A stretch of DNA of 61,140 nt from Alphaproteobacteria bacterium UBA3307 (GCA_002361365.1 DEST01000115.1:1-61140), one strand, 5' to 3'; shown: positions 1 to 61,140, counted from the stretch's first letter. Program-made: numbers and translations. Notes: generated from the letters alone by a model not told the origin.

Positions 1-1080
1 GAGCCACTATTTGCCGAACTCTTTTTACCGGAAGGTATTGCCGGTGCAATATCCCATTCATTACTGGTATCGGCATAAGTAACATACTGCATACCCTCAT
101 CATCTGAACGTCTGAGTTTTAAGCACACCATACGCTTACCGCTACGCATTACCATATCACCAACACCCTCTACAATTATCAGGCGATTGTTAGGACCTTT
201 GGTTCTAAAGCCGATTGGAGTTTCACTGCGCTCTATAATCATTGTAACAATCGGACGCTGCACCATATTCAGCGCCTTTTCACCCAAATCTATATAAGTA
301 AAAATATCGTCATGCCACACGCGTTCCGGCGCAATTATCACATCATCAGGATTTGGTACATAAATTTCTACATCAAAGCGGAATTTTTCCGGATCCATCG
401 GAATACTGCGCAACCAGTCTTCTTTTAAAAACCGCCGTGTATATGCCGGATTTGCCAAATCTCCGGTGCCACCGCTCAAATTACCGAAACCACCTGATGT
501 TGCTCCCGCCCCCCGACCTGAATTTTCCGATGAGTCACCATTTAAAACCTCAATATCTACAATTGAGTTGGTCAAACGTTCGGTATTATATGCTTCACTG
601 CGAGCATAAAACGCATAAACGTTACCGGAGCGACCAAATACCAAAATGTTGGTATCAACCCCATTGCGCCCGCCTTTAGGCTGTAAAATTACGGCATGTG
701 GCAAACGTGTTCCCGTAAAAGAACCGGTATCGCCGACTTTAACACTTTCTATAAGTTCCCATTCCGGAAAATTAATCAGAGTCATCATTCCTTCGCGCAA
801 ACGCACCGGCAACACCAAATCCGGCGACCAATAATATTTAGAATATGCCGGTTTGCTTTGGCCTTCTCCCAGATTTTGTAATGGGTCTTGCCAAGCCTCT
901 TGAATCATTCCGAGGTTATTAAAGCCGGCATAATTCATATTCATCGGCTGATAGTTGCCTTGAGATTGTTCGGCATATTGATCAAGCGAACCTTCTTCTT
1001 CCAACAACTTGGAAACGCCGTTGTTGCTTAGCAACATTCCGGAAAGTATTATCAGCAAAAATTTCAGACTCTTTTTCATA
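1..1080 (-). CDS. virB9: VirB9/TrbG-like T4SS core-complex protein. The 3' end lies beyond the left edge. The signal-peptide codons (1080 to about 1022) are one frame off from the mature domain (1028..3).
   Basis: Own minus-strand translation; the ORF has no stop in the window, so it is absent from the ORF track. N-domain: YSKYYWSPDLVLPVRLREGMMTLINFPEWELIESVKVGDTGSF...VDTNILVFGRSGNVYAFYARSE. C-domain: FRFDVEIYVPNPDDVIIAPERVWHDDIFTYIDLGE...RLIIVEGVGDMVMRSGKRMVCLKL. Both fit the two-domain VirB9 pattern. The gene lies directly after virB8. Confidence 0.8.
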
Positions 1081-1095
1081 GCTTTATTCCTAACA

Positions 1096-1845
1096 TTATC
1101 CGTCAATAAGTTTTGTCCCGTACGAAATCACCTTAAACCCTACCGGATTTTTCAGTCTTTCTTTATACTGTACTGCGCGCGTACGATATTGTATTCGTAA
1201 TGTGGCCCTAAATTTTTTGGTGGTCGGCGTCACTGAGGACGGCAAATAATAATCCACACTGTACTCTACCTGCCAAACGGCCTCATCAACCTCATTTACC
1301 GTTAAAATTTTTACATTACTCGTTATCCCGTCTTCACGCATTTGCTGCAATAATTTAGTGCCGTTACCTTTAATAAACGCCGTATACACACGGTCTGACG
1401 ACATTTCTTGCAAATCTCCGCCGCTAAGCCAACGCGATTCCATCTCATCAATATCCGGCAACAATGTGGTTCGTAATAAAACATATTGACGTACAAATGT
1501 TTCCGTTATTGATTTTTTAGCTTCCATATCGCGACTATACGGCAAAATGTTATAGACTTGGTCTTCTTTGTTGGTCAGGGTAACCAAATATGGTTCAACC
1601 CGATACAGCGGCAAAATATTGGCAATTGTCAAAAGCAAAATCAAATTACAACAAATGCTGATAGCCGTCACCACAGCAAAAGCGCGTGCTGTCCACAAAT
1701 ATCGCTTTTCACTGGCGTTGACCACCAAGCTTTCTTCCGAATGCCGAATAGAATGCCGTGTAGCCGTATGCTGGTCAGGCTGCTGTTGCGGTCTGTCATT
1801 TGAAATTAAGCGCTGTTGTACGTTGATTTTGCCGAGTTCTGCCAT
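1096..1845 (-). CDS. virB8: VirB8-like T4SS inner-membrane protein (paralog 1, 249 aa)
   Basis: Cytoplasmic N-terminus, one TM segment (AFAVVTAISICCNLILLLTIANIL), a periplasmic NTF2-like region, and a C-terminal NPVGFKVISY motif typical of VirB8. Confidence 0.85.
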   Translation of the reverse strand: MAELGKINVQQRLISNDRPQQQPDQHTATRHSIRHSEESLVVNASEKRYLWTARAFAVVTAISICCNLILLLTIANILPLYRVEPYLVTLTNKEDQVYNILPYSRDMEAKKSITETFVRQYVLLRTTLLPDIDEMESRWLSGGDLQEMSSDRVYTAFIKGNGTKLLQQMREDGITSNVKILTVNEVDEAVWQVEYSVDYYLPSSVTPTTKKFRATLRIQYRTRAVQYKERLKNPVGFKVISYGTKLIDG

Positions 1846-1862
1846 TTTTTTGCCCTATTACA

Positions 1863-2051
1863 CTATATTGCTTCCCAAAACCAATCCGGAACATTTTTAA
1901 TGAGCTCAATTTGCATACAAGCGCACGGAGAAAGTTTGAGCTCGTTGACATCTTTACCAATCCCTACCGCTTCCGGTTCATAGTATGAACCAAATAAACT
2001 ACAGGCGGATAATATCAACAGCACCATAAAAACCAATATTTTTTTATACAT
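1863..2051 (-). CDS. Small lipoprotein (62 aa) in the VirB7 position between two virB8 paralogs
   Basis: Signal peptide with lipobox LSAC (MYKKILVFMVLLILSAC). Size and position match VirB7/RvhB7. There is no sequence-level proof. Confidence 0.55.
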   Translation of the reverse strand: MYKKILVFMVLLILSACSLFGSYYEPEAVGIGKDVNELKLSPCACMQIELIKNVPDWFWEAI

Positions 2052-2200
2052 TATTCCTCTCTCTTTGTTATATTTTGCAAACCACCGCGAATCGGCGATT
2101 TTTTCAGGAATATCCAGCCTTGCAACATCTGTTGCAGGTATGCACAGATACTTCTTTGCCTATGATAATAAAGCAAAAAGATTAAAATAAATTAAACAAA

Positions 2201-2953
2201 TTATTCTCTTATTTCACTCTGATTATATTTTACAACTGTGAAGCCGAGCGGATTTATTAAACGCGTTTTCATCAACCGACGATGCGCAAAAAAACGAGGG
2301 GTTACCGATGCTTTATAACGCAGAATTTTTAAAGTAAGTGCACCGGTTTCGTTGCGGCCTTTGGAAAGATTATATACCGTGAACACTACCAACCAAGCCG
2401 GAGAATTTTCTTCTCTGGTAACCGAATCTATATATACTTCGCTGGAAAAATCCTTATCAAACATTTTGTTTATGTGTTTTATATTCGCCCCCACAAAATT
2501 CATATACACATCATCTGTTGATAAATAATTCACAATTCCTCCCGGTCCCCAACGGGTAGTCATCTCTTTTTCATCATTTACAACCGTGTTGCGCATAATT
2601 ACATATTGTCTCACATACATTTCCGTTAATTGCTTGATAGAAGGCATATTTTCCGCAATCGGCTCATAACGCACCATACTGGACGAGTCTTTTTGATTAG
2701 CCACCAAAATCAGTGGCTCAACCATAATTTCCGGTGCCAGACGAAATATTACCAAAGTCGAGCTTAAAAAAAATCCCAAAGAAACAACGGCGCACAATAT
2801 CACCAAGCGCGAAAGCCATAAAAAGTATATTTCTTTGCTTGAAGATACACGATTCTCCGAATCGTTCAGAAAATGCGGCTGATATTCCGATGTTTTATTA
2901 GCGTTTTTACCGGTTAATAAAACTTTTTTTGTGCCATCACCTAATTGAACCAC
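2201..2953 (-). CDS. virB8: VirB8-like T4SS inner-membrane protein (paralog 2, 250 aa, GTG start)
   Basis: One TM segment (LVILCAVVSLGFFLSSTLVIF), the same domain layout as paralog 1, and a C-terminal NPLGFTVVKY motif. Confidence 0.85.
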   Translation of the reverse strand: MVQLGDGTKKVLLTGKNANKTSEYQPHFLNDSENRVSSSKEIYFLWLSRLVILCAVVSLGFFLSSTLVIFRLAPEIMVEPLILVANQKDSSSMVRYEPIAENMPSIKQLTEMYVRQYVIMRNTVVNDEKEMTTRWGPGGIVNYLSTDDVYMNFVGANIKHINKMFDKDFSSEVYIDSVTREENSPAWLVVFTVYNLSKGRNETGALTLKILRYKASVTPRFFAHRRLMKTRLINPLGFTVVKYNQSEIRE

Positions 2954-2983
2954 GACTGCCTCGCTTTTGTTTCTTTATATAGA

Positions 2984-5900
2984 TCAGTATGCCGCACAAT
3001 ACGGATGTCTGTAATGAGTTTTCTGACGCTCGTCCTCTGCTTTTTTAGCCTCATTATACTTATTACCGACATCTATATCCGCTTGACGATTTTTAATTTT
3101 TGCTTCCAAATCTTCAAGCTCTTCCGTACCGTTGACGGCGACAATCTCATCGCTATCCGCTTGCAATACAGCAACCTTGTGCATCAATTTTTCGTACTTA
3201 TCGCGAACATTTGCAGACATACCGGCGCCCTTTGGCAAAGATTGCATCTTTTGTAATGCCATATCTATATATATGCCTTTTTCTTCATCAATAGTTTGGG
3301 CAGCCTGATTGTAATCTTGCTCATTGAGCAGATTAAAGTCGTCCGTAATTTCAAAAGTGCCTACCGAAATAGTATCTGCCAATTTTTGACGAATTTCAGC
3401 AATTTGCTTTTCCAACTTTTTCATTTGGTCTGCTACAATCGATTCATACTCCACTTGGTCTAAATAATCCCCAAACTGATTACGGTCATAAAGCACACGA
3501 TTTGCCTGATAAAACCGCATATCCGTTGTCATATCCGAACCGACATCTTCTGTCTTGTTAATTGCATCTATTGCTTTAAGTAAAGAATTATTAAATGTCA
3601 ACCGGTGTGGCAAAGAAGCTATACCCTTATTTCCGACAATAATGCCAGTACCAAATAGGGTACTTAAACCTGATGGCAAGTCAGGAATATAGGCCAAAAT
3701 TGTTCCCAATTCACTACCCTTTATTGCTGTTGTTGAAAGATTATCCTTAACCGGTCTATAGCCTCCGCCGACTTCTTCATCTGCAACAATATTATTACCA
3801 TCTTGATTCGTCAGCTTTATTCCGCGACACTGAGGAAGTTTATTTTGTTCATCAAAGCTGGCCGGACGAGCACTATGATAATACATCGGACCGTCATTTG
3901 TACTTACAACATCTATAACATTGTTCTCGCTCAAACACGGATATACTCCTGAACGCAGCAAAGTCTTTTCATTATCACCTACCAACAAATCGGCCATTTC
4001 TTCTTTTTCTCCCAACAGTTTGGCCCAATCTATTTGCTTTTGCACAAAAGCGTGGTGTTTCATTATATATTTCCATATCTCCGGAACGGTCGAAGCATAG
4101 GTTTTACCGCCATATTCCATTCCGCCGTATTGATTCAAAAACTTCAAAAAGCTCTCAACCGAAATATATACTTTTCTATTATTATCAACATCGTTACGGT
4201 CTGTATAGTATTTATCCATATTATTAAAATCCGCAACATCAAAATGGAAAATCTCACGTACCGGTGCCGAACTGAAGTTTACCGGAGATTTAGGAGCAGA
4301 AAAATCTTGCGGCAAGCCGATTGCGCCAACAAAATATTCGCTATCTTCTTGCGTGCAATTTTGTTCTTTGCAAACATCCGTAAAAATATTAAGCGCCGGT
4401 GTCAAATTTTCTTGCGTATCCGCTGCAAATTCGTGCATTTCATCGATAGCTTCACAATTTTTTAAGTCTGTAAGTTTTATTGCTGTGATTTTTTTAATCA
4501 TATCGTTATGAATTTGCTGAACTTTAGGCGCTGTTTCAACATAATAAAGCTCTTGAGTGGTCTTTAGTTTATCTATTTTTGCTTTTGCTTCTGATACCTG
4601 TTTTAGAGCATAATCGCGTACGCACTGAACCAAGCGGTTTGTCAAATCAAGCGGCAAAACTTCTTCAATAGCGCTATCCAATGCTTTTATTTTGCGGGCA
4701 ACGCGCAGATTTTCTACCAACTCATTGAACATAACCCCTGATTTTGCTTCTGCATCGCTCATATTCTTAACATATTGCACTCGTAATCTTTCCAAATCTT
4801 CTTTTATTTGAGCAACCTTTTCTTGAGCACGTTTGACGATGTTTTCATAGTTTTTAATCTTATTTTCAGCCGATGCCATCACACTTTTAGCCTGAGCCGA
4901 CATTTTTTCATTGTTTTGTCGGGTTTTATTAAATTCGGCATTTTGCGGAGAATCCTTACTTAGCTTTCGGCCGGCATAAATTTCTTGACTGTATTCAACT
5001 CCTTCGGTTGCCTCCGGTGTAGTGGCATCTGCACTTTTTACCATTTCGTGATTTTTATTATATTCCTGATTCAGCTTACTTATTTGGGTGTTAGCATCGT
5101 TGATTATTTTGTACCAATTTTGCAACTCTTTTTGCTTTGTTGCACGATTTTTGGCGTATTCTTCCCGAATTTTTTGGTACTCATCTTCTTCAGCTTTAAT
5201 AGCCGCCTCTATTTGCAAAGTTTCAAAGTTCTCAAAAGGCGTTTCTTTTACGGCTGATTGCGAAACAATAACTCCTCGTTGCTCTTTTAGAGAATCTGCC
5301 AAATCCTGTTTAAGTTCGGGAACTGACTTTTGCAATTCTTTCAACATTTTTTCGGCATCTTTACGTTGTTTATCCGGACTAATCGGCGGAACACCGGAAA
5401 TTGTTTTATACGGATATACCGGATTCAGATTAAGAGCAATTTTAAGCAAAATTTCCATCTGAGACATCTGACTTATATATTCTGCAATATTTTCATATTT
5501 GCCATCAATATATTGGTCATAAAAGTATATCTGGTCGGTCCACAGCGGAAATTTACTCTTGCGCGTTCCCCATTCATTAACACCGGTATCCAAATCCAGC
5601 GCCAGTTCTTTTGCTACTTCAGAACCGATGACCCAACGTATTAAACTATCTTTGCGCGCATTCTCTTTTTCTTCTTCGCCTTTTTGTTGGTCTTTCAAAT
5701 TAGAGGCCGTATCATCAGTCCCTTTATCCGACGTTTGAGTTGTAATTTCATCCAAAAGTTCTTCATCTGCGCTGTCATCTGAACTATGTGAAGTTACAAA
5801 CAAAGCGTCATCATCTTTTTTATTTTCTTCATCAGTATCCAAGCTGATTGTGGCACGAGTTACATATCCGTCTTCTCCGTTTTGCTCTTCCAAAACCTGT

Positions 5901-7459
5901 ACAGATGCTTCTGTATCTCCGGCGGCATCTTCGTCCTTAGCCTCGGTATATAATGTAAACAAATATTTGGCGATTCCGTTTGGCATCGAATCTGCGTGCA
6001 ATTCCGCCACATAGCAACTATGCGCTGAATCTCCGGCACACACTGTATCAAACAAACCATCAGAGGTCGCCTCGGAATCTATCGGTCTTTCCGGCTCATA
6101 ATGACAGGTGATTTGCCCGTTGCCGCTATAAATACAATTCTGCCCGAACCATGTGATATTGGAATCTGTATAGTGCGGTTTTAACATATTCATAATACAC
6201 TCTCCGGATTCCGCTAAATTCTGCTGTGCCAATTCCATCTGCTTTTGCGCACTGGCATAGTCTTCAAACACTTTTTTATACTCCGGCAAGGTTTGTTTCA
6301 TATTATGCATATGTTGTGCGCTGTTTAAATCTTGACGAATTTCTTGTAATATTTTTAAACTTGCCACATCGTCTTCTCTTTCATCAATTGCTGCCGTAAA
6401 ACTCTGCGGATTATTGGCATCTTCAAAATCACCTTTTATCACATTATCGCGATTGGTCAAATTTTCCTCATATTCAGCCAATTCTTCGGCGGCTAATTTT
6501 TCTTCTTCCGTAGATAAATCGGCAAAAGATACTTCCGCGCTGATATAATTATAGGCAGTGTTTTCTGATGGTGCTAAATATTTTTCCGGCAAAGATGACG
6601 TTTTGTCTAACGTTTTATCTTTATCCTTTTCTTTATCATATTCGCGGATTTTTGCCATTTTATCTATGCCGATAACCGCTTGATGTTGAGCGTGCATTGC
6701 CACCAACATCAAATTATATTTCATAATTGTTTCATAAAGTTTTTCAGCCTGTAACGCACTGTTCCAGAAACAAACTTGGTCTTCTTTAGTGTCATCACCG
6801 TTATCGGCTTGTTCCTGACAGCTTGTTAAGCCTATTTCATCACATTTTTCTCCCTCAACCAGACAACTTTCAATCATATCCAACTGACGTAGCATACCCA
6901 AATCTTCCATATTTTTGGAACCTTCTTTTGCCTCCGGTTTGCCATAAAGCTCTTTTTCCATTTCTATTGCAGTCAAATACATTTCCATTGTAGTATCCAT
7001 TTTGAGCTGCTCACCTAGTGTTTTGTATGCCTCTTTGACTTGTGCTTTATCTGACGGATATTGCATAAAAAGTTTAATAAAAGCATCTTTGACGGAAGCC
7101 TCATCTTTTAAATCAGCAATTGTACTGTCCTTAATGGTCCGCGCATAACTGATGATTTTTTTACGTTTTTCTTTGCTTTGTTTCCATTTATTAAATGCCG
7201 TTGTGCCCATTTTGGCGGCATAAGACATAGCCATTTGTTTTAAGGTGGTCATATCTGTATATTTTTCCAAATCCTTGCGAATTTCTTTTACTTGGTCATA
7301 ATAAGATACTGCCGTTGAAATTGCCGGCGCAACACACATCGGGCAAAATTGCGGAGAAAAAGGTATCAGCGGTGTAAAATCAGGCCAAATTGCGTGCGCA
7401 TTGTGTGTAAAACAAACACAAGTCAAAAACACCGATATAGAATAGATAAATTTTCTCAT
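2984..7459 (-). CDS. Giant secreted coiled-coil/acidic protein (1491 aa from MRKF start), unknown function, inside the T4SS operon
   Basis: ATG at 7459 preceded by AGGAGA. Signal peptide MRKFIYSISVFLTCVCFTHNAHA. Long K/E/Q/A heptad-like tracts and D/E/S-rich segments. No hydrophobic helices after the signal peptide. Confidence 0.7.
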   Translation of the reverse strand: MRKFIYSISVFLTCVCFTHNAHAIWPDFTPLIPFSPQFCPMCVAPAISTAVSYYDQVKEIRKDLEKYTDMTTLKQMAMSYAAKMGTTAFNKWKQSKEKRKKIISYARTIKDSTIADLKDEASVKDAFIKLFMQYPSDKAQVKEAYKTLGEQLKMDTTMEMYLTAIEMEKELYGKPEAKEGSKNMEDLGMLRQLDMIESCLVEGEKCDEIGLTSCQEQADNGDDTKEDQVCFWNSALQAEKLYETIMKYNLMLVAMHAQHQAVIGIDKMAKIREYDKEKDKDKTLDKTSSLPEKYLAPSENTAYNYISAEVSFADLSTEEEKLAAEELAEYEENLTNRDNVIKGDFEDANNPQSFTAAIDEREDDVASLKILQEIRQDLNSAQHMHNMKQTLPEYKKVFEDYASAQKQMELAQQNLAESGECIMNMLKPHYTDSNITWFGQNCIYSGNGQITCHYEPERPIDSEATSDGLFDTVCAGDSAHSCYVAELHADSMPNGIAKYLFTLYTEAKDEDAAGDTEASVQVLEEQNGEDGYVTRATISLDTDEENKKDDDALFVTSHSSDDSADEELLDEITTQTSDKGTDDTASNLKDQQKGEEEKENARKDSLIRWVIGSEVAKELALDLDTGVNEWGTRKSKFPLWTDQIYFYDQYIDGKYENIAEYISQMSQMEILLKIALNLNPVYPYKTISGVPPISPDKQRKDAEKMLKELQKSVPELKQDLADSLKEQRGVIVSQSAVKETPFENFETLQIEAAIKAEEDEYQKIREEYAKNRATKQKELQNWYKIINDANTQISKLNQEYNKNHEMVKSADATTPEATEGVEYSQEIYAGRKLSKDSPQNAEFNKTRQNNEKMSAQAKSVMASAENKIKNYENIVKRAQEKVAQIKEDLERLRVQYVKNMSDAEAKSGVMFNELVENLRVARKIKALDSAIEEVLPLDLTNRLVQCVRDYALKQVSEAKAKIDKLKTTQELYYVETAPKVQQIHNDMIKKITAIKLTDLKNCEAIDEMHEFAADTQENLTPALNIFTDVCKEQNCTQEDSEYFVGAIGLPQDFSAPKSPVNFSSAPVREIFHFDVADFNNMDKYYTDRNDVDNNRKVYISVESFLKFLNQYGGMEYGGKTYASTVPEIWKYIMKHHAFVQKQIDWAKLLGEKEEMADLLVGDNEKTLLRSGVYPCLSENNVIDVVSTNDGPMYYHSARPASFDEQNKLPQCRGIKLTNQDGNNIVADEEVGGGYRPVKDNLSTTAIKGSELGTILAYIPDLPSGLSTLFGTGIIVGNKGIASLPHRLTFNNSLLKAIDAINKTEDVGSDMTTDMRFYQANRVLYDRNQFGDYLDQVEYESIVADQMKKLEKQIAEIRQKLADTISVGTFEITDDFNLLNEQDYNQAAQTIDEEKGIYIDMALQKMQSLPKGAGMSANVRDKYEKLMHKVAVLQADSDEIVAVNGTEELEDLEAKIKNRQADIDVGNKYNEAKKAEDERQKTHYRHPYCAAY

Positions 7460-7469
7460 GGTCGTTCTC

Positions 7470-8753
7470 CTAAAAACCGCTATATACATTGGTAAAGCCG
7501 TTTATTGTATCGTTAATTTTATTTGTTGCCGCAGTTTGCGCCTTATTTTTCAGTTTTTTAAACAGCGTTTGCTTGGTCATTTTATAATCATCCAAATTAA
7601 ATGTTGTCATATCCTTATCATAATCTTGTAGTTTATATTTATCTCGCCAGAATGACATCTCATAGGTTGTTTCCATACGAATTTGCGCCAACAATATCTC
7701 CATATATCTTGCGGCTATTTTAGCATTTTGCAACTCCACACAAACACGCATTGCCGCAGCACCGAAAACACCTTGTGCCATTTGGGTTGCCGCGTCGGCA
7801 CAACCTAAGCTGCGCTCTTTTATTTCTTCAATACTGGTATAAGTTGTTACTGCCGTTTCCATTGCATTTTTGACAGCTTTATAATATTCTTGCTTTCTGA
7901 TTTTGCGCACGCGGTTCATATTTTCCGGATTTTCCGGTTCTGCTTTTTTCAAAAAAAGTTTATCTTGGACAAGTGTGTATAATTCGGTATTTTCTTCATC
8001 TTTTCCCTCTCTCTCAAAAAGTTTTTTTGTTTGCTTGCCTAACATATCAACAACTTCTTTTTCTGAAGTTTTGGCTGTCATCTCATTTATCTTTTTTTGC
8101 TGTGTCTTAATTTTTTCTTGCATTTTCTTATAGTTGGCATCTTCAGCAGCATTTTTTTCTTCTTCCCAAGCAATTTCTTTTTGCAACTTAGGAATTCCTG
8201 CCTCTAACTCTTCTAAGCGGGCTTTTTCCTCATCACTTAGTTCTTCTCCGGCCTTTTTACCGGTCAGACGTTGATTTAGCGCGCTGTATTCAGATTGCAT
8301 TTTGGCAAGTTCTTTTTCCATAGCGGCCTTACGTTTTAGTTTTTCTTGCTCCCGAGCTTGTAAATAAAGCTGCGCCTGCCGATATGAATTGGCATAATCA
8401 AGTTTTAGGTTTCCGAGTTCACCTTTAAGAGCGTTCCACATACCGCTTCCGGTAAAATCTCCGGCATAAAACTGCCCTTTTGCGGCACTAGTCACAATCG
8501 CGCCAGCATTTTTTTTGAGATATCCGAAAATCATTGCTCCTTCGCGTCCGGCAACTTTTTCAACTTTTGCATTTAAAATTTCAAGCTGCGTATTATATAC
8601 ATTTTCAATTTTTTCTTTGGTCTTACCTACTTTATCCGCTATATCAGCCACCGGTGCCGAAAAATCAAGTTTTGAAAATGCTTGTGCATTATGCGAAATT
8701 CCCAACAACGCACTTAGCATACAGAAAGCAAATAAATCTTTTAATCTAAACAT
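7470..8753 (-). CDS. Secreted coiled-coil protein (427 aa from MFRL start), T4SS-operon member of unknown function
   Basis: Signal peptide MFRLKDLFAFCMLSALLGISHNAQA with an upstream AGGAAAGGG. K/E-rich helical middle region. The track start at 8816 would overlap the upstream gene. Confidence 0.65.
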   Translation of the reverse strand: MFRLKDLFAFCMLSALLGISHNAQAFSKLDFSAPVADIADKVGKTKEKIENVYNTQLEILNAKVEKVAGREGAMIFGYLKKNAGAIVTSAAKGQFYAGDFTGSGMWNALKGELGNLKLDYANSYRQAQLYLQAREQEKLKRKAAMEKELAKMQSEYSALNQRLTGKKAGEELSDEEKARLEELEAGIPKLQKEIAWEEEKNAAEDANYKKMQEKIKTQQKKINEMTAKTSEKEVVDMLGKQTKKLFEREGKDEENTELYTLVQDKLFLKKAEPENPENMNRVRKIRKQEYYKAVKNAMETAVTTYTSIEEIKERSLGCADAATQMAQGVFGAAAMRVCVELQNAKIAARYMEILLAQIRMETTYEMSFWRDKYKLQDYDKDMTTFNLDDYKMTKQTLFKKLKNKAQTAATNKINDTINGFTNVYSGF

Positions 8754-8772
8754 TGTCTTATTCCCTTTCCTG

Positions 8773-10050
8773 TTATTTTTGTTGTCCGTTCGTATTTTGG
8801 GAGCTAGCGCTTTCATTCATTCCGCTGAGCTTACCTAGGCCGCTTTTGATACCACCATTGTTCAATAAATTATCAAACACCTGATTTGCGTCTCCGCCTG
8901 ATTTGCCAACATTTATTCCACCGCCGACAAAATCCCCGAGAGCTCCGGTTTCTGCACCGGCATTACCGCCAATCATTGTGCCGACCGAATTACCAACTCC
9001 GGACGTTACGCCACCCCAATTGCCGTTTTTGGCATTGTTGTATGCTGCACCGGCACCGCTTACACCTTGCTGAACCATATTGTTCAAATCTTTGTTGCCT
9101 TCTACCGCTCCGATACCGTATGCTTTTCCGGCAGAACCTAAAACACCGGCGTAATCTCCGCGTTTTAAGGCCTCCACGCCGGAATCCCATTGTTCGCGCA
9201 AGGCTAATACATCTACGGATTTACGACTTTTCGCTATATCCGCCGCTGTATCTTCCAACCCTTGAGTATCGACCTCGTCTTCATTTTTTCCGATAATTTC
9301 CGAGATATCGTCTTGACGACCTTGTGTTATCAGCATTTCATTAGAGGACTTGCGGTATGTTGATTCAAAGCGCAACAGTTGCATCCACAAATAGCTGGCG
9401 TGACGCGCCGTTTGCGCATATCTGAACTGAACGGTGCTGACATCTGAATTATTTGAAGTTTCATCGTTTTCTTCTGTTTTTTCTTCAGCATTTTCATCTT
9501 CGGAATCACCGGCTTCTTCTTCCATCATCTTTTTGCGCGTTACCAAAGCATTAGCATAGATAATCGCCAGATTTTCCACCATCAAATTATTATTACGCTC
9601 ATCTTGTGCTTTTGTGACCAATACATCATTATTAACATTGGTACGTTTCATATACGATTTGCCGACTTTTTGTTTCATTTCCGGCGAAGTATACGGGCCT
9701 AAAGAAATGGCAGTATTTATCCCCGGCAAAGTAACCGAACTCATCTGAGTATTGAAAAACTCTTTGGCCCCTGCCCATGCCGCATCTTTGGCATCTCCGA
9801 TAAATTTGTTAGCCTTAGCTTCAAGCTGATTTTTCACCGAATCTCGCAAATTACTAACTGCATCACGATTTAAGGCCAGCTCTTGCAGACTTACCTGTAC
9901 TCCGAGATATTGTTGCACCAAAGTATTGGCTTTTTCCTGAAATGTCTTTAATGCATCTTGGGCAATAGATAGAATATCCAAATCCGCGCGAGAGGTTTTA
10001 GGAAACAAAACCAACATTGCAAGCAAAGCTGTCATTATTTTCTTTTTCAT
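8773..10050 (-). CDS. Secreted protein (425 aa) with a VirB5/TrbJ-like helical N-terminus and a Gly/Asn-rich C-terminus
   Basis: Signal peptide MKKKIMTALLAMLVLFPKTSRA followed by DLDILSIAQDALKTFQEKANTLVQQY. Acidic tract in the middle. C-terminal tract GVSGAGAAYNNAKNGNWGGVTSGVGNSVGTMIGGNAG. Confidence 0.6.
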   Translation of the reverse strand: MKKKIMTALLAMLVLFPKTSRADLDILSIAQDALKTFQEKANTLVQQYLGVQVSLQELALNRDAVSNLRDSVKNQLEAKANKFIGDAKDAAWAGAKEFFNTQMSSVTLPGINTAISLGPYTSPEMKQKVGKSYMKRTNVNNDVLVTKAQDERNNNLMVENLAIIYANALVTRKKMMEEEAGDSEDENAEEKTEENDETSNNSDVSTVQFRYAQTARHASYLWMQLLRFESTYRKSSNEMLITQGRQDDISEIIGKNEDEVDTQGLEDTAADIAKSRKSVDVLALREQWDSGVEALKRGDYAGVLGSAGKAYGIGAVEGNKDLNNMVQQGVSGAGAAYNNAKNGNWGGVTSGVGNSVGTMIGGNAGAETGALGDFVGGGINVGKSGGDANQVFDNLLNNGGIKSGLGKLSGMNESASSQNTNGQQK

Positions 10051-10108
10051 TGTCCTTCTCCTCTCGTAATATATCTTAATCTGTTATCTTTTTTGCTCGC
10101 GATTTCCT

Positions 10109-17425: not shown

Positions 17426-19105
17426 ATGCCGAAACCGGGATTGAAATATTTTATAGGAAGTTTTTTGTTGTCTTTGGCAGCTGTTTTTGTGGCAACTAAG
17501 GCATATTTGGTGGTTATGTGGTCTGAGCAAGAGCAAGAAAAGGTTCTGGCAGCAGTCAAGCCACAAGATATAGAGTTGTTTGCGCCAACCGAAGAAAATG
17601 ACCCTATTTATGAGAAATATCAACAAATCACACAAATTGAACAGCCGCTGGAGGAATCTGATGCAGAAACAATATCTGAGGTTTCAGCACAAGAATTGGC
17701 GCTTGGTGATTATGCCGACGAGATACTTTATACGCCGGAAAACGATGAATCGGCTGAATTTGCAGAAGACGAATCCACTGTTATCTCGCAAAATGAGTCT
17801 TCAGCACCTGAAACAGAAATTATTGATGCTGATAATGTTGATAATTCTGATGATGAAGAATTACAAATTGCCGATGCACAAAGTGCGCCGGTATTTATGA
17901 TTCCGCTCAAGCACAACTTTAATATAGAAGGTGGAAATGTTACTGTTTCCGATTCTGCCGGCAATGGACAAATTGCATTGGCATCGCACGATGTCAGTCT
18001 TTATAATTTGGGCACAGAAAATCAGGCAGATGTGACAGAACCATTGACGGCGAACGCCGAGCAGAACATTGCCGATGACAACTCTCCGATTGAGAGTCAA
18101 ACCAACCAGTCAGAAACTTTAACAGCGGAGGTTTCTACGCCGCAAATGGCTGATGATAACCCATGGGAAGTTGCCGAAGTTGCCAACAAGTATACTCCCA
18201 AAAATTCGCTCAGCGTTAAAAGTGAACCGGAAAAAGCCGATGTTGCTTTGCCGGCACAAGAAGCTAAGACCGCGTATAAAATGCAGAAAAACATACTAAT
18301 TCCGATTCCGGAAGATATTATGAATGATGAAAATCTTACTCCGCAATTTTCAACTTCTGAAGAGAATCTGAAATTAGAAGAAGAATTGCGTGCCAAACAT
18401 AAGCTTCCTACATTACCGGCATCACCAACAACAAAACCGGCGGCTGACGGAAATGATACGAATATCAATACCGACAATCCGGAGAAAGTTGCTCCGCAAT
18501 CGTTGCCGCAACCGATACGGATTCCGAGTGATGACACAGAAAAAGATTTTGATGAAGATGAGGAAACACAAAACGATGCCGATGCTCAAACCTCTAAAAA
18601 TCTGACCGAGAGTGTGGCTGCGTGGTTTTCCGGTATAAAAAATAAAGTCACGACAAATACGAATCAGGAGAAAACTACGGACAATTCGGGTATTGCCGGT
18701 GAAAAATCGGCAAAATCAGGTACCTCTATCTTTCAGCGTTTGCTCGGTACTCCGGAGCCGGAAAAAAATATTGCACCGAGTGAATTAAAAATTACGTTTC
18801 AGCCTAATCGGGCAGAAATTTCTGGTCAGACCTTGGAATGGTTACGTGCCTTTGCTGACAATACATTAGAGAATGAAAATGTTGTGGTCGAGATTCGTGT
18901 TTCGCAATCCACACCGGCAGCAATACGCTACAAACGTTTGAAATTACTGTATAAGGTTTTGGCTGACAATGGAGTTGAGCCGATGAAAGTTAATACAATT
19001 TTTACCAATCGCGAGCCAAACTCGTTTATTATTAGAAATGTGCGTTATTCGTCTGAAGAAGAAATGGCAAAAGCCGTTGTCAAATGGGGAGATAATCCAT
19101 GGTAG
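17426..19105 (+). CDS. Membrane-anchored, highly acidic 559-aa protein with a weak OmpA/MotB-like C-terminal region. First gene of the pilus operon.
   Basis: N-terminal TM segment (FIGSFLLSLAAVFVATKAYLVVMW), a long D/E/S/N/P-rich region, and a C-terminal segment ITFQPNRAEISGQTLEWLRAFADNT...VVVEIRV...RLKLLYKVLADNGVEP. Confidence 0.45.
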   Translation: MPKPGLKYFIGSFLLSLAAVFVATKAYLVVMWSEQEQEKVLAAVKPQDIELFAPTEENDPIYEKYQQITQIEQPLEESDAETISEVSAQELALGDYADEILYTPENDESAEFAEDESTVISQNESSAPETEIIDADNVDNSDDEELQIADAQSAPVFMIPLKHNFNIEGGNVTVSDSAGNGQIALASHDVSLYNLGTENQADVTEPLTANAEQNIADDNSPIESQTNQSETLTAEVSTPQMADDNPWEVAEVANKYTPKNSLSVKSEPEKADVALPAQEAKTAYKMQKNILIPIPEDIMNDENLTPQFSTSEENLKLEEELRAKHKLPTLPASPTTKPAADGNDTNINTDNPEKVAPQSLPQPIRIPSDDTEKDFDEDEETQNDADAQTSKNLTESVAAWFSGIKNKVTTNTNQEKTTDNSGIAGEKSAKSGTSIFQRLLGTPEPEKNIAPSELKITFQPNRAEISGQTLEWLRAFADNTLENENVVVEIRVSQSTPAAIRYKRLKLLYKVLADNGVEPMKVNTIFTNREPNSFIIRNVRYSSEEEMAKAVVKWGDNPW

Positions 19106-19153
19106 CAACTTTGGCGGACACGCTCCGGTTTTAATCTGTTTAAGGAAAATACG

Positions 19154-19876
19154 ATGAAACATTATTTGGAAAAATATATAAAAACAAACAAATCAGCCTT
19201 ATTTGGTATTTTGTGCTGTGTATTATGCGCTACCGGCTGTATGTCTGACCAGCGCAGCTATTTGGAACGTGAAGCAAACTGCAAAGACGGTATTTGCGAA
19301 AGTAATCAAGAATTTACAGACATTTGTGTTGAAAATTCTGCCGGATACAGTGAATGTCACGACCAGATGGCAGTCAACTACACGCGCACAAATTCTGATT
19401 TTAGGGCGTATGGCGAACGCACCCCGCGTGATCATCGTATTACGCAAGCGGCAGCCGGCAACAATATTTCGGCAACTGTTGTTCCGGGAATTCGCGACGA
19501 AGTGGTGGAATATCAGCCAATGATTGACACAATGGCACAAAACTCTTATGCTATGGAAGTTGAAGGTTCACAAGAAGATGAGGATTCCGCCGAAGATGCC
19601 GATGTACAAAATCGCGACTGGTTGGCAGAAGAAGGGCAAAGCCTGAAAGAATTACTCACCCAATGGAGTGAAGAAGCCGGTTGGCGTTTGATTTGGAAGA
19701 CCAATCGTAACTATACTCTCAGTGCCGGCGCAATGTTCAGAGGCAATTTTGCCGATGTAGCTTCAGCCTTAGTACGGGCATTTGCTCGTGCCAGACCGGC
19801 GCCGGTGGCAACATTTTATAAAGGAAACCGCGTTTTGGTAATTGAAACAATGGAGGACGAAAATGCGTATGACTAA
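19154..19876 (+). CDS. TcpQ/PilL-like lipoprotein (type IVb pilus biogenesis)
   Basis: Lipobox ATGC. The C-terminal segment DWLAEEGQSLKELLTQWSEEAGWRLIWKTNRNYTLSAGAMFRGNFADVASALVRAF...FYKGNRVLVI fits the TcpQ domain pattern. Confidence 0.7.
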   Translation: MKHYLEKYIKTNKSALFGILCCVLCATGCMSDQRSYLEREANCKDGICESNQEFTDICVENSAGYSECHDQMAVNYTRTNSDFRAYGERTPRDHRITQAAAGNNISATVVPGIRDEVVEYQPMIDTMAQNSYAMEVEGSQEDEDSAEDADVQNRDWLAEEGQSLKELLTQWSEEAGWRLIWKTNRNYTLSAGAMFRGNFADVASALVRAFARARPAPVATFYKGNRVLVIETMEDENAYD

Positions 19877-21434
19877 TTGGTATAAATTAACCGTTCTCGG
19901 TATTTTAGGAATCGCTGCGGCATGCAGTGTTACACCGGATTTGGACCGCGAAATTGAGCAACGTACAAAAGATGTGGTAGAATTACGCGAAAAAGCTATT
20001 GTACCAAATGAGCCGATTCCGGAAGATATGGTCAGAGTTAAAAATGATATTTGGCTCGGCGATACTTCTACCATTGAATATGAGGGCGAACCGGTACCGA
20101 CTTATCTGGAAACAAAAGATGGTATAACGCTTATCAGCAACCGTCCGATTACACTTTATGAAATTGGAGGGATGATTAGTAAAATTACCTCTATGTCAGT
20201 ACGTTATGCGCCGGAACTGGAAGAAGCTGCCATCAGTAATGCCGACGGCAACAAGCCGGAGCTTGATCAGCTGGGACAACAATGGACGGATTCTTCGAAA
20301 ATGATTGTCAGCTATAAGGGACCGCTCAGCGGATTGCTTGATGAAGTTGCAAATCGTTTCGGTATTTGGTGGAAGTATGAAAAAAACGAAATTTACTTTT
20401 ATAAATATATTACCAAAACATTTGTGCTTTATACCTTGCCGACAACTCCTAGCCTTGGCGGTGCGGTAGACAGCGGCGGTGAAGAAAGCAGTCAGAGTAT
20501 TTCAACAGAAAACTCATGGAATGGCTCAAGTGTGTGGGATGAAGTAAGCACCACAGTCGGCAATATGACCACCAGTGAAGGAAAATTGGCAATGAATCCC
20601 GGAAGCGGTACAATTACCTTAACCGATACACCTACTGTTATTAAACGTGTCGGACAGTATATTAACGAAATGAACAAGCGTATGGGCAAACAAATTGCCA
20701 TTAGCGTTAAGGTTTTGCAAGTAACCGTATCTAACAGTGATGCGTTCAGTCTGGATTTAGCCGCCACCATTAAAAAGTTCGGTAAAATGAAAGAAACAAA
20801 ATGGCTGGCTCCTTTTGCTCCGACAGGCGGAGGTAGCACACTTTCTTCCGGTTTCAGTGTCGGCAAATTAGATGTTGATGCCGTAGTACAGGCACTTTCA
20901 ACCGAGCAGAACAGCCATATTGTAACCAGCGGTACTGTAACAACAATGAATAATAAAGCAGCTCCGATTCAGGTTACAACCAAGCAAAGCTACATCAAAG
21001 ATGTTTCTACTTCTTATAACGGAGATTCGTCAGAAAATAATACATCTGATACCGAAACTGAGGAGTTTGAAACCGGCTTTACGATGAGTGTTTTGCCGCG
21101 TATTTTAGACCACGGACGCTTGATGATGTATTTTAATATGTCATTGTCAACTCTTTTGTCATTGGAGAATTTGGGTAATACCGAATCGCAATCTCCGAAA
21201 ATTGAATCTCGCGGCTTTACGCAGGAACTGGCAATGAAATCTGGTGAAACGCTGGTATTAGCCGGATATGAGCGAGCTAAAGATGCAACAACCAAACAAG
21301 GTACCGGTACTCCGGACAATATGTTGCTTGGTGGCTTGTCTGAGGCAGAAAGAGAACGCGATATCCTTGTGATTTTGCTGACTCCGGTGGTAATGGAATC
21401 ACCGCTTGATCCGGAATCCAGAATGAAAGACTAA
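19863..21434 (+). CDS. Lipoprotein secretin, PilN (R64)/BfpB type
   Basis: GGAGGA before the ATG at 19863. Lipobox IAAAC. C-terminal secretin block: VKVLQVTVSN...VQALSTEQNSHIVTSGTVTTMNNKAAPIQV...ETGFTMSVLPRI...LVLAGY...ILVILLTP. Confidence 0.8.
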   Translation: MRMTNWYKLTVLGILGIAAACSVTPDLDREIEQRTKDVVELREKAIVPNEPIPEDMVRVKNDIWLGDTSTIEYEGEPVPTYLETKDGITLISNRPITLYEIGGMISKITSMSVRYAPELEEAAISNADGNKPELDQLGQQWTDSSKMIVSYKGPLSGLLDEVANRFGIWWKYEKNEIYFYKYITKTFVLYTLPTTPSLGGAVDSGGEESSQSISTENSWNGSSVWDEVSTTVGNMTTSEGKLAMNPGSGTITLTDTPTVIKRVGQYINEMNKRMGKQIAISVKVLQVTVSNSDAFSLDLAATIKKFGKMKETKWLAPFAPTGGGSTLSSGFSVGKLDVDAVVQALSTEQNSHIVTSGTVTTMNNKAAPIQVTTKQSYIKDVSTSYNGDSSENNTSDTETEEFETGFTMSVLPRILDHGRLMMYFNMSLSTLLSLENLGNTESQSPKIESRGFTQELAMKSGETLVLAGYERAKDATTKQGTGTPDNMLLGGLSEAERERDILVILLTPVVMESPLDPESRMKD

Positions 21435-21456
21435 ACAACATTTTAGGAGAAAAACA

Positions 21457-22701
21457 GTGGACGAGATGCAAACAGAAGAAAAGGCGTGGAAATCTACCTT
21501 TACCGAAGGCGGAACAACCTATGCCGCGAGCTTGTTCTGGCAACCGCTGTTGAACGAAGATAAACCGTTACCGGAAGTAAAAGAGGCGGCCGAAAATATT
21601 TTGGAAGGTGCAGACTTATATTTGGTACGCAAAGGTAAGTCCCCGCAATTCGGACTGGCCGCATCATCACAAGGCTTTACCAAAGGTCTGCCTTCTGCCG
21701 CAGTGGCACTGATTTCCGGTTTGGGCAACATTACTTCCTTTTTGGGGGTGTTTAAGGTAGACACCGGTTGGTGGTATGTATGCTTTAGAAATGACGTTAT
21801 CCTTTCAGATGGCGATACGTTATTCATCAGTGAGAGAGATGCCAAAAATCAGTTTATCTCTATGTTAGCGGTACCGGATTGGGACGCCATTTTTGCGCCG
21901 CAAGAATGGGCTATTGAGGATACCAAAGAAGCCGACTTACCTACGTTATTAGGCAAAGGTTTGCAAATCAAACTTGATAAAATTGATGCCAGTAATGATG
22001 CGATTATGCTTGCCGTGATTGTGGTATGTTTTGCCATTATTCTATGGTTTGCATATTCCACTCTTAAAGATTTATTTTTCTCTAAGCCGGAACCACCTGT
22101 AGTACAGCCGATTGAGCAAGTTGAACAAGAGGAAGAACTACCGCCGGAACCGAAACCGTGGGAAAATTTGAATAACCCGATTGATGTTATGCGTAACTGC
22201 TATTTGGCCACCCAAAAAGTGGTTGAATTAGTGGCTCCGGGCTGGCATTTAGAAGGCGTTACTTGTAATGCTTCAGGCTTGGTAACGTCATGGAGACGTG
22301 AAATCGGAAGACTGACTTTTATTGAACAAGCACTTGATGTTTCCGGTGTAAACTTTTCTTCCCGTGTGTTGAGTCGTGATGGTAATACCTTGATGGCATC
22401 TCTGCCGGTAGACCAACCGCAAACGCAAAACTCGCCTCCGGAATATACCGAAGATGAGCTGATTAACACCATAAATGATATTAACCAAGCGTTGGATATT
22501 AATATTATGCTTTCTCCAAAGCAATGGGTATCTCCGCGCGGTACAAAATATCAGTTGATGGATTTTACCATTTCATCTAATAACGATCCGTTGACATGGA
22601 TTCAATTGTTAATGAAATTTTCAGGATTAACCATTAATACTATAACATACGACATAAATTCTGCAAATTGGACTTTCAAAGGAGAAATCTATGAATTGTA
22701 A
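21457..22701 (+). CDS. PilO-like type IVb pilus biogenesis protein (R64 nomenclature), 414 aa with one TM segment
   Basis: Position after the secretin. N-terminal motif YAASLFWQPL. Central TM segment IMLAVIVVCFAIILWFAY. GTG start with AGGAGA upstream. Confidence 0.5.
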   Translation: MDEMQTEEKAWKSTFTEGGTTYAASLFWQPLLNEDKPLPEVKEAAENILEGADLYLVRKGKSPQFGLAASSQGFTKGLPSAAVALISGLGNITSFLGVFKVDTGWWYVCFRNDVILSDGDTLFISERDAKNQFISMLAVPDWDAIFAPQEWAIEDTKEADLPTLLGKGLQIKLDKIDASNDAIMLAVIVVCFAIILWFAYSTLKDLFFSKPEPPVVQPIEQVEQEEELPPEPKPWENLNNPIDVMRNCYLATQKVVELVAPGWHLEGVTCNASGLVTSWRREIGRLTFIEQALDVSGVNFSSRVLSRDGNTLMASLPVDQPQTQNSPPEYTEDELINTINDINQALDINIMLSPKQWVSPRGTKYQLMDFTISSNNDPLTWIQLLMKFSGLTINTITYDINSANWTFKGEIYEL

Positions 22702-24463
22702 TCTTAAAAATAAAACATTATCAGTGATTGCGCTATTGTTCGTATTCACGATATCGGCAAGCACTACCAGTTTTGCCGCCGATGCGTCTTCTCCGATGGC
22801 TCAGCCGGTTGCAGAAACCGCAAATCAGGCAAAAGCCGCTGCACAGAACGGAGCAAATGCGGCAAAAGAAGCCGTAAATGCTGAGGCAAAAAAGAATATT
22901 GATGCCCTCAAAGCTCAAGAAGATGCCGCAATGGCAAACCTCAAAGATTTGGATGCGGAAATTGCTGCAGTGCGTGAAGAATTGGAAACTCTGAATGCCG
23001 ATATTGCCGATGAGGCACAAAACGGCAATACCATCGATTCTATTGAAAAAGAGCTTGCCTTTTTAGAAGATAATGCACCCAATGAGCTTGATGAACTGCG
23101 TGACAGACCAAAAAATGCGCAAAATGAAGCTCAGACTGCGCCGAATCAAAATCCTAATGCGAATCCGCAACAAGCAGATGCCGCCAATCCGGCGATTGAT
23201 GCTGAGGCAGTAAATCCGGATACTAAGCAGTCGCAAGATGCCGCTGCAAATTCAGACCCTAATGCCGCTCCGGCAGCCGAAGGAGAAACCGGTAAAGAGG
23301 GAGAAAATATTCCTAATGCCGAGGCCCCTAAATCTCCGCTTGAAAATTTTGGTAACGCCATTCTTTCTAAAGTAGACAACAACTTATTTAATAAAATGTC
23401 TACCATCGAAAAACAGACAACACTTTTGCGTTTGGAATATAAGCGTGAAGAACTTAAAAACAAAGTTGCGGCTTTGCGAACGGCTCGTTTGCGCGCAATG
23501 GAGGAAGAAATCGAGCGTCGGCGCGCTTATGAAGAAAAACTCAAAAACGCTGAGGCTGAGCGGCAGGCTAAAATTTTAGAAGAACAAAGAAAACTCAAAG
23601 AACGTGAAATGGAGTTGGAAAAACTGCGGCAGGCAAAAGTGCTCAATGAATATATGAACGAAATGTTGATGATGAATCAAAAATGGGTTGAAGAAAATGC
23701 CAAATTGCAAAATCGAATCCATGAACTTGAAGAAGAGCGTGTTCAGCTTATTGAAAACTTCAAACAAAAAATGGTTGATTTAGATGAAGTTGTCAACAAA
23801 ACTTATGAGCATGTTGTTTTGGTGGTCAGAGAACACTTTATAACCGTTAATGCTTTGCGTAGTAAAATTTCTGATTTGGAAAAAATTATTGCTGATAAAG
23901 AAGCGCAAATTAAAGCACTTAAGGCAGCAGCCGAGAATCCGTTCGGAGAAGAGGACGAAGGTCCGTCGCAAGCAGATATTGACTTGTCTAACGAATATGC
24001 TATTTTGGATATTACCGGTCAGGGTGACGAAATTGTGGCTAAATTAGTAAACTCTGAAGATAAGACGTTTGTTATTCACAAAGGTTCTATGTTGAAAAAT
24101 GGCGAGGTTGTTACTGCTATTACAGATACATATATCGCGTTTGAGAATCGTGGTGTTAAAAGTTATCTGTATACCACCGGAAGTATTCGTGAGTATGAGC
24201 CAAAAGCATCATTTAATGGCAATTCGGAAGATTTCTTCCCGCAAAGCAATAATGGTGCGGCGGTAGTTCCGCCGGTTGTAAAAAATCCGTCTCAAGCTCC
24301 TAAAGCTAAGGCAAATCCGGATGCTACTCCGAAAGCTGCACCAGCTAAGACATCCAGTGCCGCAAAACCGGTAAACTCGAAAGGAAGTTCTTCCGGCAGC
24401 ACTTCAAGCGGCAGACGTCGCGCACCGGCTCTTTCCGGAACATCGGGAATGTTTATGAGATAA
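22691..24463 (+). CDS. PilP-like protein expanded to 590 aa (signal peptide, A/N/P-rich tract, long coiled-coil, C-terminal beta domain)
   Basis: Signal peptide ending TSFAA. The segment EYAILDITGQGDEIVAKLVNSEDKTFVIHKGSMLKNGEVVTAITDTYIAFENRG resembles the PilP beta-sandwich. Basic/Ser-rich tail. Confidence 0.5.
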   Translation: MNCNLKNKTLSVIALLFVFTISASTTSFAADASSPMAQPVAETANQAKAAAQNGANAAKEAVNAEAKKNIDALKAQEDAAMANLKDLDAEIAAVREELETLNADIADEAQNGNTIDSIEKELAFLEDNAPNELDELRDRPKNAQNEAQTAPNQNPNANPQQADAANPAIDAEAVNPDTKQSQDAAANSDPNAAPAAEGETGKEGENIPNAEAPKSPLENFGNAILSKVDNNLFNKMSTIEKQTTLLRLEYKREELKNKVAALRTARLRAMEEEIERRRAYEEKLKNAEAERQAKILEEQRKLKEREMELEKLRQAKVLNEYMNEMLMMNQKWVEENAKLQNRIHELEEERVQLIENFKQKMVDLDEVVNKTYEHVVLVVREHFITVNALRSKISDLEKIIADKEAQIKALKAAAENPFGEEDEGPSQADIDLSNEYAILDITGQGDEIVAKLVNSEDKTFVIHKGSMLKNGEVVTAITDTYIAFENRGVKSYLYTTGSIREYEPKASFNGNSEDFFPQSNNGAAVVPPVVKNPSQAPKAKANPDATPKAAPAKTSSAAKPVNSKGSSSGSTSSGRRRAPALSGTSGMFMR

Positions 24464-24488
24464 TTTTTGATAAAACAAGGAATTATCA

Positions 24489-26213
24489 ATGGCAGAAGAA
24501 AATAAAACTTCTTTAGGAAATGAGGCAACGCCGGACGCAAATGTGTCCGGCAAAACTGCCGTTCCGGCCGTTGCTAACAAGGATTTGCCTAAAGTTTCCG
24601 GCAGCGGCGATATTGAAGATTCTGAGATTGCTCTTTCCAAAGCACAAACTAATGTGTTTCAAATTTTGTTTGCCAATGACAACAAATTGCTGACTCTTGA
24701 AGGCGGTGAGATTGTAGTTGATGATGAAACGCGCCGAATGATTGCCCTATTTTCCGACGGCACATATTTGGTAGATGAAACCCATCGTTTTGACGGTAAG
24801 GTTCTAAACTTTACGACTACCGCGCGCCGTCGTAAAATCAAAATGGCCGAGCCAAAATATATTTCCGCTTCGGAAATGGCGGCATTATATGCTTATGCCG
24901 AGCGTGGGCAAGGTCAAATTACGGTTTCAGCCGAAGAAGCATCTGACTACCAGATGCAAATTGACTTTTTGAGTGTTATCAGCCGTGCGGCAATGCACAA
25001 AGTTTCAGATATTCACGTTATTGTAGCCAACTCGACGATGGTATTTTTCCGCTCAAGCGGTATGATGGAACGTGAATTGGAATATTCTAAAGAATGGGGA
25101 GAAGCATTTGTCCGTGCGGCATTTGCTTCAGCCGATATTTCCGATGCAAACTACGCGCAAAATGAGTTCCAAGGCGCACAAAAGCTGGGTTCTACACCTT
25201 TACGCGGCACAAACGGCAAATTGCGGCTTCCGCACAATGTGTTGGCGGTGCGCTTACAATTTAATCCGGTGGCATTCGGCTCACAATATCTGGTTATGCG
25301 TTTGTTATATGCCGATGATAATCCTAATGGTGATGGTGATTTGCGCTCACTTGGTTTAGGCGACCGTGAGTTGGATTTGTTTTACAGACTGCGGGCAAGT
25401 GCAACCGGTTTAAAGGTAATTGCCGGTCCGACCGGTTCCGGTAAATCTACCACACTGCAACGCAATATGATTAAACTCTTACAAGAGCATCAAAGTGAAG
25501 TGAATGTATTGACTGTGGAAGACCCACCGGAGTATCCGATTCCGGGAGCACGGCAACTTCCTGTTACCAACGCCTCTACCGAAGAAGAAAAAGATGATGC
25601 CTTTAATAAGGCACTTTCGGCCGCTTTGCGTTCCGACCCAGATGTGATTATGGTCGGCGAAATTCGTACTCTTTCTGCTGCAAACTTAGTGTTCCGCGGC
25701 GCACTTTCCGGTCACAGTGTGTGGACTACTTTGCACGCCAATTCAGCACCGGCAATCATTACCCGTCTGCGCGATATGGGAATTCAGCCTTATATGTTGG
25801 AAGACCCTGAAATTATGAAAGGATTAATTTCTCAACGTTTGTTCAGAAAAATCTGCCCATATTGCCGTATGCCGGTCAAAGAAAGAATGTCCGATCCATC
25901 GTTTAAGCGCCTGAAAATCGCACTTGGCGAATTTGGAATAGAAAATACATTTGTACGCGGTCCGGGGTGCAAATATTGCGGTAATAAAGGAGTTATCGGG
26001 CGTATGTCCGTACCGGAAATTATTTTGCCGGACGGGCACTTTTTGCGGCTGATGCTAAACGGAGATACCAAAGACGCAATTGATTATTGGGTCAGTGAAC
26101 TTAACGGACGACCTCTGCGTGAAGCCGCTATTGAGCGTATGCTCAAAGGATACATTGATTTGGACGAAGTCGAGCGCTGGTGCGGTTTGCTTGATCAGCG
26201 TCCGACTTATTAG
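24489..26213 (+). CDS. GspE/PilB-family assembly ATPase (R64 PilQ-like)
   Basis: Walker A GPTGSGKST, Asp box and Walker B (VIMVGEIR), His box (HSVWTTLHANSA), and tetracysteine CPYC...CKYC. Confidence 0.88.
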   Translation: MAEENKTSLGNEATPDANVSGKTAVPAVANKDLPKVSGSGDIEDSEIALSKAQTNVFQILFANDNKLLTLEGGEIVVDDETRRMIALFSDGTYLVDETHRFDGKVLNFTTTARRRKIKMAEPKYISASEMAALYAYAERGQGQITVSAEEASDYQMQIDFLSVISRAAMHKVSDIHVIVANSTMVFFRSSGMMERELEYSKEWGEAFVRAAFASADISDANYAQNEFQGAQKLGSTPLRGTNGKLRLPHNVLAVRLQFNPVAFGSQYLVMRLLYADDNPNGDGDLRSLGLGDRELDLFYRLRASATGLKVIAGPTGSGKSTTLQRNMIKLLQEHQSEVNVLTVEDPPEYPIPGARQLPVTNASTEEEKDDAFNKALSAALRSDPDVIMVGEIRTLSAANLVFRGALSGHSVWTTLHANSAPAIITRLRDMGIQPYMLEDPEIMKGLISQRLFRKICPYCRMPVKERMSDPSFKRLKIALGEFGIENTFVRGPGCKYCGNKGVIGRMSVPEIILPDGHFLRLMLNGDTKDAIDYWVSELNGRPLREAAIERMLKGYIDLDEVERWCGLLDQRPTY

Positions 26214-26224
26214 GAGATTTTATT

Positions 26225-27346
26225 ATGCCTCAAGCCGAAAAAAGAAGTGCCTTTAATAAAGCAATGACAGCCACCAATAAATGGATGTTGATGTATGCAC
26301 AATTTATGTGCAAACTTTCAAACAAAGGACGCTTGAAGGTTTATCGTAAACTGGCAGCGCTGTTGCGCAACCGCTTTTCATTGATGAACGCACTTGATAT
26401 GATTTATAACGGCCTTACTGATGAAGGACAACACCCTAATGAGCCGATTGCCATTGCCATTAGTGCGTGGGGACGTGCTCTGCAAGAAGGTCATCCGTTT
26501 TCCGATGCGCTTAAAGGCTGGGCACCTGACCGTGAACGCTTAATGCTTTCCGTCGGTGATGTTTCAGATTTGGAAAGCGCTTTAATAAACTTGATTAAAG
26601 TTTCCGAAGGTTCTACCCGAATGATTCGCCCGATTGTCAGTGCTATTACATACCCTTCTTTCTTAATGATGATGGCTGTGCTGATTGTTTATGCAATCGG
26701 TGTATATATGGTACCGCCAATGCTAAGTGCCGCACCAACAACCGTTTGGACAGGTACTGCAAAAACTTTGGTCGACTTATCAGGCTGGATTCAGAAAAAC
26801 TGGCCGATTGCATTTGCATTTTTCCCAACCATTGGCGCTATTATTTATTTTACCATTGGGGTATGGACCGGCAAAATACGTGTCAAATTTGACCGAATCC
26901 CGCCGTGGTCATTGTATAAAATCTTTACCGGTATTACTTGGCTATTGGCACTTTCGGCATTAGTAAAGGGCGGTGTACCGGTTTCAGTGGCATTAACATC
27001 CTTGCGCAAAGACTCCAGTCGATACCTTAAAGAAAGAATCGACGGAGCATTGTTTCATATTAAAAACGGTGATAACTTGGGACAAGCTTTAGGTAAAGCC
27101 AAAATGGAATTTCCGGACAAGCAAATTATTGCCGACTTAAAGGTATATTCCGAATTGGATAACTTTGAAGAAGCGCTTGATAAGTTGGCTAATGAATGGC
27201 TTGAAGATTCAGTTTATTTAATTGAACAAAAAGCCGAAGTAATGAATATTGTGGCAATGTTGTTTGTGGCAGGCATTATTGCTTGGGCGGTATTTGGCAC
27301 ATTTGATATGCAAGACCAAATCACAAGTTCTATGGGTAAAGGATAA
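26225..27346 (+). CDS. GspF/PilC-family polytopic platform protein (R64 PilR-like)
   Basis: 373 aa. Two repeated helical cytoplasmic regions separated by TM segments. Lies directly after the ATPase. Confidence 0.75.
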   Translation: MPQAEKRSAFNKAMTATNKWMLMYAQFMCKLSNKGRLKVYRKLAALLRNRFSLMNALDMIYNGLTDEGQHPNEPIAIAISAWGRALQEGHPFSDALKGWAPDRERLMLSVGDVSDLESALINLIKVSEGSTRMIRPIVSAITYPSFLMMMAVLIVYAIGVYMVPPMLSAAPTTVWTGTAKTLVDLSGWIQKNWPIAFAFFPTIGAIIYFTIGVWTGKIRVKFDRIPPWSLYKIFTGITWLLALSALVKGGVPVSVALTSLRKDSSRYLKERIDGALFHIKNGDNLGQALGKAKMEFPDKQIIADLKVYSELDNFEEALDKLANEWLEDSVYLIEQKAEVMNIVAMLFVAGIIAWAVFGTFDMQDQITSSMGKG

Positions 27347-27349
27347 AAA

Positions 27350-27898
27350 ATGAACAAGTTGTATATTAACCTCAAAAAAGTTCCGTCCGTCCGTCTGAGC
27401 AGCGTGGCGTTCGGAGTTTTTCTGTTGATTGCTTGTGCCACACTGAGTTATGCTCTGTTTCATAATCCGCATCAGGAAATACATACACAAATTTTTAAAA
27501 CAGCAGAAAATATCAGGCACTATTATCGTGACCAACCGAGTTATTGGAAACTTTCTACCCAATCTGCCACTGAAGATAAGCTTATTACAGCCGATTTGTT
27601 GAAGCAAAAGGACTTTAAATTGCTTATCGGACAAGGGCAAAACGGAGATGTTTGTATGCCTAATGATATCGGTTTTGATATTGTGCTTAAAAACTTAAGT
27701 AAATCCGCTTGTATCAATCTGAGTGAACTTACGGTCAGCAAATCTGAGCAACTCGGGTTGCAAAAAATCAGCATTATCAACAGTGAGAGACAAACCGAAT
27801 TTGCTTGGGGCAGTGAGAATCCATTGCCTATAAAACGTTACGCCACCCGCAAACTTTGCGCTTCCTCCGGCAATACGCTGGTTTGGAGCTTTAAATAA
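27350..27898 (+). CDS. Pilin-like protein without a canonical prepilin cleavage site (182 aa)
   Basis: N-terminal TM anchor (VAFGVFLLIACATLSYALF). The C-terminal pattern LKNLSKSACINLSE...KLCASSGNTLVWSF parallels the two prepilins at 32701 and 33272. Confidence 0.45.
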   Translation: MNKLYINLKKVPSVRLSSVAFGVFLLIACATLSYALFHNPHQEIHTQIFKTAENIRHYYRDQPSYWKLSTQSATEDKLITADLLKQKDFKLLIGQGQNGDVCMPNDIGFDIVLKNLSKSACINLSELTVSKSEQLGLQKISIINSERQTEFAWGSENPLPIKRYATRKLCASSGNTLVWSFK

Positions 27899-28034
27899 AG
27901 TAACAAAATCTATAATATCATACGAAAATAAAAAAGTTTTACAATTTGCACTACCCAAAATGGGAATATAAACATTATTTTAACACTTTAGGTTTATTGT
28001 GGGGACAAAGAAATGTATATTTTTAAGGTGTCTG

Positions 28035-28478
28035 ATGAGATATATAAAACTGTTTTTGTCGGTGCTATGCGCCGTTTTTGTTGCCGCTTGTGCTTATATT
28101 GAGCGGCCCGGAGATTTGACACGCTGGCGTAAAACACGACCATACGCTCGTTGCCATCAAGAAACAACGGTTGCCGTTTATGACAAAGATGGAATGTACA
28201 CTCTGCCGGGGTGTATAGACTATGATATTGTCGATTTTCCGTATGTTGAAAATAATAAATATCCTGATGAAGTTGTATATCAAAATCTGAATTCTCGTGT
28301 TTTGGCATATTGTCGTGGAACTCCGGCACAAATAGAATATTGTGTAAGCCGATTGGAAGGCTCTTGCTATGTACCGCTTTCCGAGATTCCAAAGGTACCG
28401 GCTAAGGCAGATACTCTTAAACGCGGTGTCTTTCCTGAACGGCGTTGGCACGAAGGAGATACTGTTCCGAGGTGGTAA
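28035..28478 (+). CDS. Lipoprotein, unknown function (147 aa from MRYI start)
   Basis: Lipobox VAAC. Several Cys residues. Its stop is adjacent to the comM ATG (TAAGATG). Confidence 0.5.
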   Translation: MRYIKLFLSVLCAVFVAACAYIERPGDLTRWRKTRPYARCHQETTVAVYDKDGMYTLPGCIDYDIVDFPYVENNKYPDEVVYQNLNSRVLAYCRGTPAQIEYCVSRLEGSCYVPLSEIPKVPAKADTLKRGVFPERRWHEGDTVPRW

Positions 28479-28479
28479 G

Positions 28480-30003
28480 ATGTTAGCACGAATAAATACC
28501 ATAGCTTTTAACGGATTGAGCACGTTGGATGTAGATTTGCAGTTGCAAATTTCTTCCGGCATTCCGGCGTTCAGTATTGTCGGCTTACCAGATAAAACCA
28601 TTGCTGAAAGCAAAGAGCGCGTACGGGCGGCACTCAACACAATGGGGGTGGATTTGCCGGCTAAACGAATTACGGTAAATTTGGCACCTGCCGATTTGTT
28701 GAAAGAAGGTTCGCATTTTGATTTGCCGATTGCACTGGCTTTGCTTGCCGGAATAGGTATTGTTTCTGCTGAAGATGTGGCTGAATATGTGGTAATCGGC
28801 GAGCTTGGTTTAGATGGTTCAATTATGCCGGTCAACGGAGCTTTGCCGGTGGCAATTCACGCCAATCGATTAAACAAAGGGTTGATTTGTCCGGAAGCTC
28901 AGGGCGGTGAAGCCGTTTGGTCAGGACTCAAAAATATTATAGCTGCACCGACTTTATTGGCGTTGATTAACCATTTGAAAGGGATACAACAGTTACCTTT
29001 ACCGGAAATAAAGCGTAAAAAGACTAAAATTTCCGATTTAGATATGGCAGATGTTAAAGGACAGGAAACTGCAAAGCGAGCTCTCGAAATTGCTGCTGCC
29101 GGCGCACATAACCTTTTGATGGTTGGTACTCCGGGGGCAGGTAAATCTATGTTGGCTTCACGACTTGTGACTATTTTGCCGCCACTAACAACCGAAGAAG
29201 CTCTTGAAACTTGTATGATTCATTCGATTGCCGGTGAGTTGAAAAACGGCGAGATCAGCTTTGAACGCCCTTATCGCGACCCGCACCACAGCGCTTCGAC
29301 ACCGGCGCTTATCGGTGGCGGGCGCAAGGGTGTACCGGGGGAAATTTCACTCGCGCATAACGGCGTTTTGTTTTTAGATGAACTGCCGGAATTCAATCGG
29401 GCAACATTGGAGGCTTTGCGACAACCGATAGAAACCGGATATGTCACGATTTCACGCGTGCATTGTCATACACAATATCCGGCAAATTTTCAACTCGTGG
29501 CAGCAATGAATCCGTGTCGTTGCGGCTATTTGGGGCAAAGCGGACAAGAATGTACTCGTGCACCGAAATGTGCTGAAGAATATCAATCGCGAATTTCCGG
29601 GCCAATGATGGATAGGTTTGATATTCATATTCAGGTACCGCCGGTCAGTCCGTGGGATATGGCCGATGTCAAAAAAGGCGAAAGCTCAGCGCAAATTCGC
29701 CAACGCGTAGTTGCGGCGCGACAAATTCAGCAACAAAGATTTATTGAGTTGGGATATCCGCATTTGCACACAAATTCACAACTCAAAGGGGACATTTTGG
29801 AAGAAGTAACCAAGCTGGATTCTGACGCTAAAAGCTTGCTGGTAGGCTTTGCCGAAAAAATGAAGATGTCGGCACGAGCCTATCATCGCACTTTAAAGCT
29901 TTCCAGAACAATTGCGGACTTGCAAAATGAAAAAAATGTGTCTAAACTGCACATAGCAGAGGCGTTGTCATACAGATATGTTATGCCGTCAAAACAGGTA
30001 TAG
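28480..30003 (+). CDS. comM: ComM/YifB Mg-chelatase-like AAA+ protein
   Basis: N-terminal Lon-like domain (GLPDKTIAESKERV), Walker A GTPGAGKSM, Walker B LFLDELPEF, and C-terminal RAYHRTLKLSRTIADL. Confidence 0.9.
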   Translation: MLARINTIAFNGLSTLDVDLQLQISSGIPAFSIVGLPDKTIAESKERVRAALNTMGVDLPAKRITVNLAPADLLKEGSHFDLPIALALLAGIGIVSAEDVAEYVVIGELGLDGSIMPVNGALPVAIHANRLNKGLICPEAQGGEAVWSGLKNIIAAPTLLALINHLKGIQQLPLPEIKRKKTKISDLDMADVKGQETAKRALEIAAAGAHNLLMVGTPGAGKSMLASRLVTILPPLTTEEALETCMIHSIAGELKNGEISFERPYRDPHHSASTPALIGGGRKGVPGEISLAHNGVLFLDELPEFNRATLEALRQPIETGYVTISRVHCHTQYPANFQLVAAMNPCRCGYLGQSGQECTRAPKCAEEYQSRISGPMMDRFDIHIQVPPVSPWDMADVKKGESSAQIRQRVVAARQIQQQRFIELGYPHLHTNSQLKGDILEEVTKLDSDAKSLLVGFAEKMKMSARAYHRTLKLSRTIADLQNEKNVSKLHIAEALSYRYVMPSKQV

Positions 30004-30013
30004 GAGAAAACAA

Positions 30014-32665
30014 ATGAAACAGAACTTAAAAGCAATATACGCATTGAGCGCGGCACTTGTAGCCACAATGGCGGCAAATATTGCCACAGCCGATTCGGAT
30101 TTGGGCGCAAAGCCTTATACTCCGCAAGCTGTGACACGCCCGCAACCATTGGCACCGGCTCCGACTCCGGTTTATGTTAAGGAACAAGCGCAACCGGTTG
30201 AAACACAAGCTGAAGCGCCAAAGCCGGAGGTTGTATATTATTCCGCACCGGACGTACCTTATGCTGAGCCGGTCAGAGCCATGCCCCAACCTATTTTCCT
30301 AACCTCACCTGTTCCACCGGCTGTACCAAATGACTCTAACAAGTCTGGTCAAAAAAATTGCGGTTGCAAAAAATGTAACAGCGGTTGCAATAATATTCAA
30401 CCTGTTGCCGCACCGATTGTTGTTGCTGAGCCGACACCTATGCCGTGCCAAACTTGCGCACAACCGGCTCCGGTGGTGATTGAAGAACCGGTGGTAGAAG
30501 CACAACCGGCGCCGTGTGCAACCGGCAACTGCCCGCAGCTGCAGCCGTTGATGGTTGTTGAACCTGAACCGAAACCGGTAGTTGCTCCGTGTGATGGCGC
30601 AAAAGGCGAATGCAATCGTGTTCCGCCGGCAGATAAAGACGGCAGTTTATTCCCTGGTGGAAAATGCAGCAACTGTGCCGGCGGTAAAGCTCCGGCAACG
30701 CAAGTTGCAGAAGCACCTTGCAATGCCGCAAACGGCGAATGCAACCACGTTCCGCCGGCAGATAAAGACGGCAGTTTATTCCCTGGTGGAAAATGCCGCA
30801 ACTGTGCCGGCGGCAAAGCTCCGGTAGCTCAAGAGACAGAGGCACCGTGTACGGAATGTGCTCAAGTTCAATCCAATGTTCCATATACAATTTCCATTTA
30901 TCAATCTATGCAGCATAATTGTTGTCAAATGGCTTCCATCGCGCTTGACCACGTGGATTTCCGTTTGGCTGACAAAGGTTCAAGCGGACTTTACAGCAAC
31001 CGTATCGGCGCATACAGATTCCGTATTTTCGGTTGCCGCAGAATGAATAAAGATGCACGCCTGAACAGCGGCAGAATCTTAGAAAAAAATATCAATTTCC
31101 AAAGCGCATTTGCCAACGCAGTCGATAGCTGTTACAAAGTTTTACCGGCGCCGAGAGATTTGTGCTTGCAAGCTGTTCCGACCGAATTGCCGGAATATGT
31201 CCTAACTGCTGAAATTACCGATTATTTTATGAATATTTGTGATGAATATGATTGGGGCAAAGCCGAGAAAAAAGAACAACGCAGCGGTAATTCAGAAATT
31301 ACGGTAACTTGGCGTTTGATGGATTTGACCAAAAATATTGTTTATTGGAAAGGTGAGACTTCCGGCTATGGTGAGATTTATGAAGGAGAACCGGAAGGCG
31401 AAACCAAATTGATTGAACGCGCATTTGCCGATGCCGCATCTAATTTGCGCGCTATGACCGGTTTTGAAGACCAATTATTACAGCGTGTTCCTGACCAAAC
31501 AATCTCCGCTCAGCGTTGGGCGCTGATTGAAGAAGAACGCGCTCTGAATCCGATTAAGTGCGGATACCGTAAAGAATATGAATGCAGCAATAGTTGCGTG
31601 ATTAACGGACCTAAATCCGATATTTCTAAGTGTCTGCCTACTTGCGGTTGCGCTACCGGTACCTGTGGACAAGTCGAATATGTTGAGCCGACTCCGGCAC
31701 CGGAACCGATAACAGCTCCGTGCGGAACAATAGTCAACGCAGAAGGTGTTAAAGTTCCGGCCCCGTGCGAAACAGGTGCGGTCAAAGTTGAGCCGCTCAA
31801 AGTTAAAACAGAGCCACAACCGATTCCGGTACAGGTTACTGCCGCTACTTGTTACGATGAACACGGTAGTTTTGTAGAAAGCGCAACTTGTCGCCGTGTG
31901 GACGATACTTGGATTGATACCGGTGATGTCACCGCTCTGGATACCTTGTGCATTAACACAACTGACCCGTGTCAAAAACTTACTCAAGAAGAAGTGTATC
32001 GTTTGCGCGCATCGGTTGTACAAATTGAAAGTCCGAATGGTCGCAAAGGTGCGGGATTACTTATTTCTGACCGCTTTATTCTGACTTCGGGAGATTTGGT
32101 TGACCGCGGCGCTTACAGCTATAAAGTAAAAACTATTCGCAATGCGGAATACACTGCACGAGCCGTACGTTTGAACCCGCAAAAAAATACAGCCTTGCTG
32201 ATGCTTGACAGCAGTGTGGAATATTCTCCGCTTGCACTCAATCTGAACTTACCGGAAGTCAACAGCGGCGGATTTTTAACTCTCGGACTGCTTGATGTTG
32301 TTGACTTTAAAAACGGAGAAGATTATTTGGAAAACAAGGCAAAAATTGCCGGATACCGTTATACGGAAGATAAAGGTGCCGAAATTTTGGTAAATACTTT
32401 TATTCAAAACGTTACCGTCGGCGGCGCGTTGTTTGACCAGAACTGCACCATTAGCGGTATGGCGCATTCCGGAATCCGTACAAACGACGGAATGGACGTT
32501 TATGTTCCGACGGAAACGGCGTTGCGTAGTCTCGGAATCAGTATTTGCGGACACGAATATACCGCACCTAGCCCGTGGCAACAGACAATATATAAGCCGT
32601 TGACACAGCAAATTACGGTTATTCCGCAAGCGCCGGAAGTTATGCCGGTTAAGGATAGAAAGTAG
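30014..32665 (+). CDS. Secreted 883-aa mosaic protein: Pro-rich and Cys-rich repeats, a CsgG/LpoB-like alpha-beta module, and a C-terminal trypsin-like domain lacking the catalytic triad
   Basis: AGGAG before the ATG at 30014. Signal peptide ending NIATA. 2 x 43-aa Cys repeat. Mid module: LTAEITDYFMNICDE...ITVTWRLMDLTKNIVYWKGETSGYGE. C-terminal domain: ASVVQIESPNGRKGAGLLISDRFILTSGDLV...NTALLMLD...VTVGGALFD. Confidence 0.6.
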   Translation: MKQNLKAIYALSAALVATMAANIATADSDLGAKPYTPQAVTRPQPLAPAPTPVYVKEQAQPVETQAEAPKPEVVYYSAPDVPYAEPVRAMPQPIFLTSPVPPAVPNDSNKSGQKNCGCKKCNSGCNNIQPVAAPIVVAEPTPMPCQTCAQPAPVVIEEPVVEAQPAPCATGNCPQLQPLMVVEPEPKPVVAPCDGAKGECNRVPPADKDGSLFPGGKCSNCAGGKAPATQVAEAPCNAANGECNHVPPADKDGSLFPGGKCRNCAGGKAPVAQETEAPCTECAQVQSNVPYTISIYQSMQHNCCQMASIALDHVDFRLADKGSSGLYSNRIGAYRFRIFGCRRMNKDARLNSGRILEKNINFQSAFANAVDSCYKVLPAPRDLCLQAVPTELPEYVLTAEITDYFMNICDEYDWGKAEKKEQRSGNSEITVTWRLMDLTKNIVYWKGETSGYGEIYEGEPEGETKLIERAFADAASNLRAMTGFEDQLLQRVPDQTISAQRWALIEEERALNPIKCGYRKEYECSNSCVINGPKSDISKCLPTCGCATGTCGQVEYVEPTPAPEPITAPCGTIVNAEGVKVPAPCETGAVKVEPLKVKTEPQPIPVQVTAATCYDEHGSFVESATCRRVDDTWIDTGDVTALDTLCINTTDPCQKLTQEEVYRLRASVVQIESPNGRKGAGLLISDRFILTSGDLVDRGAYSYKVKTIRNAEYTARAVRLNPQKNTALLMLDSSVEYSPLALNLNLPEVNSGGFLTLGLLDVVDFKNGEDYLENKAKIAGYRYTEDKGAEILVNTFIQNVTVGGALFDQNCTISGMAHSGIRTNDGMDVYVPTETALRSLGISICGHEYTAPSPWQQTIYKPLTQQITVIPQAPEVMPVKDRK
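30584..30841 (+). repeat. Tandem 129-bp repeat x2 (43-aa Cys-rich unit)
   Basis: Units APCDGAKGECNRVPPADKDGSLFPGGKCSNCAGGKAPATQVAE and APCNAANGECNHVPPADKDGSLFPGGKCRNCAGGKAPVAQETE. 34 of 43 residues are identical by eye. Confidence 0.9.
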
Positions 32666-32700
32666 ATTGATTAACTCATACAAAACAGGAGAATTATTAA

Positions 32701-33267
32701 ATGCTAAAGATAAATCAGACCGGACGTTCGATGATTGAAATGCTTGGAGTGTTGGCAATCATCGGGGTGCTGACTGTCGGCAGTTTCGGTATTGTCGGCA
32801 AAGCACGGCAACAATATCAGATTTCGCAAGCACTTTCCGAAACCTCTAATCTGATTGCCAGTGCGCGTAAAATGAGTTGCGACTATGAGAGTGCCTACGG
32901 TTCTTATACTAATATGCTCTATCAATCGCGAGAATATCCGGATGGTGTTGTGCCGGAAGTGAGTGATGGTAAAGCTGAATCGTTTACCATAACTTCAGAT
33001 ATTAAGCTCAAAATCGAAGCCGGAGATGACAACACTTTTATCGCCACGCTTTCCAATATTCCGGAAGATGCTTGTGTGGCGTTGGCTTCGGCTGATTGGG
33101 GAAATCGGCGTTTTAATGGTTATATCGGTGCAACTGTCGGCGGTAAAAGTTCCAATAAAGATAATATAATGGACCCGTCTGATGCGGCCGATGGCTGTGA
33201 TGCTACTAGCGGCAAAGAGCCGGAATTGGTTTTAACTTATAGTGCGTGTGTACGCGGAGGAGAATAA
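32701..33267 (+). CDS. Type IV prepilin (188 aa) with a short leader and an atypical +1 Arg
   Basis: MLKINQTG|RSMIEMLGVLAIIGVLTVG, with Gly at -1 and Glu at +5. C-terminal Cys pair (DACVAL...DGCDA). Confidence 0.8.
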   Translation: MLKINQTGRSMIEMLGVLAIIGVLTVGSFGIVGKARQQYQISQALSETSNLIASARKMSCDYESAYGSYTNMLYQSREYPDGVVPEVSDGKAESFTITSDIKLKIEAGDDNTFIATLSNIPEDACVALASADWGNRRFNGYIGATVGGKSSNKDNIMDPSDAADGCDATSGKEPELVLTYSACVRGGE

Positions 33268-33271
33268 CATT

Positions 33272-33955
33272 ATGAAAAACAGCAAACAAACACAAAACGG
33301 ACGTTCGATGATTGAAATGCTCGGAGTATTGGCAATTATCGGGGTATTGACCGTCGGCGGATTTGCGTTAATCAGTAAAATGAGCAATGCGCATCGCGCA
33401 AATGAAGTGATTGATGAAATCGGCGTGTTAGCAAACAAAACTCGTACCGTATTTCATGAATTTGTAGAAGACCATACCGCTGATGATGGCACCATCACTT
33501 CAAACCCGATGACAATGTATGTATATAAAGCAAGAGCTTTTCCGGAAGGTTTGGACTGTGCCAACAAGAAAAACGGAGAATGTGCAATGGATAATTCCGA
33601 TGAATCCTCATTTGCCCTTTCGGATAAAAATGATGTAAAGTTTGAAATTCAGCAGCGACGCAGTAATAAGAAAGTTGATTATTTTGTGCTCAAAATTTCG
33701 CAGCTGACAGATGACTTGTGTATGGCTGTGGCGCAATCTACTTGGGGTTCTCCCTCAATTAACGGCTATGTCGGGATTTGTGTTACTGACAGCTCAAAAA
33801 ACAGTTGTTCTTACGACACACTTATTCCGCAAGATATGAGCGTTAACGTTGTTACCGACAATATAGCCAAAGGCGGGGCAAAACTTGCGCTTGATGCAGC
33901 GGCAGATGCTTGTGCCAGTGAAACAGATAATGTTGTTTATCTGACCTTCCGTTGA
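33272..33955 (+). CDS. Type IV prepilin paralog (227 aa from MKNS start)
   Basis: GGAGGAGA before the ATG at 33272. MKNSKQTQNG|RSMIEMLGVLAIIGVLTVG. C-terminal Cys pairs. Confidence 0.8.
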   Translation: MKNSKQTQNGRSMIEMLGVLAIIGVLTVGGFALISKMSNAHRANEVIDEIGVLANKTRTVFHEFVEDHTADDGTITSNPMTMYVYKARAFPEGLDCANKKNGECAMDNSDESSFALSDKNDVKFEIQQRRSNKKVDYFVLKISQLTDDLCMAVAQSTWGSPSINGYVGICVTDSSKNSCSYDTLIPQDMSVNVVTDNIAKGGAKLALDAAADACASETDNVVYLTFR

Positions 33956-33976
33956 TACTGTTAAAAGTAAAATATT

Positions 33977-34005
33977 AAACGGCACCCGCAAAAAAGGTGC
34001 CGTTT
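33977..34005. terminator. Bidirectional intrinsic terminator between the convergent pilin and PilT-like genes
   Basis: AAACGGCACC-CGCAAAAAA-GGTGCCGTTT, flanked by A and T runs. Confidence 0.75.
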
Positions 34006-34029
34006 ATCTTATATTCATAATGCTTAATA

Positions 34030-35010
34030 TTATTTTGTGGCATCAACATTATCAAACAACGGTCGCCCTTGTGCCATACGCGTCATTTGCATTTCAATGG
34101 TGGTCGAAAGGTTGATTTTACCGGTTTTGATAATATTTCGTGCTTGATCGCCCATTGTGGTTATCGGGTTGGCAAACAAAAATTGCACCACCGGACGCTT
34201 TTGCGCTGTGCCGACAAGTTGTTGATGAATAACTCCCAAAATACCGCGAGAAAGTAAGTCAAACGCCAATTCCTCACTCATTTCACCGGCGGCAGAAGCG
34301 TGTTTGACAATGGCATCAATGGCATCGGCCACATTATTGGCGTGAATGGTAGAAAGCACTAAGTGACCGGAAGTTGCCGCACGCAAACACTGACTGGCTG
34401 TTGCCGGTGTTCGAATTTCTCCCACCATAATATAGCGCGGGCGTGAACGCAAAGCCGAACGTAAAGAAGCTCCCCAATCGTCATTTATCGGCTGTGTTTG
34501 TTTGCAACATCCGATTGAACCATTGACAGCTTTATATTCTCCATCAAGCGGCATTTCAAACGGGTCTTCAATGGTGTAGGCAAAACCGCCGTTGCGAATT
34601 AAAAATTCTCTAAGCAAACTGGAAATTGTGGTGGTTTTACCGGAACCGGTGGCACCGCCGAGCAAAATCAGCCCGCTGGCGTGTCCCAAACCGGAAAGAT
34701 ATTGTATCAATGCCGGCGGATAACCTAAAGATTTTAAATCCGGCACACGCTTCGGCATTTTACGCATACAAAACATTACGCCATACATAGACATTGTGCG
34801 TTCCACACGGAAAAAATATCCTTCATACACAACCGAATAACTGGATTTACCCTTAAAAGAGCGTTCAAGCAAGTCATAAAACGTATCAAAATCTTCCGGT
34901 TCAATTTGTTTAAGCCCGCTTTCCGTACGTTTATCCGGTACAAAAACCAGCTTATCCGGTGTGATGTAAATATCTGAATAAAACTCATTTTCATCATTGA
35001 TGCGTGTCAT
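34030..35010 (-). CDS. PilT/PilU-like hexameric ATPase (326 aa)
   Basis: AGGAGA before the ATG at 35010. Walker A GGATGSGKTTT, VGEIRT, and His box GHLVLSTIHANN, which is closer to PilT/GspE than to VirB11. Confidence 0.75.
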   Translation of the reverse strand: MTRINDENEFYSDIYITPDKLVFVPDKRTESGLKQIEPEDFDTFYDLLERSFKGKSSYSVVYEGYFFRVERTMSMYGVMFCMRKMPKRVPDLKSLGYPPALIQYLSGLGHASGLILLGGATGSGKTTTISSLLREFLIRNGGFAYTIEDPFEMPLDGEYKAVNGSIGCCKQTQPINDDWGASLRSALRSRPRYIMVGEIRTPATASQCLRAATSGHLVLSTIHANNVADAIDAIVKHASAAGEMSEELAFDLLSRGILGVIHQQLVGTAQKRPVVQFLFANPITTMGDQARNIIKTGKINLSTTIEMQMTRMAQGRPLFDNVDATK

Positions 35011-35172
35011 AACCATTCTCCTTAGTGATAACAAAAAAATCTTACGTCTATATAGTGTAGCAAATTTATTTTAAAATAGCGTAAAAATTCTTAATTGATT
35101 AAAAACTTGAATATAAATGTTGTCAGCGGCTTAAAAATATTTTATATTCGGCTTAGCTTATAAGGTTGGACG

Positions 35173-37128
35173 ATGAAAATATGTAAAATATTTACCGCTT
35201 TTTTGAGCGGGCTGGTTTTATTACTTGGTGTATTATATCGCTTTTGGACACAATGCGAATCGGCGAATATGCTTGATTGGCATAATTATCATGTCGTTCC
35301 CGAAAAATTGAGCATTATCTTGGGTGGATACGTTTTTTTGTGGATACTTGCTTTGATTTTGTATTGTCAACGCAAAAAAATCTTGCAAAAAATGCAAAAA
35401 GTATCGTCTCTAAAATGCTATATGCAAATTTTGCCCTACGCTAAGCCTTATTGGGCACGCGCATTATTGGCCATTATAATCACGATGCCGATTGGGGCAA
35501 TGGACGCCGTGATTGCTTGGTCGCTCAAACCATTTATGGATGTGGTGTTGGTGGAAAAACAAACTGGTTGGACAATGTATATTCCGCTGATGATAATAGG
35601 ATTTAGTATTTTACAAGCAATATTTACCTATTTGGCCACATATCTCAACACATGGGTCGGCAATAAGATTGCTTTGAACTTAAAGCGAGATTTGTTTCGT
35701 TGTTTGTTGCGTAAAGATGCCGCATTTTTTGATACAACCGATTCCGGCACAATTTTACTGCGCTTTAATCGTGATGCCGAAATGGCTTGTGGCGGACTGC
35801 TAAATAGTATGCGCTTATTTGCCACGCGTTTTTTTTCTTCTCTTTCTTTATTGATGGTGTTATTTTATAATTCGTGGAAACTGGCTATTGTGGCAACAAT
35901 TGTGCTATTTGGAGCATTGTTACCGCTGACCAGAGTACGCAAACGGCTCAAAAAAGTGGTATCTAAAGATATCAATGCCGTTGCGCAGATACTTAAGCAT
36001 TATAATGAAGTTTTCAGCGGCAATCGGATTATTGCGGCCTATAACCTTTTCGGATATTGCAAAAAACGCTTTGAGCATACCATAAATTCCCTATTTGACT
36101 TGATGTTGCAAATGACCGCCAAAACCGGTGTCATTTCCCCTATTATGCACACCATATCGTCTTTTGGAATTGCGTTTGTTATTTGGTACGGCAGTTATTT
36201 GATTGTGGACAAGCAAATCACTGTCGGCAACTTTGCCTCATTTCTAACTTCACTGGTTATGCTCTATAATCCGCTTAAATCAATCGGTAACAATGCCAGT
36301 GGAATCGTGATGTCACTAATGGCGGTAGAACGTGTATTTGACCAATTCGGCGCAATCCCTAAAATTCATAACAAACCCCAAGCCGTACGTTTACAAAACT
36401 GCCGCGGAAATATTAAATACGAAAATGTTTCGTTTGCATATTCTAAAAACAAGCCGATTTTAAAACATATAAACTTAAATATCGAATCCGGTCAAACCGT
36501 AGCTCTAGTCGGTAATTCCGGAGGCGGAAAATCGACAATTTCTGCATTGTTGCCGCGATTTTATGATGTTTGTGACGGACATATCAAAATTGACAATACA
36601 GATATCAGAGATTTTGAGCTTGACAGCTTGCGTGACAATATTGCAATTGTGTTTCAGGATAACTTTTTATTTGGCGGAACAATCAGAGAAAATATTTTGC
36701 TTGGACGTACCGATGTAACGCCGCAAGAATTACAAAATGCAGTTAAAGCCGCGTGCTTGGAGGAATTTATAAGCACTTTGGATAAAGGTTTGGATACGCA
36801 AATCGGCGAGCGAGGTGTTTTGGTTTCCGGTGGGCAAAAGCAGCGAATCGCCATTGCGCGTGCGTTTGTGAAAAATGCGCCGATTCTGATTTTGGATGAA
36901 GCGACCTCGGCTCTTGATAACAAATCAGAAAAAATAGTACAGCAAGCGATTGATAATTTGATGAAAGACCGAACGGTCTTGGTTATCGCACACCGCCTTT
37001 CCACCGTGCGCAATGCCGATTGCATTGTTGTTTTAAATAACGGAGAAATTGTTGAACGCGGCACTCATGAAGAGCTGTTGGCCAAGGGCGGAGAATATGC
37101 CGCGCTTTATAAAACTCAATTAAGTTAA
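35173..37128 (+). CDS. ABC exporter, fused permease-ATPase (MsbA/ABCB-like). Possible about 73-aa N-terminal extension; alternative start at 35392.
   Basis: Six-TM exporter domain, then Walker A GNSGGGKST, signature VSGGQKQR and Walker B ILILDEATSALD. Confidence 0.85.
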   Translation: MKICKIFTAFLSGLVLLLGVLYRFWTQCESANMLDWHNYHVVPEKLSIILGGYVFLWILALILYCQRKKILQKMQKVSSLKCYMQILPYAKPYWARALLAIIITMPIGAMDAVIAWSLKPFMDVVLVEKQTGWTMYIPLMIIGFSILQAIFTYLATYLNTWVGNKIALNLKRDLFRCLLRKDAAFFDTTDSGTILLRFNRDAEMACGGLLNSMRLFATRFFSSLSLLMVLFYNSWKLAIVATIVLFGALLPLTRVRKRLKKVVSKDINAVAQILKHYNEVFSGNRIIAAYNLFGYCKKRFEHTINSLFDLMLQMTAKTGVISPIMHTISSFGIAFVIWYGSYLIVDKQITVGNFASFLTSLVMLYNPLKSIGNNASGIVMSLMAVERVFDQFGAIPKIHNKPQAVRLQNCRGNIKYENVSFAYSKNKPILKHINLNIESGQTVALVGNSGGGKSTISALLPRFYDVCDGHIKIDNTDIRDFELDSLRDNIAIVFQDNFLFGGTIRENILLGRTDVTPQELQNAVKAACLEEFISTLDKGLDTQIGERGVLVSGGQKQRIAIARAFVKNAPILILDEATSALDNKSEKIVQQAIDNLMKDRTVLVIAHRLSTVRNADCIVVLNNGEIVERGTHEELLAKGGEYAALYKTQLS

Positions 37129-37458
37129 TTTACATTTTTATCAATATCCGCTAATTTTTACTAGACACTTTTAAATATCTGTTTTATGCTGTCAGCAGAC
37201 AGGGAGGCCTGTTCGGGGTGTGGTAGCCTCTGCAATAGAAAGTATATAAAGACGTAAGGTTGCACGTCTACCGGTCATGTATATATGGTATATGGCTGGA
37301 AGGCGGCAAAATACGCCGTTTTAAAACTACATATATATGCTCGAGCGATATGTGCCGGTTATGGCTAATATGTCGCACAATCCTATTGCATTGTTACCAA
37401 CTTCCAGTCGCTTTTTTTGAGCGGCTTTTTTGTTTGTGACTTGAACTAAAGGGAAGTT

Positions 37459-39693
37459 GTGATGAAAAAAAGAAAAGGCAAAATTACGCCGAAAGTATCG
37501 ATAATAGTGCCGGTATATAATGTACAAGGATATTTGGGAAAATGCTTAAACAGCTTGTTAGCTCAAACCTTAAGAGATATTGAAATCATTTGCGTTAACG
37601 ACGGCTCAACAGACGATTCGTTAACAATTCTGGAATGTTTTGCCCATAAAGACAAACGCATCAAAGTTATAGACCAAGAAAACAGCGGTCCGGGAGTGTC
37701 GCGCAACAACGGTATACAAATTGCAAGTGGGGAATATATCGGTTTTGTTGACCCGGATGACTGGGTTAAAGAAGATATGTACGAAAAGATGTACAATCAA
37801 GCAAAAACTTTGGATTCCGATATTGTGATTTGTGATTATGTGCGTTATCAGGAATGGACCAACCGCATTATTCCGCAGCATTTTTTTGAAAAAGCCGTAA
37901 AATACATAAAAGCAGAACCGGTTGATATTCCTTCGGGCGAAAATATTAACCGTGAGACATTATTGGACACATTACTGATTTCTCCTTGTTATTCGTGGAA
38001 TAGAATCTATCGCCGCGAATTTTTGCAAAAAAATAATCTGCTTTTTACCGATAGTATGTGCTTTGAGGATTGTCCTTTTATTATAAAAAGTCATATATTA
38101 GCTCAAGCTGTTTCTTATATTGATTATGCCGGATATATTTATCGTTTGCGCAAAACTTCTATTTTGCGAGCCTATGATATGAGATATATTGATTTTTGCA
38201 AGATAGCGGATAATTTGAATAATTTTATTGCTTCCCAAAAACTTTCAGAAAGAATGGCGTTGAATATGCATTATTTCAAAACAATGAATTGTGCGTGGAC
38301 ATATAATAATCTTTCTGCAGAAATCAGGCATAAATTTATTAAATATATAAAAAAATTCTTAACCGCTAAAGAATTTTACGAAATGAAGAAGTATTGTCGT
38401 ATTCGCTTTAAAGATAAAATCAAGAAATTGTTTGAGAAATATGTTTCTGTCTATAAGCTGCCACGGCATAAAGTAATTAAAATTTTTGGAATAACTTTCA
38501 AAATAAAGCGCCGCTGCGGACGTTTGGGCGCAGAGCAACATTATATCCGTTTAGTGCGTAAAAATTATAAAAAATATCCTAAAGACACCTATTTGTTGTT
38601 TGATAATTTGCATGATGAAACGGCGGAAGCAATTGATGCTTATACTCTGTTTATAAAAATGAGAGAAAAGAACCTTAGAGCATTTTATGTGCTACGCAAA
38701 CAAACTGCATTATATCAAAAATTAGCTACCGAAAATAAGTTAGAAAACATCATTGTGCTAAATTTTTCCATTCACACTCATCCTAATGAATTTGTGCAAA
38801 AAATACACCAAGTTTTATACCGAACAAAGTGTATTATAACAGCTTTTGGAGAAACCAATGAAACTGTTGATACATTTTTTAAGCGCCACCCATCTTGGCA
38901 ATATATATTCATTCAACACGGACCTACATTTTTAAAAGAGAGTGTTCTTTACAAAGGTTATTTAAAGCCGGAAAAATATGATAAATATATGGTGTGTTCC
39001 AACCGAGAAGAAAACTTATTTTTAAAATATAAATTTCCTAAAGAAGAGCTTATAAAAGTAGGACTACCGCGCTGGGATTTACTTAAAAATCAACCTAAGC
39101 CCAAGGAGAAAAGTATTTTACTAATGATGACTTGGCGCAGTTTAAACAAAGTTACATTTGAAAACTCCTTATACAAGAAAAATTTGTTAAGTTTATTGCA
39201 TAATGAAAAATTACATTCTTATTTGTCACAGAATGATATTACTTTGTATTTTGCGCCGCATCACGCTTTGCTTTATATTGCACATATTGACTTTGATTTA
39301 TCTAATGAAAAAAATATTCAAATTATAGATACTCAAAATATTTCGCGATATATTCGTAAATGTTCTTGTTTATTAACCGATTTTTCATCGGTGGCATTTG
39401 ATTTTATGTTCCAAAATAAGCCGGTCATATTCTATACTCTTGATAAAGATGATACAATTTTAAATAAATATGATAAAGACGACTTATCCAGATTTGAATA
39501 TAAACAATATATTCTTCCTGATGTATATTTTGATGAAGAAGCTGTTGTTAATCGTGTTATTGAATATTGCGAAAACAATTTCAAAATTGACGAGCGCACG
39601 CGCGAAATCTACGATTCATTCTTTTACACAAAAGAAAATATCCGTGAACAATTGATAGAAAAATTAGAAGAAATTTGTCCCAATAAACAATAA
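37459..39693 (+). CDS. Bifunctional glycosyltransferase: N-terminal GT2 fused to a C-terminal CDP-glycerol glycerophosphotransferase (TagB/TagF-like) domain
   Basis: GT2 region: VSIIVPVYNV...CVNDGSTDDS...FVDPDDW. C-terminal region: FIQHGPTFLK...MMTWR...FAPHH...LLTDFSSVAFDFMFQNKPVIFY. Confidence 0.75.
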   Translation: MMKKRKGKITPKVSIIVPVYNVQGYLGKCLNSLLAQTLRDIEIICVNDGSTDDSLTILECFAHKDKRIKVIDQENSGPGVSRNNGIQIASGEYIGFVDPDDWVKEDMYEKMYNQAKTLDSDIVICDYVRYQEWTNRIIPQHFFEKAVKYIKAEPVDIPSGENINRETLLDTLLISPCYSWNRIYRREFLQKNNLLFTDSMCFEDCPFIIKSHILAQAVSYIDYAGYIYRLRKTSILRAYDMRYIDFCKIADNLNNFIASQKLSERMALNMHYFKTMNCAWTYNNLSAEIRHKFIKYIKKFLTAKEFYEMKKYCRIRFKDKIKKLFEKYVSVYKLPRHKVIKIFGITFKIKRRCGRLGAEQHYIRLVRKNYKKYPKDTYLLFDNLHDETAEAIDAYTLFIKMREKNLRAFYVLRKQTALYQKLATENKLENIIVLNFSIHTHPNEFVQKIHQVLYRTKCIITAFGETNETVDTFFKRHPSWQYIFIQHGPTFLKESVLYKGYLKPEKYDKYMVCSNREENLFLKYKFPKEELIKVGLPRWDLLKNQPKPKEKSILLMMTWRSLNKVTFENSLYKKNLLSLLHNEKLHSYLSQNDITLYFAPHHALLYIAHIDFDLSNEKNIQIIDTQNISRYIRKCSCLLTDFSSVAFDFMFQNKPVIFYTLDKDDTILNKYDKDDLSRFEYKQYILPDVYFDEEAVVNRVIEYCENNFKIDERTREIYDSFFYTKENIREQLIEKLEEICPNKQ

Positions 39694-39700
39694 CTAAGAA

Positions 39701-39738
39701 GTAAAAAAGCCTTACACTCCAATGCAAGGCTTTTTTAC
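39701..39738. terminator. Bidirectional intrinsic terminator
   Basis: AAAAAAGCCTT-acactccaatgc-AAGGCTTTTTT. Confidence 0.75.
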
Positions 39739-39748
39739 TTATAACCGT

Positions 39749-40729
39749 TTATTTTTCAATCGTCAGTTTGCCGTTATCCATTGTGGCTCTGCCGCCGAGC
39801 GGAATGGTGATAATCGGCGTGGTATGTCCGTAATCGACATTTGCCAGCACCGGAATATTTTTCAACTCCGGCTTATTGTTGATAATAAACTCCAGCATTT
39901 CACGCGACATTTTCGAGCCTTTTTGAAAGCGTCCGATAACAATGCCTTTAACATTTTTAAAATCCGGTTGGTGGCAAAGTGCCTGCAAATTGCGGTCAAA
40001 CACCACATCACTCGAATCGCCGGCATCTTCAATCATCAGTATTGTATCTTTCGGAAATTCAGGTCGATACGACGTGCCTAGCAATAAATTGAAGGTGCAA
40101 AGATTACCGCCGACAATCGTACCCTCGGCCTTGCCGTTATGAATATTCCAAAAGCCTTCATTTTTGATAAATTCGCGCTTTTCTTGGTCAATAAACCACA
40201 AATCATCGCTCCATTCGGCAGACGGACTTACTTCCACCGGCGAATCGGTAAACAGCATTTTTTGCAAATAGTCAAGTGTGTATTCGCAACCTTTTTTCAT
40301 ACCGATTGAGCTGAAATGCGGTCCGTAATAGGTTTCTAATCCCGTGCGCGCCGTAATAGCATCAAGCACAGCGGTAATATCGGAAAAGCCGCAGATAATT
40401 TTCGGATTGGCTTTAATTACATCATAATCCAAATGCGACAAAATCTGATTGCTGTTAAAGCCGCCGATAACCGTAAAAATCGCCTTAACCGACTTATCCT
40501 TAAAGGCGGTCATAATATCCGCGGCGCGCTGTTCAATCGAGCCGCAACCTTGCATATTCCAATTCTCATCGGTGGTATTCGGCGCAAATTCCACCGTCAG
40601 CCCCATATCATTAAAACGCTTAATGGCGATTTCACGGCAATCCTGCCCGATAAGTTTTAGACCGCGTGACGGCGCAATTACCATTATTTTATCGCCTTTT
40701 TGCAACTTCTCCGGAATAATTTTTTGCAT
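39749..40729 (-). CDS. LD-carboxypeptidase / MccF-like serine peptidase (S66)
   Basis: Nucleophile motif CGFSDITAV, and C-terminal VDYGHTTP with an upstream Glu. Confidence 0.8.
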   Translation of the reverse strand: MQKIIPEKLQKGDKIMVIAPSRGLKLIGQDCREIAIKRFNDMGLTVEFAPNTTDENWNMQGCGSIEQRAADIMTAFKDKSVKAIFTVIGGFNSNQILSHLDYDVIKANPKIICGFSDITAVLDAITARTGLETYYGPHFSSIGMKKGCEYTLDYLQKMLFTDSPVEVSPSAEWSDDLWFIDQEKREFIKNEGFWNIHNGKAEGTIVGGNLCTFNLLLGTSYRPEFPKDTILMIEDAGDSSDVVFDRNLQALCHQPDFKNVKGIVIGRFQKGSKMSREMLEFIINNKPELKNIPVLANVDYGHTTPIITIPLGGRATMDNGKLTIEK

Positions 40730-41311
40730 TTATTTTTCCTCCTGTTTGATAAGCGGTTTACAGCCGCAATAATTTTGATTATACAAATTTAATTCTTTAA
40801 TAAGTGTAGAACGTAGTTCCTGCATTCCGTGTTTGCGCCCCTCAATTTCCAAATACGGAAAATCCGTTTCCGCCGCCGCTTTATATGCCGCCTCATTAAC
40901 CTGTGCCAGATTTTTCCAACGCGACACACCTAAAACCGATGCCACCGCCGTATAACCGTTTGCTTTGGCATATTCCATAACTCTTTTCAGGCGCATATAA
41001 AAGCAAATCGAACAGCGTTTGCCGCGTTCCGGCTCATTTTCCAAACCGCGGGTTAATTCACACCACCGCTCGTTGTCGTATTCCAACTCAATAAACGGCA
41101 CACCATAAAGTTTGCACACGCGCTCATTTTCATCGCGGCGTTTAATGTATTCGGCAAACGGGCGAATGTTGGGATTATAAAACACCACAGCAAAATCGCG
41201 CCCCGTTTCCGCCAGCGTTTTAATCACGGCGCACGAACACGGCGCACAGCACGAAAGCAATAAAAACTTACCTGCAAAATTCTGCGGCACTATATTGAAT
41301 TCCACGTTCAC
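40730..41311 (-). CDS. queH: Epoxyqueuosine reductase QueH (DUF208), GTG start overlapping the uvrA stop
   Basis: [13 protein letters not shown] motif, plus conserved Cys residues (CSICF, YCGC). Confidence 0.8.
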
Positions 41312-44127
41312 TTCAACTTGCCTTTCAGATATTTACCGGTGAAGCTTTTTTTGTTTTTTGCCACTTCCTCCGGTGTGCCTTGTGCCACAATCGTGCCGCC
41401 GCCATCGCCGCCTTCCGGTCCCACATCGACAATATAATCCGCCATTTTTATCACATCGAGATTGTGTTCAATCACCACTACGGTATTGCCCTGCTCCACC
41501 AGCATTTCCAAAACGTCAAGCAAATGTTGAATATCTTCAAAATGCAAACCGGTTGTCGGCTCGTCTAAAATATATAGCGTTTTGCCGGTGGCTTTTTTGC
41601 TCAACTCTTTAGAAAGTTTTATGCGCTGAGCTTCGCCGCCGGAAAGCGTCGGTGCCGGTTGTCCGAGCTTTACATATCCCAAACCGACGCGACGCAACAA
41701 ATCGAGCCGCCGCTTAATTGCCGGAATATTCTCAAAAAACTTGTAAGCATCATCAATTGTCATGTCCAAAACATCGGCGATTGATTTATCTTTAAACTTC
41801 ACTTCCAGCGTTTCGCGGTTATAGCGCGTACCGTGACAGGCATCGCACGGAACATAAACATCAGGCAAAAAGTTCATCTCGATTTTCATTACGCCGTCAC
41901 CTTTGCAAGCCTCACAGCGTCCGCCGGCAACATTAAACGAAAAATAGCCCGAAGTATAGCCGCGCGCTTTGGCTTCCGGCAATTCGGCAAACCAGTCGCG
42001 GATATTGGTAAACACACCGGTATAGGTTGCCGGATTAGAACGCGGCGTGCGCCCTATCGGCGATTGGTCAATATCAATTACCTTATCGATATTTTCCAAG
42101 CCGACTAGTTTATCATACGGTCCCGGCGGTACCCGAGAGCCGTTCATTTCTTTATCCACCGCTTTAAACAGCGTTTCCAAAATCAGCGAAGATTTGCCGC
42201 TGCCGGAAATGCCGGTAACACAAGTAAACGTACCTAGCGGTATTTTTAAATCAACATTTTTCAAATTATTGGTGCGTGCGCCTTTGAGTTCCAAGAATTT
42301 ACCGTTACCTTTACGGCGAATCGGCGGCAGGGCAATTTCTTTTTCGCCGTTCAAATATTTGGCGGTCAGGCTGTTCGGATTATGCAGAACTTCATCAACC
42401 GTACCGGCAGCGGTAACTTCCCCGCCCTTTGAGCCGGCGAGCGGGCCCATATCCACCAGATAATCAGCGGCACGCATGGCATCCTCATCGTGCTCAACCA
42501 CAATCACGGTATTGCCGATATCACGCAAACGGCGCAAGCTGTCCAATAACTTATCATTATCGCGCTGATGCAAACCGATTGACGGCTCGTCCAGAACATA
42601 CATCACGCCAGTCAAACCGGTGCCGATTTGCGAGGCTAAGCGAATCCGCTGTGCTTCGCCGCCGGAAAGGGTTCCCGACTGCCGCGACAAAGTCAGATAA
42701 TCAAGTCCGACATTATTCAAAAAGCTCAATCTCTCGCGGATTTCCTTAACAATCTTACGGGCAATTTCCTGTTTTTGCGGAGTTAGTGTTGACTCAACAT
42801 TATCGAACCACACCAACGCCTGCTTAATCGACATATTGCTGGCATCAATAATATCCAAACCGGCAATTTTAACCGCCAATGCCTCTTGTTTTAATCTCTT
42901 GCCGTGACATACTTCACATGGTGCGGCAGATTGATAATGCGAAAGTTCATCACGCACCGCTGCCGAATCGGTTTCTACAAAGCGGCGTTCCATATTTGGA
43001 ATCACACCTTCAAACGGTTTGTCCGTAACCCATTTAGAATATACCATCGGCACACAACGATTGCCGGAACCGTAGAGTATTGTTTCTTGCGCATATGCCG
43101 GCAAATCTTTCCACGGGGTTTTGTTAGATATATCAAGATATTCGCATAAAGAATTTAAGGTTTGGCGATAGAAAATCGAATGACTGCTGACCGACCACGG
43201 GGCAATTGCACCGCCTGCCAGACTCAGATTTTCATTTGGAACCACCAACTCCGGATCCATATATAAACTTGCGCCCAAGCCGCCGCAATGCGGACAAGCT
43301 CCTTGAGGATTATTAAACGAAAACAAGCGTGGCTCGATTTCTTCAATCGTAAATCCCGACACCGGACAGGCAAATTTAGAAGAAAACGTGGTGCGTGATT
43401 TATCACTCATATTTTCGACATACAATAAGCCGTCACTCAATTTTAAGGCGGTTTCCACCGATTGTGCCACACGCGTTTGAATTCCCTCTTTTATCACAAT
43501 GCGGTCAATCACCACCTCAATATTATGCTTGAGATTTTTATTTAAATTCGGCAGTTCTTCAATGTTATAAATCTCTCCATCGATTTCCAAACGCTGAAAT
43601 CCTTTTTTCTGCAACTCGGCAAATTCTTTTTTAAATTCGCCTTTTTTGCCGCGGGCAATCGGTGCCAGCAAAATCAATTTAGAACCTTGCGGATATTCCA
43701 GAATCTTATCCACCATCTGTGTGGTGGATTGCGCCTCTATCGGCAGACCTGTTGCCGGAGAATACGGAGTTCCGGCACGCGCCCACAGCAGACGCATATA
43801 ATCATAAATTTCGGTAATAGTGCCCACGGTAGAACGCGGATTGTGCGAAACGGTTTTCTGCTCAATTGAAATTGCCGGAGATAATCCCTCTATCGAATCG
43901 ACATCAGGCTTGTTCATCAAATCGAGAAACTGACGGGCATAGACCGACAAACTTTCGACATACCGCCGCTGTCCTTCGGCATAAATCGTATCAAATGCCA
44001 AAGAAGACTTACCCGAACCGGATAAGCCGGTAATCACCGTCAGCTTGTTTTTAGGAATGTTGACATTCACGTTTTTCAAGTTGTGCTGGCGTGCGCCTTT
44101 GATTTCAATATATTTATTCTCCGACAT
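41308..44127 (-). CDS. uvrA: Excinuclease ABC subunit A (939 aa from MSEN start)
   Basis: GGAGAAAAG before the ATG at 44127. [20 protein letters not shown], two ABC modules (GLSGSGKSS and GISGSGKSS), and zinc-finger Cys clusters. Confidence 0.95.
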
Positions 44128-44246
44128 TTCTTTTCTCCGTTGCATTTGATATATACCAAGCAAACACTTTTCGCAACTGTTTAATAAATATTGCAAATAA
44201 AAATTTTTTCAGTTAAATTTAAGGAAAAAATAAAACTAAAGGTCAA

Positions 44247-45365
44247 ATGGGTATGCCCTGCTTTTGTAAATACATATTTTGTCTGATATTTTGCTTGATA
44301 CCTTGTGTGACTCAGGCTAAAATTACGGTAGCACTGATTGTACCTATGGTTGGAGATTATAAACCGCAAGGTGATGAATTGATTATCGGAATTGAACGTG
44401 CAATTTCCGAAATAAATCAGGCCGGCGGATTACTAAAAAAGAAAATAGACCTCTTAAAAATAGATGACCAATGCAATGACAGCATTGCTGTTTCTACCGC
44501 GCAAATGCTGACAATCTTAAAAGATAAAAAAGTATCGCTAGTTATCGGACCTTATTGCGCCAATTCGTTTGAAAAAGTTGCAGATATTTATGCTAATGCA
44601 CGGATTTTTCAGATAATTCCGACGACCGTAAACTATACACATGCCAAAACAATTAAGAAAGGATTGGTAAAAATGCTCGGCTATACCTCTCAGGAAGCCG
44701 CCGATTTTTTTGCCTTTTACAACAAAAATTTTGCCGGTGATAAGGTGGCTGTTGTGGCCAATCAGGATGATGCAGAGAGTGTTGCCGAATCCACAGCAAT
44801 AGCCGCAGAATTTCAAAAACACGGCAAAGCTGTGGTATTAAAACAATATAATTATCAAATGACTGATAAAGATTATGCCGCTTTGGCGGAAAGATTATTT
44901 GCGGATAATTCAAAAATAGCGTTTTTACTTGGGTCTTCAGCCAATATACGTAAAATGGCGTATGCTTTACGTCGCAAAAATGAGAATTTTGTAATTTTTA
45001 CCAACAAATATAAGGCAGGAGAAAAATATTTTTCTACTCTCGGAGATTATGCCAATGGCACATATTTTATGGCACTTAAAGGTAATGTGGATAATCCGGA
45101 ATTTGCGGAAACTTTGGTAAATCTCCGCCTAAGCGGTTTTGAAGCAGAAGGTTTGGCTCTTTATGGCTATGAGGCTGTAAAATTGTGGCAAAATATAGTG
45201 CAAAAAGCCAAATCATTTGATTATGACAAACTATCCAACACCATCCGCAACAAGACAATCAACACAACATTCGGCACAAAAATGTTCCATAACGGTGCGC
45301 CTAAAGCAAACGAAAATTATGCAGTTTATAAATATATCGACGGCAATTTGGTCAAAGTTTATTAG
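44247..45365 (+). CDS. Periplasmic branched-chain amino-acid-type ABC substrate-binding protein (LivJ family)
   Basis: Signal peptide, then KITVALIVPMVGDYKPQGDELIIGIERAISEINQAGGLL...VIGPYCANS, a typical Peripla_BP_6 pattern. Confidence 0.75.
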   Translation: MGMPCFCKYIFCLIFCLIPCVTQAKITVALIVPMVGDYKPQGDELIIGIERAISEINQAGGLLKKKIDLLKIDDQCNDSIAVSTAQMLTILKDKKVSLVIGPYCANSFEKVADIYANARIFQIIPTTVNYTHAKTIKKGLVKMLGYTSQEAADFFAFYNKNFAGDKVAVVANQDDAESVAESTAIAAEFQKHGKAVVLKQYNYQMTDKDYAALAERLFADNSKIAFLLGSSANIRKMAYALRRKNENFVIFTNKYKAGEKYFSTLGDYANGTYFMALKGNVDNPEFAETLVNLRLSGFEAEGLALYGYEAVKLWQNIVQKAKSFDYDKLSNTIRNKTINTTFGTKMFHNGAPKANENYAVYKYIDGNLVKVY

Positions 45366-45421
45366 TACATCTTCCGTGTTTTTTTGCTTGCAATTTTGCG
45401 GATTTAGCTTAATATAACTCT

Positions 45422-45570
45422 TGTCGGCGAGAGGTCGCCGGCGGAGTGTCCTAGCTCCTTAAGAGAAATAACTCCTCAGATATGGGGAGCTGATGAATAT
45501 ATTGAATAAGTCAGACTGTTCTCTTACAGTTAGGAACTCCCCACCTTAAAGGAATTTAGGGTGGTTTTTG
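45422..45570 (+). ncRNA. Candidate small RNA (about 150 nt), class unassigned
   Basis: Sigma70-like TTGCAA-16 nt-TAATAT at 45388..45415. Several hairpins (CGGCGA/TCGCCG, GGAG/CTCC, GGGGAG/CTCCCC). Terminator CCACC...GGTGG plus a T-run at 45541..45569. No ORF. Confidence 0.35.
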
Positions 45571-45602
45571 TTTTTAATTTAAGCAAAAGAGGAGTTCAAA
45601 AA

Positions 45603-45833
45603 ATGTCAAATAAAAATTGCTGCTTTATGGATAAAGAAACGTTGCGCGAAATCGGCTATGAGCTGTGGAAATTGCGTAAACAACGCGGAATGTATTTAAA
45701 GAGTGTAGCTTTTCAGACCAAATTGCCGGAGCGGGTGATTGAAGGAATGGAAATCGGCAAATTTATCCAATATACCGCTTTTCGCCGTCTTACCGAATTT
45801 TACGGCAAAAAAATGCGTATTTCGTTTGAATAA
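45603..45833 (+). CDS. Small XRE-type helix-turn-helix protein (76 aa)
   Basis: AGGAG before the ATG at 45603. IGYELWKLRKQRGMYLKSVAFQTKLPERVIEGMEIGK resembles an HTH_XRE domain. Confidence 0.5.
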   Translation: MSNKNCCFMDKETLREIGYELWKLRKQRGMYLKSVAFQTKLPERVIEGMEIGKFIQYTAFRRLTEFYGKKMRISFE

Positions 45834-45922
45834 GACATAATCCACTGTATGTCAGGAGTTTATTGATTCTTGTCTGTCGGCAAAACCAAAAGAGCTAGAA
45901 AGAAAGTAATTTTATCAGATAC

Positions 45923-45951
45923 AAAAAACCTCCCTGCCAAACAGAGAGGTT
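45923..45951 (-). terminator. Intrinsic terminator of rpmJ
   Basis: The minus strand reads AACCTCTC-tgtttggcag-GGAGGTT followed by TTTTTT. Confidence 0.65.
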
Positions 45952-45988
45952 ATATCATAACAAAGGAGATTGTTATAAACTTTTTATA

Positions 45989-46114
45989 TTAACCCTGACG
46001 CGCTTTGAGCTTAGGATTCTTTTTGTTAATCACATAAACGCGACCTTTACGGCGAACGATTTTGCAGTTTAAATCGCGAACTTTTTTAGATTTCAAAGAA
46101 CTATAGCACTTCAT
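45989..46114 (-). CDS. rpmJ: 50S ribosomal protein L36 (41 aa)
   Basis: [41 protein letters not shown], with AGGAAG upstream. The track ORF is extended upstream. Confidence 0.9.
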
Positions 46115-46266
46115 TTTTTCTTCCTTTACAAAACATTTTGAACGCAAAATAAGCCATTTATAAGCGATTGTCAACCGTTTTTTTGAAAAATCGCTAAAAA
46201 TTAAGACATATTTTAATTTTATGCCGTATAAATGTGGCAAAATGTAAGTTTACGGAGGGCTTATAG

Positions 46267-46827
46267 ATGAAAAAAATTTTATTTTTTATTGCCACTATAT
46301 TTTTGTTTGATCAAACGGCAAATGCTGCGTCAAATCAACTGACTTATGAAGAAGAAATGTATCTTTTGGGTACAATGTCCGGCAAAGGACTTGCTTGCAA
46401 ATCGCAAAAATATCATCAATTTGAATTATTGGCACGTGCATTGATTGTCAGCAAAGCCCCTAATGCCGAAATTCAGCAACGCGGAATGCGCGAATATACC
46501 TCCGGTAAAGTAGATGCTTTTACCGAATCCGAACTCGATAACTTTGCTGATTGCGCACAAATTCTAAAGGCTTTCAATAATCAAAAAATCTTTCAGAGTG
46601 TGCTTTACGCCAATGGTAAAATTAAAATGTATGACGGAACGATTATCACGCCTCGGCAGCCGTATGATGCCTCCAAATTATACGTTAAAGACCGTGAGGC
46701 TTTCCGCAAAGCAGATGCCGCATATAAAAATTCTCTTGCACAAGCGCAAAAAAACGCGCAAAATATGAAAAAAGTGCCGCTGACAGACGCGCGCTATGAA
46801 TCTTATGCACAACAATTCAGCCAATAA
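46267..46827 (+). CDS. Secreted protein, unknown function (186 aa)
   Basis: Signal peptide MKKILFFIATIFLFDQTANA. No recognisable motif. Confidence 0.55.
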   Translation: MKKILFFIATIFLFDQTANAASNQLTYEEEMYLLGTMSGKGLACKSQKYHQFELLARALIVSKAPNAEIQQRGMREYTSGKVDAFTESELDNFADCAQILKAFNNQKIFQSVLYANGKIKMYDGTIITPRQPYDASKLYVKDREAFRKADAAYKNSLAQAQKNAQNMKKVPLTDARYESYAQQFSQ

Positions 46828-46839
46828 AAGGAGTACGAA

Positions 46840-48519
46840 ATGGCCGCTTATCAATATATTTTTGTGATGCAACATTTAACTAAGGTTCTACCGGCAGGAC
46901 GTGAGCTTTTTAAGGATATTACACTATCATTTTTACCGGGAGCAAAAATCGGGGTTTTGGGCGTGAATGGCGCCGGAAAATCGACATTGTTGAAAATTAT
47001 GGCCGGCATCGATAAGGAATTTAATGGTGAAGCTTGGGCGGCAGATGGTGTTAAAGTCGGATATTTGGAACAAGAGCCGCAATTAAATCCAGATAAAAAT
47101 GTGATGGAAAATGTTATGGACGGCTTGGGAGAAACACAGCGCTTGTTGCAGCGTTTTGAAGAAGTTTCCGCCAAATTTGCCGAACCGATGAGCGATGATG
47201 AGATGAACGCGCTGATTGAAGAGCAAGCCGAATTACAAGAAAAAATCGATGCTTGTAACGGTTGGGATATTGAACGCACCGTGCAAATTGCTATGGACGC
47301 ATTACGCTGCCCGCCGGCTGATGCCGATGTGACCAAACTTTCCGGCGGAGAAAAACGCCGCGTGGCTCTGTGTCGTTTGTTACTTTCAAAACCGGATATG
47401 CTGCTGTTGGATGAGCCGACAAACCATCTGGATGCAGAATCAGTCGCTTGGCTCGAACATCATTTGCGCGACTACAACGGAACAGTTGTTATGGTAACGC
47501 ATGACCGCTATTTCTTGGATAACGTAACCGGATGGATTTTGGAACTTGACCGCGGACAGGGTATTCCGTATGAAGGTAACTACACGTCGTGGCTTGAGCA
47601 AAAACAAAAACGCTTAGAACAAGAATCGCGTGAAGAAACGGCACGGCAACGCACTCTGGCAAGAGAGTTGGAATGGATTCATAAAAATCCGAAAGCCCGT
47701 CAGGCAAAATCTAAGGCACGTATCAATGCTTATGATGAATTGCTTTCACAAGCCGGAAAAGAAAAAATTACTACAGCGCATATCAATATTCCGATGACTG
47801 AACGCTTGGGAGATTTGGTAATTGAAGCAGAACATTTAACTAAAGGCTTTGGTGACCGCATCTTGATTGATGATTTATCCTTCAAAATTCCAAAGGGTGC
47901 TATTGTCGGTATTATCGGACCAAACGGTGCCGGCAAAACAACGCTTTTCCGAATGATTACCGGTCAGGAAAAGCCGGATTCCGGTACAATACGAATCGGG
48001 GAAACCGTTGATTTGGGATATGTTGACCAATCTCGCGATGAACTTAATCCGGATAAAAATGTATGGGAAGAAATTTCCGATGGTTTAGATATGATAGAAC
48101 TCGGCAAAAATGAAGTATCTTCACGAGCTTATGTCGGGCAGTTTAATTTTAAGGGTACAGACCAACAAAAGAAAGTCGGACAGCTTTCCGGTGGAGAACG
48201 TAACCGCGTACATTTGGCTAAAATGCTGCGCAAAGGGGCAAATGTCATCTTGCTTGATGAGCCGACCAACGATTTAGATGTGGACACTTTACGTTCTTTG
48301 GAAGAAGGCATCAGCGCATATCCGGGGTGTGTGCTCGTAACCTCGCACGACCGCTGGTTTTTAGACCGCTTGGCAACACATATTTTGGCTTATGAAGATA
48401 ATGGCCATGTTGAGTGGTTTGAGGGCAATTTTGAAGATTATGAAAAAAATAAAAAACTGCGCCTCGGTGAAGATGCTTGTAATCCACATCGAATCCGTTA
48501 CAAAAAGCTTGAGCGTTAA
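46840..48519 (+). CDS. ettA: Energy-dependent translational throttle protein EttA (ABC-F)
   Basis: [16 protein letters not shown]..., two ABC domains (GVNGAGKST and GPNGAGKTT), 559 aa. Confidence 0.93.
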
Positions 48520-48528
48520 TTTGCAAGT

Positions 48529-48560
48529 AAAAAAGCTTTCTGCCTTCAGAAAGCTTTTTT
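48529..48560. terminator. Bidirectional intrinsic terminator
   Basis: AAAAAGCTTTCTG-ccttc-AGAAAGCTTTTTT. Confidence 0.8.
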
Positions 48561-48585
48561 ATTATTTCTTCCGAATTGTTGTAAA

Positions 48586-49050
48586 TCAATAGCGCTCATA
48601 ATTCCATTCTTCAAACGGGGTATAATCATAGGTTTGTTGCGGCTTATACACAAAAATGTTGGTCACTGTCGGCAAATTATATGAACGATGGTGATAGCCC
48701 TTTTCTTCCATACAAACCCGATAGTCGTGCGGATTGGAATTTGCCGTATCACGAATCGAATTGACCAACACCGGAGAAGCCCCCGGATACGGAACATAGC
48801 TTGCCCAAATTCCTTTTTCTTTATGCCAATCAACGTGGATATTATAGCGATATTCTTCCGAATAAAACCAACTGGCAAAATTCGGCCATTTAAGCCAACC
48901 TTCGGCTTTTCTTAAACATTCGGAATGGTCACGCGAAAATTTTGGAATTCCGGTATTTGCCTTATCCCAATTATATATCACTTGCCCTTGCCCGCTCTCG
49001 GTAAAGCAACCGGTCAGAAAAAAGCATATTATCAAAATAAAATATCTCAT
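48586..49050 (-). CDS. Lipoprotein, unknown function (154 aa)
   Basis: Lipobox LTGC (MRYFILIICFFLTGC). Trp/Tyr-rich mature part. Confidence 0.6.
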   Translation of the reverse strand: MRYFILIICFFLTGCFTESGQGQVIYNWDKANTGIPKFSRDHSECLRKAEGWLKWPNFASWFYSEEYRYNIHVDWHKEKGIWASYVPYPGASPVLVNSIRDTANSNPHDYRVCMEEKGYHHRSYNLPTVTNIFVYKPQQTYDYTPFEEWNYERY

Positions 49051-49051
49051 A

Positions 49052-49717
49052 TCAAAAATCCAAATTTGTATAGTTGGCTGAAGGGTAAATATTTTTTATT
49101 CTATCGTTCAAAATGTCTTTAAAACTCGGTCGAGATTTAATTTTTGAATACCAAAGTTTGGCATTAGTGTAATCTTCCCACGGAACATCACCTAAATAAT
49201 CTATAATAGAAAGTTGTGCTGCCGCGCTTATATCTGCCATTGAAAAATCATTTCCGGCAAGATAGTTATTGCGTTCAGATAACCAATCAATATATTCCAA
49301 ATGAAAACGTAAATTATTGATTCCGGCCTGAATGCGTTTAGATTCCGGTGGTTTATGCAATGCAAAACGTTTATAAACTTTTTCTCCGACAATATATTGA
49401 TAAACTTCGCGATAAAACTTGTTATCAAACCAATCTACCAAACGACGAGTTTCGGCGCGTTCTTTGTTGTTGCCTGCAAATAAACGGTTTTGAGTGTATG
49501 TTTCTTCCAAAAATTCACTGATGGCATAATTTCCGGCGATAATATTGCCGTCATAAATAAAGACAGGCAACTCACCGGCCGGATTTATTTTTAAAATATC
49601 TTTAGAAAGAGCCCACGGTGTTTCTTCTTTCAAAACATAGAGCATTTTCTTTTCGGCCATCAAAATCCGAATTTTGCGGCAATGCGGTAATATATTGCTA
49701 TGAACCAAAAGAACCAT
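49052..49717 (-). CDS. Glutathione S-transferase family protein
   Basis: N-terminal thioredoxin-like segment (NPAGELPVFIYDGNIIAGNYAISEFLEE) and a helical C-domain. Confidence 0.7.
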   Translation of the reverse strand: MVLLVHSNILPHCRKIRILMAEKKMLYVLKEETPWALSKDILKINPAGELPVFIYDGNIIAGNYAISEFLEETYTQNRLFAGNNKERAETRRLVDWFDNKFYREVYQYIVGEKVYKRFALHKPPESKRIQAGINNLRFHLEYIDWLSERNNYLAGNDFSMADISAAAQLSIIDYLGDVPWEDYTNAKLWYSKIKSRPSFKDILNDRIKNIYPSANYTNLDF

Positions 49718-49726
49718 AAAATCCTC

Positions 49727-50731
49727 CTAAATCCCATCTAATATGTCTTCAATATTTTTTTCTTTCACTTCTTCCTTTTGTTCTTCCACAATATGAGCGC
49801 CGGTGATATTTTCATCAAATTCCGGTGTATCTTCAAATTCGGAATAATCATCTGCAGCGGCATCAGGAATATCTTGCTCTTCGTCATCAATATTTTGCGA
49901 AAAGGACGGCGGAACTATGCCCTCGTTTTTTCGAACTTCATCGTTGATAATTCTGATAATTTCTTCTTTAACCTGCCGTACATATTCCGGCTTTTTAAAT
50001 TCTGTCTGAAAAGCCTCATTAAACAGCGAAAGTCTTTCCATTGTTCTGGATATAGCAATAAAAATCGGCATTTTAAAGATTGGCTGAGCCGAATACGTCA
50101 AATAATCTCCCAAGCCATAGCGACTGACCATTATGCGATTATAATATAAACTGCCAAGCATATAGTCTGCCTCGCCGAGTATGACTTTTTTGTATGCGTC
50201 TAATGAAGTTGGCACAAACTTGACATTAAAAGATTGGATTTTTTTATGAATAAAATCATTAAAATACTCGCTTTTCGCCACAACACCGCGCAGATTTTTC
50301 AAATCTTCCGACGAGCTTATTTTACGAGGAGAATCCGCTAAAGTAATTACATGCACCGGATTAGTAACCGCCGCCGGATATAACATATTCAGCCCATTAA
50401 AAAGTTCGGTATTGGCATAAGCACCGGCAAACAGTAGAATTTCACCGCTACGCACTTTAGTCAGCATAATTTTAACGTTTTCAACATCAGTGCGCGTAAC
50501 ATCACTTTTTTTGATTTTTATGCCTTGATTTTTCATTATTTCAATCGTCGGTTCGACTAAAGCACCGTGCAAAATGTAACGCGAATCATAATAAGCAAAC
50601 GGAGGAAAATCCGGCAAACCGGCAATCGGCATCGGCGCATCAAAATACGTTTCCTTTTTGACCAAATTTACGGCAAAGGAGACATCTGCACCACACAACA
50701 GCAACAAAAGCATCAACCAAAATTTTTTCAT
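49727..50731 (-). CDS. Periplasmic solute-binding protein (family 3-like) with an acidic C-terminal tail
   Basis: Signal peptide, PDFPPFAYYD, an overall SBP_bac_3-like pattern, and a C-terminal D/E-rich stretch of about 60 aa. Confidence 0.55.
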   Translation of the reverse strand: MKKFWLMLLLLLCGADVSFAVNLVKKETYFDAPMPIAGLPDFPPFAYYDSRYILHGALVEPTIEIMKNQGIKIKKSDVTRTDVENVKIMLTKVRSGEILLFAGAYANTELFNGLNMLYPAAVTNPVHVITLADSPRKISSSEDLKNLRGVVAKSEYFNDFIHKKIQSFNVKFVPTSLDAYKKVILGEADYMLGSLYYNRIMVSRYGLGDYLTYSAQPIFKMPIFIAISRTMERLSLFNEAFQTEFKKPEYVRQVKEEIIRIINDEVRKNEGIVPPSFSQNIDDEEQDIPDAAADDYSEFEDTPEFDENITGAHIVEEQKEEVKEKNIEDILDGI

Positions 50732-50865
50732 CTTTCCGTCATCCGTATATAACTAGGGCGACCACCCGAGTTCAGTATAAATAAATTGTGTTAAAAAGAT
50801 TTTAACCGATTGCATAAAAGCAATAATCTTGTAACATAATATAAAATAAATTTAAAAAGTACAAG

Positions 50866-51649
50866 ATGATAAATACGGATAAGAACTTATTTTTGCAATC
50901 AGCTCGAAATGTTATTGCCATTACTTCAGGTGTTGGCACAATGGGTAAAACGTGGCTGAGTATCACTTTGGCACACGCACTGAATACCCTTAAACACAGT
51001 GTTTTGTTGTTTGATGCCGATAACGGATTGCTCAATATCGAATCTCAACTTGATTTAAAAAAACGTATTCCGCTTAATGAAGCCGTTATTGCTAACGCTA
51101 CTCTCAATCAAACCATTATACCTTATAACCGACATAAGTTTGATATGACTGTAGGTACTGCCGGCAGTGACATTTTGGCGGCGGCACCAATCGGCAGATT
51201 GCAAATATTAAAAGATGATTTGCTGTTATTGGCTCGACAATATGATGATGTAATTATTGATTTGCCTGATTCCGAAAAAATTATGACACATTTTTTGCCG
51301 CAAGGCAGTGATTTGATTTTGGTATGTACCGATTCCCCTTCTAATATCGTCGCCACCTATATGTTTTTGCAAAATTATGCAACAACAGAAAAATGTAAAA
51401 ATCTGCAAATTATTGTTAATTATGCACAATCTTATGAAGATGGTTTGCAAACCTATAACACCTTGCGTCGTGCTTGTGAAAAATATATCAATGCCACACC
51501 GGCGCTGTTGGGGGTAGTCCGACGTGATACAAGAGTGCGTGATGCCATTCGCAACCGAGTGTTGCTTATTAACCGCTATCCAAATTCTGAAGCAGCAGAA
51601 GATGTTTTGCAAATTGCCCGCAAATTGATAAAAAAAGAGGAGGAAGAAC

Positions 51650-51663
<14 letters not shown>
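50866..51663 (+). CDS. MinD/ParA/FlhG-family ATPase with a deviant Walker A
   Basis: VIAITSGVGTMGKTWLSITLAHAL...LLFDADNGLLNI. The usual SGKGGVGKT is altered, so the signature Lys is absent. Confidence 0.65.
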
Positions 51664-53928
<2,265 letters not shown>

Positions 53929-53930
53929 AT

Positions 53931-54881
53931 ATGACACAAACAGAAAAAGTCAGCGCACAAATTTTAGAAAGCTTTAAGCAAGAAAATAAAAAAGCCGGTA
54001 TCCGTGTTTTTGTGGCCGGTGGTTCACGTGCCGGCAATAATACCCTTTATGCGCAAGAGGCGTATAATCTGGGACGTAAGATTGTACAAATGGATTTTAA
54101 GCTCGACTTCGGACTTTCTAACCGCGGAATTATGGGAGCTGTTGCCCGCGGCGTAATAGATGAATGGAATGCAAAACAAGAAAAGCAAGAAGATTTGCCG
54201 ATACAAGGAATTACTACCCAACAATATTTTGAGTTATATCCGAGTGATGATGACCTGATTCAAAAAATGGATATCGTGGTGGCAAAAACTTTGGAAGAAC
54301 GTAAGCAAAAATTGCTAAAATCTGATTTTGTGGTATTTGCACCTGGAGGTGTCGGAACTCTTGATGAATTAGCTTATGATTGTGTGGCAATGCAAGATGG
54401 AATGCTGACTGCTAAGCCGTTTATTATTTATAATATCAACGGCTATTTTCACCATCTTTTAGAATTTTTAAAATCTATTGCTAAAGAAGGATTTGCAGAC
54501 CCTGTGCCATTTATTGTGGTTGATAATGCCGACGAGCTGGAGATTGTGTTTAAATGGCTTAAGATGAAAATAATTGACTATTCTAACGGCAAAGAGGTTT
54601 TTGTAATGTCGCGCAAACTGATGTATGAACTTCCATATTACAGCAAACAGCGCGAATATTATGATATGGACGTTTTAACTTGTGCCGAGCGAATGGATTT
54701 TATTAAAGAACACGGAACCGATTTTGATCGGCAAATTTTACAAGATGAAATCCATACGGCGTATTTAGAAAAAGAAATTGAAAAAATGTACGACCGCTTG
54801 GCACAAACCGGTCGTGACACCGGAATTGTCAGCGATAAATTAGCTGAGCTTAAAAAACGGAAGAAAGAAATGCTGAAATGA
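53931..54881 (+). CDS. LOG/TIGR00730-family Rossmann protein with a C-terminal helical extension of about 120 aa
   Basis: VFVAGGSRAGNN...GLSNRGIMGAVARG...APGGVGTLDE motifs. The extension ends in a coiled-coil-like K/E tract. Confidence 0.65.
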   Translation: MTQTEKVSAQILESFKQENKKAGIRVFVAGGSRAGNNTLYAQEAYNLGRKIVQMDFKLDFGLSNRGIMGAVARGVIDEWNAKQEKQEDLPIQGITTQQYFELYPSDDDLIQKMDIVVAKTLEERKQKLLKSDFVVFAPGGVGTLDELAYDCVAMQDGMLTAKPFIIYNINGYFHHLLEFLKSIAKEGFADPVPFIVVDNADELEIVFKWLKMKIIDYSNGKEVFVMSRKLMYELPYYSKQREYYDMDVLTCAERMDFIKEHGTDFDRQILQDEIHTAYLEKEIEKMYDRLAQTGRDTGIVSDKLAELKKRKKEMLK

Positions 54882-56614
54882 ATGTATTTGCTTTTATTTT
54901 TAAATATTTACGCAAAACAAAAGTGATGGCCGGTGTTATCTTTTTTGCGATTGTGGCGCGCAGTGTTGCCGACCGCGGAGAGATATATTCAATGGCGCAA
55001 ATTATCGGTTTGCTGCCGCAATATACAACAGATAAAAGTATTTTAAGTCAGATTATTTTCTATATTTCTTTGCTCGGTTTATTTCTGATTTTTGAAGGTG
55101 TTTCCAACTATGTATGGCGGTATATGGGCGGGCAGTTTATGCCATATTTTTGCAGCCTTGTCTATAAGGATATTTTTGCGGCTGTGCACCATCAATCGGT
55201 TGCATTTTTCAATGAAGAAATGGCAGGCAAGGTTGCTTCAAAAACAAAAAATATCGTTTCAGGAATTCGTGAAATTTATTTCCAGATTGTGTTTGGGTTG
55301 ATTAGGCCGATTACAGGTATAGCCGTCAGTCTGTTTTTGATTTGTCGGGCAGATTTATTGATGGGCGGCTGCATCACCATACTGAATCTGATTTTTATGA
55401 CAGTAATTATTTTCATCCGCCGCAAAATCGGCTCATTTGCCGAAAAACGGGCGCGATTTAATGCCGAAACTGATGGTGTATTTATTGATACGGTAACAAA
55501 TTCGGACTTGGTAAAAAGTTTTGCCAATTACTTTTATGAAAAAAGCAAATTTTATCATGTTTTGCGCACCGCTGTCCGAGCCGAGCAAGAAGAACGCGGC
55601 AAAGATGCGTGGTTTGATTTGCAAGGCAAAATGGTATTTTATGTAATATATTTACTTTCCTGCATCAGTGTATTTTATTGTTGGTATTTAGGCAGGTTGC
55701 AGTTGGCTGACGTAGTGATGACAACCTCTCTCTTGAACGGACTTATGATGGAAGTTAACAACATCGGGTTTTTCGCCGGCGAATTTGCTCAAGATTACGG
55801 ACAAGTCAAAGATGGCTTAGAGTTGGTGTTTCAGCCGTGTCAAGTTCAAGATTTGCCAACAGCACATAACATAAAAATGCGCGGCAGTGCAATCAATTTT
55901 GCCGACATAACCTATCATTATTCCGGCAAAGAAAATTTGTTCAAAAACTTTAACTTGAAGATAAAATCGGGAGAAAAAGTCGGGCTGGTAGGACATTCGG
56001 GCAGCGGAAAATCAACACTGATAAAATTATTGGTGCGCTATTTTGATGTCTGCGGCGGCAAAATTATGGTCGGAGGAGAAAATATTCGCAATGTACGACA
56101 AAACAGCTTGCGAGCGCAAATTGCCGTTATTCCGCAAGATACAACTTTGTTTAATCGAACAATTATGGAAAATATCCGCTATGGCAATGTCAACGCTTCC
56201 GATGCCGAAGTTATAAAAGCAGCAAAAGCGGCATACGCTGATGAATTTATTAAAGATTTGCCAAACGGATATGCCAGCAAAGTAGGTGAACGCGGAGTAA
56301 TGCTTTCCGGCGGTGAACGCCAGCGAATCGCGATTGCTCGTGCTATTTTGAAAGATGCACCAATTCTGATTTTAGACGAAGCAACATCTGCTCTGGACAG
56401 CGAAAGTGAACAATATATTCAAAAATCGTTGAAAAAACTGATGAAAGGTAAAACGGTTATCGCCATTGCACACAGGCTCTCCACACTTAAAGAAATGGAC
56501 AGATTGGTAGTAATGGATAAAGGCAAAATTATTGAAGAAGGAGCTCACGATAAATTGCTTGCCTCTAAGGGTGCTTATTACGAATTTTATCAAATCCAAA
56601 GTTTGAACAAATAA
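54878..56614 (+). CDS. ABC exporter, fused permease-ATPase
   Basis: TM domain, then Walker A GHSGSGKST, signature LSGGERQR and Walker B ILILDEATSALD. Confidence 0.88.
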   Translation: MNVFAFIFKYLRKTKVMAGVIFFAIVARSVADRGEIYSMAQIIGLLPQYTTDKSILSQIIFYISLLGLFLIFEGVSNYVWRYMGGQFMPYFCSLVYKDIFAAVHHQSVAFFNEEMAGKVASKTKNIVSGIREIYFQIVFGLIRPITGIAVSLFLICRADLLMGGCITILNLIFMTVIIFIRRKIGSFAEKRARFNAETDGVFIDTVTNSDLVKSFANYFYEKSKFYHVLRTAVRAEQEERGKDAWFDLQGKMVFYVIYLLSCISVFYCWYLGRLQLADVVMTTSLLNGLMMEVNNIGFFAGEFAQDYGQVKDGLELVFQPCQVQDLPTAHNIKMRGSAINFADITYHYSGKENLFKNFNLKIKSGEKVGLVGHSGSGKSTLIKLLVRYFDVCGGKIMVGGENIRNVRQNSLRAQIAVIPQDTTLFNRTIMENIRYGNVNASDAEVIKAAKAAYADEFIKDLPNGYASKVGERGVMLSGGERQRIAIARAILKDAPILILDEATSALDSESEQYIQKSLKKLMKGKTVIAIAHRLSTLKEMDRLVVMDKGKIIEEGAHDKLLASKGAYYEFYQIQSLNK

Positions 56615-56765
56615 CTGCAAAAAAACACTTGATTTTTGCGCAAAACTTCATATTACAAGCACAATAAGTTGCGGCTGCGAAGAGATTCTGCAGTCGGATT
56701 TTTTAACCTTAAAATGATGCCTATATAGCAAATATAGTTTTTTTGTTTGATTTTTTGAGGATAAA

Positions 56766-56854
56766 ATGGATAAGTTTCCGTTGACAAAGACCGGCTTTGC
56801 CATGCTGGAACAAGAATTGAAAAGACGCAAAGGTACTGACCGCCCGAGCGTTTT
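56766..56854 (+). pseudogene. greA: greA 5' remnant (first roughly 29 codons only)
   Basis: MDKFPLTKTGFAMLEQELKRRKGTDRPSV matches the GreA N-terminus (M-x-K-F-P-[LM]-T..G...L..EL...K...RP). The frame then degenerates and stops at 56954. Confidence 0.6.
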
Positions 56855-57304
56855 GCCAAAGAGGTGGAATTTCTGGATTCGCATCAGGATGTGGGAGTGG
56901 TTGGTACTTGGTATGAACGATTTCCTCGCACAAAAATTAAAAAGAGGTATATAATAAACAGCCAAATCGAGCGCGACTTAATGTATAATTGCAGTATATT
57001 GCATCCGTCGGCGATGATTAGAAAATCTGTTTTGACAGATAATAATATTTGCTATGAAGCCGAATTTTCTCCCGCTGAAGACTATCGTTTATGGACACGG
57101 CTCATTGGCAAAACCAAATTCGCCAACATACCGGAGGTTTTGCAAAAATATCATGAATATGTCGGTAACACTTCCAAAACGCAATCTCAAAAAATGCGGG
57201 AATCTACCCTTAAGATTCATAAACTCTTAATTCAAGAACATACGCAACGCAAAATAAATAATGCTTGCAAAAAAAGTCAAATAGCATATATTCAAGCCAG
57301 TTAA
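56855..57304 (+). pseudogene. GT2 glycosyltransferase fragment lacking the N-terminal catalytic roughly one third
   Basis: AKEVEFLDSHQDVGVVGTWYE...CSILHPSAMIRKSVL...EDYRLWTRL...NIPEVLQKYH matches the middle and C-terminal GT2 pattern. No VPxYN or DxD region lies upstream. Confidence 0.55.
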
Positions 57305-57324
57305 TTTTAATATAGGAGAAAAAT

Positions 57325-58374
57325 ATGGCTTTAGTTTCTATGCGTCAGATTCTTGACGATGCGGCCGAACATAACTATGGTGTTCCGGCTTTTAATATCA
57401 ATAATATGGAGCAAATTATCGCTGTAATGCAGGCAGCACAAAAAGTAAATGCTCCGGTGATTATGCAAACCTCTACCGGTGCACGCAAATATGCCGGCGA
57501 CCCGATGATTCGTCATATGGTTGCAGCAGCTATTGAGATGTTTCCAAATGTACCGGTTTGTATTCACCAAGACCACGGTACTTCGGTTGATATTTGTCAA
57601 TCTGCAATCGTAAACGGTTATTCTTCGGTGATGATGGACGGCTCGTTAGAAGCAGACGGTAAAACTCCGGCATCATTTGAATATAACGTTCGTGTAACTC
57701 AAGAAGTTGTGGCGCGTGCTCATGCCGTCGGTGCTTCAGTTGAGGGCGAACTCGGTGTTATCGGTTCACTTGAAACAGGTAAAGCCGACAAAGAAGACGG
57801 AATCGGGGCAGAAGGTAAACTTGATAAAAAACGTTTGGTGACAGACCCAGACGAAGCTGCCGAGTTTGTAGCTCTGACGCATTTGGACGCTTTGGCGGTT
57901 GCTGTCGGCACATCGCACGGCGCCTATAAGTTTACGCGCAAACCGGACGGCGAAATCTTGGCTATTGATGTGATTGAAAAAATTCACACCAAGCTGCCGA
58001 ATACGCACCTTGTGATGCATGGTTCATCTTCCGTTCCGCAAGAATTGCAAGACTTAATCAATGCCTATGGCGGACAAATTCCGCAAACCTATGGTGTTCC
58101 GGTGGAAGAAATCGTTCGCGGTATTAAATCCGGCGTGCGCAAGGTTAATGTAGATACGGATTCGCGTATGGCCATTACCGGCGCAATTCGCAAGATTTAT
58201 GCAGAAAAGCCGTCGGAATTTGACCCGCGTAAATATCTCAAACCGGCAATCGAAGAAATGCAAAAAGTGTGTGAAGAGCGCTATATTGCTTTCGGTGCTG
58301 CCGGCTACGGTGATAAGATTAAAGCAATCAAACTTTCGGATATGGCAAAACGTTATGCCGCCGACGAGCTTTAA
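57325..58374 (+). CDS. fba: Class II fructose-bisphosphate aldolase
   Basis: [40 protein letters not shown]. Confidence 0.93.
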
Positions 58375-58398
58375 TCCACCGCAGACAGAACAAATACA

Positions 58399-58424
58399 AA
58401 CCGTCGGAGCAATCCGGCGGTTTT
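58399..58424 (+). terminator. Intrinsic terminator after fba
   Basis: AACCGTCGG-agcaat-CCGGCGGTT followed by TTT. Confidence 0.6.
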
Positions 58425-58558
58425 CTCTTAATAAAACAAAAATATTTAAAATACACGCAAGATTATTATTGCATTTTGTTTCTTTGTTTGTTATAAGTTT
58501 TTACAGGCAAAGTGGTAAACGCTTTGTTTAGAGTGATAAATCCGAAAGATTTATTGCT

Positions 58559-58744
58559 CGGGGATTTCAAACTCCCTTTACAAGTAATAAATAAATCCCC
58601 GACCGTGAGGTTTTCGGGTAATTTCTTCGACTTTATGGTCGGGGAACCTTAGGTATATGTTCAAGGCTATGCCTAAAAATCTAAGGGGTCTTTACTTGTA
58701 GGATTGTTTGAATTCCCCGACCACTTTTTAAGTGGTCTTTTTTT
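58559..58744 (+). ncRNA. Candidate structured RNA (about 165 nt plus terminator): long closing helix, two internal hairpins. 6S-like or riboswitch-like; class unassigned.
   Basis: 58559..58572 pairs with 58706..58719. TTACAAGTAA pairs with TTACTTGTA. TCCCCGACC (58596-604) pairs with GGTCGGGGA (58637-45). CCTTAG pairs with CTAAGG. Terminator GACCAC-ttttta-GTGGTC plus T7 at 58719..58744. Confidence 0.45.
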
Positions 58745-58807
58745 GTTTAACAATCGGACTATGCGCGTCAGATGACGTCATAGTCTTTAATTTTTACGGA
58801 GAAAAAA

Positions 58808-59059
58808 ATGACCAAGAAAAAAATATTACAGGTTGCCAATGATTGTGAACTGAAAGAACAAGATACTTTTTCTAAACAAGAACATGATAATATTGCGTTG
58901 ATTACAATGGATAGATGCCTGAAACAGTTAGCACCTTTTTTAAATGAACAGGAACGCAGTGATTTGATTATTGATATTGTATGTATGTTGGACGGTCGTT
59001 TGCGTCAACGCCAATATAATGCCGAAGAAATGGTAATGGGTGGAAATATCCTGTGTTAG
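58808..59059 (+). CDS. Hypothetical 83-aa protein
   Basis: Only an ORF, with GGAGAAAAAA before the ATG. No motif recognised. Confidence 0.35.
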   Translation: MTKKKILQVANDCELKEQDTFSKQEHDNIALITMDRCLKQLAPFLNEQERSDLIIDIVCMLDGRLRQRQYNAEEMVMGGNILC

Positions 59060-59299
59060 TTATACAAAAAATACAAAATTTTGTATTTTTTGTCTTGACA
59101 AACATAAAAAAAGGGTGTAAATGTATAAGTACAATGAAATTATGAAGTTACAAATTAGAAAACATTCTGCCTCCGGCAGCCTAAATATAATCTATTTATG
59201 AAACGTTTTAATTTTATTCGCGCGCCTGACTAAAATGTTATTCGTGCGCAAAGTCAAAAAATGAAAATCGTAATAGAATATGGCAACAAAAAACAAAAG

Positions 59300-59712
59300 T
59301 CCCGCTTGAGTGAATTGCTGACCAACACAGTTCCTCACCTGCCCCTCGCCCCGAGCCCCAGTTGTGCTCATTGGCAATGGTAGGAAAATAATTTTAGTAT
59401 TAACCGGTGCTATTGCGCCATAAAAGTTTAGGAAGCTATGCAGAAAAACAGAGGTAAGCCTTCAAAGCTCATTTTTCGGACAATACAGAATATCGACTGA
59501 TCCGGCCGCCGGGCGCCCCCGCAATCCTTGGTGATTTGACGGAGGGCAAGCCACAGACCGCAAAAACCAAAAAAGATGAGAATAAGAGACAAGCCTTTTT
59601 GCGAGGACTAGATAACCTCGCCGAGCGCAAGCCGTCACGGCCGCAAACAGCGCTCAAACATTCAAAAAAGTAAATAACCCAATGCCGCCACCAAGTTGTG
59701 AGCGGCTTTTTT
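59300..59712 (+). ncRNA. GC-rich non-coding island ending in an intrinsic terminator. Unassigned structured RNA or decayed element.
   Basis: GC-rich blocks (CACCTGCCCCTCGCCCCGAGCCCC, CCGGCCGCCGGGCGCCCCCGCAA, GCCGTCACGGCCGC) stand out from AT-rich surroundings. Terminator GCCGC-N13-GCGGC plus T6 at 59684..59712. No credible ORF. Confidence 0.3.
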
Positions 59713-60073
59713 GTATGTTTAAAAAAGATATTGGAAATAAAATTGTATATATTGAAAAAATTTAAAATTATTCAGGGGCGCAAAAATCAAGTTTGAACAT
59801 CACTAAAAAACATAAAATTCGCCAACAAAACAAAAAAAGGGACCGTCTGACCGTACCCTCTTACATTCAGACCGAACCGCTTATGTTAAGGTGGGCGCCA
59901 TATAACCGAACCACGATTCGGACAGAGACAGCTCCCTAAAAGATAATGTTGGCTCGAGAGACATGCGGTTAATACGCATCAGACAGTCTTACTTATCTAT
60001 GTTTTAAATATATATCAAAAAACTGATTTTTACAAGAAAAAAAACAAAAAATATCCGCCTTTTAGCCTAAAAA

Positions 60074-60889
60074 TTACATTAATTTAACTTTGGATTGCTT
60101 AATCATTTCTGCCAAAATTTGTCTCTTTTGCTCTTTATGTTTATGCAACAACTTTTGCACCACCGAAGATTTGGCATTGTCATAAGCGTTGTTACCATAA
60201 GCATCGCACAAATCTGTTCGCGCGCCATTCTTCAGTAAAAATTCCAGCATCTCCGTATCATAGACTTTTGTGGTTTCAGTAGAACTTTGCGGCTCATAAC
60301 TCTCTTTACCTGCCGCAACTTCTGCCAATGGAGTAGGCCCCGGATATGTTTTTTCATATTTATCATACAGCCTAAAAGATTCTCCTACGTGGTCATTGAT
60401 ATCAGCCCCGTGTTTAAGCTCGATTTTGACCATTTCAATATTTCCGGAACGAACAGCATAACGAAAAGATGACACCAAATTAAAATCCGCAGGGCGTTTA
60501 GTCGAAACTCCGTGTCCAAGCAGATATTCCAACATTTGCGGATTGTTATTGTCTATGGCATAAAATGCTGGGTCTTTACCATAAACATCATTGAGATTAA
60601 TATATGTTTTGCATCCGTTTTCTATCAATGCTTTAACCGCATCAAGACGCTTGCGCTCGGCGGCAAAATGCAACAAACTGCGTTCTTTATCCATATCAAA
60701 AGTATTGATATCCGCTCCCTGACGCACCAAATTCTTAATTTTTTTAGCGGCATTCTCATCCGGATTTTTAACCACAGCTATCAACTCTTTGGTAAGTGCG
60801 TTAATTCTGCTGCGTTCAGCTCTTTTTGCCTTAAATTCTTTTATACGGGTCAGCACTTTAGTAAGAGGATTAGCACTTGATTTGTTCAT
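60074..60889 (-). CDS. Ankyrin-repeat protein (271 aa from MNKS start), candidate secreted effector
   Basis: GGAG before the ATG at 60889. Repeats: SLLHFAAERKRLDAVKALIENG, AFYAIDNNNPQMLEYLLGHG, FRYAVRSGNIEMVKIELKHGADIN, EMLEFLLKNGARTD. Confidence 0.8.
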   Translation of the reverse strand: MNKSSANPLTKVLTRIKEFKAKRAERSRINALTKELIAVVKNPDENAAKKIKNLVRQGADINTFDMDKERSLLHFAAERKRLDAVKALIENGCKTYINLNDVYGKDPAFYAIDNNNPQMLEYLLGHGVSTKRPADFNLVSSFRYAVRSGNIEMVKIELKHGADINDHVGESFRLYDKYEKTYPGPTPLAEVAAGKESYEPQSSTETTKVYDTEMLEFLLKNGARTDLCDAYGNNAYDNAKSSVVQKLLHKHKEQKRQILAEMIKQSKVKLM

Positions 60890-60923
60890 CAAATATACTC
60901 CATATAGTATCAAATTGTGTTGT

Positions 60924-60952
60924 ATTGTACACCGATTCGCCTGTTTTGTCAA
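60924..60952 (-). promoter_or_regulatory. Near-consensus sigma70 promoter of the ankyrin gene
   Basis: The minus strand reads TTGACA-17 nt-TACAAT, about 35 bp upstream of the ATG at 60889. Confidence 0.6.
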
Positions 60953-61071
60953 CGTGGGAAAAACATAATTTTTGCTGTTTTTATAAAGATTCTTAAAACA
61001 ATTGTCCTTAATAAAACCGGTTATCCAGAGCTACCTCTTTTTCTGACGATGAGCCCGATGAACCCAAACAC

Positions 61072-61093
61072 AAAAAGCCACCTTTGCGGCGGC
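61072..61093 (-). terminator. Intrinsic terminator downstream of the tRNA
   Basis: The minus strand reads GCCGCC-gcaaa-GGTGGC (one G-U pair) followed by TTTTT. Confidence 0.6.
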
Positions 61094-61104
61094 TTCTTTG
61101 TATA

Positions 61105-61140
61105 TGGCGCGCTCTGGGCGATTCGAACGCCCGACCCACA
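61105..61140 (-). tRNA. tRNA gene, 3' part only (5' part beyond the right edge), isotype undetermined, CCA encoded
   Basis: The minus strand reads ...GGGCG-TTCGAAT-CGCCC-AGAGCGC-G-CCA: a canonical T-arm and T-loop, a 7-nt acceptor strand, the discriminator G and CCA. Confidence 0.8.

Follow-up and report, generated by a model that had tools for sequence, protein, structure and literature searches.

To our knowledge, few bacterial pseudoproteases that are held under selection have been recognised and most of these are unexplored, the best studied being MamO of Magnetospirillum. MamO works in magnetosome biomineralisation, and is an HtrA-family pseudoprotease that was repurposed to a non-proteolytic role (PMC4794232). 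The gene described here was found in a window of 61,140 nucleotides, the whole stretch of DNA analysed, from Alphaproteobacteria bacterium UBA3307 (GCA_002361365.1 DEST01000115.1:1-61140), at positions 30014-32665 of the plus strand, as an open reading frame (ORF) for a protein of 883 aa (hereafter the target). MamO and the target are both alphaproteobacterial HtrA-fold proteins in which catalysis has been lost and a degenerate triad retained, and both genomes carry an active HtrA paralogue. MamO differs from the target in its independent origin, its TauE-like membrane domain and its di-His metal site (PMC4794232). The context of the target is clearly not a magnetosome island, and MamO for its part does not act among housekeeping or pilin genes.

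Both modules of the target, in the same order and with a Cys pair common to it, are present in unnamed lipoproteins of about 430-460 aa that appear as 'S1C family serine proteases' in records from Shumkonia mesophila, Telmatospirillum and Skermanella. In these Rhodospirillales-type relatives the His-Asp-Ser triad and the lipobox are retained and the linker is 15 aa long, whereas the target reads Asp, Asn and Val (D/N/V) at the triad, is without a lipobox, and has a Pro/Cys-rich extension of 272 aa and a linker of 110 aa. The target belongs to one single clade that splits off from them, and the traces of an ancestral neighbourhood (comM ... his ... gene ... hslVU) are common to both. The two-domain architecture, CsgG/PelC-like plus S1C, is uncharacterised, its public records reading 'hypothetical protein' or 'S1C family serine protease' only, and we know of no two-domain lipoprotein S1C protease that has been characterised experimentally.

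More distant systems resemble single parts of the target. With DegP, DegQ and DegS (HtrA, MEROPS S1C) it has the chymotrypsin-like double beta-barrel protease fold in common, as detected with a family profile at 1e-22 to 1e-28, but unlike them it lacks a PDZ domain and the triad, and its N-terminal module is another one. The best fold match was the S1C-NTF2 ectodomain of RsgI9 from Clostridium thermocellum (7sjy; 19% sequence identity to the target), whose S1C-like domain we take to be a non-catalytic sensor module; unlike the target, RsgI9 is a membrane-anchored Firmicute anti-sigma factor with an NTF2 fusion. CsgG, PelC, DUF330 (XCC0632) and GNA1162 are periplasm-facing outer-membrane lipoproteins with a fold like that predicted for the first module of the target, the ancestral forms of which were also lipoproteins; unlike these, the target has lost the lipid anchor, has no sequence-family match, reaches TM values of 0.35-0.48, and gave no evidence of CsgG-type hairpins or of a ring.

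Gene, export signal and composition

The ATG of the target sits behind an AGGAG box. Read by eye from the translation, the N-terminus, MKQNLKAIYALSAALVATMAANIATA|DS, is a Sec/SPase-I signal with an AxA site and without a lipobox (aa 1-26; 30014..30091, plus strand; predicted cut after ATA). The translation has no Cys in its first 115 residues, which leaves no place for a lipobox, while the whole protein has 39 Cys and 78 Pro. ORF, Sec signal and composition all agree with an earlier note on this DNA, in which the product was described as an 883-aa secreted mosaic with a Pro/Cys-rich part. An assembly artefact was ruled out because near-identical sequence is held by many independent gut metagenomes. 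Three metatranscriptome runs from the source sample yielded no contigs over 27900-34100, which is not evidence of silence.

Predicted pseudoprotease domain

The C-terminal domain (aa 641-850; 31934..32563, plus strand) is, as judged from its homologues, profile searches and an AF2 model compared with Foldseek, a predicted S1C/HtrA-fold pseudoprotease. Searched alone against Pfam and NCBIfam, the target gave sub-threshold matches only (Trypsin_2 and MarP), that to Trypsin_2 reaching E=0.0065 and 17.7 bits against a cut-off of 27.6, and a whole-genome Trypsin_2 search did not recover the locus. Across the homologue series, the Trypsin_2 E-values were graded (3e-31, 1e-27, 2e-15, 1.5e-9 and 6.5e-3, the last being that of the target). 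A family profile that included the intact relatives matched HtrA/DegP structures with a best value of 2e-28, whereas a profile built from the dead clade only had no match in the PDB at E<=0.01 and detected no HtrA structure, so that the HtrA link needs the intact relatives or the fold. The best Foldseek chain was the RsgI9 bi-domain (E=1e-9), followed by MarP, MucD and DegS; the domains of DegS and MarP gave a target-normalised TM of about 0.7. The protease relationship is secure because the graded Trypsin_2 series, the family profile and the AF2/Foldseek match all point to it. Pfam scans detected no PDZ domain, either in the target or among its homologues; phmmer matches to NHERF PDZ in the PDB (E of about 0.1) fell inside the protease fold and were counted as chance.

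Alignment to the intact relatives located the former triad positions at D694/L695 (32093-32098), N725 (32186-32188) and V802 (32417-32419), all on the plus strand. N725 occupies the Asp column and V802 the Ser column; the His column corresponds to D694 in the ungapped alignment and to L695 in HMMER, which introduces a one-residue insertion. The GNSGGP nucleophile/oxyanion motif reads VTVGGA in the target, and its former His region, ILTSGDLVDRGAYSY, contains no His. The three motifs quoted in the earlier note, ILTSGDLV (689-696), NTALLML (725-731) and VTVGGALFD (800-808), were all found in the target sequence, and its claim of a trypsin-like domain with all three catalytic residues replaced was confirmed, with D694 (or L695), N725 and V802 at these positions of an S1C/HtrA fold. 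One separate bona fide Trypsin_2 protease is retained in the genome of the target.

CsgG/PelC-like module

Residues 299-530 (module 1; 30908..31603, plus strand) were modelled by AF2 as an alpha/beta domain (pLDDT 86.4, pTM 0.82), with a predicted fold of three long strands packed on helices. Foldseek matched it to CsgG (4uv2; 2e-6), XCC0632 (2iqi, DUF330), PelC (5t11), GNA1162, HpaA and CT253, these named matches having E-values of 2e-6 to 1e-4 and a probability of 1.0, and nearly all of the top 50 matches came from these proteins or Cj1090c (probability 0.97-1.0). The TM values were only 0.35-0.48 for the named matches and 0.25-0.49 over the top 50, with large rmsd, and therefore the general fold class alone is supported, module 1 being predicted to have a CsgG/PelC/DUF330-like lipoprotein fold in this general sense. 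Neither the target nor any of 77 homologues matched Pfam CsgG, LpoB, TolB_N or DUF799 at E<=1. The module had been likened earlier to CsgG, LpoB and TolB-N; a general resemblance to the CsgG/PelC type of lipoprotein fold was recovered by Foldseek, and membership in a Pfam family was not. A CsgG-type channel was rejected, there being no evidence of transmembrane hairpins and the TM being low. C341 and C409 were invariant across all 77 aligned homologues.

Evolutionary series and selection

In phmmer searches, relatives were matched in two stretches, both modules being homologous and in the same order, and the invariant columns of the homologue alignments include C341/C409 and G803/G804. The triad was tabulated for 143 homologues with intact His-Asp-Ser (HDS) and 155 homologues with a lost triad. 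The intact forms had a median length of 444 aa and a linker of 15 aa, and 83% of them carried a lipobox; the lost-triad forms were longer (median 725 aa), with an N-extension of 161 aa that holds 8 Cys and a median linker of 127 aa, and 11% of them carried a lipobox. The triad Asp was replaced by Asn in 143 of the 155 lost-triad homologues, and in 128/155 Asp and Asn jointly filled the first two old triad positions. A few members of the clade keep Ser at the nucleophile position (DNS pattern).

All 33 long dead forms fell into a single clade of the tree (SH-aLRT 100), in which the triad states form a ladder, from SDL to GDL, RGL or KDL, with the lipobox kept, and on to GNL, DNL and finally DNV or DNI, without a lipobox. 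As read from these sequences, the order of events in the gut/rumen lineage was the loss of His and Ser, the change of Asp to Asn, the growth of the linker, and then the loss of the lipid anchor together with the gain of a Pro/Cys-rich stalk. The lineage that carries the target gene consists of uncultured gut/rumen Alphaproteobacteria with the public labels 'Azospirillum sp. 51_20', RUG or RGIG; every genome of the genus had the gene (36/36), as did 182 species-level genomes. The series is unusually clear for a natural one, runs through cultured Rhodospirillales and a species-rich uncultured gut/rumen clade, and could show how an envelope protease turns into a protein that binds or acts as a scaffold.

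Purifying selection on the dead domain is strong. Between the closest species its pN was 0.10 against a pS of 0.67, and since dS is saturated (>1.4), a pN far below pS is all that can be stated. Its column identity was 0.66, compared with 0.28 in the linker. That the protein still hydrolyses substrates through a non-canonical active site, or is a relic in decay that has no function, we regard as very improbable. The conservation of the replaced positions as Asp/Asn and the DNS members would suit a hydrolase, but VTVGGA stands in the place of GNSGGP and the former His region is devoid of His; as for a relic, the ORF was intact in every genome of the genus that was searched, pN is far below pS, and neither frameshifts nor a dN/dS near 1 were observed as signs of decay.

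The target is an exported descendant of a two-domain lipoprotein protease, with all three catalytic residues replaced, and we consider it somewhat probable that it now serves the envelope without catalysis, by binding peptides or as a scaffold; this is the most likely outcome because the triad has gone and the protein nevertheless remains strongly conserved. We infer its binding or scaffold function, as well as its oligomerisation, location and cysteine state. The ancestor was a lipid-anchored protein with a CsgG/PelC-like N-domain and an S1C/HtrA-type protease domain, and its descendant would cleave nothing any more. Inactive DegP shows chaperone/holdase behaviour and still holds substrates; on this model, the conserved protease groove of the target, with Asp, Asn and Val/Ile/Leu where the triad used to be, would probably act as a peptide- or protein-binding site. 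Through the CsgG/PelC-like module the protein would probably assemble with itself or dock on the outer-membrane side of the periplasm, while the C-terminal tail, disordered yet conserved, would probably be a short docking motif. The Pro/Cys-rich stalk that follows the cleavable signal peptide is probably disulfide-bonded or metal-bound.

Gene neighbourhood

Upstream of the target are a 159-aa ORF for a small lipoprotein (27999..28478, plus strand), which tblastn synteny places always upstream of comM in the lineage, and comM/yifB itself, for a Mg-chelatase-like AAA+ protein (28369..30003, plus strand; Pfam Mg_chelatase 5e-94), the real start of which is probably near 28480. Downstream lie two type IVb (bundlin/PilS-like) prepilin genes (32701..33955, plus strand; weak Pfam Bundlin/PilS matches), which carry GRSMIEMLGVL. 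The comM stop is 10 nt from the target and the target 35 nt from the first pilin ATG, in accordance with the short gaps between comM and two prepilin genes that had been pointed out in the earlier note, and no strong terminator was found before 33976-34006.

Synteny was compared over 80 species-level loci, with the counts taken from those with enough flank and the tier of at least 50% identity treated as own-genus-like. The comM gene was immediately upstream of the target in 41/41 loci of this tier and in 29/29 loci from other genera (70/70), and the order lipoprotein, comM, target was kept in all of the 70/70 dead-clade loci with enough flank, the genes lying about 10 to about 500 nt apart. 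Pilins came next downstream in 39/42 own-genus-tier loci vs 1/26 from other genera. In distant intact-triad relatives, the gene lies between the HIT/hisBHAFE genes and hslVU, and comM and the protease gene are either split by an oppositely oriented his operon and the HIT gene, or unlinked. The ancestral order is comM, his operon, target gene, hslVU.

The constant order of the three genes might suggest that the target is the envelope arm of a comM-linked trio (small lipoprotein, ComM and pseudoprotease), for instance for taking up or processing DNA in natural transformation, the pilins having joined them in the genus; ComM and type IV pili are both tied to transformation in other bacteria. We think this quite unlikely, as in the intact relatives comM is apart from the protease gene or unlinked to it, and ComM is cytoplasmic while the target is exported. 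The adjacency of comM is explained by descent and deletion in genomes of 1.2-2.0 Mb; the comM linkage is inherited synteny that was compacted in genome reduction, and the downstream pilin genes are a later, genus-specific insertion.

The two prepilin genes raise the alternative that the target is a type IVb pilus factor (pilotin-like, adhesin or pilin-handling) that is co-expressed with them. They begin 35 nt behind it without a strong terminator before 33976, which makes co-transcription probable and therefore leaves room for a pilus-related role in the genus; the arrangement recurs in 39/42 own-genus-tier loci, a pilL-N-O-P-Q-R-like operon lies directly upstream in the genome of the target, PilO was found in 35/36 genomes of the genus, and folds of the CsgG/PelC type are known from outer-membrane lipoproteins associated with secretion. 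Outside the genus, however, pilins follow in 1/26 loci and comM precedes in 29/29, the ancestral context is that of HIT, his and hslVU, and the operon for type IVb pilus assembly is on another contig in nearly every genome of the genus. The phyletic patterns of PilO and the protease family come apart, with the family alone in one genome (G054) and PilO alone in three (G053, G057 and G060). Pilin paralogues are dispersed over several sites in these genomes, so that adjacency to one pair is weak evidence. Neither a prepilin leader (G|xxxxE) nor a pilotin lipobox is present in the target, which is therefore not a conventional pilin, tip pilin or pilotin. Overall, a pilus factor of this kind is unlikely. 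The pilus-associated role that had been proposed earlier (adhesin, pilotin-like factor or tip protein) did not hold at the level of the family, with pilins downstream in 1/26 loci outside the genus; the homologues do not always neighbour pilin genes, and contexts unrelated to pili were found.

Pilus co-option inside the genus is possible. In one such form, which we hold to be rather improbable, the dead protease would have been recruited there to a type IVb pilus/type IV secretion neighbourhood, as a periplasmic, possibly ring-forming holdase whose Asp-Asn-Val pocket captures pilin or effector polypeptides bound for the secretin, co-transcribed with the two pilins from the comM operon; if true, it would be a new class of protease-derived pilus accessory protein. 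The genus-specific pilin neighbourhood and the inherited comM linkage caution against deriving function from gene adjacency.

Cysteine-rich regions and C-terminal tail

The Pro/Cys-rich N-terminal extension (aa 27-298; 30092..30907, plus strand) has 18 Cys, most of them paired as CxxC or Cx4-6C, and a Pro content of 17%. No other part of the target is less conserved (pN 0.18-0.36 vs 0.07-0.2 in the folded modules). The extension varies from 6 to 378 aa among the homologues, and is missing in the basal pseudoprotease forms and in all intact-triad forms; no paralogue of it was found elsewhere in the genome. The variable Cys/Pro-rich inter-domain linker (aa 531-640; 31604..31933, plus strand) holds 8 further Cys, is predicted to be disordered (pLDDT <50), and has a column identity of 0.28 vs 0.64-0.66 in the modules. 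In contrast, the C-terminal tail (aa 851-883, SPWQQTIYKPLT...APEVMPVKDRK, with the stop codon; 32564..32665, plus strand) is conserved, with a column identity of 0.66, level with the folded domains, although it is predicted to be disordered (pLDDT <50 over residues 568-585 of the modelled fragment).

The 18 cysteines in paired motifs of the extension, and the 8 more of the linker, would be expected if the target were a metal or redox protein in which the Cys-rich regions did the work, as Cys4 zinc knuckles or by thiol-disulfide chemistry, and the dead fold were a carrier, and 43-aa repeats with Cx6C...CxxC, one homologue that matches Pfam DnaJ_CXXCXGXG (E=0.0019) and, as an analogue, the metal-binding switch of MamO (PMC4794232) point the same way. 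Such a protein is nevertheless improbable, since the Cys-rich parts are the least conserved, with an N-extension of 6-378 aa, and are missing in basal dead forms that are already without the triad, the conservation residing in the two folded modules and the tail. Two DsbA-like thioredoxin-fold genes are present in the genome of the target and no DsbB was found there, so that disulfide formation in the target is not assured.

The repeats stem from an in-frame tandem duplication of 129 bp (43 aa) within the extension (30594..30846, plus strand), detected with Tandem Repeats Finder as two copies with 88% identity. The repeat unit reads APC-x6-C...DKDGSLFPGGKCxNCAGGK, each copy having Cx6C...CxxC. 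Independent metagenome contigs break at this duplication, yet they fit two copies.

An intact gene in many independent metagenomes

The gene under study is an intact open reading frame of 883 codons on the forward strand (30014-32665), preceded by AGGAG and starting 10 nt past the comM stop codon. At the N-terminus of its product lies a Sec-type signal peptide (MKQNLKAIYALSAALVATMAANIATA, followed by DS) without a lipobox. The protein contains 39 Cys and 78 Pro in all, and the N-terminal extension (residues 27-298; 17% Pro) holds 18 Cys, mainly as CxxC or Cx4-6C pairs. At 30594-30846 (forward strand) a 129-bp segment is tandemly duplicated in frame (two copies, 88% identity); it encodes a 43-aa unit, ...APC-x6-C-NxVPPADKDGSLFPGGKCxNCAGGK..., whose copy number may differ between strains. 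Independent metagenome assemblies break at this repeat; the contigs of the best-matching DNA run fit two copies, despite the break. The 48-bp piece shared within the repeat had a depth of about twice that of its flanks. DNA nearly identical to the region recurred in numerous independent metagenomes (gut, bovine, sheep), and an assembly artefact was therefore ruled out as the origin of the gene.

Oxidative folding of the many Cys is plausible, not assured, because two DsbA-like Thioredoxin_4 genes are present in the genome of the window (G000:C36:100614-101114 and G000:C2:21315-21779) but DsbB (PF02600) was not detected in a search of that whole genome.

The C-terminal domain is an S1C fold without its triad

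Taken alone, the protein scored 17.7 bits (E=0.0065) against Pfam Trypsin_2, below the cut-off of 27.6 bits, and a profile of its close relatives alone matched no PDB sequence. Homologues from other families of the class gave Trypsin_2 E-values of 1.5e-9, 1.7e-15, 1.3e-27 and 2.8e-31, and a profile including them matched HtrA/DegP/Deg1/MucD structures at 2e-28; via these intermediates, the protease kinship of the C-terminal domain is unambiguous. An AF2 model of residues 290-883 (pLDDT 75.7 overall, about 85 for the protease-fold domain) matched S1C protease domains, the best chain being RsgI9 (7sjy, E=1e-9), followed by MarP (3k6z), MucD and DegS, with a target-normalised TM of about 0.7 to the DegS and MarP domains.

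When the target is aligned with intact relatives, T-N-x-H-V-V at the His position is replaced by T-S-G-D-L-V, RDVAL at the Asp position by KNTAL, and GNSGGPL at the Ser position by VTVGGAL. The old His position corresponds to D694 when ungapped, or to L695 by HMMER, with one residue inserted; whichever alignment is used, His is absent from the stretch around this position, ILTSGDLVDRGAYSY. The old Asp and Ser positions are N725 and V802. The altered motifs quoted in the earlier note, ILTSGDLV (689-696), NTALLML (725-731) and VTVGGALFD (800-808), are all exactly present, and its claim of a trypsin-like domain with all three catalytic residues replaced was borne out: the protease fold is there, and an intact Ser-His-Asp triad is not. 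Membership in the active S1C peptidases was ruled out, since the triad and the motif are absent and the score lies under the Pfam threshold.

Module 1 has a predicted CsgG/PelC-type fold

Modelled alone (pLDDT 86.4, pTM 0.82), module 1 shows three strands of about 19 residues against helices, and Foldseek against the PDB returned almost exclusively one fold class: CsgG (4uv2, 4uv3; E=2e-6), the DUF330 protein XCC0632 (2iqi), PelC (5t11), GNA1162, HpaA, CT253 and Cj1090c. Probabilities were 0.97-1.0, yet TM-scores just 0.25-0.49, and the predicted structure was therefore assigned to the CsgG/PelC/DUF330-type fold class and to nothing more specific. The CsgG/LpoB/TolB-N-like module proposed earlier is thus supported as a predicted fold but not as a family: across module 1 (residues 299-530) neither the target nor any of 77 homologues matched a Pfam family. 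C341 and C409 were invariant in 77/77 aligned sequences, dead and intact. Folds of the CsgG/PelC type characteristically belong to outer-membrane lipoproteins that face the periplasm, several of which are ring-forming; the lipobox found in the ancestral short forms agrees with this.

A single dead clade with ordered losses

When 1.84 billion cluster representatives were searched exhaustively with phmmer, only 209 relatives were recovered at E<=1e-3; they comprise a long type of 580-1176 aa and a short type of about 430-460 aa, here called long and short forms. Public records label the long forms 'hypothetical protein', from alphaproteobacterial MAGs of rumen, horse, reindeer, mouse and human (Hadza, Nepal) guts. 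The short forms, uncharacterised lipoproteins that are the nearest relatives of the target, are labelled 'S1C family serine protease' in Shumkonia, Telmatospirillum, Skermanella and other Rhodospirillales. The two-module family occurred in about 24 of the 301 sampled genomes of the class, where generic DegP-like matches are nearly universal.

Among 298 homologues having both modules, the 143 with intact His-Asp-Ser had a median length of 444 aa, a lipobox in 83%, and a median linker of 15 aa and N-terminal extension of 42 aa, whereas the 155 that had lost the triad had a median length of 725 aa, a lipobox in 11%, and a median linker of 127 aa and extension of 161 aa with 8 Cys. The residues replacing the triad are themselves conserved; read at the old His, Asp and Ser positions, they were DNV in 85, DNI in 32 and DNL in 7 homologues, with Asn at the old Asp position in 143 of the 155.

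A tree built by maximum likelihood from 85 representatives placed all 33 long dead forms in one clade (SH-aLRT 100, stem length 0.78), within which the states are ordered as a ladder, from SDL to NGL/GDL/RGL and KDL, then GNL, DNL and DNV/DNI; NGL/GDL/RGL and KDL forms keep the lipobox and have no N-extension, whereas DNV/DNI forms have no lipobox. From this ladder, His and Ser were lost first, with linker growth, followed by the change of Asp to Asn, and then by loss of the lipid anchor and gain of the Pro/Cys-rich extension. For the Cys-rich parts, a metal or redox function, in favour of which one homologue matches DnaJ_CXXCXGXG at 0.0019, is quite improbable, these parts being the least conserved and missing from basal dead forms.

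Besides the dead clade there were three sporadic triad losses on long branches among the short forms (P0085, P0100 and P0126, lipobox-bearing, with states GGA, QDA and AGP), so catalysis has been lost repeatedly and sporadically in this family. In one subclade of the dead forms (P0018, P0022, P0050 and P0081) a Ser is back where the nucleophile stood (TVSSGGAL), so that the three positions read D-N-S or A-N-S; the His is still missing.

Retention under selection and proposed function

Every one of the 36 genomes from the genus contains a homologue, and relatives are encoded by 182 species-level genomes. Column identity across 26 long forms was 0.64 in module 1, 0.66 in the dead protease domain, 0.66 in the C-terminal tail and 0.28 in the linker. 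Against the closest species the dead domain gave pN 0.10 and pS 0.67; its dN/dS of about 0.06-0.10 is only an upper-range estimate, since dS was saturated. Change in the N-extension is faster by a factor of two to three. These comparisons indicate a functional protein under strong selection; that it is a relic, or retains residual or novel catalysis, is scarcely credible. The genome encodes one further Trypsin_2 protease, a bona fide member (123 bits), and proteolytic HtrA function is therefore supplied elsewhere, for which MamE/MamO offer a precedent of supply by a separate protein (PMC4794232).

The protein thus descends from a two-domain lipoprotein protease of the envelope; it is exported, non-catalytic and kept under strong selection. 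This identity and history are nearly certain, and the full account, with a binding groove, a docking module, a stalk and a tail motif, we judge somewhat better than an even bet. The groove of the protease fold, where the former triad sites carry conserved Asp/Asn/aliphatic residues and a GG-x-L-x-D loop has been kept, is probably a peptide- or protein-binding site, modelled on the holdase activity that inactive DegP keeps. The CsgG/PelC-like module would allow the protein to dock or self-assemble close to the outer membrane, the lipid anchor may have given way to the Pro/Cys-rich N-terminal stalk, and the conserved yet disordered C-terminal tail (SPWQQTxYKPxT...) is a candidate docking motif. 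The nearest functional analogues are MamO, an alphaproteobacterial HtrA-fold pseudoprotease of independent origin, and the top structural match, the S1C-like sensor domain of RsgI9. The target is itself a pseudoprotease of independent origin, and its two-domain architecture is undescribed.

Gene neighbourhood and the pilus question

The gene does lie between comM and two prepilin genes, as had been described: the order in the window is a 159-aa lipoprotein gene, comM, the target, two bundlin/PilS-like prepilin genes and a convergent PilT-like ATPase gene (34030-35034, reverse strand), with a Pfam-checked TcpQ/secretin/PilO/ATPase/platform operon (type IVb pilus) just upstream. The lipoprotein ORF (27999-28478; C-terminus ...RRWHEGDTVPRW) is overlapped by 110 nt by the longest comM ORF (28369-30003); because comM homologues align only from about residue 38, comM probably starts near 28480, directly past the lipoprotein stop. 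In those fetched loci of the dead clade whose contig extends sufficiently far upstream, comM is preceded by the small lipoprotein gene. No strong terminator was found between comM, the target and the pilins, the sole strong one (bidirectional, 12-bp stem, 33976-34006) being common to the pilin and PilT-like ATPase genes, and the target is probably co-transcribed with the two pilins in this genus.

Neighbours were counted at 80 species-level loci. Immediately upstream, comM was found at 41/41 loci of the own genus (at least 50% identity) and 29/29 of other genera (38-49% identity), whereas a pilin gene at most 400 nt downstream was found at 39/42 and 1/26, respectively, with hslVU in place of the pilins at one other-genus locus. 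The pilus assembly operon and the target were on different contigs in nearly all genomes of the genus; one genome (G054) has the two-module family without PilO, and three (G053, G057, G060) have PilO without the family. The pilus-associated role suggested in the earlier note is not supported for the family by these counts, and a pilus factor in this genus is rather unlikely, secondary recruitment to pilus biology within it being conceivable. Neither a prepilin leader nor a lipobox is present in the protein; identity as a type IV pilus component was rejected, none of the defining features sought being found.

Homologues do not always neighbour pilins, and contexts unrelated to pili, named in the earlier note as grounds for refuting its reading, were found among more distant relatives, in the orders comM, HIT (opposite strand), protease, thioesterase and hslVU, or comM, HIT with hisEFAHB (opposite strand), protease and hslVU. 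The ancestral neighbourhood, represented by locus L015 of G054 (5101-12831) and L013 of G037 (3041-8033), is comM ... HIT-hisE-hisF-hisA-hisH-hisB (opposite strand) - protease - ... - hslV-hslU. The his/HIT block is no longer at this site in the reduced gut genomes, and comM adjacency is most simply inherited synteny, compacted by dropout of that block in genomes of 1.2-2.0 Mb; a comM-linked envelope module, with which the unbroken adjacency would agree, is correspondingly doubtful, about as improbable as the metal or redox function. The downstream pilin pair is most simply a later insertion in one genus. Pilin paralogues are dispersed over several sites in these genomes, and extra bundlin/PilS-like prepilin paralogues lay within 10 kb, on both strands, at same-genus loci L017, L021, L022, L035, L053, L056 and L073, the pilin genes thus forming a multi-copy, dispersed family.
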